The notes under the pieces: generated by a model
The model's database searches: none
What the model was told of the DNA's origin: nothing
Seen by the model: the letters and a program-made list of their open reading frames with translations, nothing else
Translations under genes and position numbers: made by a program
Shown here: positions 1-64,000 of the stretch, piece after piece
Layout: each line of letters begins with the position of its first letter
Position numbering within the stretch: position 1 is the first letter of the stretch
Assembly (NCBI GenBank): GCA_024137785.1
Contig: JAHRHZ010000070.1
Coordinates: forward strand, 15,963,153 to 16,027,152
Direction: 5' to 3'
Length of the DNA stretch: 64,000 bases
Source of the DNA: Ginglymostoma cirratum
Lineage: Eukaryota

Positions 1-198
1 TTGGGCTTCCGCTGCCCCGAATTTCACCCTGACCCCAACCTGGGCAATCTCTTTGCACAAAAAGGTGACATCCTGCTGAATTCAGGCAGGGTACTGTCAG
101 AGGTCAGTCAGGTGATGCCTAGTCTTTAAAACCTGGTCCTCTTGGCCGTTGGCCAGGGAGGTATGACCTCTCCCATGGCTCCAATCCGCCCACCAGAG

Positions 199-512
199 AG
201 CGGCACGGTGGCTCAGTGGTTAGCACTGCTGCCTCCCAGCACCAGGGACCTGGGTTTGATTCCACCCTCGGACGACTGTCTGTGTGGAGTTTGCACATTC
301 TCCCTGTGTTTGCGTGGGTTTCCTCCAGGTGCTCCGGTTTCCTCCCACAGTCCAAAGATGTGAAGGTTAGGTGGATTGGCCATGCTAAGTTGCCCCATTG
401 TGTCCAGGGATGTGGAGATTAGGGGGGGTCCAGGGGGATGGGCCTGGGTGGGATGCTTCAAAGATCGGTGTGGACTTGAAGGGCCTGTTTCCGCACTGTA
501 GGGATTCTATGA
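199..512 (+). mobile_element. HE1-type V-SINE, near full length
   Basis: tRNA-like head ggcacggtggctcagtggttagcactgctgcctc, V-domain tgtgtggagtttgcacattctcc...ggtttcctcccacagtccaaaga, tail ctgtagggattctatga. Confidence 0.9.
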
Positions 513-1611
513 ACATAAAGGCTCCTGGCCCTGCTCCTTACATGCAGTCAACTTCTTGAAATATATGTGTGACTGTCCCCGCACCATCAAGGTTTAATTG
601 TAGCTGCTGTTTAAAATTCATTGCTGCCTGCTGTAGCTTGCACAGACTTGGCACTTTGCTTATCCCTGTGTTGAGAAAGTGCTCCCAATTAGCTGGGTTT
701 TTGCAGTGTCAGTTAGTCAGAGGCACACCAGCAGGTTAAAGAGGTGTGAGCAAGCCAGGTCAAATGCCATCGCTCTGCAAGAAAGGATGAGGGTGGGTCA
801 TGGAAAGTCTGAGCACATTTTAAACGGGAACCAGATCCAATAATTAGAACTTCTGAGCTGAGCTATATTTCACCTCGCTGTCATGACTAGGGACACTCAG
901 TCAATGCACAAAGCACTGGTGACGCATTTTACAATTACAGAGCTCCTTTGTGATGAAAAGTGCAGACTGATGAGAAAGCACACATCTTCAAACACCACCC
1001 CCCCCCAACCCCCTCCAACCCCTCTCAAGTCGACCTTCCCTTGCTGCTAAGGATTTTGTCATTTCAGCACTTTTACTCTGAGCAACCCTGGAAAGCTACA
1101 ATTGTAGAGTAATTAGGCTCTTGACTGAGAGAGACAGAGTTTGCAGATTCCTCTGCAGAGGAACGTTGTTAGTGTTGGCTGCAGGTTGGAGAAAAGATCA
1201 GGCTGAGGGCAAATTTTGCCAAGCAAACCTCCTATTAGCATCCAATAAAAGAGCAACATTAATTCCATTCAACTCTGCCGTGTTTATTGTATGGAAGACG
1301 GAAGATAGGAAAAAAAGTTTGTGCAGGTTAGATCCACAAATTACTGAGTGTTTTGTTATAGTTTTCCTGACTTATTTTCAAGAGTTGATCCATGCTCTTG
1401 GGGAAATTCCTGTAACTATTTCATTTTTCCAATTTTGCCACTTCCATTTGCTTGCACCTGTTTGATTCCCCGCTGAAATCTGAGCTAGTTGCCCAACTGT
1501 TACCAGTTATTTATTCACGTGTGTGCACTAATGGTGAGTGGTATCAAGCTAGTGTCTGAGGAGCCTAGCCATTTCCTTATAGCAGGTCCAACCAATGTAA
1601 ACATTATTCAA

Positions 1612-3100
1612 GAACATAGGAATAAGAGCAGGAAGGCCCTTCCATACCTGTTCCACCATTCAGTGATCTCTAGGCTTGTAGTCTCAACCCCACTTTTCTA
1701 TCTGCCCCAATTGCCCTTGACTCCCTCCTATATCAAAAACCTCAGCCTGAATAAATTTCTCAGACAGCAGTGTCATTGAAGAGAATTTCCACAGACAATG
1801 CCCTCAGAAAGGCATCGAAAGAAAACCTCAATGTTAAATGGGAGACCCCCACCCAGGAGTCCTGTCGCGAGCTGTAATCATTTCTCCCCACCCACTGTCC
1901 ACCAAGAAAAGGAGTATTCCACCCAGCAACCACCTGTCAATTTCCCTTGGCTTGTTACGTTTCAATAAAATCACCTGTCATTCCCCTAAACTCCAAAGGG
2001 TATAGGCTGAATCATCCCGAACTTTTTCCTCATAAGATGACCTCTTCATCCCAGAAATTGGTAGAATGAGTTTTCTTTGAATGCTTGTATCATTTCTTAA
2101 GTAAAGAGATCAAGACTGTACACAGTATTCCAAATGCTGGTGCCTTCCTTCTCTGGCTATGAGTCAGCTACCAGCAGCAGTGAAATTCTCCACCCTCCTC
2201 CTTAATCGAAGGGGATGGCTAAACTCCAAAAAATACAGATCCAACCTTTGTCATATGATAGCCTTTTCTGAACCAGTCTTTAACACATTCACATCCTTTC
2301 ATAAATAAGGACACCTTTAGGGGCCCTCCTGTGGTGCAGTGGTTGTGTCCCTAGCCCACCTGATCCAGAGGTATGTAGTAACATCTCTGGACAGGTTGAC
2401 TAGCAAAATAGGCTAAATAGAGAAGAAGGAAACTAAAACTGCCCACAACGATTCAAATATTGTCTCAATAACACTGCATAAAACTGTAGCAACATGTGTC
2501 CTCACCTCATATTAAACTACAAAATTCCATTTGCCTTCGTAATCATTTGCTGCATTTGCTTACTAACTTATTGTAATCCTGATATCCTTCTGTACCTCAG
2601 TTTTTCAAATTCCCTCCATTTAAATAATATGCTGTTTGTTTTCATTCTTCCTGCCCGAGTGGACAAAATCCGGGTTTCACAAATTATACTCCATCTGCCA
2701 ACCTTTGACTGGCTCACTGAAGCTACCTATATCCCTTAGCAGACCTCAATGTTCCCATAATCCCTGGCTACACAGGTTTCGGAAGTGGGTGTGTAGCACT
2801 GCCTTCTGGAACAGGAAAGCCAATGCTGCTGTCCATGTGCCAATGCCAATAGCCATGTGCTGATCCTTGAAGCAGCAATGCAGCCTAGGAGAGAATGTTG
2901 CTTAAGTCCTCTTCACAAAGCCCCTACCAATTTTTGTGCCATCAGTAAATTTAGCAGCTGTACATTGCGCACCTTCATCCAAGTCATTGATATAAATTGT
3001 AAATATTTGAGGCCCCAACATTGACCCCTGTGTCACTACAGTTGTCACATACTGCCAATGCCAAAATGCCCCATTAATGCCCTCTTTTTCTATTAACAAA
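1612..3100 (-). mobile_element. CR1-clade LINE 3' portion, fragmented
   Basis: Minus ORF 2902-3099 VTQGSMLGPQIFTIYINDLDEG...KFTDGTKIG is the RT motif PQGSVLGP..FADD; CR1-type 3' UTR near 1612. Confidence 0.85.
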
Positions 3101-3519
3101 AAGAAAAATCATCTTTCCATGCCATTGGTTCTCCTGGTTAGAATGTGCCTTTGAATAGTTCCAAAACAGTTATGGCTTAAATTCGATCAGAATTAGAATT
3201 TGAAAGGCAGGCAGCTCTTTACCAACATGAAACTTGTTGAAAAGAAAACAATACTTTCAGGATTGTACTTGGAAACAGACAATGGATAGAATTTTCTCAG
3301 GGTTTGAGCAATATGGAATATGGCGAGATTTGTGGAAGCAGAAGATGAAAGATTCAACAAGGTCTATAGAGTCTCTCGGCCCAGAAAGAGACTGTTCGGT
3401 CCAACCAGTCCATGCCGACCATAACCCCAGACTAAACGCGTCCCACCTGCCTGCATTTGGCCCATATCCCTCCAAACATTTCAAAATAAAAATCTTATGC
3501 TATTGAAATGGAACAACTG

Positions 3520-5470
3520 TAAGAAATCTGGAAGTAAATCGAGAAATAAGTCTGAAGCTCAGGAGCAGTCACAAGGTCCACGTTACTCTCAGTCCGCCAT
3601 CTTAACATCAGGAGCATCTCATTCTAACTTTGATGCTTTTAACATGCGTTGTGGTGAGATTCTCACTCAGCAGCAGTGAGTTACCAATTTAAGGGATTAT
3701 TACTGCTTAAGTGCACTGGTCACAGCCCAACTCCCCTCATTATTATTCAGCTTCCTGTCTTATCAAACGTGTCAAGCAAGCTAGAGGTCAAGAAAATTTA
3801 ACATGGATATCAGGGTGGGTACCTGCTGATTTCACCTGGCTGGTTGCTCCAAAGGACCTCCATGTTGAACATTAGCACCAACATCTCAGGACACACTCCA
3901 TTGGCAGGGCCCGTATGCACCCCATGTCCACAGACACTGGATATGTGCCTCTGAGATTCCTCATGACACGTCTCTGATCTGCTTCCAGGAAGCTTCTACA
4001 CTTCAATGCTGCACCGACAATTCTCACTGTAATATCGCAGAATGGACACGGCACTCAGCAACACACACTCAGCACACGGATTAGCCTGGGCTCCATCTCC
4101 ATGCTCTTTGCTCACTGTTCTAGTGCACACTCACTCTACACTAACCTGCATGCTCTGCCTTGCATTGCCTTGCCTTTATGCGGTTTTCCTCCAAGTATCG
4201 TATTACTGATATCCTGTTGTGCCTTTTAGCACAGGCATAAAGCAAGGACGTGTGTATCATGGTTGTCAGCAGAGCTCAGTCCATTCAGGGGAGATAACCT
4301 TTGCTCAGAGATCCCAGCGCAGGAAGTCAATGGCAGTCTCCAGTATCCATCCAGGGGCTTGGAGTTTGTCAGTCAGCCACTCAGGGCAGACGGAGGGTCC
4401 TCTCCCTACAAAGGGGTGAGGAGTTGAATGTCAGTCAGGCCACCACCTGCCTTGACTCTTTTTGCCCCATTGTCAGCTGTTTACCCCTTGGAATGAGAAG
4501 GGGACAGGAATGATGGGGGAGGGGGGTAGGGGAGATGAAAGTGGGTGGCATTGCTGTGACTTGAGTAGGGAGGTGACCTGAGTGAGTAAGTGGACAGCAC
4601 AGAGGACATTGCAGGTTTAGTGGTGTAGGGTGACGGTAAGTGAGGAAAGATATGGCAGGCAGGAGAAAGCAGAACACATATCTTGGCTAGAGTGAGTACG
4701 AGATATCAGAGAAAATGTTGGCACTTACACTGGACCTTAGAAAAGAATAGAATCTGTACAGTGTGGAAACAGGCCATTCGGCCTATCAAATCCACACTGA
4801 CCCTGCAAACAGCATCCCACCCTGAACCTTACCCATCCCTAGACACTATGGACAATTTCCCATGTCCAATCACCTAGCCTGCACTTCTTTGGACTGTGGG
4901 AGGAAACCAAAGCACCCAGAGGAAACCCACACAGACATGGGGAGAATGTGCAAACTCCACACAGATGGTCACCCGAGGGTGGAATTGAACCCGGGTCCCT
5001 GGCGCTGTGAGGCAGCAGTGCTAACCACTGAGCCACGGTGCTTCATCTTTTGACCTCCTTTCTATAGGCTTGGGCGTTCCTCCTGATGGCTGAGACCTCA
5101 CTCACCTTGGACCAGGGTGGCTTGGTTTGGTTTTGTGGCATCCATTGCTGGTCTTTGGAGAGGAGGAGGTGCCAGCCAGTGTACCACCATGTCTAGCAGG
5201 ACCTCTGGGTTCCTCCCTGCACAGCAGGGACCGATTTCACGTGCAGGGTCATGCGGGGAGCTCCAGCCTGAAGGTATTTGTCCGGGTGCACAAAGGGCTT
5301 TTAAGGATGCCCCAGCCACAAATAATGCTAGTGAATTCCAGGTTAACTGCTGAGTAGCACATTGTGCCAGGAATAGCGTACATCAGGTGGGAATAGACTG
5401 GGATGTGACTGTTGTGATAGGGGTGAGGTAGCAGGTTAAAACAGTGAGTTGGGTAAGATATAGGGATAAA
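3520..5470 (-). mobile_element. Degenerate PIF/Harbinger-like DNA transposon (Myb/SANT-like ORF remnant)
   Basis: Minus-strand fragments PEVLLDMVV, WSKVSEVSAIRRNAQAYRKEV and KTADNGAKRVKAGGGLTDIQLLTP resemble Harbinger Myb/SANT accessory proteins; frameshifts, a stop and a SINE insertion. Confidence 0.6.
4745..5041 (-). mobile_element. HE1-type V-SINE inserted in a Harbinger-like remnant
   Basis: Reverse complement of the 199-512 family. Confidence 0.9.
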
Positions 5471-7921
5471 TCTCTCTTGGCTTCGCATTGGAAAGCCCTT
5501 CAACAAACCTGATACCACTCAGACTTAGCCAGTGATATGTTATTCAGTATGTTCAGTCTAATATATTTGTATAAATTGCTAAGTAATATTTTGGAAGGTT
5601 GACTTGGAAGAATGGTCCTGACAGATTCACTTTAACTGCAACCACATTTGTTATTTACACTAAGGTATGTTAAAATTTCACATCAGCGAGGTGTAAGTTC
5701 CATTCCTAGGCTGTGAGGTTTTTGCAGATTTCTGACAGTCGTCGGCACTGACATCAAAAATTGTTTGGTGTGTCTAGTTTTTGATTCATTTTAAGATATC
5801 TTTATGTTTTCACTCTAGGAGTTCAAAGCAATTAATTCCCCGAATTACTCCTCATGTTGAACGCATCTGAATGTTGTCCTGTGTGCTATTCATCCAATTT
5901 CAATTTCTTTTTCCTGTGCTCCTGTATGCACTTAATTGCAAATAAATCCAGTAATTGTTCTTAGCCTGTACATATCTCCTCTTTTAGTAACGGCTTAATC
6001 CTGGACTGAGAAATCCAGATACATGAAGTCCTCAATTCAGTGCATTGTTCCCTTTGCTACTGTTAGAATACTTCTAAGCTTTGGGTGACAATGGTAGCAG
6101 GGATGGACTGTGGAAGAATGTTCCTGCACATTGACTTTGTCTAGGTTTCATGATAAAACTCCAGTTACATCGTGACAAAAAATGATGCAGTGTTTTAAAA
6201 TCATTGGAACACCAGGATGTGATTCATAACTCAAACCAAGGACATTCCTGCTATTATGGGCATTTATTGACTGAACTAGATAATGAATAGTCAGATGAAC
6301 CAATGTTAAATATATTAATGGCGTCATCTGCACAGCCACTGGGGAGAAGTACTGCCAGATTCCTACAGACTTTCTTGACATGTTTTGCATCTCTGTGCCC
6401 ATTCAAATTGTTCTCCCTCCATTCTATACCCAGTGTAACCTTTGCAAATAAGCCCGTCTACTAGAAAGGAGATTATTGTTTTGTTGATTCACAAAAAGCG
6501 TAAGAAGGTAAAATGTGGGCAGTTACTCTTTGTTCAGGAGGTAGAATATTCTCCCAATTATGAATGTATTCAGGACTCCAGGTGAGCATCCTCCAGGGAC
6601 ACCCTCCATTATCGCTGTGAGGTGCTTGTGGAATGTCATTAGCAACTTCTAGGAGCTTGAGACATAGGAGGACTGCTTACAAGGCGAGTGCAAACCATTA
6701 GAATCTATTAACTCCAAACAATGTGCATAAGCATGGTGGAGCAGACCTTCAATAGTACCTCCTTCCATCAAGTCTCAGGCCCATGTAATCTAGTATCACC
6801 AAGATACATGCTCAGGAGCTGTTAGTTTATTGGTAGATTTCACTCTTTACATCTCCTTCCAAGTATTTATCCCCACTTATAACTCACTCGTTACACGCTG
6901 TCCACTGTATGCTTACTACATGGCACATGAAAGCTGCTCACAAGGATAATCCTAGCCCAATCTCCCTCCTGTCCTGTGAAGAAATATCTGACCTGCTCCC
7001 ACCTGCTCACTTTCTGTACTTTGACATGGGGGAGATTGGGACCTGTTCTGCCTGGGAGTTTAAAACTGCTGTGCAATCCAACTTGACCCTTGATCTCCCA
7101 GATAGTTACGTACACACTTTGAGCTCTATTGAATGATCTCCTTTGAAGAATGTTTCCTGATAAAATGTTTCAAATAAAGCGGAAACTGAATAGTTAAAAG
7201 TAAAGGGAAAACATTTATTTAATACAGGGTAAGGTCCAACAGCTTTTCTTCGAATATATTTGTATTTGTGTGCGTGTGTGTGTATCTGCATGTATATGAA
7301 TATATCTTCCAAAGTCGGCTGAATTGCTCCAAGAGTTTCCACATGGATGAACTTTGCCCTCAGTTGCTCACTTTTCATGGTTAGCAGTGGTTTAGAAAGT
7401 TCTGTTTGTTTCCTCATTTAGTCTTGGCTTCCATGAGGGAACATTCCTCCTCGTTAGAATAAACAGGATGTGCGTAGATCACTGGGAAACGGCAGTTTCA
7501 TCTTTATAGTTCATTTAAAAAGTTCAAACTCGTCGCTCTCAACACTAGGAAAAATCAGAGTTAAGTAACACATTGAGCTTTACTCAAAATGGAAAATTGT
7601 CCCATGAGTATTATCGATGATGCAGAAAATACTGCCTTCACTGTCTCTCTCGCTCTCTCCGTCTGTATCTTTTTCCTTCCCTTGGTCATACTCTCTGGCT
7701 TTCTTTACTTACTCACAGGTAGGAGGGTTGGTGTGGACTCAATGGGCCAAATGGTCGCTCCCATACTGTAGGGATTCTGTAAGGTTCAGATATTGCTGTC
7801 AATTGTTGCAAACTGCCTTCACAAATGTTCCCTTTTTACCATTAAAATGTTTAAATCTGTTTTCCTGCAGCCCTAAAATGTGATGGCAATGTGGGTATCC
7901 CATTGGTATTTGATTTTCGTT

Positions 7922-8272
7922 GTTATTCATTCATGGGATCAGGGTGTCACTGGCTAGGTCAGCATTAATTGCCCATCCCTAATTACCCAGAGGGCAGTTA
8001 AAAGACAACCACATTGGTGTTGGTCTGGAGTCACATGTAGGCCAGACCGGGTAAGGATGGCAGATTTCCTTCCCTGAAGGACATTAGTGAACCAGATGGG
8101 TTTTCCCTGACAGTCGGCAATGGATTCATGGTCATCAATAGACCCTTAATTCGAGATTTTATTGAAATCAATTTCTACCATCTGCCATGGTGGGATTTGA
8201 ACCCAGACCCCAGAACATTACCTGGGTCTTCGGATTCACAGTCAGAATGATAATCCCACCAGGCCACCACCT
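7922..8272 (-). mobile_element. tRNA-derived SINE, second family (called SINE-B here)
   Basis: Minus-strand B-box gggttcaaatccc; core catctggttcactaatgtccttcagggaaggaaatctgcc...acatgtgactccagacc; several more copies in the window. Confidence 0.85.
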
Positions 8273-8509
8273 AGCATATTCCGCTGTCGCTATAGTCTAC
8301 TATGCCAGGGGTTGCCTCTGGACACATTTGAAATGCCTAACCCTGGGAGTTACTAATCCTGTTAGGGGCTGTTTTAGTTGGGAGGGTGGCTGGAGGGCAA
8401 GCTAAGAGGTCAAGCACGGAAGGTTTGAGGGAGGGAATATCAACTAAACCAACAGGGAGCCGTCTTCACTACTTTCCCCAGTGACTCATTCACCACCTCT
8501 CTCTCTTTG

Positions 8510-9500
8510 AAAGATGGAAGCAACAACTTGTGTTGATGTAGAATCTTTAACATAAAAACGAACTGCTGAGGTAGTTCACAAAGATGTTACAAAGCAAAAT
8601 CTGACACCAAGCCTCATGGAATGATAGCAGATCCAATGTCTGAAAGCTTGGTCAAAGGACAAGGAAGAATCTTAAAGATGACCGAGAGGTTTAGGGCAAG
8701 ACCACTGGTGCTGGAGCAATTAAAATCAGTCAAGAGGTCAAAATTAGATTATGAGGAATATAAGGAGGTTTGTAGGGCTGGAGTGGAATACAGAGAGCTG
8801 GAAGGACAAGCTGATGGAGGGATTTGAAAACCAAGACGTGGGAATTTTAAAATTGCAGTTTTGCTTAACCAGGAGCAATGAGCATGGGAGTGATGGGTGA
8901 GTGGGTCTCGGTGCATGTAGGGACATGGATGATCCCATGTTTGCGGAGGCTAGATTGTGGGACACTGCTTTGAAGCAGCCAGCTCTGGAGGTAATGAATG
9001 AGGATTTCCGCAGCAGATCAGCTGAGGTGGGGTGAAGTTCGGGAATCCTACACAGGCAGAAATGGGTAATCTTAGCCTTTAGGCAGGAATGTGCCTGGAA
9101 GCTGGTCCTGAGGTCAAATATGATGCCAAAGTTTTCACTAATCAGGTTCACCTTCACCTTATTTCCAGAGTCAGTGGCTGGACAACACAGTTTGTAATGG
9201 GGACCAAAGATATTGGCTTCACTCTTAACGATGTTCCTTCAGGGGAAAATTCTGCTCCAATGGCATTGGGTGTAGGACAAGAAATTTGATATTGTTACAA
9301 CAACAGAGAGGTTAAGAAGTGGTGGAATTGGTTGTCATCGGTGTTTGTTCTGAACACTATCACCATGCATTCGATAGATGTGACCGAGGTGGTAACATGG
9401 AGATGAGAGATAAGAGGGAACTAAGGATAGATCTGTGGGGTATGCTAGATGCAATGGTGCTGGAGCAGAATGGCAAATTATTGCAAGTAATACTTGGGCT
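8510..9500 (-). mobile_element. Old L2-like LINE fragment
   Basis: Purine-rich degenerate sequence starting with an L2-type tail (caacaacttgtgttgatgtagaatctttaac); similar remnants at about 20110-20450 and 39100-39500. Confidence 0.5.
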
Positions 9501-9699
9501 AGGACTGGATAGAAGCAGTTCATGTCTAAATACAGCAAGACCTGGACTGTATCCATGTTTGAGCTGACAAATCATAAAGTTATGCAGCGCAGAGATCGAT
9601 CCTTTGGTTTCCTAAACTGAACAAGCCCCATTTGCCTACATTTGGTCCATATCCCTCTAAACCTTCTGTATTCAGATACCTGTCCAAATTTCTTTTAAA

Positions 9700-10320
9700 T
9701 CGCAAGTAACATTGACACCAGATGAATGTCAGACAATGACCATCCCCACCAAGAGAGATTCTAAAGATCCCTTGATATTCAATAGCCTTATCAACACTGG
9801 ATTGCCTGCTATCAACATTCTAGGAGTTACCATTGACCAGAAACTGAAGTGGGCTAGCAATATAAATGTAGTTGCTACAAAAGCAGGTCAGATACTAGAA
9901 ATCCTCCAGTGGGTAACTCACCTCCTCGCTCATGAAAGCCTGTCCACCATTTACAAGGCAAAAGTCAGGAATGTGATAGAATACTCCCCACTTGCCTGGT
10001 TGGTGTAACTTCAACAACACTCAAGAAGCTTGACACCATCCAGGGCAAAGCTGCCCACTTCATTGTCACCACATCCACAAGCATCCACTCCCTCCTCCGC
10101 CGAGGCTCAGTAGCAGCTATCTACAAAATGCGCAGTGGACATTCACCAGGGCTCCTTAGATAGCACTTTCCAAACAACCGACCACTACCATCTAGAAAGA
10201 CAAAGACAGCAGATATATGGGAACTCCACTTCATGTGAGTTCCAATCCAAACGACACATCATCATCCTGACTTGGAAATATAGTGGCGTTCCTTCTGTGT
10301 AGCTGAGTCTAAATCCTGGT
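9700..10320 (+). mobile_element. Non-LTR LINE (CR1/L2 group, called LINE-B here) ORF2 C-terminal fragment
   Basis: ORF 9712-10008 INILGVTIDQKLKW...LSTIYKAKVRNVIEYSPLAW is a typical RT thumb region. Confidence 0.85.
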
Positions 10321-11189
10321 GGGAATAGGTTTTGAGTGTGCAAAAGGTGAATCTTATATACAAGGTGAGCTTAGAAAGGGCATGAGGGAGAGTTTGGAGA
10401 AAAAAGGTGCAAGTGACAGGCAGTGTTGGTCGAATTTTTGACGATAGAAGATTTAATAGTTGAGCTTACTGCTTTCCTCATCTGACATGCAAACTAGTGC
10501 ATCGTTAAGTTGAGGTAGTTGGCTAGCAGCCCAGAGCAACAATCGTTGATCTCTTAGCCACTTTGTGTTTAGTTAGAGTGGGAATTGAATCTGGGCTCTC
10601 TAAGCTGAATGAGCCTGCAGTTATGTTTGGTGCTGCTTCATTTACATCTTAATGGCCATTTGCCAATGGTGCAGTGAAGCCCTATATAGGGATAAATATA
10701 GTGAATCTATCTTTAATATTACACTTTATGCCTGCATTTCCTGTCGGTCACACTTCATGTGCCACACTCTGTTAAATGCAAATTTCTGCTGTCACATTTG
10801 AAAACACATTTTTAAAAGTTGAAGCTTGTCACTTACAATCCCTCCAGATTATTAAAACAAGTGACCATCTGGAAACCAAGTGAAGGATCCAATTTCCATC
10901 AAATTTTGAATGTATTTGGCCTTTGCCTAAAGTTAGAGTAGGTCTTGTTGCTTTATAAGACGCGCAGAAAAATGCACCTTAATTTCCAAAAGATATGGTG
11001 TTTCTGCCCTTGTCAAGCAGCATTTTCACTCAACTTGCTGAGCAACATCTCGGGAGGTGGGCTAAGTTTTGAGTCTGGCACATGCTGCCCTCCAGACACC
11101 AGATTTCAAAGTGCCAACAATACTGAAAGTTGGGCTGCTATTTCGTGCTCATTTTTTCGCAACTGGAGCTGGGAAATTTACAAGCCCGC

Positions 11190-11523
11190 ACCAATGGCTC
11201 AGTGGCCTTGCAGCGCCAGGGGCCTGGGTTCGATTCCAACCTCAGGCGACTGTTTGCGTGGAGTTTGCACATCCTCCCCGTGTCTGCATGGGTTTCCTCC
11301 GGGTGCTCCGGTTTCCTCCCACATGTGCAGATTAGGGTGGATTGACCATACTAAAGTTGCCCATAGTGTTCAGGGATGTGCAGGCTGGGTGGGTTAGCCA
11401 TGGAAATGCAAGGCTACAGGCATGGGGTAGGGCTGGGTCTGGGTGGGATGCTCTTCAGAGGATCGGTGTGAACTCAATGGGCCAAATAGCCTGCTTCCAC
11501 ACTGCAGGGATTGTATGATTCTA
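11190..11523 (+). mobile_element. HE1-type V-SINE
   Basis: Same V-domain and tail; small deletion in the head. Confidence 0.88.
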
Positions 11524-14500
11524 ACCAGTAGCACTAATCTGTTGTCTTCGGGGTTTGTCAGTTCGAAGCACTGAGACTTTGTGAGAACATCCACATTGTC
11601 TCTGTATAATGCCTGACAGTTACAGGGCACCATGTCTCGTGTTCTCAGTGTGGCTTCTGACCAGTGTCACAGGAGATCTGAAAACACACTTAAAATGCTG
11701 AGTGCTGTAAAATCATAATCTGACTACACAATAGATCATAGTGGGAGAGAGGGAAATTTCTTGCATAGTTGCTGACTTTAAACACATCTTTCAGGTTCCT
11801 TTTTAGATTCTGCTTCTTTGTCAAACCATTGGGGATTAGTCCGTAGCTGCCCTCAAAGCATGATTCAGTTGAAGCGTTCTAACCTTTCTGACTCCATAGT
11901 TAATGATGTGCTAAACCCCAGCAGCTAAGTATTGATATCACAGCTTTACTGAACTGACCGAGCATTAGAGGCAAACAGACAATTTATTAAGGGAATCAGA
12001 GCTGTACAACACCAAATAGAGAGAGTATACTCCACGTGACATAAACATCAAGCTCATTTGCCAAAATATTAGACGTTTGGATCACGGCATCTGACCTGCA
12101 ATTATTCCTTGGATGTACAGTGGGATCATTTATCCAGAATCAATTGTAGCCCATTCCCTCACACTTCCATTGTTCTTTTCGAAATTAGCTGGCATTCAGT
12201 GAGTCAATAGAGTCATAGATGCCAAGTCTGAAATGTGTTTTATTTTTCCCAACACTTCTGCAGAAAAAGAAGTTGCAAGCAAATCTGTTTTTGACATTGC
12301 GCATACAGCCCTATATTTCCTGTTATTCTGGTGCAGGATTTCATTTGGATGGCCTTTATTTCATTCAGTACTGCAAGGGAAACTCCTTAATGTGTGCTAT
12401 TTTCCAGCAGGGAGTGAATCTTAGACCACACCCCGGTCCAGGTTTAGCTTCACACCTGCACTCTCCATCCTCACCATCCTTTTGTTTGGGAGTTGGATCA
12501 ATCCAGTTTACCGTATATTTTCTTGATTCTAACCCTGGCTGTGCCCTGAATTTCTGTCCAATCTTTCAAGAACACCTGTACTTGATCACAAGTCTTGGCT
12601 GATCTCTCTGTGTTGAAGGGCTGTCTGAGGAAGATTAGCTTTTAATAGTGGCTGATAATAGAATTGCAATCAGGCATTCTAAAGGTGACCGTATCAAGAT
12701 ACGAATTTTGCCATTTTTTAACAAAAATCTCCCACTGGTAGAAGGATTTGAAGCTTAATTTCACTTCAACTATTTAACGGTCACCATGACTCATTATTCT
12801 GAAAGTTGGCTTCTTGTGTTTTTCTGCACTCTTATTTTTTTTGAAGAGAGGAGTTGTGTATTTATCCAGTTGGTGCCTTCATACCTCTGCAAAATGCCAC
12901 CAGGGGTGTGGGGGGCATTTTCTGTCTTGAAGGCACTGTATAACAACAACATACCAAATCTTAGGGAGATCAGAAAGCACACTGAGCTTTAATCCCTCTC
13001 CCTTCCCTCCCCATGGCCATTCGACACTAAAAATAAATTGAAGTTGAAACACATTTCAAGCTGTAGGTTATCACAGACACAATTGTCACCTGGAAATTAT
13101 GCTTTATGTCCCCAAAGAAAATGCAGTTTATGAGGCATTTCTGCACCTGGGAATTTCCAAAACGCTGTTGTGTCTCTTTGAAGAAAAATAACTTGTGTTT
13201 GTATAGATCCTTATCAATATCCTCATTCTACTGAGAATTGCTTTAGGTCGTGTTTTCTCCATTTTAGGGCACCTTTATAAAGATAATTTGTGATTGTTCC
13301 AGAGTACTTACCAGCCGATGAATAAGTTTTGAAGTGCTGTTATTGCAGGTAATGAAAGCAGGATGAATGTATACGCTTGCTATTTACTGACAAGCGAAAG
13401 GGCGTCATTGAGTGAAACAGGTTGAGCTTTGGCTTTCTTGTAGATGGTAAAGGTAGGAGTGATATTTGAGCCACTGTTCCATCATTGGCAACCATTTCCC
13501 TGTAGCTCAGATTATTTTTGGGATTGCATTGTGGCTATCATGAGTATTTAATAAAGTTCTGAAGGCTTGTGGCAAAGGAAAAGCAGTGCACTGTAAAATT
13601 TATGCATGGAAATCCAGGGCGGTTTCAGACCTTGTAAGCTGATGTTACCTGTGTTTGTACGGTATGGTGTTTTGGTTTTTGCAATACACAGCTCTGCCTG
13701 GTCGGCAACCCAGGGTTCACATTGCAGCTTGTCAACCTGACGTGATTCAGGACAGGTTCCCTCGGCAAGAGAGACTTGAATGGCTGAGGCAAGGCAATTT
13801 GAGTCACGACGATGGACAGGACATCACTTTTTACCAAGGCTGGGGGGTATTTCTCAAATTCAGGATGAAAATGAGATGCAGCGTTCCACCTGACACCCCT
13901 CCACAAATCCCCAACTTACACACATACCAGGCAGCGAGGGAGTGTGTTCAAACATTTGAAATGCTGGGAATTTGAGGAACTGCATTTTCAGATTGTCACA
14001 GGAAAGCAACATCGTGAAGAAACCTGAGGCATTGACCACCCGCATCAGTAAACCAGGACCTATTGTAGCCCCCACTCTGAGCACCGAATAGAAAAGGGTT
14101 GGAGGGATATGGGCCAAATGCAAGCAAGTGGGACTAGTTTAGTTAGGGGACATGGGCGGCGTGGACTAGTTGGACCAAAGGGTCTACCTCTGTGCTGTTT
14201 GACTGAGTGGATGTGAATCATCAACATCAAAACAAAGCTAAGGGAAAGCATTGTTCAATGGAAAGATCGAAGGAAAGGATGGATAAAATTTTCACTCCAG
14301 GGATGAAACACTGTCCACCAGGCATTGCACGTGTCAGGAAAACATGATCATGTGCCTCTTGAATTGTCACAAAAGCTCAATTGGTCTCATTTATGTTCTT
14401 TTTAACAAAACACATTTTGTGCCCCTGCCCTTAATGGGGATGCAGTTGCACATCAATGCGATTGACTGACCTGTCAGGCCAACTGGGTATTAAGAACCAA

Positions 14501-15480
14501 CCTTGCCAAATGTGCCCACATCCGAGAATGCTTTCTTTTTAAACTGCCTGGTTTTCCAACCTCATCATCCAGGATCACTTCATTGAGCACTTGCTTATTG
14601 AAGGACTTAAGAGAGTTTTTGTTCTTCCAGATGCACCATTGTGGGGGGAAATGTTTTCCGAAGGGTGACGGAGAAACAATTGGCAATAGTAACCAGTGAA
14701 CAGACAGAGAGAGAGAGAGAGAAAATGCATTTATATAGCACCTTTCACAGCTTCATTTGACAGCCTATCTCATTTTTTGGCACTGTTTGCTGTCATTGTA
14801 ACATCTGCAACACATGGAGTGAAAGCACATTGCCACTGGAGATGCACATTATTCCATGAAGTATGTGGAATATGCAACACCCAAGAGGAGTGTCACGGTG
14901 TGAATGTACAAAGCTGAGCCTGATCATAGTGCTACTACCTAGGTGTGGCTTGTACCTGCTGTGGTTTCTGTAAATCGGGTGAGATATTCTTTGTCTGGAC
15001 ACGACTGGCATTTAGAACAGGTTTTGGAGCCTTCATTTCTCACTGCTGTACAATCCTCTTCAATGCTCATGTCTTTGTGCAAGAGACACTCCCGGTCTCT
15101 GATCCTGTCTTCCAGAACTGTGGCTAAGATCACAACTCTATGCATGAGGCCTGTCTAATTTTTAAACAAAGGGTGTCTTTGGTACAGGGCAACTGACTTA
15201 GCACAACGTCTATATTGGAAAAATAATGGTGCAGATTGACTAACAGAATAATAGCCAGTCAATGAGCTGAGATGTCCAAGGTATGTCTTATTGCTGTTGT
15301 GGTTTCATTGGAAACAGGGGATGTGTTTGATTGGCAGAAATTGTTTCTTGTCTACTTTGTTTTATTTTCAACCTTTGATGTGTCACTGATATGTAAAAGC
15401 ATAGACAGTCTTCAGAAAACAGATGAGTGTGAATTTAAGTCCCAATACAGAGATTAGAGTAGAAAAGAAATTTATGACTA

Positions 15481-16110
15481 GCATTCAGTACTGAGGGAGT
15501 GCTGCACTGCCAGAGATGCTGTCTTCTGGGTTCGGCATTAAACTCATCTGCCTTTTAGGGGTGGATTTGCAAGATTGCAGAGTTCTGTTTGAAGAAGGGC
15601 ATTCTCTTGCAGATTATCACCATCATTGTTTTGAGTACTTCTCTGGTGGTAAATGGAGAGAGTTCAGATAGTGACATGCAGTGAAATGCTTTCTTTTGCT
15701 CCTGTCCCCTTTCATTGGCTTAAGAAAGGAGAGATTTCAGAGTTTCAGTGCTGAGGAAAGGCCAAGCTGAACCATAAATTCTGTTTCTCCACAGATGCTG
15801 CCCAATCTGCTGAGTGTTTTCACTTTTTTTTTTCTGTTCTTGTTTCAGATTTTCAGTACCTGTGGTTCTTCACTTTTGCATTTTAAGTTATTCCCAGTGT
15901 CTTTGGCATCATTTACTAAGTATTGCTAGCACTAAAACATATTCTAGTCCTTATCAATAGTATCGTTATTGCTAGGAGCTTGCTGTCTGCAAATTGGTTG
16001 CCAGGTTCTATCCTTTACAACAGTAACCATACTTTAAGAAACAGTCTTCACTTGTAAATGGGGATGCCCTGATGTGATAAAAGGCACTCTTAAAATTCCA
16101 TTTCTTTCTC
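15481..16110 (+). mobile_element. Deu-domain SINE (SacSINE1/AmnSINE-like) remnant, interrupted
   Basis: cagtactgagggagtgctgcactg...ggagcttgctgtctgcaaattggttgcc...aaaggcactcttaaaat; Penelope-like fragment at about 15745-15880 inside. Confidence 0.65.
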
Positions 16111-16142
16111 TCTGTTGATGCTATTTGCCATCTTCGTTTAAT

Positions 16143-16470
16143 TCATAGAATCATAGAATCTCTACAGTGTGGAAATAGGCCATTCGGCCCAACAAGTCCA
16201 CACATCCCCTCCGAAGATCATCCCACCCAGACCCATTCCCCTAATTTCCCCATGTCTAACCCACCTACCCTAAACATCCCTGGGCACTACAGGCAATTTA
16301 GCATGGCCAAGCCAGCTACCCTGCGCATTTTTGGACTGTGGAAGGAAACCGGAGCACCCGGAGGAAACCCACGCAGACACGGGGAGAACGTGCAAACTCC
16401 ACACAGACAGTTACCTGAGGTTGGAATTGAATCCGGGTCCCTGGCGTTGTGAGGCAGCAGTGCTAACCAA
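16143..16470 (-). mobile_element. HE1-type V-SINE
   Basis: tcatagaa tail repeats and reverse-complement V-domain. Confidence 0.9.
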
Positions 16471-17984
16471 ATTGCGCTTTGTTTTACAGGATTTGGGAGG
16501 GTGAACAGCACAGTGATTTGGGGGGTTTTGAGGATCCTGTTCAATGATTAGTCAGGAATTAGAAGGAGATAGAATATCCATTAAAGGTAGTTGTGTAAGT
16601 GTGTAGCACATAAGCACCTAAGAATATAGAGTTGCAGAATTGATCAAGATTTTTAAGATGGAAAATTGGATGCTATCATGACTAAACAGTACAGAGACCT
16701 AACGGCCAAGTGTCATAGAGTCATAGAACGTACAGCATGGAAACAGACCTTTTAGTCCAACTTGTCCATGCCAACCAGATATCCTAAATTAATCTAGTCT
16801 TATTTGTTAGCATTTGGCCCATGTCCCTCTAAACTCTTCCTGTTCATGTACCCATCCAGATGCCTTTTAAATGTTGTACTTGTATGGCGTTGTAGAGATG
16901 TACAGCATGGAAAGTGGCTCTGCAAAGTTGGCTCCATTGTCCAGGGTAACTAACTACCTAGGTTTAAATAGCCTAGAGGCAAATTTTCACTTAGAATTTA
17001 TGCTGGTATCCTTGGTGTGTCCTACCCCATTGCCTTTTCACAATTAGTGCCTGCATTCAATATGAAGTTTAATTTATTTCTACCGAAGCACTATAAAGGG
17101 CCTGAAGCAGCACAAGCAATGGAGTGCTTGGAACTGCTTGGTAATTTATCAAGAAAAAATGATTTCCTCTTCCTTCAGACATGTTCTGGGGATGATCCAG
17201 AAAGCAGCACAGTATGTCGAACAGTTTTGCCCCTGCAGTTTGTTGTCAGATGTAGCACAGACAGTGATGTATCTCGAAGATGTTCAGAAGTGCTCCCACG
17301 TGCTGGCTTGTCCCAGAGCAATAATGCTGCGTCTGCTCTACTTGAGAGTAAATATTTAGTAGCGATGTCTGGAATGTGCTTCGTTACTTCATCAGCAGCA
17401 GCATCCTGTGGGAGCTGTGGTCCGGGAAATTTCCAGAATCGAACCCCCCCCCCCCCACCCGTCTCCATCTGTTACCTTTTCTCAAAAATATATGGAAAGT
17501 CTAGACTGTGGTGCGTTCCAACTTTTGTCATGTCCATCTCCATGCTCGTTTGGAGGTATTTATTCAGTTAGTGTTTTTGTTTTGACATATTTGGCACAGC
17601 TTCTGTTGGCTGCTGTGCTTCACTTTTAGCCAGACTTGTCTTAACATTTTCAAACATGTACTTTACCCTATGCCCAGCTGAGGCTAATTTTGGACCCTGT
17701 CTGTCACCCCAGCCATGAGATAGAAACCCTACCAGATTAGCAGTGGGACACGATCAGAGCTGGCTTCATACCAGGGAATGCAGCTTTGAGCTGCCCTCTT
17801 TAGTTCGTTCACATTCACCATCCAGACCTGGTCACCTGTCGGATTTGTCCTTCATTGGCCCTGGCTCCAAATCCTAGAATTCCCTCCCTCACAACTCTGT
17901 GGGGCTCACCTACACCATATGGGCTCCAGTGGTTCAAAACGGAAGCTCACTACCATCATCTTCTCAAGGGAAGCTAGTGCTTAG

Positions 17985-18348
17985 TGGTGGCACGGTGGCT
18001 CTGTGGTTAGCACTGCTGCTTTACAGCACCAGGAACCCAGATTCGATTCCAGCCTTGGGTGACTGTCTGTGTGGAGTTTGCACGTTCTCCCCGTGTCTGA
18101 GTGGGTTTCCTCTGGGTGCTCCGGTTTCCTCCCACAGTCCAAAGGTATGCAGGTCAGGTGGATTGGCCATGCTACATGACCCCGTAGTGCCCAGGGATGT
18201 GCAGGCCAGATGGATTAGTCGTGGTAAATGCAGAGCTATGGGGATAAGGTAGAGGGGAGGGTCTGGTGGGATGCTCTTTGGAGATTCGGAGTGGACTCGA
18301 TGGGCCAAGTGCCCTGTTTCTACACTGTAGGGTTTCAGTGATTCTGTG
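17985..18348 (+). mobile_element. HE1-type V-SINE inserted in a LINE 3' tail (17850-17980)
   Basis: Full head, V-domain and tail. Confidence 0.9.
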
Positions 18349-18799
18349 GTCAATGGCTGGCATCTTTGCTAGCTCTGCCTCCTTCCAAGCATTAATTATT
18401 TATGATCATTTCACATTCCGATTTTACATTGAGATTAACACATTGGGTGGAGATATAAAGTTGTGAAAGCAAAGTGCACTGCCTAAGAAGGAATATTGAA
18501 AAGATTAATCCTATTTGTAGCAATTGGTCATCAACCTGATAGTACATGGACTGTAGTCGTAGAGATTTAAAGTTTTAAAGGGAAGAGTGGTGGGAAGATA
18601 TAGAGGAGCAGTAGTGACTGGGAAGTGTCTGTCTACACTGGTGGAAGTGCAGATGATCAATGGTTTCAAAGAGAGGTTGGACGAGAGAAATAAGTACCTG
18701 GGCTGTGGGGGATAAAGTGAGTAGATGGAACTGACAGAATTCCCTCTCCATGGAGCAGGCACGGTCATGAATGGGTTCCCTCCTCCCGTATCCTGAAGA

Positions 18800-19640
18800 T
18801 GATGTTAGGAACGCTGAATTGTGGAGGCATTGGTGCTGATCTTTCAGGAATCACTAGAGGGTCATGGAAGATTGGAAAATGGTTAATGTGAACCTCCCCA
18901 TCCCCTATAAGAAGGGAGGGAGGCAGAAGATGGAGAATTATAGGTCGGTTGGCCTAGCCTCAGTCATTGGAAAGATTTTAGAGTTCATTATTAAGAGATT
19001 GCAGAATACTTGGAAGTGCGTGGTAAAATTGGGCAGAGTCAGCACGGTTTTCTCAAGGGAAGGTCATGCCTGTTAGAATTCTTTGAGGAGGTAACAAGCA
19101 AATTAGACAAAGGAGAGCCACTGGACGTGATCTGTTTGGATTTCCAGAAGGCCTTTGACAAGGTGCCACATTGGGAGGCTGCTAAATAAGATGAATCCAT
19201 GGCATTAGGGGCAATGTATTGGCATGGATAGAGGATCAACTGACATGCAGAAGATAGAAAGTAGGGATAAAGAGATCTTTTTCATGATGGCAGCCAATGA
19301 CTAGTGAAGTTCCGCAAGGATCAGTGTTGGGACCACAACAATTCACATTATACGTTACCGATCTGGACGAAGGAACTCTGGGCATTCTTGCTATGTTTAC
19401 AGATGATAAAGATAGGTGGAGGGACAAATAGTGTTAAGGAAGAGGGAAGGCTGCAGATGGGCTTGGACAGGCTAGGTGAGTGGGCAAATAAATGGCATAT
19501 GGAATACAATGTGGGAAGGCGTGAGGCTATGCACTTTGGTAGGAAGAATAGAGGCATAAACTATTTTCTAAACAATGAAAGGCTTCAGAAATCTGAAGCA
19601 CTAAAGGACCTGGGAGTTCTAGTTCAGGACTCTCTTAAGG
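18800..19640 (+). mobile_element. CR1 LINE reverse-transcriptase fragment (frameshifted)
   Basis: EDWKMVNV..YKKG..ENYRSVGL, DFQKAFDKVPH, VPQGSVLGP, LDRLGEWANKW, DLGVLVQDSLK. Confidence 0.92.
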
Positions 19641-19667
19641 TACCAGTTAGGACAAGAAGAACATTGT

Positions 19668-20110
19668 TAACATAGAAACATAGAAAACAGGAGCAAGAGT
19701 GGGCCATTCAGCCCTTTGGGCCTGCTGCACCAATTCAGTATGATTACGACTGATCATCCAACTCAGTCTGATTCCACTTTCTGTCCATAACCTTTAATCC
19801 CTTAAACCCTAAGAACTATACCTAACTACCTCTTGAACACATTAAACATTTTGGGCTCAACTGTTTTCTGTGACAGAGAATCCCACAGGTTCACCATTTG
19901 CTAGGTAAAGAAATCTCTCCTCATCTCAGTCCCAAATGGCCCACCCCATACCTTCACACTGTTTTGGATTCCTGAGTCATCTGGTACATCGTGCTCTGTC
20001 TAGTCCTGTTAAAATTTTATAGGTTTCTGTGAGATACTCCTAATTTTTCTAAACTTCATAGTCCTAATCTATGTCTCTCCATATGCCATCACAGGAATTG
20101 GTCTGGTGAC
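19668..20110 (-). mobile_element. CR1 LINE 3' end
   Basis: acatagaaacatagaaaacaggagcaagagtgggccattcagccc tail. Confidence 0.8.
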
Positions 20111-21512
20111 AACGTAAGGTCTTTGGGATGCTCCAATCTAGAGAGGGCAAAGGCATGAACAAGGGGCAGTCTGTAGCCGATAGCTGAGGCAGAGTGGAGA
20201 TGGATGCTGTAGTTACTGCAGGTGGAGATGGATGCTGTAAATAATGACATGACGCACAGTTGGAAACTCATCTTGGGTTTTAAAAAGGCTCAGAGGTTGC
20301 AAGGGGTCTTAGACACCTTAGACAGTTGCCAGGAAGAGAGATGGAGTTGGTGGCGTGGCACAGAGACAGACAATAACATCAATCTGTTATTTGGATGAAA
20401 TCTTGGCAGATCCCATGTTCTGTGTCGGTGAAATAATCTGACACATTGCAGACAAACATTCACAAGATAATCACAAGGTCAAGGTCTGGAGTTGGGCCCT
20501 GGACTTGCCAGAGTGGGTGCAAGGATAAAAAAGTGAGAAGTACAAAGGAAAGGGAGAAAGGCCTGGTGGTTTAGTTGTAATTTCCAGAGTGGCACAGTGA
20601 TAAATGCCCTTACCTCTGATCTAGAAGGTTCAAGTCCCACTTGCCCCAGGTGCGTGTCATAAGTTAGTTGAAAAGATTATAATTTGCAGAGTTTCAAAAC
20701 CTCACAAGAAGATTGAGCATTTATTGCAAGAGAAATGCATAATAGTTATCCTTTGAAAGTTGCATTTACAATAAAAAGAAGTCTGTGTTACTGTGACACA
20801 ATAAATCTTGCAGCAAGTGAGCCATTTTGTTTTAGCAGCTCGCCTGTTTAGGCGGGTGTCAGTTTGCAGACATTATGTTTCTCAATGAACGTCAATCCAA
20901 TTTGCTGCTGGCAGCCCAGAGACAGAGAGAAAATTACAAGAGAAAATGAATAATTTATTGCCGTATCAGCTTGAGAGCACTGCGTGTATCTGAGCTGGTT
21001 TTACAGAATCCATGTGCTGTGGAGAGGGAAAGCTGTGGTGGGGGGTGCAGAGAGTTAAATTCTCCTATCACGGATGTTATATTGTTGGTGTTTAAGATTC
21101 CGATTCCATGTTCAACAGTAGCCAGTTCACATCTCTCTCAATATTTACAGTGTTTTGGAACGAACCTGAAAAAAAAGAGAGGTTTTCTTTTAAACCGAGA
21201 AATTGAGAGGGGGTGTTTGTCAGGTCCAGCATTGTCCGTGTCACTGAGCTCCAAGTCCCATTTTAATTGTCATTCAAAATCAAGCTACTCAAAGCAGCCT
21301 GTATCGCGTGTGAGTCTGTTCACAACAGCTCTCTGCTGGTGTTCATTTCTCTCTCAAAATGGCCGGTTTACATTGTACAGAGCAGTCTGGGGGCCCTGTC
21401 AGCTGCTGAGGCTGCAGTGTGTCATGTTTTGACATGGCTGCCTGTTGTCTCGATGTGCATTTTGTTCATCTCAGTAGCACTCCCAGTTCTGCCCTTGATA
21501 TAGGAGGCAGCA

Positions 21513-21543
21513 ATGAGCATCTGCAGTGCAGTGATAGTATCAG
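21513..21543 (+). CDS. Candidate alternative first coding exon (MSICSAVIVS-)
   Basis: gcagcaATG AGC ATC TGC AGT GCA GTG ATA GTA TCA G|gtgggt: 31 nt, phase 1, in frame with exon A; in-frame TAG just upstream at 21501. Confidence 0.4.
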
Positions 21544-23599
21544 GTGGGTAAAAAAGACAAGCACTGCTTGTAGTCGACATGTTCATAGTGATCTATCTGA
21601 TGTGATCAAGTGTTTATTTGTAAATTCCTCCCCGGTGTTGGGTTTAAAGGCTGGCCGGGACTGCCACCTTGTGGATTCCCAGTGTCTCAGCAGTCTTTGA
21701 CATTCTGTCAGAGATGCTGAGGGTATTCAATGTAGCTTCACAGAGTTAAGTATCAAATGTTGTTACAATCAAGAGCTTCGTCTGAGCATTTTGGAATAAT
21801 GTTGCAAAAGCAGCCCTGATTTTAGGCTGTTACGGTTTTGATACACAGGAACTAATAAAGGCGACTTTTGAAAGAGGAAACCTGATAAAAACGTCACCTT
21901 GTTGCATCATCCTTCAGAAAACCCTCACCCCTGCTCCATTTTCTGCCACTTTGCCCCTTGATGGCAATGCATTAGAACTGCTGCACAGGATTTTAGAAGT
22001 TATCCAGCACCTTGCTGCTACAGAGGATTCTGAGATGAATGCAGGAATTATGTAGAATGTATGCAGCACAGAAACAGGCTATTCAGCCAGCTGATTCCTT
22101 GCCCATGTTTACACTTCCCATGAGTTTTTCCTGCCATCCTTCATCATCTGAACTCATTGACGTAATGTTCTGTTCCTTTCTCCACCATTTGTTTATGTAA
22201 TATCCTTTAAATATATCGATGGTGTGCACCTTAGCTTCTGTTTGGAATATGGAATTTTGCTACCACAACCAATCTCTCAGTGAAGAAAGGTTCTGCTGAA
22301 TTGCTTGTTGAACTTATTAATTACTGTCTCGGATTTAGTTTTAGTCTCTCCATATAAATAAACACAGACATTTTCCCTAAGTATTCCCAGCTGAATGGGT
22401 TCATAGCTTAAAGGACCTTTATGGGGTCACTTCCTCAGTTTTCACGTATACAGAAAATATCCCCGGCCTGTTCAATCTTTCCTACTAATTACAACCTCTC
22501 AGTCATTGTAATGCCTTAGTGAAATCTTTGGCACATCTTCACAGACACCGAAAAGTTCAGGGGTCAGCAGGACCATTTTGCCGTACAATGTGGCGGTATA
22601 ATTTGGGGCGGTGGGCTGTGAGAGGCTGATTCCACCACGCATCTCGTGAGCAGGAGTTGCAGCTGAAACACTGCGTCGCACTGGCACAGGGATTCATGAG
22701 GTCACCTACCATGCCCGCAGAATCGACACTCCCAAGGTGCGCACTTTAGGCGCCTGCTGTTCTGGGAGATGTTCCCCAGAGATGTGATGAAGCCCAGGCA
22801 ACACAAACTCTGTTGTTTAACCAAAATAAGCACTAACCACTTTACTGTGCACTCTGGTATGTGCCTGTATACCCTGTGTCTTCTGATTCCAATCATTTCA
22901 AAATAATCAGCCTTCGGACTGAAAATGCTGGAGCTCCATCGAATGTATTTCATGCATTTTTTGCATGTGGCTGGGCGACTGTAGACTGATACATTGTTAA
23001 TGGCGCGTGACTGCAGTGCAGCAGTAAAATGGCTAACCCTGGAATTGCATCCTCATAATTGTTAGTTCCTGCTTCTTTATAAATAGTATCCCATGATTAG
23101 CTGTAGGAAGGGTGTGGGATCATTGCTTGTAACTACCTATGCACCAAATATACCTGAGGAGGGGGCATTTGTTGTTATAAAAGGATGATTCTCCACCTGA
23201 ACCTGCCGTAAAGAAACGAGAATTTTAGTTAGACGCTGTGTTTGTCATTCTTCTTATTAGCCACTTGTGTTGAATGTGCTAGAATATGTAAAAACCCGGA
23301 CTAGGACAGAGCAAAACCACTCAAGCTATAAATAAACCCTTCAGCTTTATGTCAGAAATTTTCAATAAGCTTAGCAGGATTATTGGAAATGAGCCCCAGA
23401 TGAGTGTGAATGTTCACAATCACCGTACAAGCACAGCAGTAACAACTCGTGAATGTAAAGTGCAGATTGACGGGGAAAGTTAGATTCAGTCGAGATAATG
23501 GATACTGTGCACTGCAAAAGCTAATACACCCAATAAAGAGGCCTCCATTTTGTCTGTTTCAATAGTGCTTTGGTTCAGAAGGGAGGGTCTGTTTCTGTA

Positions 23600-23989
23600 T
23601 TTGTGTGTGCGCGTGCGAGGTCGCGCGCCCGCCCAACCGTGTGTGTATGGGAGCGCGTGTCCATTTGTCCGTGCCCGCGCCCCTCTCTCTGTGTGTGATT
23701 GCGCATGCACCCCTCCCTGTGTGTGTGAGCATGTGCGTGCGCACGTGCCCATCCGTCCATGTGCATGTGCGTGCACACACCTCCACGTGTGTGTGCGTGC
23801 GCGCACGCACATGTGTATATACGTGCATCCCTGTGTGTGTGTGCATGTGAGCACATGTCCCTGTGTGTGTGTACGCCCCTGTATGTGTGATTGTGTATGT
23901 GTGGATGAATGTTCGTGTGTATGTGTGGGTAAATGTCCGTGTGTGTGTGTCTCCGCTCGTGTGAATGTTCTTTTGTGCGTGCACGCACA

Positions 23990-24031
<42 letters not shown>

Positions 24032-24140
24032 TATGTGTGTGCGCACGTGTACATCCCTGTGTGTGTGTGCACACGTGTCCCTCTTTGTGTGTGTGTGTGT
24101 GTGTGCACGCACGCGCCCGCCTGTATGCACGCATGCACAC
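23600..24140. repeat. Long degenerate (TG/CG/CA)n alternating purine-pyrimidine microsatellite
   Basis: About 540 bp; pure (GT)n core at about 23993-24030; many CpG steps. Confidence 0.95.
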
Positions 24141-24436
24141 CCTGAGGTAGATCATTTGTTGTTAAGTAAGGGTATTAAGGGTTATGGGCCAAAGGAATCA
24201 GGCCACCCATCAGCCATGATCTCATTGAATGCCAGACAGGCTTGAGGGACTGAGTGGCCTGCTTCTGTTCCTCTGTGTGTCTTTGTGTATGTGCTCACAT
24301 CATTCAATGTGGGATTGATCCTAGCTGATCTTCACACCATTAAATACTTTAATGTGTATTTGTTTTTAACTTGTTACTGACTTTTTTTGATAAAAGACAG
24401 GATTCTTATAATGGTTTATTTTTCCTCTCTGCACAG

Positions 24437-24590
24437 CTCTCCTGTCATCGTGGTGCGAGGATTTAGGGCGGCTCCTGTTACTTCGCCACCAGAAGAGTCG
24501 TCAGAACGACACCCCTGGTAAACTGCCCATGCAGCCACCAATGAACCCTATGAGCACTATGAAACCAACACTCCCTCCTGGGCCCCACAG
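24437..24590 (+). CDS. ZMIZ1: ZMIZ1-like coding exon A (end of N-terminal TPR-like domain)
   Basis: tctctgcacag|CT...CACAG|gtcagt; 154 nt, phase 1 to 2; (A)[50 protein letters not shown](S). Confidence 0.95.
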
Positions 24591-25274
24591 GTCAGTCACC
24601 ATAAATCTGACTCCCTTTCTCCCTCAGTCTGCAGGCAGAGCGTTTGTACCCAGCGCAAAAATGGTTGTGGTGATCCATCTGTATGTGTGCAGTTAGACCC
24701 GTTTCTGTGAGAATCAGCCCCTGTTCACAGCATTCTGGTTAGTCTTCAGTCAGACCAAGTGCCCCTCACTGAAAACAGCAAGGCAGATCCAGTCCTCACT
24801 CTGTCCTTACTCAATTGGGCAATAATCTCACTGTTAATCCTGCAAGAGAATTACAGATCTTTAAAACGATGAATCAATGTACATTCCGAGAATTAAGAGC
24901 AAGGACCACTCCCACTTAAAAGCAGCTGCTAATGCAGTCATTTCAGGTCTGTGAAAATACCAACTTTCCACAGAAGGGGAAGGCGGATCCGGGAATGATG
25001 GGCCAGTGTTCAGTTTGTAGGTCAAGCGTTATTGTGTTCTGTGTAACTCTCTTACCTTTTGCAGACTGCAACACACTAACCAGAAATGCAACAGAGGTCT
25101 GGGCCACTGTTGAAACTGGGTGCCATTGCCCTGATGGTTAAAAAACAAGTACAAATCTACCACCCAAGGAGAGACAGCAGTGAGCTGCTTCTCAAACACT
25201 TTCCACAACAAAGATTTGTGATCAGAGTTTTGAAAGTTAATACTTAAGCCTGTGCAAAGATTGCCTGGACTGTG

Positions 25275-25522
25275 AGTGATCTGATATCTGGACCCCAGAG
25301 TGATCTGCTGATCTCTGGGACTGTTGGTAATCTATCTCCGATGATCTGATGTCTAAGATTGTTAGTAACCTGTCAATCTCTGGAACTATTAGTGATCTGG
25401 TGATCCACTGCGATCTGAGAATGTTTGTGATCTGCTGATCTGAGGCTGTCAGTGACCTTCTGATTGCTGTGATCAGTTGTGGATTCAACAGTGATCTGAT
25501 GTGGATCTCACCAGTGATTGTG
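25275..25522. repeat. Degenerate GATC-rich minisatellite
   Basis: Repeated agtgatctg(c)tgatct... units of roughly 25-30 nt. Confidence 0.65.
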
Positions 25523-26404
25523 AAGTTGGCGTGACTTGGGCACAGGTGAAAAGGAAGTTTGGCACCAGCACTTTGTGTGTGTGTCCAGATTCTGCTCAGT
25601 CGTGAAAATTGCAGCCTGAGATTTTTTTGGAGACAGTGCAGGTTGTGGCAAGGGAGTTTACTGCTGTGTACAGAAAATAAGGCAATAATGTTAATTTGTT
25701 TCAACTCAGCATTCTGCAGTGGTGCACCTATTTCGACCATAGACAGATTATATAAGATATAATATCCATTAACAGAGATATTGTTCAGGATAGCTTTTCT
25801 GAGATGTTAAATTTTAAAGCAACATTATTTTGGAAAATAGAATTGCTGCTGTTAATTAGGTGGGTGAATCTATTAACCTTTTATTTGTGAAACTGGCAAA
25901 GCTTATTGAATGGAAGGTTGTCACCAACCTCCTAGTCTTTGGAGCTACTTATGAAAAGTGCTTCCCATTATTACTGTTCAGGATGACACGTCTGTGGGTT
26001 CATTAAGTCTTTCAGAATTGTCTTTTAGTTAGCTGTTGTATGCACGAAATAACAGACCATTTCAACTGTGCTTTTGTCCTGGTCTCTCTACGTTTGTACC
26101 TCTTAACAGTTAAGAACCCATTGTCAAACACTAAAAAAATCACCCCGTGCTCTGAGGAGGACACACCTCGTGTGTTGGAACAGAGCGAGTCAATTACAGC
26201 CAAATTCACAGGAGTGGAGGTGCCTGATTTTAACCTTGACACCTTCTGAGGTAGCAAATCACAATTCAGCAAGGTACCCTCTCCTCACTATCCGGGGCTG
26301 CACCAATATAATTAACACATCCCTGAAATATGTCACCTTCTTGTCCACTGGTTCGACTTCATTGTCCCTTTGTAGGGTGCAGCTGGCCACCACTTCTGAT
26401 GACT

Positions 26405-26930
26405 GTAAGACATTGGAGCAGAATTAGGCCATTTGGCCCATTGGGTCCCCTCTACTATTTGCTCATGGCTGATGTATTTCTCAACCCCATTCTCCTGCCT
26501 TCTCCCCATAATCCTTGTTCTCCTTACCAATCAAGAGCCCATCTACCTCGATCTTAAATACACTCAATGACTTGGCCTCCATAGCCTTCTGCAGCAACGA
26601 ATTCCAGAGAGTCACCACCCTTTGGCTGAAGACATTGCTCCTGATCTCTGTTTGAAAGTGTTGTCCCCTCTGTCTGAGGCTGTGCTCTCCGGCCTTTGTT
26701 TCTCTTACTAGTGGAAACATTTTTTCCACATCCTCTCTGTTGAGGCTTGTCAGTATTCTGCAAGTTTCAGTCAGTTCCCCACAACACTTCCGCCGCCACC
26801 ACCACCAACCCCGCCCCCCCATCCCCCTCCCCCAATCATTCTAAATTCCATCAAATACAGACCCAGAATTCTCAACCGCACTCCTCATATGACAGGCCCT
26901 TCATCCCCGGGATCATTGTTGTAAACTTGT
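26405..26930 (-). mobile_element. CR1 LINE 3' end
   Basis: Minus ORF with LTETCRIL..FSQRVVTLWNSL (CR1 ORF2 C-terminus). Confidence 0.88.
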
Positions 26931-28191
26931 GATGCTGTGGCTTGTTACTAGCAATGATTCAGGGAGTTTACTTTGAGCAGGGGCTGGAACTAGGGGTGTT
27001 TTGTTGACACTTGTGGCAGAGAAGAGGGTCAAGCCACAGACAACATCCTGTCAGCTAAACAATAGTCTGCCCATTGGTCACCAGCCTTGACTGATTTCAT
27101 GTGGAGCATGAAGGATGAAAAAAGGTGGCTGAACTACTAACTCAGTCAGTGCAGTAGACAGTATGCAGACCTTCATTTGAGTACAGCTCACTGATGCACA
27201 GGAAAGACATTCAAACACCAGAGGCTATAGAGGGGAGGACCATTGGGCTAATTCCTCGTGTCAACATGATCAGCTGGTGCAATTCTGTTATTTTAGCCTG
27301 GAAAGCAGGCATCTGAGAGCTCAGCTCATGGAAGTGTGTTAAGATAAATGAACCCTGGAAATGATGAATCCAGACATTGAGATGGATAATTACCCTTTAG
27401 CTCATCAAATGCTGGCACAAGCAGAATGGGCTGAATAGCATGCTCCTGTTCCTATTGTCCTCTGACTGGTTCAAAGTAGAAAATCATACATGTAGGACAA
27501 ATACCATGAATCATACATGTAGAACAGATACCATGAGATTCTTTACCACATGAAGAGTAATCAACGCATAGAATGATTTTCTAGGAGATCTAAATTCTGG
27601 AGTCTACCAAAAACCAATTGAATGGGGGATATCAGGGTGTTTCTGGATTCCTGAACAAAGAATGGCTGAATCATCTTTTACTTCCATAGGCTTTGTCAGT
27701 TTGTGATCCAATATAACTGTTAGTGTATTTAACTGTTACTTATGAACAGATGTGTCTTACAAGTATTAATAATGTTACTAATAACCAGCTTTCTCTTTGC
27801 AAGACAATGTGAAGATTGCCCTGAGTAATTTGCTTTTCTACATGTCTTGCATCATGGGCAAGTCCAGCAAACATCAAAGTGTTAAAAGTTTTTGAGGAAG
27901 CCAGCCATTTCCTACTATTTATTTTTAACTTGACCTTTACAAGGACCTACCGATGTGCGGAAATAGTCTTCAGTAAAAGTTCTCCAATTCACCTCAGGCA
28001 ATGCCAACATGACAGGCTCAGAACAGCTTGCTCAAACTCTTTAGCCTACCCATTCACTTCAAGGGCTATCCTTAAGCAAGTTTGAATCTCAGATCCTTTG
28101 GTACAATGGTGGAAAATAGTTGAGGGTTGAGTGATCCATCATAATATGTAGTAATTGCTTCTGTTTCTCTCTCTCTCACATTCTCATGCAG

Positions 28192-28306
28192 TGATGGGTC
28201 ATTCACCTATGACCCTGTTCCTTGGCAGCAAAACACGAGTCAACCACCAGGGTCGTTGTCTGTAGTTACAACTGTGTGGGGAGTCACCAATACATCACAA
28301 AGCCAG
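28192..28306 (+). CDS. ZMIZ1: ZMIZ1-like coding exon B
   Basis: ctcatgcag|T...AGCCAG|gtaacg; 115 nt; [38 protein letters not shown]. Confidence 0.95.
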
Positions 28307-29589
28307 GTAACGTGAGTTCTGTAATGTATCTTCACTGTGCATGTGCCACAACCTGAGGCAATCATCGAGGTGACCTTCAAGGCAAATAAATTAAACTCTT
28401 CTAAAGTTATTTGTAACAGTTGTTTGCAATGCAATCGCCTTAAGTTGTGGCAGCCCAGAAGTCTAAAGACATCCGAAAACAAACCACAAACTTCTAATTA
28501 CAGAATGAGGCATACGCATTGAGAAAGCAGTGGGTTTGACCTGCTGGTCTGCTGAATTAGCTATTCTCAGCTATGTTAGCTCTCAGAGCTCCAGCATTGG
28601 TTTGAGGCCTCCCAAAAATCAGTTGAAATTCCTCTTTTACCCCCACCCAGTGTTGGAAGAACATTTTAGTGGGTACTAAGCAAGGACAAAATCAGGGCTG
28701 CTCTGAAGTTCAATAGCCTGCCAATGCTCATTGTATCAGAGCACACGTGAAGACTGACCACTCGCACGCAGTTCTGGAGGACGTCATTCAGAGTCAAACC
28801 CCAGCAGGACTACAGTAGGAAACTGAGTTTTATACTTAGAATAAAAGAATTTACACCTTAATGCTTTGCAGCTGCTCAATTATTGAAGGACAATTAAGAT
28901 ATGGAAGAGCAATATTTAGGATTCACTGGAATGATAGCTGAGGTGAGAAGTTATGATTGTTAGGAAAGAGTCAAAAAGGTAGCTTTCTTCCAGTGGAACA
29001 GGGAAGACTACGGTGGATGAAGACCAAAAGAACTGCGGATGCTGTACCTCAGGAACAAAAAACAGAAGTTGCTGGAAAAGCTCAGCAGGTGCAGCAGCAT
29101 TTGTGAAGAAAAAATCAGAGTTAACGTTTTGGGTCCGTTCTAAAGACTAAGGTGAAGGTAGCCAATAGGGATTTTCAAAACCGAGTTATTGCTGGAAGAA
29201 TGAAGCTTGAAGAAACCTTTCCCTGAGCAGATATATTTGAAGGGGATACTTTATCAGTGGAGTGATAGACACTTACATCGTTTTATAGAGTACTGCATTT
29301 GGAAAGGAAAAACATGAAACGAAGTGGGACAGCACAAATAGTTCCAGTAGAAAAAACCAGCACAGGGACAACAGACTTGACTCTGTGTTGAAATTCTTTG
29401 ATTCAATAAGACTCTGACTTTGGGACAGGAAATTGGGGTGGAGTCAGGGGTGAGAGTTGCTTCAGCTCCCATCCTGCCCTTTTAACTCTATTGGAAGAAT
29501 TATTGGTCATGATCCAAGCTGGCACATTGCACTAAGTGAGCCTTGAGGAGTAAAAGCTGCCATTGGACATGTGCTGGCATTTTGAAAGC

Positions 29590-29900
29590 TGCCAGCATTT
29601 ATTGATCATCACTGACTGAGCTTGATCTGTGGGGCTTGCCTCACATTTGAGACCGAACCACATTGCTGTGGGTCTGGAGTCACATGCAGGCTAGGCCAGG
29701 TCAGGATGGCAGATATCCTTCTCAAATGGGCATGAGTGAACCGGGTGGGACTTTACAACAGTTCATGGTAGTTACCATGGTAACCATCATTATGGCTAGC
29801 TTTCAGTTCCAGATTTATTAATTCTGATCCATGGTGGGATTTGAACCCATATCACCAGATCATTAGCCTGAGAGTCTGGATTACTAGTCAAGTGACATTG
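29590..29900 (-). mobile_element. SINE-B copy about 110 nt upstream of exon C
   Basis: ggtctggagtcacatgcaggc...atggtgggatttgaaccc. Confidence 0.8.
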
Positions 29901-30012
29901 CTGTAAAACAGCCGTTCTCCCTCTGTGTTAACATCTTGCTCAGAATCTCACTGTTTTTCTATCTCGTTTCCCAGTGCTTTTTAATACAGTTCCTTTCTCT
30001 TTCTGCAAGCAG

Positions 30013-30233
30013 GTGCTGGGAAATCCAATGGCAAATGCCAGTAACCCCATGACTCCAGGAGGGAACCCAATGGGCTCAGGGATGTCGGCGAACAATCCCG
30101 GGATTAACTCGCCTCAATTTGCCAGTCAGCAGCAGCAGTTTTCAGCTAGCAAGGGTGGCTCCAACCAAGCCTACATGCAGCAGGGCATGTATGGCCGACC
30201 AAACTACCCTGGAAGTGGCAACTTTGGGAGCAG
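30013..30233 (+). CDS. ZMIZ1: ZMIZ1-like coding exon C
   Basis: gcaagcag|GTG...AGCAG|gtaaat; 221 nt; [20 protein letters not shown]...[14 protein letters not shown]. Confidence 0.95.
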
Positions 30234-31323
30234 GTAAATATCCATAGCACATTGCTGCCTGAACACAAGGGGGACTGTGGGTTCCTCCAGAAGCCTGGAA
30301 AAACAATACTGAACTGGCAAAGTGCCAAAGCCAATGGTCATTATTCAAACTTGTCCATTGCAGACAAATAGAGACGGCTCATGTTAGCTCAGTTGATGAC
30401 ACTTGAATCATTTGTATCTATGCTTTTGACTGTGTCAATTGGTATAATTCTCACACATCCCATTGCCATTCTTCAATTTTCTTTCTTTATTTTCTCTTAG
30501 TTTTATTTGGAAGCTTTAGTGAAAACAGCCATTTATGGCCTAATAATCTATTCATTTCTCTGTCTGACTGAATATCCTTCCACAACTCTGAGGCCAACAA
30601 GAGACTTATTTTTTCAGACCACCCAGTGTAGACCAAATGAGCACCTTGTCCCAGGGATATTTCTCATTGAGCTTTTTTCTTGCCTTTATATGTTAAGACA
30701 GCAAATTCTTCATTCACTATTTCCATAAGTATAGAACTGACTTATAGAGTCATAGAGCACAGACACAGACCCTTCAGCCCAATCAGTCCATGCTGAACAT
30801 AATCCCAAAGTAAACTAGTCCTACCTGCCTGTTCCTGGCCCTTATCCCTCCAAACCTTTCCAATTTGCGTACTTACCAAGTGGCTTTTAAATGTTGTAAA
30901 CTGTGCCCACATTCACCACTTCCTTTGATCTTCTACTTCCTGCCTCTCTCCCCAGGTAACACGACATCCTGTAGCTAAGGAGACCGTTCCCATGTCACTA
31001 GGAACTGGAAAGTACACAGTCCAGTCTAATTCTTCATGCCCTCCTTCCAAGGTCAAGCTGATCTTCACTTACCACCTCTTCATGCTTGTGGGGTGAAGGG
31101 AGACCTAACCTCAACCCTTTCCCTTTGTGTGGAGCCTGGCACATCCCCAACACACTTAATCACCATTTAAAGAGGCTCATTCATTTGATGCTTGTGGCTT
31201 CTGCCAGAATCTTTGCCTTTGAAACTACAGGTAGAAGTTGCATTGCCAATGTGTCTGGTAGCTTCCATGTTATCGTTATAAATGATGCCAACAGGGCGCT
31301 GCTTGCTTTCATCTCTCTTTCAG

Positions 31324-31522
31324 TTACCCCGGTGGTCCTAATGCCCCTGGCTCCATGGGCATTCCTCCACACAGCAGGCCGCCAACAGATTTCACTCAGC
31401 CAGCAGCAGCAGCGGCAGCGGCAGCGGTAGCAGCCGCGGCAGCTACAGCTACAGCAACTGCGACTGCGACCGTGGCCGCCCTGCAAGAGAAGCAGAACCA
31501 GGAGATGAATCAGTATGGCCCG
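31324..31522 (+). CDS. ZMIZ1: ZMIZ1-like coding exon D (alanine-rich domain)
   Basis: ctctttcag|T...GGCCCG|gtaagg; 199 nt; [66 protein letters not shown]. Confidence 0.96.
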
Positions 31523-31899
31523 GTAAGGCTCCGTCTCCATCGCTTAACAACCTCCTCGTGTCCACTGCTCATTCATCTGTTAGTCCACTCTGTAATGGTC
31601 TTGGCAGAGTTACTCAGTGTGACCAAGAAAGTGCCTTTGCACTTTGAAAAGCTGGTTGTGGTCAGACTGATGAAAGAAAGAGTCTGCATTTACATAGCAC
31701 CATCCAAAACTACAGGACATTTCATTAGCACTTTACAGTCAATACTTTTGAGTTGTAGTCACTTTCAGGGGAGACTTCTTTATCCAAAGAGTGGTTAGAA
31801 TCTGGAACTAGCTGCCATCAAGGTTTTCATGTAGAGGTTAGATACGTGCATGAAGCAGAAAGCTAGGTCTTTTTAAGTTCAGCCATGGGATATGTGCTT

Positions 31900-32550
31900 T
31901 TACTGTGCATTCTAATTGCCCTGAGAAGGCCATGGTAATTTGTGCCGTAAATAAAAATGAATGGCTTTCTAGGTCATTTCCTATTGCTTTGAGTCTAGAG
32001 CCTCACATAGGTTGGACCAGATAAGGACAAGAGTTTGCCTTCATTAAGGGCATTAGATGGGATTATTCCAACTAGCTTCTTATTTCCAATTTATTTAATT
32101 CCTTTTGGTTTTATTTCTGATTTATTGCAATTCCCATCTCCTGATCATCAATCCAGGCCGCCATGTTACTGGTCCAGTAATGTAACCACTATGCCACATC
32201 TTATTTGTTTTCCTTCATATTCATTCTCAGGATGAGGGTGTTGCTGGCCATGTCAGCATTTATTATCCATCCTTAAATGCCCAGAGGGCTGATGAGACTC
32301 TCCCACTTTGCTGTTGGTCTAGATTGAGATGAAGGCCAGGCCCTGAAGAACATTGGTGAACCAGATGGGTTTCTTTTCCCAACAACTGACAATGGATTCA
32401 AGATCATCATTAGACTCTTAATTCCAGATATTTATTAAATTCAAATTCCACCATCTACCACGGTGGGATTTGGACCTGGGTCCCCAGAAAATTACTTGAG
32501 TCTCTAGATTAGCAGTCCAGTGATAATGCCACTGGCTATCGCCTCCCTAA
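31900..32550 (-). mobile_element. Two tandem SINE-B copies interrupting a CR1 fragment
   Basis: Copies at about 31900-32200 and 32215-32550; CR1-like sequence at 31765-31860 resumes at about 32550. Confidence 0.75.
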
Positions 32551-33481
32551 GCATGGGGTTAGATGAGGAGGGATGGCAGAGAAGGCCTGGCGCGGACATA
32601 AACACCAGCATTGATCTGTCGGGCTGAATGTTTGCACATTTTGTAATAGTGTAATGTAATAGTGTTGTCGTGTCGGAAACTCAGCAGCCAAATGGCACTG
32701 CACGATGAGATCAATTACAAGGTAGTCTTGAATTTCATCTGATCTTGAAGGACCTTGTCAGAGAGAGATGGCATCTCCAGCACTGTAGCATTCCAGCTGT
32801 CAGCAGAGGATGTGTCCTCAAGGGTTCTGGAGTGAGGGTTTAGCACCACAATTCAGCCAAATGAGTGGCAGTGACGCTACTTACTGAGCCACTGCTGACT
32901 GGGTTGGGAGCGCGGCTTGATTCTGAACTCAGGAGGCACAGGAGGTAGCATGACACCATGCATCATGCATGGCTCACCCATTGCCCATTGAACAGCCCAG
33001 AACTGCAGGGATGAATCCAGCACTTCATTCACACAGTCAGAGAGTGGCATAGCAGGGGGTAGACCACAGCTCTTTCATAAAATGCTAGTTAGGAATGCAT
33101 GGGTGTCATTGAAAGAAAATATATCAACAAAAGTGCCCTGTTACAAAGGCGATAAACGTCACATTTTTAATAAAAGCAAAGGAAAATGATCAAACTAAAG
33201 GATAGTGGTGTGTCTGGCACTGCTGTCCAGTTCACCTCTTCAGTGCCTGCTGCTTGTGGAAGGCCTCATAGGCAGATCCCATATGTTGCCTCATCAGGGG
33301 CAAATTGTGCTATGCCAGTTACGGCACTCATACGCAGGATCCTAGCCATCATGCCAATACACATTAGCTTCACCACACGTTAATTCTAATCTGAGTATTT
33401 TTTCCTCCACCAGTTCCACTTCCCCAGGCTCGTGTTTGTGTTCTGAAACATCTTTCTCAAGGCTGTTTCTCCTTTTTGCAG

Positions 33482-33760
33482 ATGGGCCCAGCCCAGGCTT
33501 ACAACAATCAGTTCATGAATCAACAGGGAGCACGGGGCCCCTCATCTATGCCGGGCAACATGAACCCAGGAGGGATGGGAGGTGGCATGACCCCGTCCAG
33601 CATGAGTGGACCCCCCATGCCCATCAACCAGCCCAGACCTCCAGGGATGAATCCGGTGTTTGCGTCCCACAACCAGAGAGTGTCACAGCAGGGCTATCCA
33701 GGCCCACGGCCATCGCAGCCAATGCCTGTGCAGGGAGTGAAAAGACCCTATCCGGGCGAG
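33482..33760 (+). CDS. ZMIZ1: ZMIZ1-like coding exon E (proline-rich region)
   Basis: tttttgcag|ATG...GGCGAG|gtgagc; 279 nt; [20 protein letters not shown]...GVKRPYPGE. Confidence 0.95.
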
Positions 33761-34099
33761 GTGAGCAAAGCTAAGGTACAGGCCTGATGAGCAACAGGCA
33801 TTTTGTTTCTGTGTTCAATTCCAGAAAACCATGCAGTGAAGGATAGAACTGAAGTCTGATCATTCTAGTCCGTATAAGGTTTAATTTAGCAAGATTCATT
33901 ATAACCACTCTTCTCCAAACTCAAGATCCACGTTTTTCAGTCTGTTTATGCCAATTTAAATAAAACCAAAACAAGCTACATTAAAATGTCACAGCCCTTA
34001 AGCAGTCACTGTAACAAAAGTCAAAACTTTAATTTAAAAATTTCAATCTTATGCAATAATGGTGCTCACTGACTGCAGTGGCTTGAAGTGTACCATTGG

Positions 34100-34430
34100 A
34101 CTATTTGATTTTAATTAACTTGTTTGAACGTGTTATGGCACAGCTACATAGCCACCTCGCATCCCGAGATGGGACTTGAACCCAGACCTTTTGATCCAGG
34201 GGTAAGGATGCTACAACCACACAAGACCCTTCTTTTAGTGGGAGCACAAGTGGAACCTTTGATAGTGACAACCATCTGAATAGAGTTACAAACTTAGTAA
34301 TAGGCAGCATTACCAGCTGTTGTGGCGCAGTGATACTGTCCCTGTCTTTGAGCTAGGAGGCCTGGGTTCAAGTTCCACCCTGCCCCAGTGATGTGTAATA
34401 ACATGTCCAAACAGGTTGATTAGAAAGTAT
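34100..34430. mobile_element. Two head-to-head copies of a short (about 120 bp) tRNA-derived SINE (SINE-C)
   Basis: 34100-34230 (-) and 34315-34430 (+). Other copies at about 2321-2410, 20589-20680, 34648-34730 and 42158-42250 share parts of gtggcgcagtg...gggttcaagtccca...aacaggttgat. Confidence 0.75.
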
Positions 34431-34730
34431 TTGGAATTTGGGGACCGAGCTGCTCACTCTGTTTTCCTGCCTCAGCCCCACCTTTGATGGTCTGCATTAC
34501 CCTTCGGGGAATTTGCATGTAATTTAATGAGTTGGAAGACAAGGATGATTTCATAGTGGTGGTTAATAGGTGGAAATATTGGTGGTAGGAAAAGCCATTC
34601 CGGTTGTGTATGATAGCACTTCCAGATACAAAAAAAATAGACAATGTTAGAGCGCTTGCGGACCAGTGGTAGTGTCCCTACCTCTGAGCCAGGAGGTCTG
34701 TGTTCCCACTTGCACGAGTGGTGTGTAAGA

Positions 34731-34985
34731 ACATAGAATCCCTACAGTGCAAATAGAGGCCATTTGGCCCATCAAGTATGCACCGACCTTCCAACCACCC
34801 AAACCCACAAACCAGTGCTCTGTATTTAGCATGGCCAATCCACCTAACCTGCACTTCTTTGGACTGTGGGAAGAAACCAGAACACCCAGAGGAAACCCAT
34901 GCAGACACGGGGAGAACATGCAAACTCTACACAGATTCTTGCCAGAGGTTAGAATCAAACTTGCAGCCCTGCTGTTTCACAGCGC
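34731..34985 (-). mobile_element. HE1-type V-SINE nested in a short SINE
   Basis: Reverse-complement V-domain and tail; the flanks 34648-34730 and about 35005-35040 are two halves of the short SINE family. Confidence 0.85.
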
Positions 34986-35687
34986 CAGGGACAATCATTA
35001 TCCCACCCATAATCTCTGAAGAGATTGATTAAAAATATCTGGACAACTTAATGAACCAGTCATACAGAATTTCAAAAACCTTATTAATATATGAGTTGTG
35101 TTTGTATTTGTTAATGCTTAACATTTGTTATTTTGTCTAATTAAAATGTTCCACGAATTTGTTGATGACTAGATCTTATGAGTAATCCTGTTTATCCACT
35201 TCCACCTTCCACTTGAATTTGGTAGTTTCTTGCCCACACTTACTCTGCTGTCTGAGGTGTGTCACCCGTCTGCTGTATCTTGTAATTGCAATATTTGCCC
35301 CATTTCAGACATTGCCAACACCACTAAGTTTAGGGGTTTACGAGCCCAATGATTTCAAGAAGGAGTAAGGTGTAGTACTTAGGACTAAAAGGATCAAAGG
35401 ATATGGGGAAAAAGCAGGAACAAGGTTGGATGATCAGTCATTACTATATTGAATGGTGGAGCAGGCTTTAAGGCTTAATAGCCTACTCCTGCTCCTATTT
35501 ACTGTGTTTCTATGAGCCATTCTGACATTGGGTAGGGGGCAACCAGCATCTTGACACCATTGCATTTGCCTCAGGATCCAGCTTTCAGCTTTGACTTCCT
35601 TAAGCTTCACCTAAACTAGCCAGATCTCCATGACTTTGTGTTTAGGACCTCTTGTGAAAGCAATACAAGTAGATTTGTGTTTTGCAG

Positions 35688-35870
35688 CCAAGTTATGGAG
35701 CACAGCAGTATGGACCAAGCAGCCAGTTTGCCAATCAGCCTGGCCAGTATCCAACAGGCAACCCTCAAAGGCCCATCACATCACCCAGTTACCCTGGCCA
35801 GAGGCTGCCTGGCCAGCAGAGTACAGGCCAGTATCCTCCACCTCCAGTGAACATGGCTCAGTACTACAAG
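35688..35870 (+). CDS. ZMIZ1: ZMIZ1-like coding exon F (GC donor)
   Basis: ttttgcag|CCA...TACAAG|gcaagt; 183 nt; [14 protein letters not shown]...VNMAQYYK. Confidence 0.92.
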
Positions 35871-36006
35871 GCAAGTGCACATCTTACTGGTTTTCTATTG
35901 GGTGTTTCTTGACCTGAATTGCCTATTCCTCAGATGAGCTGAATTGACTGTTGACCGCAATTCTTTTGTTTTTTCACATCCTGTCCCCCTTCCCTCACTG
36001 CAACAG

Positions 36007-36081
36007 GCAGAGCAGTTTAATGGACAAAACAACAGTTTTGCTGGAAGTGGCTATACCTACAGTCAAAGTAGTCTGAATGGG
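36007..36081 (+). CDS. ZMIZ1: ZMIZ1-like coding exon G
   Basis: ctgcaacag|GCA...AATGGG|gtaagt; 75 nt; AEQFNGQNNSFAGSGYTYSQSSLNG. Confidence 0.92.
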
Positions 36082-39000
36082 GTAAGTCCTCGAGGGGGAG
36101 AATATTTCTCTGTTGCTTGTTACATGGAACTTCTGAAATTCAGCAACCTGCCTAACACATTAGTATTTGTATTTAGTTTCTCCCCTTTCACAACAGGACA
36201 GTGTTTTCGCTGCTTCTTTCCTGTAGAGTTTTGGTGCAAAGCAGTCTTGAGTGGTTGGGGAGCAAGGATACCACTATAAATGGAGCAACTTCAGGGAGAA
36301 CATGATATTTTGGTCTTTTATCTTGTGGTTGAAGGTTAGCGTGCCTGTCTGTATTTTGGTAACACCTGATGAGGCAAAATCCCCAGCCTTTACCTCTGTT
36401 GTTATTAGACTCCAATCCCTGAAATGGGGAAGGGGCAAAATCAGGCAGAAATCCCCTCTCCCCACCCCAAGTGATTCTTGCTGCAAGTGTCACTGGTGCG
36501 GGCTGTGGGTGAAAGCAGGATTGGAATGTCCTCTCTTAGTCACAAAAAAAACTTATACATGTTCATCAGATGCTCTGATTTTAACCACATGTAATGGAAA
36601 CCAGTCTGGAGTCGGAGGGAGTTTATTTAAATGGGGAACAACTGATGCCAGTGTTTCCCCACTGCCTTTTTGGAGTGTCCGTAAAGAGTGCATATTCATA
36701 TCAGTCTGCTAAATCTAGTCGAAGGACTGAATAGCAGAGCAGGGTAGGCTTGCCCAAGAGGCCAGAACAGTCAGAGAAGGGCTTGTAAGCCAGAAGATGG
36801 CTGGACCAGTTTTTAATTTGTTTACATTTGGGCAGAGGTGCTCCCCTGTGCTCCATGAGGAAGCCATGAGCCGTTTGTTCTTTTTTAAGCCTTTGACCTC
36901 CTGCTTGTCTTACTTGTCGGGGAGCACACCCACAGATTTTAGGCTTCCTATCATCTTCCCCTTCTAACCGGGGCTAGGATTCTGTGAAGATTGTGGGCCT
37001 AACCAGACCTCCATGTCCTGAGTGCACGGTCCACTCTGAACTCGAGTGCGCACCACGTTCCCCTTCACCCCCGTCATGTGAGAGACTGCAAGTCTCTGAC
37101 TTCTATAAGATGTGTGAAGAAACGTCCGTGGGATAAGAGACAATGGCGGCTGGAAGCTAGGAAGTATTCCAGGAAAAACAAACCCTTTCAGTCAAAGAAA
37201 AAAATGAGGGGCGACTGTAGCAGGGAGTGGATTGGGGCTGAGGGGTGAGGGGGTTGCTGGAGAGGAGTGTAATTTACTTTAAAAGCTCCTTTCCCACCCC
37301 CTCTACTCCCATCACCCTTTCAGTAGAAGCCGGGAGATTATTTTTCCTTCAATGTAACACTACTTGCCTCAAAAACATTTGTTCCAGCAAGAGGTTTGAA
37401 AAGCCATCTAAAGCTTAAAGATGGCTGAAAATGCTAAATCACATTTTACTTTTGCACTTTCGGGTACTTGCTGTTTTTCAAGAACCTAAGTCAAAAATTT
37501 TACAAACTGGTTACCCACATCCTCCTTGACTTTCGTACTGAATTCGGCCGGATTGACTTGGGATATTCCCGATTGGAATTTTGATGAAGAGCTGCGAAAT
37601 GCTGGCCACTGAGAATTGCAGTAAACAGCAAGCTGTGTCAGTCCAGCCTCTCCCCATTCTTTGTAGGTCCCATCATGTATCACCACGGCTCCCATTTAAA
37701 AGCATGTTTAATGCATATAAATGATAATCAGTCGTGATGGGTCAAACTCACTATTTCTTTTCTCATTACAATTTTACTTTCATCTGGTAGGTTGCATGTT
37801 TATATGAGAGTGAACTAACAGTTTTCTATGGATGCTAACTGACAATATTTTGAGCTCTGCATGTTTATGTAAGCATCCCACTGTATCACTTGGGAGCATA
37901 TTTGTCCCATGGTTTGTTAAAACCTGCAGGTAGGTACAAGGTGCCTCTGTCCTGGTTTTTTTTGTAATATTTCCTGTTGATCACTGTTGGTAGTGTTTTG
38001 ATTTAACGTTTTGCATGCCGTTGTTGCATCTGTCCTCTGGCACGTTTCATTCATTAACTGGAGTTCCACTGTGGGGACCAGCCTTGTAAATGAATCCATC
38101 ACTTAACTGGGTGTCACTGTTCTCTGGTGACTTAGATGGTGGTTTGAGCAATTGTGAATCAAAAATGAACTGTAACCAATGGAGAGGGGAAGGATAGAAT
38201 TGAAAGAGGAGACAGATAACGCTGTATCTGTTCCATAATTGTTGGTCTTTCATACTTAATTGCTTTGTATGCGTTGGACTTTTACTCCTAGATATGTGTC
38301 ATTCTTACTAAAAATTGTCTTAGTTTGTGCTTAGTTCACAGTATTTTTGATATTTATTTGGGTCTAGTTGTATTTCTGGTACTTTTTGCACCACAGTTAA
38401 AATTCTCTGAATTTAATCCTTCTATCTTGGTGGGCCCCATAGTTCAGATGCCAGATTCATAGTCATCCCTTTTTCAATTGAGGCACAGTTTTCTCTTTGC
38501 ACCCAATTCCAGCATTTCTAGTCTCCGAGCTCCCACATCATTAGTGCCAAATCCTTGGGAGGTAAACTGCCATTCCAGGAGCACGTTTCCAAAACAACCT
38601 TCCAACGTAATATATGGGAATGCACCATTGACTGTGTAAGCTGTTAGCGCCGTACTTTAGGTCTTTTGATGCTACATAGTTATTGGTGCTTTCTCAGTTT
38701 TGCAACATAGGTTTCGACAGGTTATGTCACATGAGAAAAGCAATGCTTTTGCTTTAACTATGGAATAACAATGTTGAGCTAGCAAATTTTTACAGTACAG
38801 TAAACCTGCCAATTCTGTTTTTTATTACTAATGAACACAATAATTGGAAACGTCCCATCCTCTTCTGATCGCTGACTGCCTGACTAGTGTCCTCTCTGTC
38901 TCTCCATCACAAATGCTGGGAGTGGAAAAGAAACCAAAGTAAGATTACATGATTCTTACTGATTCTACTCCACACATTAAAAACAAATGCTTAAAATTTT

Positions 39001-40170
39001 TTTTGTTAATTAATTAATTAAACAAATTGACGGCTGATATCTGTTCACTTACATAGCTGACATTTTACAAGATCACAGTATCTGACTACTAATACTTGTG
39101 GCAGAATGTAATGGGAGTTGTCTTCACAGATGAGTGACCTTTTTCAAGATTTGGAAGTGCACGTGAAAGGCTCAAGTTCTTAGAGGAGGACACTGGGTCA
39201 AAGACAGAAGGAATGACCATAAGGAGAGAGAGGTCACAACCAGAGGTTTGGGTGGAGGAAGGGAGGAAGCCACCAGATAAACAAGTTTGAAGCTTGTGCA
39301 AGGGCAGATTGACAGGAGCAAGTGGTCCTAGGCTTCTGAGATCATGGGGCAAAGGAATTGGAGTCAGAGAAACGATGTGTCAAACCTTGAGTACGTTTCA
39401 GGAAGGAAGAGCATGTAGGAAACTATGTACTTGGAGAGCATGCTTGGAGCATACAAAGAAAAATTCCAAGTTGTAGCAGGACAGAAATGTAAAGACTAGA
39501 ACATGCTGCACAAGGGATAGTGGGGCAATGTGAGGCATTCAGTCAGATAAAATATGATTGCATTTTTCAGTTATTTAGAAGTATTTAATCTCCTTAACCT
39601 CTCCACATTGTAAGAATGTTACTATTCAGCTGAAAAAAAGCCTGGAGATTGCACGTTCCAGACAGGAATAGCTCAAACCCAGCTTTTGAGATCTGCCAGC
39701 TGTGTTTTGAATTGGGTCATGGCACTGTCTTGTTCCTGGACAGTGGGCGTTTTCTCAGTCTGAAATGTTTCTTCCCTACAGCTGACGTGTTATATAAGGA
39801 ATGTGATGAATGGGGATGGGGCCCTATATGTAACAGATTGTGTTATTAGATACCAGTTGGTTCTGAGTGGATGTAGGTTGGTCCGGCTTGGTTTTGTTCA
39901 AAGGGGAAGGGTTCTCTTTGATAAAGGGGTGGCTTTTTTCTGCCATATTCCTCCGACTGTCCTAGCTTTTCTCTGACACCAAATAAATCAACCGTTGACC
40001 AGATTTTAGAAACGGTGCAAAATTTCTACCATAGTTTCTGTGGATTAAAAGTTACAACTGTCTCTAGCATGATACTGTTATTAAATTAGAATCACCATGA
40101 ATCCGATACTTGACCGTGCATATAATATGTGAAGCACTCCGTACAATCATTGCTTCTTCTTTCTTTTTAG

Positions 40171-40342
40171 CCTCCAAGGTCCGTGGCAAGTTACCCTCAT
40201 TCTCCTGTGCCGGGGAATCCCACTCCGCCCATGACTCCAGGAAGCAGTATTCCACCATACCTGTCTCCTAACCAGGATGTAAAGCCACCATTCCCACCTG
40301 ATATCAAACCCAACCTCAGCTCCTTGCCGCCGCCACCTCCAA
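40171..40342 (+). CDS. ZMIZ1: ZMIZ1-like coding exon H
   Basis: ctttttag|CCT...CCAA|gtgagt; 172 nt; [57 protein letters not shown]. Confidence 0.95.
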
Positions 40343-42025
40343 GTGAGTCGGATGCGAAAGGCAAATGTTTTTAAAACTGGGATCACGATGTGCAGTGAAG
40401 GATGCAGCTCTTCAAATCTCCACTTCTTATCTTGTAGCCCGGTATAACACAACTCCAGCAGGGCTTTCTGCTTGTACACACAAAACGATCGTAAATACAA
40501 CTTGTTTGTTCTTACTCCAAAGCGTGGGGCAAAACCACTGCAGAACCTGTAAACAGACAATTAACAGTAGCTTCAACAAGGAGTCTATGATCTCCCACTG
40601 TCAATTTGACAAAAGGAGTAATGGAATTGGCTTATTTCACCAGTTTGTTATCAGAATTTCCATTGAAGTTATGATGAACAGGAGAATGCTCCTTGAGGTT
40701 ACCGGTGTCAATGTCAAATTTTCTTCTTGGAATATGTATCTGCAAGCAATGTTGCCTATACATTTCAACTGTCAATTCCAAATCTTGTCTCCATCTTGTT
40801 AACTTAAATCCCTAAGTAGATATCAATCACCTTTTTGTACTTTGCACATATAATGGAGCAGAAGAAGGGAGGAGAATTTTCTTCAGTTGTGTCTCACTGA
40901 AAGTAGGGTTTCCATTGAGGCAATGGTGGGGGATGAATAGGTGCAGAACCCAGGGGGAATGTGCCCCCATGGTCTACTTGAGATCTGGATCCACATTCTC
41001 ACCTTGACTGTTTTTGCTGGCTTAGCTTCAGTTTAATGGTTGTGGCCTGTGTCAATCTGTGAGCTGAGGAGCATCAAAGACCGCACCCGAAAGACTTAGA
41101 AAAGTACTTAATAAATCTAATGGGAAATCCAACAAATGCATTTCCAGTTGAGTTTCAATACTGTAGTTATCACAGTTTTGACCACCTCATGATCTCACCC
41201 TTTGGTTAACAAAGATGCCTCTCATTTATTTATTTCACATTTCCTGAATGTGCTGAGCAGTTGGGTCTGCTAGACTTTGTTATGTGGTATTATCAGGAGA
41301 GCAGAATTCCAGGTGTGAAGATTGCTGTCAGTCTGTTCTGCTGAAGCCAAATCTTTTAAAGTGCAGTTCCCTTTAACTCTCCTGGCTATAAATTGACTTT
41401 GCAATGTCACCACCTAAACGGTTAAACTGTTTGCATCATCATGTTCCTTCACCTGTCTTGTTGAGGATGCTTAAACCTTTCCAAGTATTTATCACATTGT
41501 TTCTCTTATTCTGAGTATTCATATGGCCATATATCAGTAAGCTTTTAAATTACACAAACAGCGCACTTGCAATGTCTAAAATCTGCTCCTTATTTTTTTG
41601 TCAAGTGACTTCCTTTTGTATCAGTCAATTTTCTCGCCCAAAATGTAGTGGAGATGAATCCAGAATTTTTTTGTCATGCATCTAATTTGAAATCCGAGAG
41701 CTGAACAAGTTCCTTCACATGAAGAGTGAAGCATCTGGAATGGTTTTCAAACTGACTGGTTGTGACTTGTTTAGGAGTGTTTCTATCACCGATTAAGTGG
41801 TGGGGGGATAGTTTTGGGGACAATCTGCGATCAAAAATACTGACTGTAGACTTGTGTTCATAACTTTGATAATTACATCTCTAAATACAACAGTGAAGGT
41901 TTTACACCCATAGCTACCCCCCTCCTCAAAAGGATTAAAATGTTGTTTAAAATCGGTGGGGTTATTTTCACAGTGTATTTTTCCATTGAACATTTAAACT
42001 TCACTGTGTTTCCCTGAGTATATGT

Positions 42026-42083
42026 CAGGTGCGTGATTTGCATGTAAAAGAGTCTATTTGCATGGACTGAGTCAAATGCAAAT
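42026..42083. promoter_or_regulatory. Candidate POU/octamer enhancer module
   Basis: ATTTGCAT 42036, ATTTGCAT 42056, ATGCAAAT 42076, TGAGTCA 42068, CAGGTG 42026. Confidence 0.55.
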
Positions 42084-42545
42084 CAGATCAGATTGCTTTC
42101 ATTGGGTGAAGTTTATCAGTTAGGAATCATGTATTAACAATGTTTCATGTAGGATATAGGGCTCTTTTGGCACAAGTGGTAGTGCCCCTACCTCTAAGCC
42201 AGCAGGCCCAGGGTTCAAGTCCCAGAACAGGTTGATCAGGAGATATCTATTCTTGGGATAAGGCTAGCGGACACTGGAGGGGTGGGGAGCTGGTTTGCGG
42301 AGGGTTAAAAACAGGACTGTTTTGCCTCCTTACTCAGCTAGGGTACAATTTATGACAGTCCTGCTGAATCTTCTGGCGCAGAGGATCTCTAGTCCACCCT
42401 CCCACAACCACAAAGTCCAGGGATGTGAGAAAAGAGAGAATTGTTCCAATGAAGTGAAATCTGGTGATGATATGAAAACCACATTTTTACTGTGTCACAG
42501 ATGCTAAAGGGAAAGTTGACACTTTCTCTCCCTCTTTGGTCTCAG

Positions 42546-42681
42546 CCAACGATGAGCTGCGGCTGACATTCCCAGTCCGAGATGGTGTGGTTTTGGAGCC
42601 CTTCCGATTGGAGCATAACCTGGCAGTCAGTAACCATGTCTTCCACCTGCGGCAGTCGGTGCACCAGACATTAATGTGGAG
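42546..42681 (+). CDS. ZMIZ1: ZMIZ1-like coding exon I (start of conserved central domain)
   Basis: ggtctcag|CC...TGGAG|gtaaga; 136 nt; [44 protein letters not shown](R). Confidence 0.96.
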
Positions 42682-42809
42682 GTAAGAGCATGAGTGGAAA
42701 TCACTTGCGTTTGGATGGTGCCTTTCACATCCTCAGGGTTGTCTGCATTTGGAAGACAGTCACTATTGTTTTACAAGCAGCTGCAGCTATTAGCTTACAC
42801 ACTGCTAGA

Positions 42810-43170
42810 TGTTATTGATGTGTTTAAAATTATGACGGGACTGGCTGCTAGCATGATGTTTCCCCAACCTGGAATTGCAATGTAAAAGGGTCTGTCTGAA
42901 ACAATGTGCCAAGGTTTCAGGATTACACTATAGACTATTTCAGACTAAGTTGAGGAGAAATTTCTTCCCTCTCTGAAATGCTGTACTCCATAAGGCTGTG
43001 GAGGTCAAGTCACCGTATATATTTTAACAAAGAACTAATTTCTAGAGGCTAAAGGTATCAAGGGGTGTGGAGAGAAAGAGCAGGGGTAAGGCATTAAGAT
43101 AGAGGATCAACTAAGATTATGTTAAATGAGGGAGCAGGCTCGATGGAGTGAATGGCCTGCTCTTCCTTTT
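42810..43170 (+). mobile_element. CR1 LINE 3' end
   Basis: IDVFKIMTG motif and CR1 3' UTR ggagcaggctcgatggagtgaatggcctgctc. Confidence 0.7.
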
Positions 43171-43199
43171 TTCTGTATTTGCCTCTAAAGTCTCAAAAT

Positions 43200-43490
43200 G
43201 AGCATTGCAGTAAATGATCAGTGAATCTGTTCTAGGGATGGCAAGACACCAGGAAAAATTCCTGTGCTCCTTTTCCAGTAGGTGCCATGGATTATTTTAC
43301 ATCCACCTGAATAGGATGAGGGGGCTTGATTTTATTCATGTCTCACTCAAAAAAAAAAAAAAAAAAAAAGCCACTCCATCAGGACTGCTGTGAATGGAGA
43401 GTCTAACTGCTGTGTTTGAGGTCTGGATTTGGGCCTGAACTTGCAATCTTCTATCCTGAAGGAAGAGAGCTAGCACTAAACCAAGCCGGC
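43200..43490 (-). mobile_element. Deu-domain SINE remnant containing an A21 run (43349-43369)
   Basis: caagacaccagga...gtgccatggattattttacatccacctga matches the reverse complement of the Deu-SINE core. Confidence 0.6.
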
Positions 43491-43779
43491 TATTGGAGCA
43501 GTACCAGATACTCGGTGCGATTTATCATCTAAATTTTTTAAAAGCGTTGAGGTGTTTCATCATTGTAGGACAGAAGCTGCTGAAGTCATACTGAAATCCC
43601 AGTTTACAGGCATGTTTGTGTGAAATTCTCTTGCTATTTTGTAGCAGCATTGATCTAAATAGTTTAAGTGGTGCAAATGTCAACGTTACTTTCATTTTGA
43701 CATCTGTCTTGTCAGTGCACTAAATTGGGTTGTATCTCAGTCCTTTCGCCCATTAAGTGGAAACAATGAGGCATGGGAT

Positions 43780-44520
43780 CATGCTGCTTATTACTGGTCT
43801 AGTAACCCAGAGACCTGGGCTATTGATCCAGAGACACAAGTTCTAATCCCAGCAAGGTACATGAGGAAGATGAGCATTTATTGCGCACCCCTAGTTGCCC
43901 TTGAACGTAGTGGCTTGGTAGGCCATTTCAGAAGATACTTGAGAGTCAACCAGCTGGGGTTGTGGAGTCACATGTAGGCCAGACCAAGTGAGGAATACGG
44001 GTTTCCTTCCCTAAAGGACAGTTATCAGCCAGATGGGTTTTTCTGACAATCGATAATGGTTTCATGGTCATCCAGTAGATTTTTAATTCCAGATTTTTTT
44101 TTATTGAGTTCAAATTCTGCTATCTACCATGGAGGGATTTGAACCCAGATCCTCAGAACATGAGCTGAGTTTCTGATTTATTGTCTAGCAATAATACCAG
44201 AAGGCCATCGCCTCACCATTATTAAATGAAATAAATCTGGAATGAAAAAGCATGAACCTTTAGATTGCTGTAAAGCCCCTTTTGTTTCACTTGTATCCTT
44301 TAAGGAAGGAAACCTGATGATTGATCCTGGTCTGCATGTGACTCCAGAACCACTGTAATGTGGCTGACCCTTAAATGCCCCCTGGAAGATATGAAAAGCT
44401 ATAGTAATTTCCTGCCTAATGGTGTGGCTCCTTCACACAACTGTTGGCAGTTCAAGAAGGTGACTCCTTGGGAACTGGCAGTCGATGATGGCTTTGCCCA
44501 ACCTCCCTTGAATGAGTAAA
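43780..44520. mobile_element. Nested SINE-B: minus copy (about 43872-44215) inside an older plus copy, followed by a LINE tail
   Basis: Plus head 43780-43868; plus body resumes at 44225-44385 (tttaaggaaggaaacctg...catgtgactccagaacc). Confidence 0.75.
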
Positions 44521-45129
44521 GAAAAATATCTCTGGTTGAGTGTGGATGTCGAGAGAAGTGGAAGAAATTCCTCCTGTTCTCTGTTACCGTTTTCTGATTC
44601 GGAATGTGATGTGGTGTTATACTGAAGTGAATCAGACACATTTATCAGCACTAACACAGGTTAGAACAGTGACTCAGCAAGATTACCTGATGAGTAGCTG
44701 AGAGATGGAGACCTTGAATCTCTCGGTTCACTTTGCTAGATTTTGACTCAGTTGTGATGCTCAAAGGTTGTCAAGTCAGCTGACCGTACTAGTAAAGCTT
44801 GCACATGAATAATGCAACGTACTGGAGAGATCCCAGTCATCTCCGATATTTGGAGAGAGCTAATCATATCAGAAAAGATAGGGACAGAATGCTGGAAGTT
44901 TTGAAAAAAATTGTAGGATCTTTTATAGGTATTCTCAGCTGTCAAGATAGAAGGATACTGGATCCCTTCAAAACCTCCAGCTTTATGGAAGATGACACTA
45001 ATGGGACCAGTGGCATTGAGTCCGCATGGAGAAATAGCGGCCACACTGGATTGCAAGCGGTTTTTTTTTGTGATGAATGTGTGTTGCTTTGGTGTGTAAT
45101 TTTGTGCTCGATTTCTGCAATTTATCTGA

Positions 45130-45381
<252 letters not shown>

Positions 45382-45766
45382 TAATTTGTGTCTTAGTGTA
45401 AAATATCTCCTTTTGTTTTTGGTATGTCTTTTTCACTAAGCTGCCAGGCCTGTAAGCCTCCTGATTATCTGCTCCAAGGTCTTTCCATGTACTTCGAAGG
45501 TGCACATGAGTTTGCCTTAGGAACAGTTGGACTCTGATCTCCTTTCTCCATTTCAGGCCCATGCTTGTGGGCTTGGGAGACAGCTGTAAGAAACATTTTT
45601 TTTGAGCTGGCACTGTGCTGTGCAGCATTCACTCAGACTTTGCCACCAAGTAGCATTCTTCCTTGGAAGGAAAAATAAGTTCACTTTGGAAGTTTTGAGA
45701 TTTACAGCAACCGTTTTAAAATGACAATGCTTTAAAATGATTGCATGTCAGAGTGAAGCACGTTTT

Positions 45767-45860
45767 TGTATAGTAGAGACAGTCTACTATACAGTGAATG
45801 TATAGTAGATACTATATCTACTATATATAGTATATAGTATATATACATACTATATGTATA
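45767..45860. repeat. TA-rich tract made of three consecutive inverted repeats
   Basis: tgtatagtaga-gacag-tctactataca; tatagtagata-cta-tatctactata; tatacata-cta-tatgtata. Confidence 0.85.
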
Positions 45861-46709
45861 CTCGTGAATGATTATCTCAGTTCCAAATCTACTAATCATC
45901 ATATCAGTGCTCATTGAGAATTTCCTGCTGCCTTATTTGATCAGCAGCTTAATGCCATCCGGGCTATCAGTCTCCACCATCTGCCAATACTTTTAACAGA
46001 ACAAATGTCACTTCTCCACTTGATAAGTTATTTTTTCCCTGTATTGCATTGTGACATAGTGCCCCTTACACAGTCACAGCGGCCTGGAGTTTTCTGCTGA
46101 AGAGATATACTCAGAAATCTACTTTGAAATTTATGATTTTTGTTATGCAGTCAGCAGTTTACTCGCAAATTTTCTGCCAATCTTAAGAAACTGAGGAAAA
46201 GTAAAAATCAGCTGAAACAATTCCTAGGGTAAACACAGAAATAAGATCATGTGTCTCTCCTTAAGTGTGGAAATCAAAATTTGAAGCCATCTAACTATCA
46301 TCCATGCACCTTGTGCACAGGAGATATTTAAGATTCTGCAATCATGGAAGCTTTCCAAATGTTAATGTAGTGGAATTCATACATATTCCTCAAAAATTAC
46401 ATTCAAAGCAGCAGAAAACTCAATCCAGATGTCACCAAGGATAAATAAGGAAAATTGCCTTAACAAAAGTCTCTTTTCATAAGCCCATAAAATTTGGGAT
46501 GAATTTTCTGCCCACTTTGAACCAGCAGAAAAAGAAATCATTGTTTACACAGTCGTCAAAATGATTCAAGACATGCCCTATCACAGTGATTGATGAATGA
46601 GTAGAAACGACAAAGAAATTTGGGTGTAACTTAAGTATGTGTGTAACAAACAGGCAGCTGAATTTTCTCCATCTTTTAACATTAGCAATTGGCTCTGTGC
46701 CCCAAAATG

Positions 46710-48320
46710 CAAACATACAAATTAGGAGCAGGAGCCAGCCCATCAAGTCTGCTCCACTATTCATTAACAGCGTAGCTGATTTCATTGTAACTTTAAATCC
46801 ATGGTCCCACATACCCCTGGTAATTTTTTACCCTCTTGCTTAACAAAAATCTACCTGCCTCTGCCTTGAAAATGTTCAAGGACTTTGCTTCTATAGCATT
46901 TTTCAGGAAGAGATTTCTAAAGATTCACAACCCTCTTTGGAAGAATTTCAACTTATCTGTTTTAAATGGGTAGTCCTTGATTTTGAACAGGGACCCCTAG
47001 TTCAATATTTTCCCATAAGAGAAAACATTCTCTGTGGTCAAGACCCCTTATGATCTTTTCAATCATATCACATCCTCCTCTTTAATCACCAGTAGAAATA
47101 AGCCTGGTCTGTCCAACCTCTCCTCATAAGATAACAGTCTCAGAGGCTAGGAGTTCTGAAACAAATAATTTACCGCCTGACTCCCAAAGGCACATGTCAG
47201 GAGTCTGATAGAATACTTCCTGCTTGCCTGGATGAATGTAACTGCCAAAAACACTCAAAAGAACGTGACACCAACTAGGACAAAGCAGCCCACTTGATAG
47301 GAGCTGTATCTACAAGCTTTCACTCCCTCCACCATTGAAGTTCAGTAGCATCGTGTACCACCTAATAGGTGCACTGCAGAAATTCACCAAGGCTCCTTAA
47401 CAACTTCCAAACCTATGACCACTTCAATCTTGAAGGACAATGGTAGCATAAAAATGGGATACCACCATCTGCAAGTTCCTCTCTGAACTGTGCACTATCC
47501 TGACTGTTAAATAAATCACTATTCATTTAGTGTCACTGGGTCAAAATCGTGGAAACCCTCCCTAGTGGCATTGTGAATCCATTTTCACCTGATTGTCTGC
47601 AGCAATTCCAGAGGTGGCTCATCACTACCACCTCAAGGGCAACGAGAGATGGGCAATAAATGCTTGCTCAGCAAACATCACTTGCATCTCAAAAATGAGT
47701 ATTAAAAAAAAAAAATTCCATGCCAGGTAGTTGTCTGATAATTCTTCTCTGAACTGCTTTCAACTCATTTTCATCCTTTTTTAAATAAGGAGACCGATAC
47801 TGTACACAGTACTCTAGATGTGGCCTCAGCCAGAGCCCTGTTTGACTGAAGTACAACCTCATTACTTTTTGTATTCAGTTTCCCTCACAATAAATGATAA
47901 CATACAAGTACCTGCATACTAACGTTTTATAATGTATTGACAAGGATACCTAGATCCCTTTGCATCTCCGAGCTCTGCAACCTCTCACCATTTAGATACT
48001 ATGCTTTTCCTATTCCTGCTGCCAGAATGAACAATTTTATATTTTCCCACATTGTACTCCATTTGGCGTGTCAGTGCCCATTCACTCACCCTACTTTTTA
48101 TAGTTTCTTTATGACCTTTTCACAATTTACTTTCGTACCTATTTTGATGCCTCAGCATATTTGGCAACAAAACTTTAGTCCCTCCATTTATCTAAATTGT
48201 AACCAGTTGAGGTCCCTGTAGCACATCACTCTCTACATCAAGACAATCTGAAAAACACCCATTTATGCCAATTGCCCGCTTCCTGTTAGTTATCCAATCT
48301 TCACATATCTTTGGCTGCAC
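46710..48320. mobile_element. CR1 LINE (-) interrupted by a LINE-B 3' fragment (+, about 47140-47715) ending in a poly(A) run
   Basis: CR1 sequence stops at about 47135 and resumes at 47716 (ttccatgccaggtagttgtctgata); the insert ends gatgggcaataaatgct...aaaaaaaaaaa. Confidence 0.8.
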
Positions 48321-48444
48321 TTTCATGGAAAATTCTAATTTCTCATTTAAAATACAAGTGGTAAAAGTAGGCATCTAAGTGTAGGTAACAGAGAGTTAAA
48401 AGAAAAACCCAGTTCATTATATGATGTAGAAATCTTAGGATATT

Positions 48445-48935
48445 GAGTCATAGAGCTGTACAGCACAGAAACAGACTCTTTGGTCCAGCTTTTCCATGCC
48501 ATACAGATAATCTAAATTAATCTAGTCCCATTTGCCAGCATTTGGCCTATACCCCTCTTAAACCCTTCCTATTCATGCACCATTAGATGCCTTTTAAATA
48601 TTGTAATTGTACCAGCCTCCACCACTTCCTCTGGCAGCTCATTGCAGACACGCGCCACCCTCTGTACGAAAAAGTTGCCCCTTAGGTACCTTTTAAATCT
48701 TTCCCCTCTCACCTTAAACCTATGCTGTCTAGTTTTGGACTCCCTGACCCTGGGGAAAAGACCTTGACTAGTCACCCTATGCATGCCCCTCATGATTTTA
48801 TAAACCTCTATAGGTCACCCTTCAGCCTCCAATCCTCCAGGGAGAATAGCCCCAGCCTACTCAGCCTCTGCCTGTACCTCAAATCCTGCGACACTGGCAA
48901 CATCTTTGCAAATCATTTCTGTACCCTTTCGGGTT
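48445..48935 (-). mobile_element. HER1/CR1 LINE 3' end, relatively young
   Basis: Minus ORF LFPRVRESKTRQHRFKVRGERFKRYLRGNFFVQRVARVCNELPEEVVEAGTI; related tails at about 3365-3480, 9570-9700, 14085-14205, 16712-16885, 30745-30925. Confidence 0.9.
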
Positions 48936-49332
48936 TATTGTTGAGAAATCAGAGACAGAAAATGAATTGGGTAAAAAAATTTGAAGGATCAGTAGAGAGA
49001 CAATAAACATGTGTGTTTTACTTCTTATGGAATTTATGCAGCATGCACATTTCACTTGTGCTATCCACCATGTGCCAGTTTTATTATTAGTCACTCATGG
49101 TTATTCCCTTTGTATTTCTTGTGGCTCATTGGATCATATGATGTCTTATAATGTAAAGAGCATTACAATGTATTATGCACAATATACTACTTTGTTGCTA
49201 AGCTTTGTTTCATCTAACTTAAGCCTTTAGTCACTGATCTGTAGTCCACTTAAGTTAATACAGCCTGAAGTTGGTTACTGGTGATGTGGTAACTTTACAG
49301 CAAGAACAGTACAGCACTTTTACTTATACATA

Positions 49333-49562
49333 AAAACTGAAAGAACTGGAGATGCCGTAAATCAGAGACAAAAATAGAAGTTGATGGAAAAGCTCAGCAG
49401 GTCAGGCAGCATGTGTGAAGAGAAATCAGAGTTGACGTTTCGGGTTCAGTGACCCTTCCCTAGAACTGAGCAAGAGTCACTCCAAACATTAACTCTGATT
49501 TCTCTCCACAGATGCTGCCAGACCTGCTGAGCTTTTCCAGAAATTTCTACTTTTGTCTCTTG
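49333..49562. mobile_element. Penelope-like terminal-repeat fragment duplicated as an inverted pair
   Basis: Arms 49364-49444 and 49481-49560 are reverse-complementary; single-arm copies at about 15745-15880, 29018-29140, 52905-52985. Confidence 0.7.
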
Positions 49563-50096
49563 TACTTTACGCACTTGGACACATCTGTGTGTGTCAGAAG
49601 AAAACAGCATGAAATGACTGTCTACCCACATTCAAAACATCCGACACCTTGAGCTTGCAAGTGTTATGTATGCTCCTAAAACTTGTAAATAAAGAAATAG
49701 TGTGGAGACTGCCTGTGATGATTAATTTTAAAACTGTTTTGCTTCTGTTCCTGCTGCTCAGTGGTAATACTGAAAAGTCTCAACCGTGCCCAATGAGGCA
49801 GAAGTGTGCTGGCACGTGAGAAAGTAATGACAAAGAAAAATTCCTGCCAAAAGAAAATCTTCTTGGGGAGCAAATGGTGTTGAGACGGATTCATTTGTAT
49901 CAGTAAATAGTTTACACACAGCGTGCAAAGTAAGGGATGCTGGCTACACATTTAATATCAGATTTTTATTTAAATTTGGACAAGGCAGTTCCTTTTTTGC
50001 AGATTTATGAACCATGTATCGCATTTACTGTCTTGAAAGGACCGTATGTGATAGATTTCTGCTGATGTACGGCTTCATTTGTTGCCTGGGGAATAA

Positions 50097-50465
<369 letters not shown>

Positions 50466-50547
50466 TAACCATGCTGTTTTGATGCTTTTTCAAATAATTC
50501 CAAGTAACTGGAGAGAAAATTGGTTCAGGGAAACCCAGTGGAGGGAG

Positions 50548-50645
50548 TTTTCTGAAGAAGGGTCTAGGCCCGAAACGTCCGCTTTCCTGCTCTTCTGATG
50601 CTGCTTGGCCTGCTGTGTTCATCCAGCTCTATACCTCTTATCTTA
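50548..50645 (+). mobile_element. Penelope-like terminal fragment carrying a minimal hammerhead-like motif
   Basis: CTGAAGA-A-GGGT-CTAG-GCCC-GAAA-CGTC followed by gatgctgcttggcctgctg. Confidence 0.6.
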
Positions 50646-50789
50646 AACCCAGTGGAAGCCTCGCTACTTCCCAAAATGAAAACCTACAAATGTACAGTTT
50701 CTTTATCTATTGTTTTAGGTGACACAAGGGCAGAAGGGAAGGAGATCAGAAAATTGGTTAAATGGATTCATCAGAGGGATAGGGACGAC

Positions 50790-51180
50790 TTCTTGGAGGG
50801 AAGGTGGCTAAGAAAGGAACTAACAGAAGTTTTCAAAATCGCGAGGGGACTGGATAGAGTAGATAGGGAAGTTCTGTTTCTGCTTTTGAAGGGAATCAAG
50901 AACAAGAGAGCACAGATTGAAAGCAATTTGCAAAAGAAGCAACTGCACTGCGAGAAAAAAGCTTTTTCACACACTGAGTGGTTCAGTCTGGAATGCACTG
51001 TCTGGAAGTGTGGTGAAGGCGGGTTCAATTGAGGCATTCAGAATGGAGTAGCGTGGTTACTTAAAGAGAAACAGTATGCAAGGATATGGGAAAAGGTAGG
51101 AGAAAGGCACTAAATCACGATGCTGTTTGGACAGTCAGTCAGACAGAATGGTCCCAATGTCCTGTAACAATTCTGTGTTA
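50790..51180 (+). mobile_element. CR1 LINE 3' end
   Basis: LRKELTEVFKIARGLDRVDREVLF. Confidence 0.8.
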
Positions 51181-52403
51181 AACAATTGGTATTTTTGTTT
51201 GATAAGGCAAAGGAGTGTCTGAGGTGAATCACACATAGACACAGTCTTTTTGAAGAACGTATATACTCCGTCAGCTGTGGATTGTTGGTGTCCTCAAGTA
51301 AATGTCGCTGATCGTTTCACAAAGTAGAAAGGAAAATTGAAGCCTATGTGTTAATTTTGCTCTTGGATAACCTCATCAACTTGTGTGCCATAAATCAGAT
51401 AGATCAATTATTCATTGTTGATCATAGACCCAATCACTTTGATTTCTCGTACGGACAATTTGAATGGCCTCTTGCAAGATTGACTGTTCCCCGTTGCTGT
51501 TCACAATCCAGCGTTCAGTCTCACACATCAGAGCTGACTAACCTGAGGTCTTTGAGAGAAGGTGACTATTACAGAGTCTGCCTTTGAAAGGAGAGCAATT
51601 TGAAAAGAAACAGGAAGGATACCTAATTTTGGGCTGGTGGTGATCTATTGTGGAAAATATATGCCATATGACTAGGCCAAAGCTAATAGTGGCTTACTTC
51701 ACTTTGTGTTTATATGTTTGCTGCAGAGAGCATGCAGAGTGAGCTATTAGCTAGGCATCAACTTATCAATTGCTTTTAGGTAGAATTTATTTCAACTCCC
51801 ATCGTGAAGTTAACGGTTGACAAGTTTGTGTCTGGCGTGGTAGCATCAGTCTTCCTTCCCTAGTAATCGATGTGTCCATTATACAAGTGTTGGTCTTGAC
51901 AATGACATGGGTGGCAGATCTGAGCTGTCACCCAGATTTTACACACACATACACGACCAACTAGCATTACTGTCAGGATGGAAGATTGTCGCCAAATTGT
52001 TTCTCATGCTTGACCCAAAAGTCCACATCAGAATTGGAATCATATGGTCCGGTGTGGCTCTGGGACAGAAACTGAGTTTTTTTAAGACTCTTCGGTCATT
52101 CCCTTAGCCTCTTGCCAGGTGAGAGACCAGAGAAATGTCACACAAACCCCAATTTTGGCCGCACTTGTCGCTTGGAAGAGATCTTCAGATTTCTCTCCAA
52201 CATTATGCTTTTAAGTAACCATACTCAAATTGTAAGGTCATGAGTGAGATGTCAGGTACTTGAATAAGGTGGTTACTGTAATAATGCAGAATTCTGACAG
52301 TGTCAATTCATTCGTTGTCGTGAATATAAGGTGCATTTGGTTTGAGAGTATGTTGCATCTGCATCTGTGACAATGGCACCACTGATAAATTCCATCTTGT
52401 TAA

Positions 52404-52604
<201 letters not shown>

Positions 52605-52785
52605 TGAAAGTCATTAAATGCTGAAGTGGTTGTTAAGTGAGAGCTAGATTGTGTCTGAAAGGGTAGTTTACCAACTTAAACCTAAAACTGGAGAGCTAAC
52701 TGAGAGGAACCCATAGTGTGGAAAATTTCCTTGCTGTCTAATCTTGGCTAATGTTCCAGACGCTCTATGCAATATGCATTGATAG

Positions 52786-52887
<102 letters not shown>

Positions 52888-54417
52888 TAAGTAAAGGATT
52901 TGAGCTAAAATAAAAACAATACTCCAGATGCTGGAAATCTGAAGTAAAAACAGCAAATATCTGGCAGTATCTGTGGAGCAAGAGATTCAGCCATTGTAAG
53001 AGAATTGTGCATCTTCACCCATGAAGTGCCATGATGTTTGTTTGCTGCTTCAGGATCCTTTTTTTTTAAATATTGCTTCCTTTTAGATACAACAATTGTA
53101 CTTGCGTAGCTTGATTGGATAAAACATAAACGCTAAAAACTTCCCTCAAAAGCTATGCGTTGGTTTGTGAGACAGACTGCAGATTGGGTCTGCCTTTCCA
53201 AGATTTCATGGTGCAATTCTAAAATGAGCAGGAAATTTTCCCAGACATCCTGGCCACCATTCCTTCCTTCAACACTACTGAAATAAAGTTAACTAGTTAT
53301 TTCTGTTGCTGGAGTTTGTCCTGTTTGCTGATACAACAGTGCATTAACTTTCTGAGGGACGAAATGAACTGCTTTATTAGTGCAAGTGTCATTTTACTTG
53401 AAAATAGAAGGGGCATCAGTATGCACAGAATCCTTGCTATTTCTCTGTGGGTCTATCCAAATTGCTGTTTGCACAGAAAAGTTACCCGTGGGAATTCTCA
53501 GTTAAATGTAGAGATTTCTTTATTCCCACAGAAGATTGATTTGAGTAAAACGCAGCAGAGACCATTTCTGCTTGTGTTTGTTTTTCTTTCCTGCTCAATT
53601 CAGTAAACAGTGGCAGGTAAAACATCTCAAAACAAAATATTCTTTGTCACGGAGCCATTGTGCTATGGAAGGCATCTGTTTGGCCCATCAGGTCCATGCT
53701 GCCTCTCTGTAGAGTCCCTTTCTCCTGGTTTAACCCCTTGGCACCACAATTATGTTCAAACCTCTTTCGTTTTCAAGAATTCTTTCCCCCTTGTTGACAT
53801 TATCCAGGGCATATTTATTCTGCAGGCTTTTGGGTGTTTGCCAGACTACATGTTCCATCTAAAGCCTTCTGCATTCAGCCGTAAAGCTCGTGTGTACTGC
53901 ACTGGTTGATCTTGGGTTTATATTCACTTCAGAAAAAGTTGGAAAATGAAAAATCTCCCGACATCATCAGAGAATTGGCTTTAGATTTTTCTCCTGTCAT
54001 CAAAGATAGAACTGTGCAGCAAAAAAGGAGGCCATTCAGCCCTTTAGGTGCCAGTTTTTTGAAGGCCATTCAATTAGTCACGTTCCTCTGCTGTTTTGTC
54101 ACAGACTTAGTGTCTACTTTTCTGTTGTTTATCCAGTTTGCCTTTGAAATTATTACCGAATCTGTTTCCATCACCTCTTCAGGAAGAATGTTCCAGATCA
54201 CAAGTGGGTCATGAAAAACCAATCTTCATTCAAATTGCCCCATATCAGCCTCTTTTAGTCCTCTGAATGGAATCAACTTCTCTCTACACACCCTATCAAA
54301 ACTCCTAGTTTTAATTTCAAAGAAATTGGGTGATTGTTACACTTCATCCTGAAATGATAACTGTGTGTCCACTTTTGTAAGGAAGTTACTGACAATATTC
54401 TTTTCCTTCAATGGCAG

Positions 54418-54486
54418 TAAAACAGCTCTCCTGGAAGGACTTGAAGTTGACCAGTACATGTGGAGCATCCTATCCAATATTCAAAA
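54418..54486 (+). CDS. ZMIZ1: ZMIZ1-like coding exon N
   Basis: aatggcag|T...CAAAA|gtaggt; 69 nt; KTALLEGLEVDQYMWSILSNIQ(N). Confidence 0.95.
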
Positions 54487-55339
54487 GTAGGTTTTACTTA
54501 AGGTGGTTTTCTTTTGTCTGGTCATTGTGAAAAGCAAATCGAGTCTAGCTGCCTAGTCTATTTAGGAATTCCACAATTATAAATGAGGGTGCTTTTGTCT
54601 TCCAAATGTGGAGGCGATGGCATCCATGTCTACCACAACTACACCTGACACGGCAGAAGGCTGTCCACTAATAGTGAAGAAGGTTTGACCTTTTGAGGTT
54701 GTATTGTGTGTTCCTCTCGTGCAACTCATTTGTTGTGTCAGAGTTCTTCCAAGCATTACAGCATCAGACCTCAAGGCTGAGGGGAGATCATTGATTGATC
54801 TATTATTACCTGGTATTGCTCATGATTGACCTATTGCACATGCGAGTTTGCTGGAAACTGTGTTTGTTCAGGTATATATTAGCTAAACCAGCACATTAAA
54901 GGAAAACTGAATTCTGAACCTGAATTCCGCATCCAATTCTGAGCAGCTCTGGTATTTGTTTGCCAAACTACATAGTGACACCCTCACAGTCTGGCACAGC
55001 ACAATGTTTCTTCTAAATAATGTAATCCATTGAAGAGACCCTAAACAGAAGCTCCTAGAATGTTTCATCTCATAACCAAATTTATCTTGGTCTCCTTTTA
55101 CTCTGTTGCCTATTGCCAGTTTTTGAAAGCATGTTTTGAGTAAGCAGAACTTGAACATTTAATTGCAGTGCAAAGTCATGTACTTTGTTTTGACAAATGC
55201 AAGTTCCCAATAGGAAGAAACCTTTCAAAATCGAAATGAAGAAAACTCTTGTTAGAACTCCATTGTTCACTGTAGCTCGGTGATGACAATTTGAGCTTTG
55301 AGTCATGAGTCAAGCTGTTTCAGTCCATGATCCAGGATG

Positions 55340-55630
55340 GCATTTTACTGCAGTACTGAGGGAATGCTGCATGGTCAGAGGTACCAACTTGTTGATGAGA
55401 AACCTCCAAGAGGACACAGAAAAGATCCCTTCCAGAAAGTCAAAGGGCCTTCTCCTAGTGTGCTGGCTAATGTTTATCTCTCAAACAACATGCATGCAAG
55501 GACGATCATCTGGTATCAAAGCTTATTACTATTTGCGGGATCTTGCCGTTCACAAACACAGCTGTGTCTCCAAAATTTACTTTGTTGATCGTGTGCTACC
55601 TTGCAATCATGAAACATGCTATTTAAATAC
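55340..55630 (+). mobile_element. Deu-domain SINE remnant
   Basis: cagtactgagggaatgctgca...gtgtgctggctaatgtttatctctcaaacaaca. Confidence 0.6.
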
Positions 55631-56065
55631 CCTTACCCTCAAATACAAATCACATTTACCATGCCACTTCCAACAGTCTAAATTCCCATCTATTTAAATC
55701 ATGTTTGTTTGAGAAGTTAGATCCAGACATTCTGATCTCATCTGATACTGGATGCATATAATCGAGAATACTATTTGGGGTGTTGAGCTACCAAATTTTA
55801 GCTCTCTTTAAACTTCCAGTATTCCCTCTGCAGATGTGGTCTAAACTGTCTATTCATATAAGGCCAATTAGAGACCAGTGCTATCATAAATTTCCTGCTT
55901 CCAGGTCAGAAGAACCCAGCGTGATCTTCCTGCGGTCAAAAGGTTAAAGGTCAGCTGGTATAAGACATTTATCATTTGTTAAGTGATAGGTGTCTGCAGG
56001 AAATAAGAAATTATTTTAAATATTTTGCAGTAGCTGCTTGTTAAATCTTCTCTGTATCACTCCAG

Positions 56066-56313
56066 CTCAGAGTTTGAAGAGGTCACCATTGATCCAACGT
56101 GCAGTTGGAGACCAGTTCCACTGAAGTCTGACATTCACATCAAAGATGACCCAGATGGCCCACTGTCCAAGAGGTTTAAAACCATGAGTCCCAGTCAAAT
56201 GATTATGCCAAATGTCATGGAGATGATTGCAGCTCTGGGACCCGGTCCATCACCATACCCTTCCTTACCTCCTCCACCGGGAGGCAACAGTGGCAATGAA
56301 TATGGCAACCCAG
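56066..56313 (+). CDS. ZMIZ1: ZMIZ1-like coding exon O
   Basis: cactccag|C...CCAG|gtaggt; 248 nt; [82 protein letters not shown]. Confidence 0.96.
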
Positions 56314-57479
56314 GTAGGTTCCACTATGAATTTAGAATTTAATTATTCATCCATACATATCATCAGCATTGCATTTATCCAGCTTGCTGGGGTACTGAAT
56401 AAAGCTGTTGTCAAGAGATTTTATTTTAAGTTCTTCTCAACTGTGATATCTGTACAGAATTATTATTTTTTCATTCTGCAGGTTAATATGTGTCTTTTGT
56501 ATGTGTCAAAAGCATTAGTGTGAGTGTATTTTGCTTGTTGGAATCTTTCATTCCAAGTCCCAGTGTACCAGACGCAGAGATAGACATTGACAATCTGGCC
56601 CAAAGAAGAGCAACTTTCATCTTCCAGCTGGATTCCAGAACGTTATAAACATTAAAATAGATAGTGGATCTTAATTCAAGACTGGATCTCAAACATAGAA
56701 ATTCACTTTAGGTAGCTTTCAAGATACTATGAAAAGTAGATCATTAGTTAGATGATCGCTGAAGCACCATAGCATACAAGGCTATGGACCAAAGGGTCTC
56801 CTTCCATGCTGTAAAACTCTTGACTCTAAGTAGCATAAAGGTGCAATGTCATTCTGAGGAGCAAATGCACCCAATTTATAGGTCCTACATCTGTAAGTAG
56901 GTGCTGACCTATGTGTATGTAATGCCTAGACAATTGTAATTGAGGCTGAGACCCCCTTTGAAACAGAGCTGAATCTGTTGTAATTGGGCTTGGCTACTGG
57001 GAGGTTTTCTCTATAGATTGAAAGTGTCAGAAGTATTTGTCGCAATGTGATTCCTTTGCTCTGGAGAACAGCAAGAATTAAACAGATGTGTGAGGATGGC
57101 TGAATATTTTGCAGTTTTGCCTGATTTGAGTGGTGACAATGAGGAATCAGTGATTTTTTTAAAATTTCTATTAATGCGTCAGGCAATGAATTGGGCGGAT
57201 GGAGTGTTTCCCAGGAGAACATGTTGTTTATGACTTATGAATGGAAGTCACTTGATGAGTCTTGTCGCCCATATCCACCTTATGCATTTTAGAATCGTGG
57301 TGAATGTACAATATGTTAAAGGCATATGATCTTTACATGACCACCAACAGGCTGAATGATCTGTGGATATATAAGAGCCATGCTCACAGTTGTGCTCAGT
57401 TAGCCTCCATGTCTGATTGGCATCATATAGCAGGAATCCTAGTCATTTTTTATTTCATTGGTTTAAAAGCACTAGGAAC

Positions 57480-57990
57480 AACTTGTAGAGTCCTGACTGC
57501 TGCCTCAGTTCACCAGGGTGATGGAATATCTGCACTTGCCTGGATGGGTGCAGCTCCTACAGCGTTTAAAAACCTCAACGCCCTCCAAGACAATCCATGC
57601 CTTCGACATTCACACCCTCCACCATCAACACACAATAACAGCAGTGGGTATCGTGTATGAAATACACTGCAGCAAATAGCCAAGCCAACTTCAGTGGCAT
57701 CTTACAAATCTGTGACCTCCACCATATACAAGGACAAAGGCAGCAGATGCATAGGGGTGTCACAACCTGCAAGTACCCCTCCAAGCCAATCACCGTCCTG
57801 TCTTGGGACTATATTGTCATTCCTCCCTTGTGGCTGGTTCAAAATGCTTGAACTCCCTTTCTATCAACAGCTATTTAACATTCAGATCGCATTAACTGCA
57901 GCAGTTCAAGAAGGCAACTCGCCATCACCTTTGCAAGGCTAATTAAGAATGGGCAACAAATCCTGGCACATCCACCAATGCCTGCATACT
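57480..57990 (+). mobile_element. LINE-B 3' fragment
   Basis: gtgatggaatatctgcacttgcctggatgggtgcagctcc...cagttcaagaaggcaactcgccatcacc; same family as 9700-10320. Confidence 0.75.
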
Positions 57991-58696
57991 GAGAGAGGTG
58001 TTTTCTTAAAAATCTTGTGCTGTACTGGCTGTCAGCTGTAAATTGAACCAAAGACATCCTGGTCTGTAGTGGATGCAGTGTAAAGAGGTCCATTTATGCA
58101 CCAGACCACATGTGGGTTTATGTAACAGCATAAGTAAGGTAGCTGAAGGATGTCACTGCCTCATAAATATGTGCAAGAGAAAAGAAACCCAAAATAACAG
58201 AGCAAAACCTAAGCAGTTCACTGCCAAATATGAGATGGCCACATTATCTCATGGTATTTACAAGACTGTAGAGCACCCAGAAACTGGGATATTAACAGTC
58301 CTTAATGCGAAGTATCAAAGTGCTCTCCGCTCAGAGCTGTGGACTGAGAGGAAGTGAAATTTGATTCCAGCATGTCACACTTTGATTTTACTGTTGGGAG
58401 GTGACAAAAAATTAGTTGGTGGCTTTTTAAAAAGAAGAAAAAATGTTCTGAGTTTTTCCAAAATGATTGAGATTTGCATCATTTAGCCCATGAGTTTCTG
58501 TCCAACTCTTGAAATGTTCATTTCTGCAACTGACAACACAAGGGAGGAGAGGGCAAGCTAATATTCCATTTTGTCAGAGCTGAGGTTTTTGTTTAGGATG
58601 CACCAATTTCTCTGAGCCAGCTTCAGTCCTGAACAGGATGCAGATTGTTTTGAGAAGGCAGACTTGTTAATAACACTGTCATAATCCTCCCAAAAG

Positions 58697-58860
58697 GTAA
58701 CACTTACCCCAGCCATGGGAACTTCGATTTCCCACATGGCAACCCTGCTGGTACTTCTGTGAACGACTTCATGCATGGGCCCCAGTTGTCGCACCCTCCA
58801 GACATGCCCAACAGCCTTATGACTCCTGACAAGCCTCTCAGCCACTCCATGCCTGACCAG
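58697..58860 (+). CDS. ZMIZ1: ZMIZ1-like coding exon P (C-terminal transactivation region)
   Basis: cctcccaaaag|GT...GACCAG|gtaagt; 164 nt; (G)[54 protein letters not shown]. The acceptor is weak and was placed by phase and homology. Confidence 0.9.
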
Positions 58861-60652
58861 GTAAGTGATGCCATTTGTGTGCGTCTCTCCCCTTTTGTTT
58901 CAAACAGTGACCTTTTGCATTTGCACTTGGGATGCATTCAGCCTATGCAGTGTCCATTGTGGGGGACCTGTGCTTGTGACAGTATTCCAAGCCAACCTGT
59001 GACAGATAGGGAGCACAGATGTGAATTATGTTAATGGGATAAGGTGAGATACAGCAAAGATCAAAGCACTGCTGATGATCCCAGAGGGAAACATTGGAAA
59101 GTAACTAAGTAAATTTGCCACCCAAAGTCCTTTTAATTAACTCTCTGCAAATATTTCTGTCTGGTTGTGTATCTGAGTGTGTAATGTGGCTTGGAATGTT
59201 TCTCTACAGTACTGACATTTTTCATCTGCCTTGTTTTTATTTCTCTCTCCATACAAATCTGGTCTGCTTTTGTCTGTGCTTATTTCACTGTTATTTCACA
59301 CAAATGGAATACAAGGGCAACTAGCACTTTATGTTGTTAAAGTTGCTACAAACATCCCATTGTTTTGTCACTCACAGGGAGCGCCAGACGGTTACAAGTC
59401 GCCTTACCAGGTTGACGATCTTTTACACAGAATGTGTAAAAATAAAACAACAGAAGGTTCATGAAAAGTCTCCCCAATCTGGTGAAGCCCAACCTTTCCC
59501 ACTTAAGCAATACCTTTGGTATTGTTGGATGGGCTTGTTCATCCCCCACCCATCCAAAATAAAATTGGGTTGGATCCTGCATGTTCTCTTAACTAGACAA
59601 CTGTATTGAGGAACGGTCTGTCCCTCGATGAAAAGATTCTGATGTTACTGTGTTGCTTATGGAGGTTTTTGCTGCAAACTTTCATTCCTCACCACCACAT
59701 CAAAGGCAGAGATGTATTTGCTTGTCTGTCCTTTGATGTTGGAAAGCTACAGCTGTCATAATGGAGCTTCCCTGAAAAAATAATCTGCTTCTACCTCCAC
59801 ACACTCATACACACAAACACACATGCTCATATACACAGGGAAAAAGGGTGTTTTTCAGAGAGGTTGGGGATTTGGGAGCAGGGAATGTCTTCAACTCTGC
59901 AGTATTGAGCCCAATGGGGAAAATGTTGTTCAAGTCAGGACAGGAGAGTGACAAGACTTTTTATTTCATGACACACAAGTAGTGACTAACAAAAGACTGT
60001 CTTTAAAGCAAGTACTTTTAATCAGCATTACAGCTAATCTGTGTTAGAGACCATATTTCTTTCTCTATGCCTACCCACAGTGACTGAATACAAGAACCTG
60101 CACAGCAAAGGTTCAGGAAAATCTCCATAACGTTTTTGCAATGTTATTTGCTAAAAATTATTTTCAAAGGTAGATCACCATTAATATTTCTCACATGTCC
60201 CCTCTAAAAGTGGTTTAGGAAGGTATCACTTTTGTTTTGGGGCAGTGGTATTAGTTGCAAGTTCATTTCCGGCAAACGACAAGGATACTTTCTCTTTAAA
60301 ATGACCCACTGCGTGCTGTTGTGAGGTACCATTGATGGTGACTGAGAGAGGCAAGCATCTAGAGCTTCAGTGGTAACATTGGGAGATGTTCACAGTGAGT
60401 GAGTCTTTAGATGATGCTGTTCTCTCCAGTTGTGGGTAGGTTTTCTTAATTATTCAAAGTATGGTAGTGGTTAGGTGTTGCAAGTTAATGCTGCAGAGTT
60501 GATTTCCTTCTAAGTCTCCAGTGAGATTCAAAATTTCTTGAAGTGGGGATTGGCTTTCTCCTGTCTAATGGCTGGGTTTGGTATTAACATTCTTCAGACA
60601 TCTTGAGCACTGTACCTTGTGGCCTCACTCTCTCCTGCTTCCTCCTTCGCAG

Positions 60653-60889
60653 ATGCCTCATCCTGGCAGTACTGATCAGTCCCATAGTTCCATGCAGCAA
60701 GGTTTGCACGCACTTCACCCCAGCAGCCAGTCAGGGCAGCCATTACACCACAGTGGTCCTAGCCAGCAGCCCCGGCAGGCTGGTTCTAGCAACCATCCGC
60801 ACAGTGATCTGACCTTTCGCCCTTCCTCCACCTTGGAAGGTCAGGCTGGTGGTCAGGGAACGTCCGACATGCCGGAACCCTCACTGGAT
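60653..60889 (+). CDS. ZMIZ1: ZMIZ1-like coding exon Q (penultimate coding exon by homology)
   Basis: ccttcgcag|ATG...CTGGAT|gtaagt; 237 nt; [19 protein letters not shown]...[32 protein letters not shown]. Confidence 0.95.
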
Positions 60890-63669
60890 GTAAGTGTGCG
60901 TCATGCTCTCATTTGCCTGCCCCATCCACTGCTAGCAAATTCTGGGCACAGCAAAGCGCCTCATGTCAACATCATTGTTTTATACATTTTTCACGTGTTA
61001 CTTTGTACTGCAGCAGCCTAGGAAGGGAGAAGTTTGCTTGGCTGCCTCATTTACCTGTCTATTTTGAAGAAATGACTTGATTCATTGTATAAAATGTGTC
61101 CAAATGTCTATACAATGAAAGAAAAAGACAAAGAGGTCAGGGACACAACAATTGGTTCACCTTGATCATGAATATTGTCCATTGAGAACAGCAGAGGCCC
61201 AGAAATGCACCATGATGTTTACGAAACATACAATTGAAAGGCTGGCTGTACCACAAAAATGTTCTTAACATGACCTGTTTTTGAACCAATGCTTATTTTA
61301 AACTGAACATGGTGGAAGGTATTTATAAAGCAATGCAGGGGTCACTTGTCATGAACTGGTTCTGGGCATGTTGGTTATTAAGAACTAATGTCAGAGTGAG
61401 TAAGTCCAGTTTTTCTCTTGAGGATCTAAACAGTGGGATGAGGTAGAATGGCCTCACGGACCCTTGGCCTGAGCTCACCTCGGCATGAGGGGTGTGAATC
61501 TCCACTCGCTGATGTGGATGTTCTACCTGAAGTGAATTGAGTTATTTGTGGCCAGCACAGAATCACAGTGCCAGTGTCCATTGTTCAGCCCAGTTTGATC
61601 CTCTCGGAGGCCAGCAACGATGTCTGCCGTGGAAAATGGAAACTTAACTCTACGGTAGTGCAGGGCAAGTGGAGGGTGCAAAGTGCAGAAACACTTAAGA
61701 CATTCAGTGAAAGTAATCAGATCCCTGTTCCTAGATTTGGGAATTTTGAACCTCCCCACCCCTACGCTCAACAATAAACTCTGCTACACAAGATGCAGTC
61801 ATTGTACATGTCAAATGAGACCTTGATTCCACTTGACATCCCTCCTCCTAAGACAATATCTTCTTTTCAGGATGTGGTTGGCTGTCTCACTTTACCGTCT
61901 TTTGCTTCACTTTGTCCTCGTGACTGCTCAGCTGTTCCCTTTTGTTTTTCCCAGCGGATCTAGCTTGCCTTCATTGTTTTCAACACATTCCTTGCTATGA
62001 TTTCCACCACCATCACCTCTGCTGACCAAATTGTGGGCAATTTAAAGCATTGTCCCTAGCTCTTTAAATGCTCTAGATCTGGATCATTTCCCTTCTGAGG
62101 TTGCTCTCCACACTTTGATCTCCCAACCTAGGCCACACGTGCACATGGTAGAGCCAATAAGTGAAGCAGTAAGGCATTTTGTTTCCCACCAATGACATTC
62201 GTCACATTAGTAAGTACAAAAAGGAAGCGAAAATGGTTTAAAACTGATCATGTTACAGAAGCAAATTTTTTTTTTTGTGGCTAGTACAAGTCTTTCAGTT
62301 TGAAATATTGCCAGTTTCTCAGTGAATTGGATGACTGTTGAATTTCCCAGACAATGGGACAACTTTTCAGCTTGATGCCTGGCTTTAAAACTGACACTAA
62401 GAATTGACCACCCCTTGTAGAAACTGCCGATTTTAATTTCCACAACAGAGATGAAATTTGTGCACTTCCTATAGCAGGTGAAGCTGGTTTTACATGTGAG
62501 AAGGTTAACTCGAAGAATCTGCAGTGAAATGTGTGTTAAAAGTTATAATTAAAGGTGTGTGTTCAATGCCAGCAGGCCAATTGGAAAATGACTGCAAGAA
62601 TTGGCATTCAAATCCATTTCCAAAGTCTCTATTCACCCACATTAATTTGCACCTGCCTGCATGGACCTCCACCGTTGTAGCATGTTTAAAGTGCTACATA
62701 AATACAATTTGCCTGAGGAAAAATAGATCTTCAACTGCATGATTCCTGACCCCCCAAGATGGTCCCATTTGTTAACGCTTATACCATCTCAGCAATTAAC
62801 AGAATCAAGGACTAATGCTATCACAAACAAGAAATTAGGTTTTCCCCTCCTGTGAAATGAATAATATCTGAAATGGATTATTTTGGAAGTTCATATATTT
62901 ACAATGAACAGCCTCTTTTTACTGACCACATAGGCATGTTTCATTTGAAAACTTTGCAGCTTTAAATTCCTTTGTGTCAATGCAATTAAGAGACCTTGAT
63001 GAATTATTTCTAGTGGGGTCTAATTTTAAACAAACGGTCCCACTTTTTTAAAAAAAAATCCCACTTTGAATATGGGGTGAATGTATTGTACTGCTACTGA
63101 GTTTGTCTAGTGTAAATGGCTGCCACCAACAGATAGTGAATTCTTGAACACCCAGAACAGACAAAATATTCCGCAAAACAGAATTCGGTTCAGATTTAAA
63201 ATGGGCATTCTCACTTTTTTTGATAAAAAAGACTAATGGTAGAAGCATTTTAATTGGGTAACAGGATGCATCTGCACAAATTTAAATTATTTTCAGGATT
63301 TGCAATAAATATAATGTACCATAAATTTGAGAAATCTTGAAATTTCTGCTGCTATTTTGAAAGAAAAACAAAATGCTTATGTTTTGAGAGTGAGGGCTAT
63401 GAAAAAGCAGATATATTTTGGAATGTCAGTGAACATCCAAATGTGAATTTATTAACATTCGCACAATACTTGGCTAAGTTTGGAATTGTAGCTAACACAT
63501 ACAACACTAAAAATTTTATCACCCAATCTCTTCAAAACATAATATCTTTGTATAATAGAACACAAGGTAAAAGTCGAGGCAAAACCAGGGCATTGTTGTT
63601 GCCATTCGCCTCTTCACTTGCAGCTCAAATATTCCTGTTTCTTCATAGCCGATATTTGCCATTCTATGA

Positions 63670-64000
63670 TTGAAACATAGAGACATAGAAAGTAGGAGCA
63701 AAAGTAAACCATTCAGCCCGATCAGAGCTGATCATGAAACTCGGTTACCCTGTTCCTGGTTTCTTCACAAACCCTTTGATCTGTTTAGCCCTAAGAACTC
63801 CATTTTCAATTCCTTCTTGAAAACATTTAATATATTGGCCTCAACCACATTATGTGGCAGAGAATTCCACAGACTCAACATTCCTTGGGTGAACATTTCT
63901 CCTCATCTCAGTCCTAAAGTAATTTTCTCGTGTCCTTAGACTGTGACCCACTAGTTCGGGACTTCCCTGCATCCTTCCTGCATTTGCTCTGCCTAGTCCT
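63670..64000 (-). mobile_element. CR1 LINE 3' end (runs off window)
   Basis: aacatagagacatagaaagtaggagc...ggcagagaattccacagactc. Confidence 0.8.

Follow-up and report, generated by a model that had tools for sequence, protein, structure and literature searches.

Three perfect octamer motifs lie inside 48 bases of a ZMIZ1 intron in a shark (motif scan; Table 1), and the reading that we favor, at somewhat better than even likelihood, is that this cluster is a homotypic POU/octamer enhancer module of a known kind, with ZMIZ1 itself or a PPIF-like gene as its putative target. The basis for that reading was observed: the motifs, the single copy of the cluster, its host gene and neighbors, and the conservation pattern. 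The binding, enhancer activity, factor, target and origin discussed below are what we infer from these features. The stretch analyzed, here called the window, comprises 64,000 nucleotides of Ginglymostoma cirratum DNA. If the element is real, it would offer a shark POU enhancer that is compact and open to testing, together with a handle on the age of Oct/OCA-type control; moreover, since the counterpart human locus holds immune-cell PPIF enhancers in ZMIZ1 introns, it would bear on the age of enhancer-gene wiring. As a kind the element is ordinary, with 16 other octamer triples in the same genome.

The cluster and its host gene

A first-pass annotation of the window had listed three octamers, an E-box, an AP-1 site and two TGCATG words, all of them at exactly the right positions. 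Clusters of octamers accompanied by an E-box are well known from textbooks, and here a CAGGTG E-box, which we take to be of the muE5 type, co-occurs with the octamers as in Ig-type enhancers; the TG flank of octamer 1 is presumably that of the Ig light-chain-type decamer. The window overall is not octamer-rich, with 6 octamers versus 5.71 in shuffles. Counted against the enhancer reading is the finding that strict patterns for the ETS/IRF, MEF2, EBF, NF-kB and RUNX consensus have no match within 41750-42400.

Table 1. Features of the octamer cluster and its host intron, in window coordinates.
Feature	Position	Strand	Remark
ZMIZ1 host intron	40343..42545	+	2.2 kb; end is 42500 if the upstream acceptor is used
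E-box CAGGTG	42026..42031	+	presumably muE5-type; exact position confirmed
Imperfect palindrome	42034..42085	.	sets octamers 1 and 3 symmetrically around octamer 2
Octamer 1 ATTTGCAT	42036..42043	-	with TG flank; TGCATG at 42039 overlaps
Octamer 2 ATTTGCAT	42056..42063	-	midpoint of the imperfect palindrome; TGCATG at 42059 overlaps
AP-1-type site TGAGTCA	42068..42074	.	kept in organism A, not in organism B
Octamer 3 ATGCAAAT + CA flank	42076..42085	+	inverted versus octamers 1 and 2
High-copy repeat head, tRNA-SINE-like (by inspection)	42160..42224	+	77 nt downstream of the cluster, separate from it
In-frame exon extension, 45 nt	42501..42545	+	between two AG acceptors
ZMIZ1 coding exon	42546..42681	+	begins GBD-like domain PF25527

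The exons flanking the host intron match PF25527, an exon further along the gene shares 98% identity with whale shark ZMIZ1a, and ZMIZ1 names dominate the best 120 of 681 matches; N-terminal exons of the gene lie 147 and 115 kb upstream. The genome holds one paralog, on a different contig, which we take to be ZMIZ2 from a diagnostic residue. The matching intron of this paralog contains zero octamers, even with one mismatch allowed, and this too counts against the enhancer reading.

Frequency, origin and conservation of the cluster

The alternative to be weighed first is that the cluster is a neutral relic, either a cluster formed by chance or a local inverted duplication that is decaying, functionless and noticed through whole-genome motif scanning; we hold this to be unlikely, though not markedly so. 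Much of the evidence on frequency can be read in its favor. Under Markov models of order 1-5, a calculation proposed in the first-pass annotation, three octamers within 48 bp are expected about 1e-5 times per window and 0.6-0.8 times per 4-Gb genome, a chance level that suits the neutral reading, as does the 2.2 expected for looser triples. On the scale of the window the cluster is a rarity; on that of a whole-genome scan it is unremarkable. Across the genome, with spacers of 2-30 nt and in four orientation classes, at least 17 distinct loci carry an octamer triple against the 2.2 expected, all genome-wide triple counts being lower bounds. A control 8-mer of the same composition and similar frequency has as many same-orientation triples as the octamer (13 loci versus 12), so an octamer-specific excess in this class was rejected; the excess there is due to tandem duplication, not biology, and raw clustering proves little. 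Mixed-orientation triples, the class to which the ZMIZ1 element belongs, stand at 6 loci where 1.6 would be expected (Poisson P 0.007); in the single mixed class, of three, that was scanned for the control word, the count was 0. This enrichment is suggestive only, since a duplicated pair joined by a site arising at random would raise the count as well.

Several features of the other triples can be recorded in their own right. The densest cluster found has five perfect octamers in 67 bp at C289:35206193-35206259, with a sixth 185 bp upstream. The unlinked triples at C133:8704294 and C275:8700555 have an identical six bases after one octamer, and a 19-nt word containing two octamers is common to triple loci on C13 and C289. 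About 4 kb from the triple at C218:38565921 lies an RGG-rich coding exon without a Pfam hit, presumably G3BP-like. At 10 of the 16 other loci (+/-10 kb), a crude coding score and Pfam analysis of 6 candidate frames gave no gene names. An unrelated array in a metagenome contig repeats octamer-containing units in tandem.

The cluster does not behave as a repeat. The first-pass annotation had named membership in a dispersed repeat as grounds for abandoning the enhancer reading, and what was found is a single BLAST match for the 216-bp cluster segment in the 4.36-Gb genome, from a search that skips very common words, so that the single match alone is no proof of single copy, together with an absence of repeat pile-up: hundreds of contigs from related genomes cover the SINE-like head at 42164-42224, but only one to three cover the cluster. 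The SINE-like head is also present at the corresponding place in organism B. Dispersed-repeat origin was rejected on the one match genome-wide and on the 16 triple loci, which lack common flanks close to their clusters bar one 56-nt hit. The annotation had also argued, from differing spacers, that this is no simple tandem duplication, and tandem triplication was rejected as well: TRF reports none, the spacers are unrelated, and as direct repeats the three 20-bp units agree pairwise at only 2/12, 4/12 and 2/12 flanking positions. That the octamers are perfect although the spacers share nothing as direct repeats stands against the neutral reading.

A different kind of symmetry is present. The segment 42034-42085 is an imperfect palindrome with 24-nt arms that are 75% complementary; outside the octamers, 8 of its 14 pairs are complementary (P 0.013, post hoc). 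Equal spacings follow from such mirror symmetry in itself, and hence the exact 20/20 spacing counts as one coincidence, not two. The earlier proposal of helical phasing as a designed feature loses its footing here: the palindrome yields the equal spacing, site 3 is inverted, and the 12-bp spacers fit no PORE, MORE or Sox-Oct arrangement. The simplest origin would be an inverted duplication arising locally about octamer 2. That the palindrome accounts for the octamer spacing also suits the neutral reading, as does the genome-wide count of inverted octamer pairs at 12-nt spacing (7, versus 7.7 expected); enrichment of this pair was accordingly rejected, and the agreement indicates that the site frequency used holds genome-wide. 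A hairpin is predicted with z of -2.47 as DNA and -1.78 as RNA, and it is largely forced by the octamers; on these grounds, and with one sub-threshold Rfam hit, a structured RNA or snRNA was rejected.

The comparison data comprised 22 runs of four organisms, of which 7 runs were compared. Run X11 contributed short, unrelated pieces at the cluster and run X18 reached the exon alone; missing coverage of this sort carries no weight as evidence. The octamers and their spacing, for which the first-pass annotation had proposed such a comparison, are intact where readable in two close relatives. Organism A (runs X4 and X8; about 5% diverged) has 44 differences over 893 bp and zero in 42034-42104; every octamer is unchanged in it, as are the E-box and the AP-1 site. 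Taken alone this is weak, at P 0.30 for 24 intact octamer bases, a value congenial to the neutral reading; change-free stretches of 85 and 82 bp elsewhere, versus 71 bp at the cluster, were counted against selection. For organism B (runs X13 and X15; about 16% diverged), an ungapped 130-bp alignment contains 20 differences, of which 12 could be placed; the other 8 fall in about 30 nt of alignment ends, where octamer 1 and the E-box are unreadable and could be hit. Octamers 2 and 3 and their spacing are kept. Within the 70 fully reported positions 42056-42125 there are 11 differences, none of them in the 16 octamer positions (P 0.044); pooling organisms A and B gives P 0.017 for unchanged octamers. 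In its divergence in organism B, the cluster segment as a whole (20/130 differences) resembles other alignable intron pieces (22/140 and 24/138), which was counted against selection. Nevertheless, octamers 2 and 3 stayed unchanged while adjoining bases changed, which tells against the neutral reading, and with a chance of about 0.02-0.04 of unchanged octamers under neutral drift, the comparison lends modest support to selection on these sites. The AP-1 site, which had been proposed as part of the module, fared otherwise: it is broken in organism B by 42069 G>A, seen in two runs (X13, X15), while octamers 2 and 3 stay, and its loss can equally be placed on the neutral side. A metagenome pattern scan for distant homologs gave 2 hits, both without flanking similarity.

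Candidate factors and target genes

In the favored POU-enhancer reading, each octamer would be occupied by a single, monomeric POU protein, and the three sites would add up via joint occupancy and not via direct, phased protein contacts. The most likely factor would be of the POU2 class, Oct1/Oct2 with OCA-B, because all three octamers are the consensus preferred by OCA-B. The equal spacing would be a probable by-product of the local inverted duplication around the middle site, after which selection would hold the octamers but let the spacers drift; the module would not need the AP-1 site. In keeping with the POU reading already given in the first-pass annotation, the genome encodes such factors, with 21 POU-domain matches, and a gene of the POU2AF1 (OCA-B) family.

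OCA-B favors the canonical octamer in monomer configuration (PMC10812921), OCA-T1 with POU2F3 has an equal requirement for A5 (PMC13043367), and POU3F2 also binds the canonical octamer (PMC9081933); since these share the octamer, the motif cannot name the cell type. The same point emerges from the OCT2/OCA-B elements in BCL6's locus control region, which have a canonical octamer with A at position 5, as in the shark, and are distal to the promoter, as the shark cluster is distal from its presumed target promoter; OCA-T1/2 with POU2F3 need A5 too (PMC13043367), so that the shark motif does not point to B cells in particular. A parallel in a fish is the core of the catfish IgH enhancer Emu3', likewise short and made of several octamers and one muE5-type E-box (PMC1800861). 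Catfish Oct2 drives a synthetic octamer trimer, and the IgH core, with two octamers and a muE5 site, responds to Oct2 (PMC1800861). The differences are that the catfish core has two variant octamers, proven activity and an Ig locus (PMC1800861), whereas the putative shark element combines three octamers of consensus type within a gene other than Ig. The IL-2 octamer/AP-1 composite (PMC2191694) resembles the shark cluster in that an octamer adjoins an AP-1-type site, but the shark AP-1 site is gone in organism B with octamers 2 and 3 retained. As in the shark cluster, POU sites are in inverted arrangement in PORE, MORE and Sox-Oct elements; there, however, the half-sites overlap or adjoin, and the shark octamers are 12 bp apart. 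The best matches to the PORE, MORE and Sox-Oct consensus in the cluster have 3, 4 and 4 mismatches, respectively (PORE consensus from PMC10812921). Among the matches listed for ZMIZ1 enhancers or POU factors and for shark octamer enhancers, the cluster is not described in any title or abstract start, and the available text of a ZMIZ1 review (PMC13687641) has no occurrence of "oct".

As to targets, ZMIZ1 is followed, on its own strand, by a pair of cyclophilin genes. About 37 kb downstream lies the first coding exon of the nearer gene, an assignment made by motif rather than Pfam; the farther gene has an exon whose best match among solved structures is PPIF. The human locus offers a parallel: an enhancer in a ZMIZ1 intron, which lies nearer to the PPIF promoter, lowers PPIF in monocytic and B-cell lines when silenced (10.1101/2020.09.01.278093), and more PPIF elements within ZMIZ1 introns have been described (PMC13692272). 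The human enhancer (rs1250566) is, like the shark cluster, intronic in the 3' part of ZMIZ1 (10.1101/2020.09.01.278093). The distance to the cyclophilin gene is 37 kb in the shark and 61 kb in human, and that to the ZMIZ1 5' end is more than 147 kb in the shark and 218 kb in human. In the available text on the human enhancer an octamer is not mentioned (10.1101/2020.09.01.278093), and the likeness observed is one of geometry.

The tandem PPIF-like genes lie at about 79,000-100,000 and 117,000-122,000 in window coordinates. In the second gene two exons are candidates for the first, one of them bearing an N-terminal extension that resembles a mitochondrial leader. Its region also holds an additional exon-like copy, at L041:5940-6032.

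The alternative acceptor and readings at the RNA level

A second alternative, which we regard as improbable, is that RBFOX proteins bind UGCAUG words in the pre-mRNA and shift usage between two acceptors separated by 45 nt, the octamers being incidental. The setting suits an RBFOX element: UGCAUG words on the sense strand of an intron that borders an alternative splice event. The host intron ends in two in-frame acceptors, and in RNA-like contigs of two organisms (runs X19 and X18) the upstream exon is spliced to 42501. Hence the earlier figure of about 460 bp to the exon stands for the acceptor at 42546, 462 nt from the last octamer, and not for the one at 42501, which is also used and is 417 nt away. 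Among the 105 of 121 stored ZMIZ1 proteins with a readable junction, whose long and short forms are database predictions, the 15-residue insert is present in 42 and absent in 63, and both forms are annotated in chimaera and in alligator. An old alternative acceptor thus adjoins the intron and gives the UGCAUG words a plausible target. Both TGCATG words are intact in organism A and the second is intact in organism B; the two organisms share 42033 G>A, which yields a third TGCATG at 42030.

Set against this, the third word was lost in the lineage of the window, the words are some 440 nt away from the nearer acceptor, TGCATG has no strand bias in the window (28 versus 25), and the predicted hairpin, weak in stability (z -1.78), would partly bury both words. 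Among the matches listed, no title or abstract start connects RBFOX with the splicing of ZMIZ1. Moreover, conservation extends to the inverted octamer and, in site 2, to the bases 5' of TGCATG, although RBFOX would need neither. Octamer 3 carries no TGCATG on the sense strand, yet organisms A and B retain both it and its flank, and conservation of this inverted site and its flank points to a DNA-level reading.

A third alternative, very unlikely in our estimation, is that the octamers serve a nearby start site, as an internal or antisense promoter or an snRNA-type distal element, or arrived with a transposon: an octamer and a TATA box suffice for B-cell promoters (PMC13043367), mammalian ZMIZ1 has N-terminally truncated isoforms (PMC13687641), and the SINE-like head is close by, but 41750-42400 contains neither a TATA nor an SPH consensus, there is no Rfam family above threshold in 40300-45200, no CpG-rich stretch near the cluster and no snRNA-type gene nearby, and the cluster is single copy and clear of repeat pile-up. 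The contigs used for splicing cannot show start sites.

Finally, the first-pass annotation had raised the possibility of a dual element. In its fullest form, the DNA would act as a POU enhancer reaching beyond ZMIZ1 to the PPIF-like gene and the RNA would carry UGCAUG words steering a 45-nt acceptor kept from chimaera to birds; we think this very improbable. Were it true, the cluster would be an ancient counterpart of the human ZMIZ1-intron PPIF enhancers that carry immune-disease variants.

The 45-nt alternative acceptor is absent from the available text of the ZMIZ1 review (PMC13687641). The 15-residue extension directly precedes the GBD-like domain, and both forms are annotated from chimaera to birds and in amphibians. 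The bases just past the donor (40350-40370) resemble the start of the 45-nt extension (42500-42520) at the opposite end of the intron, a likeness that may be due to chance.
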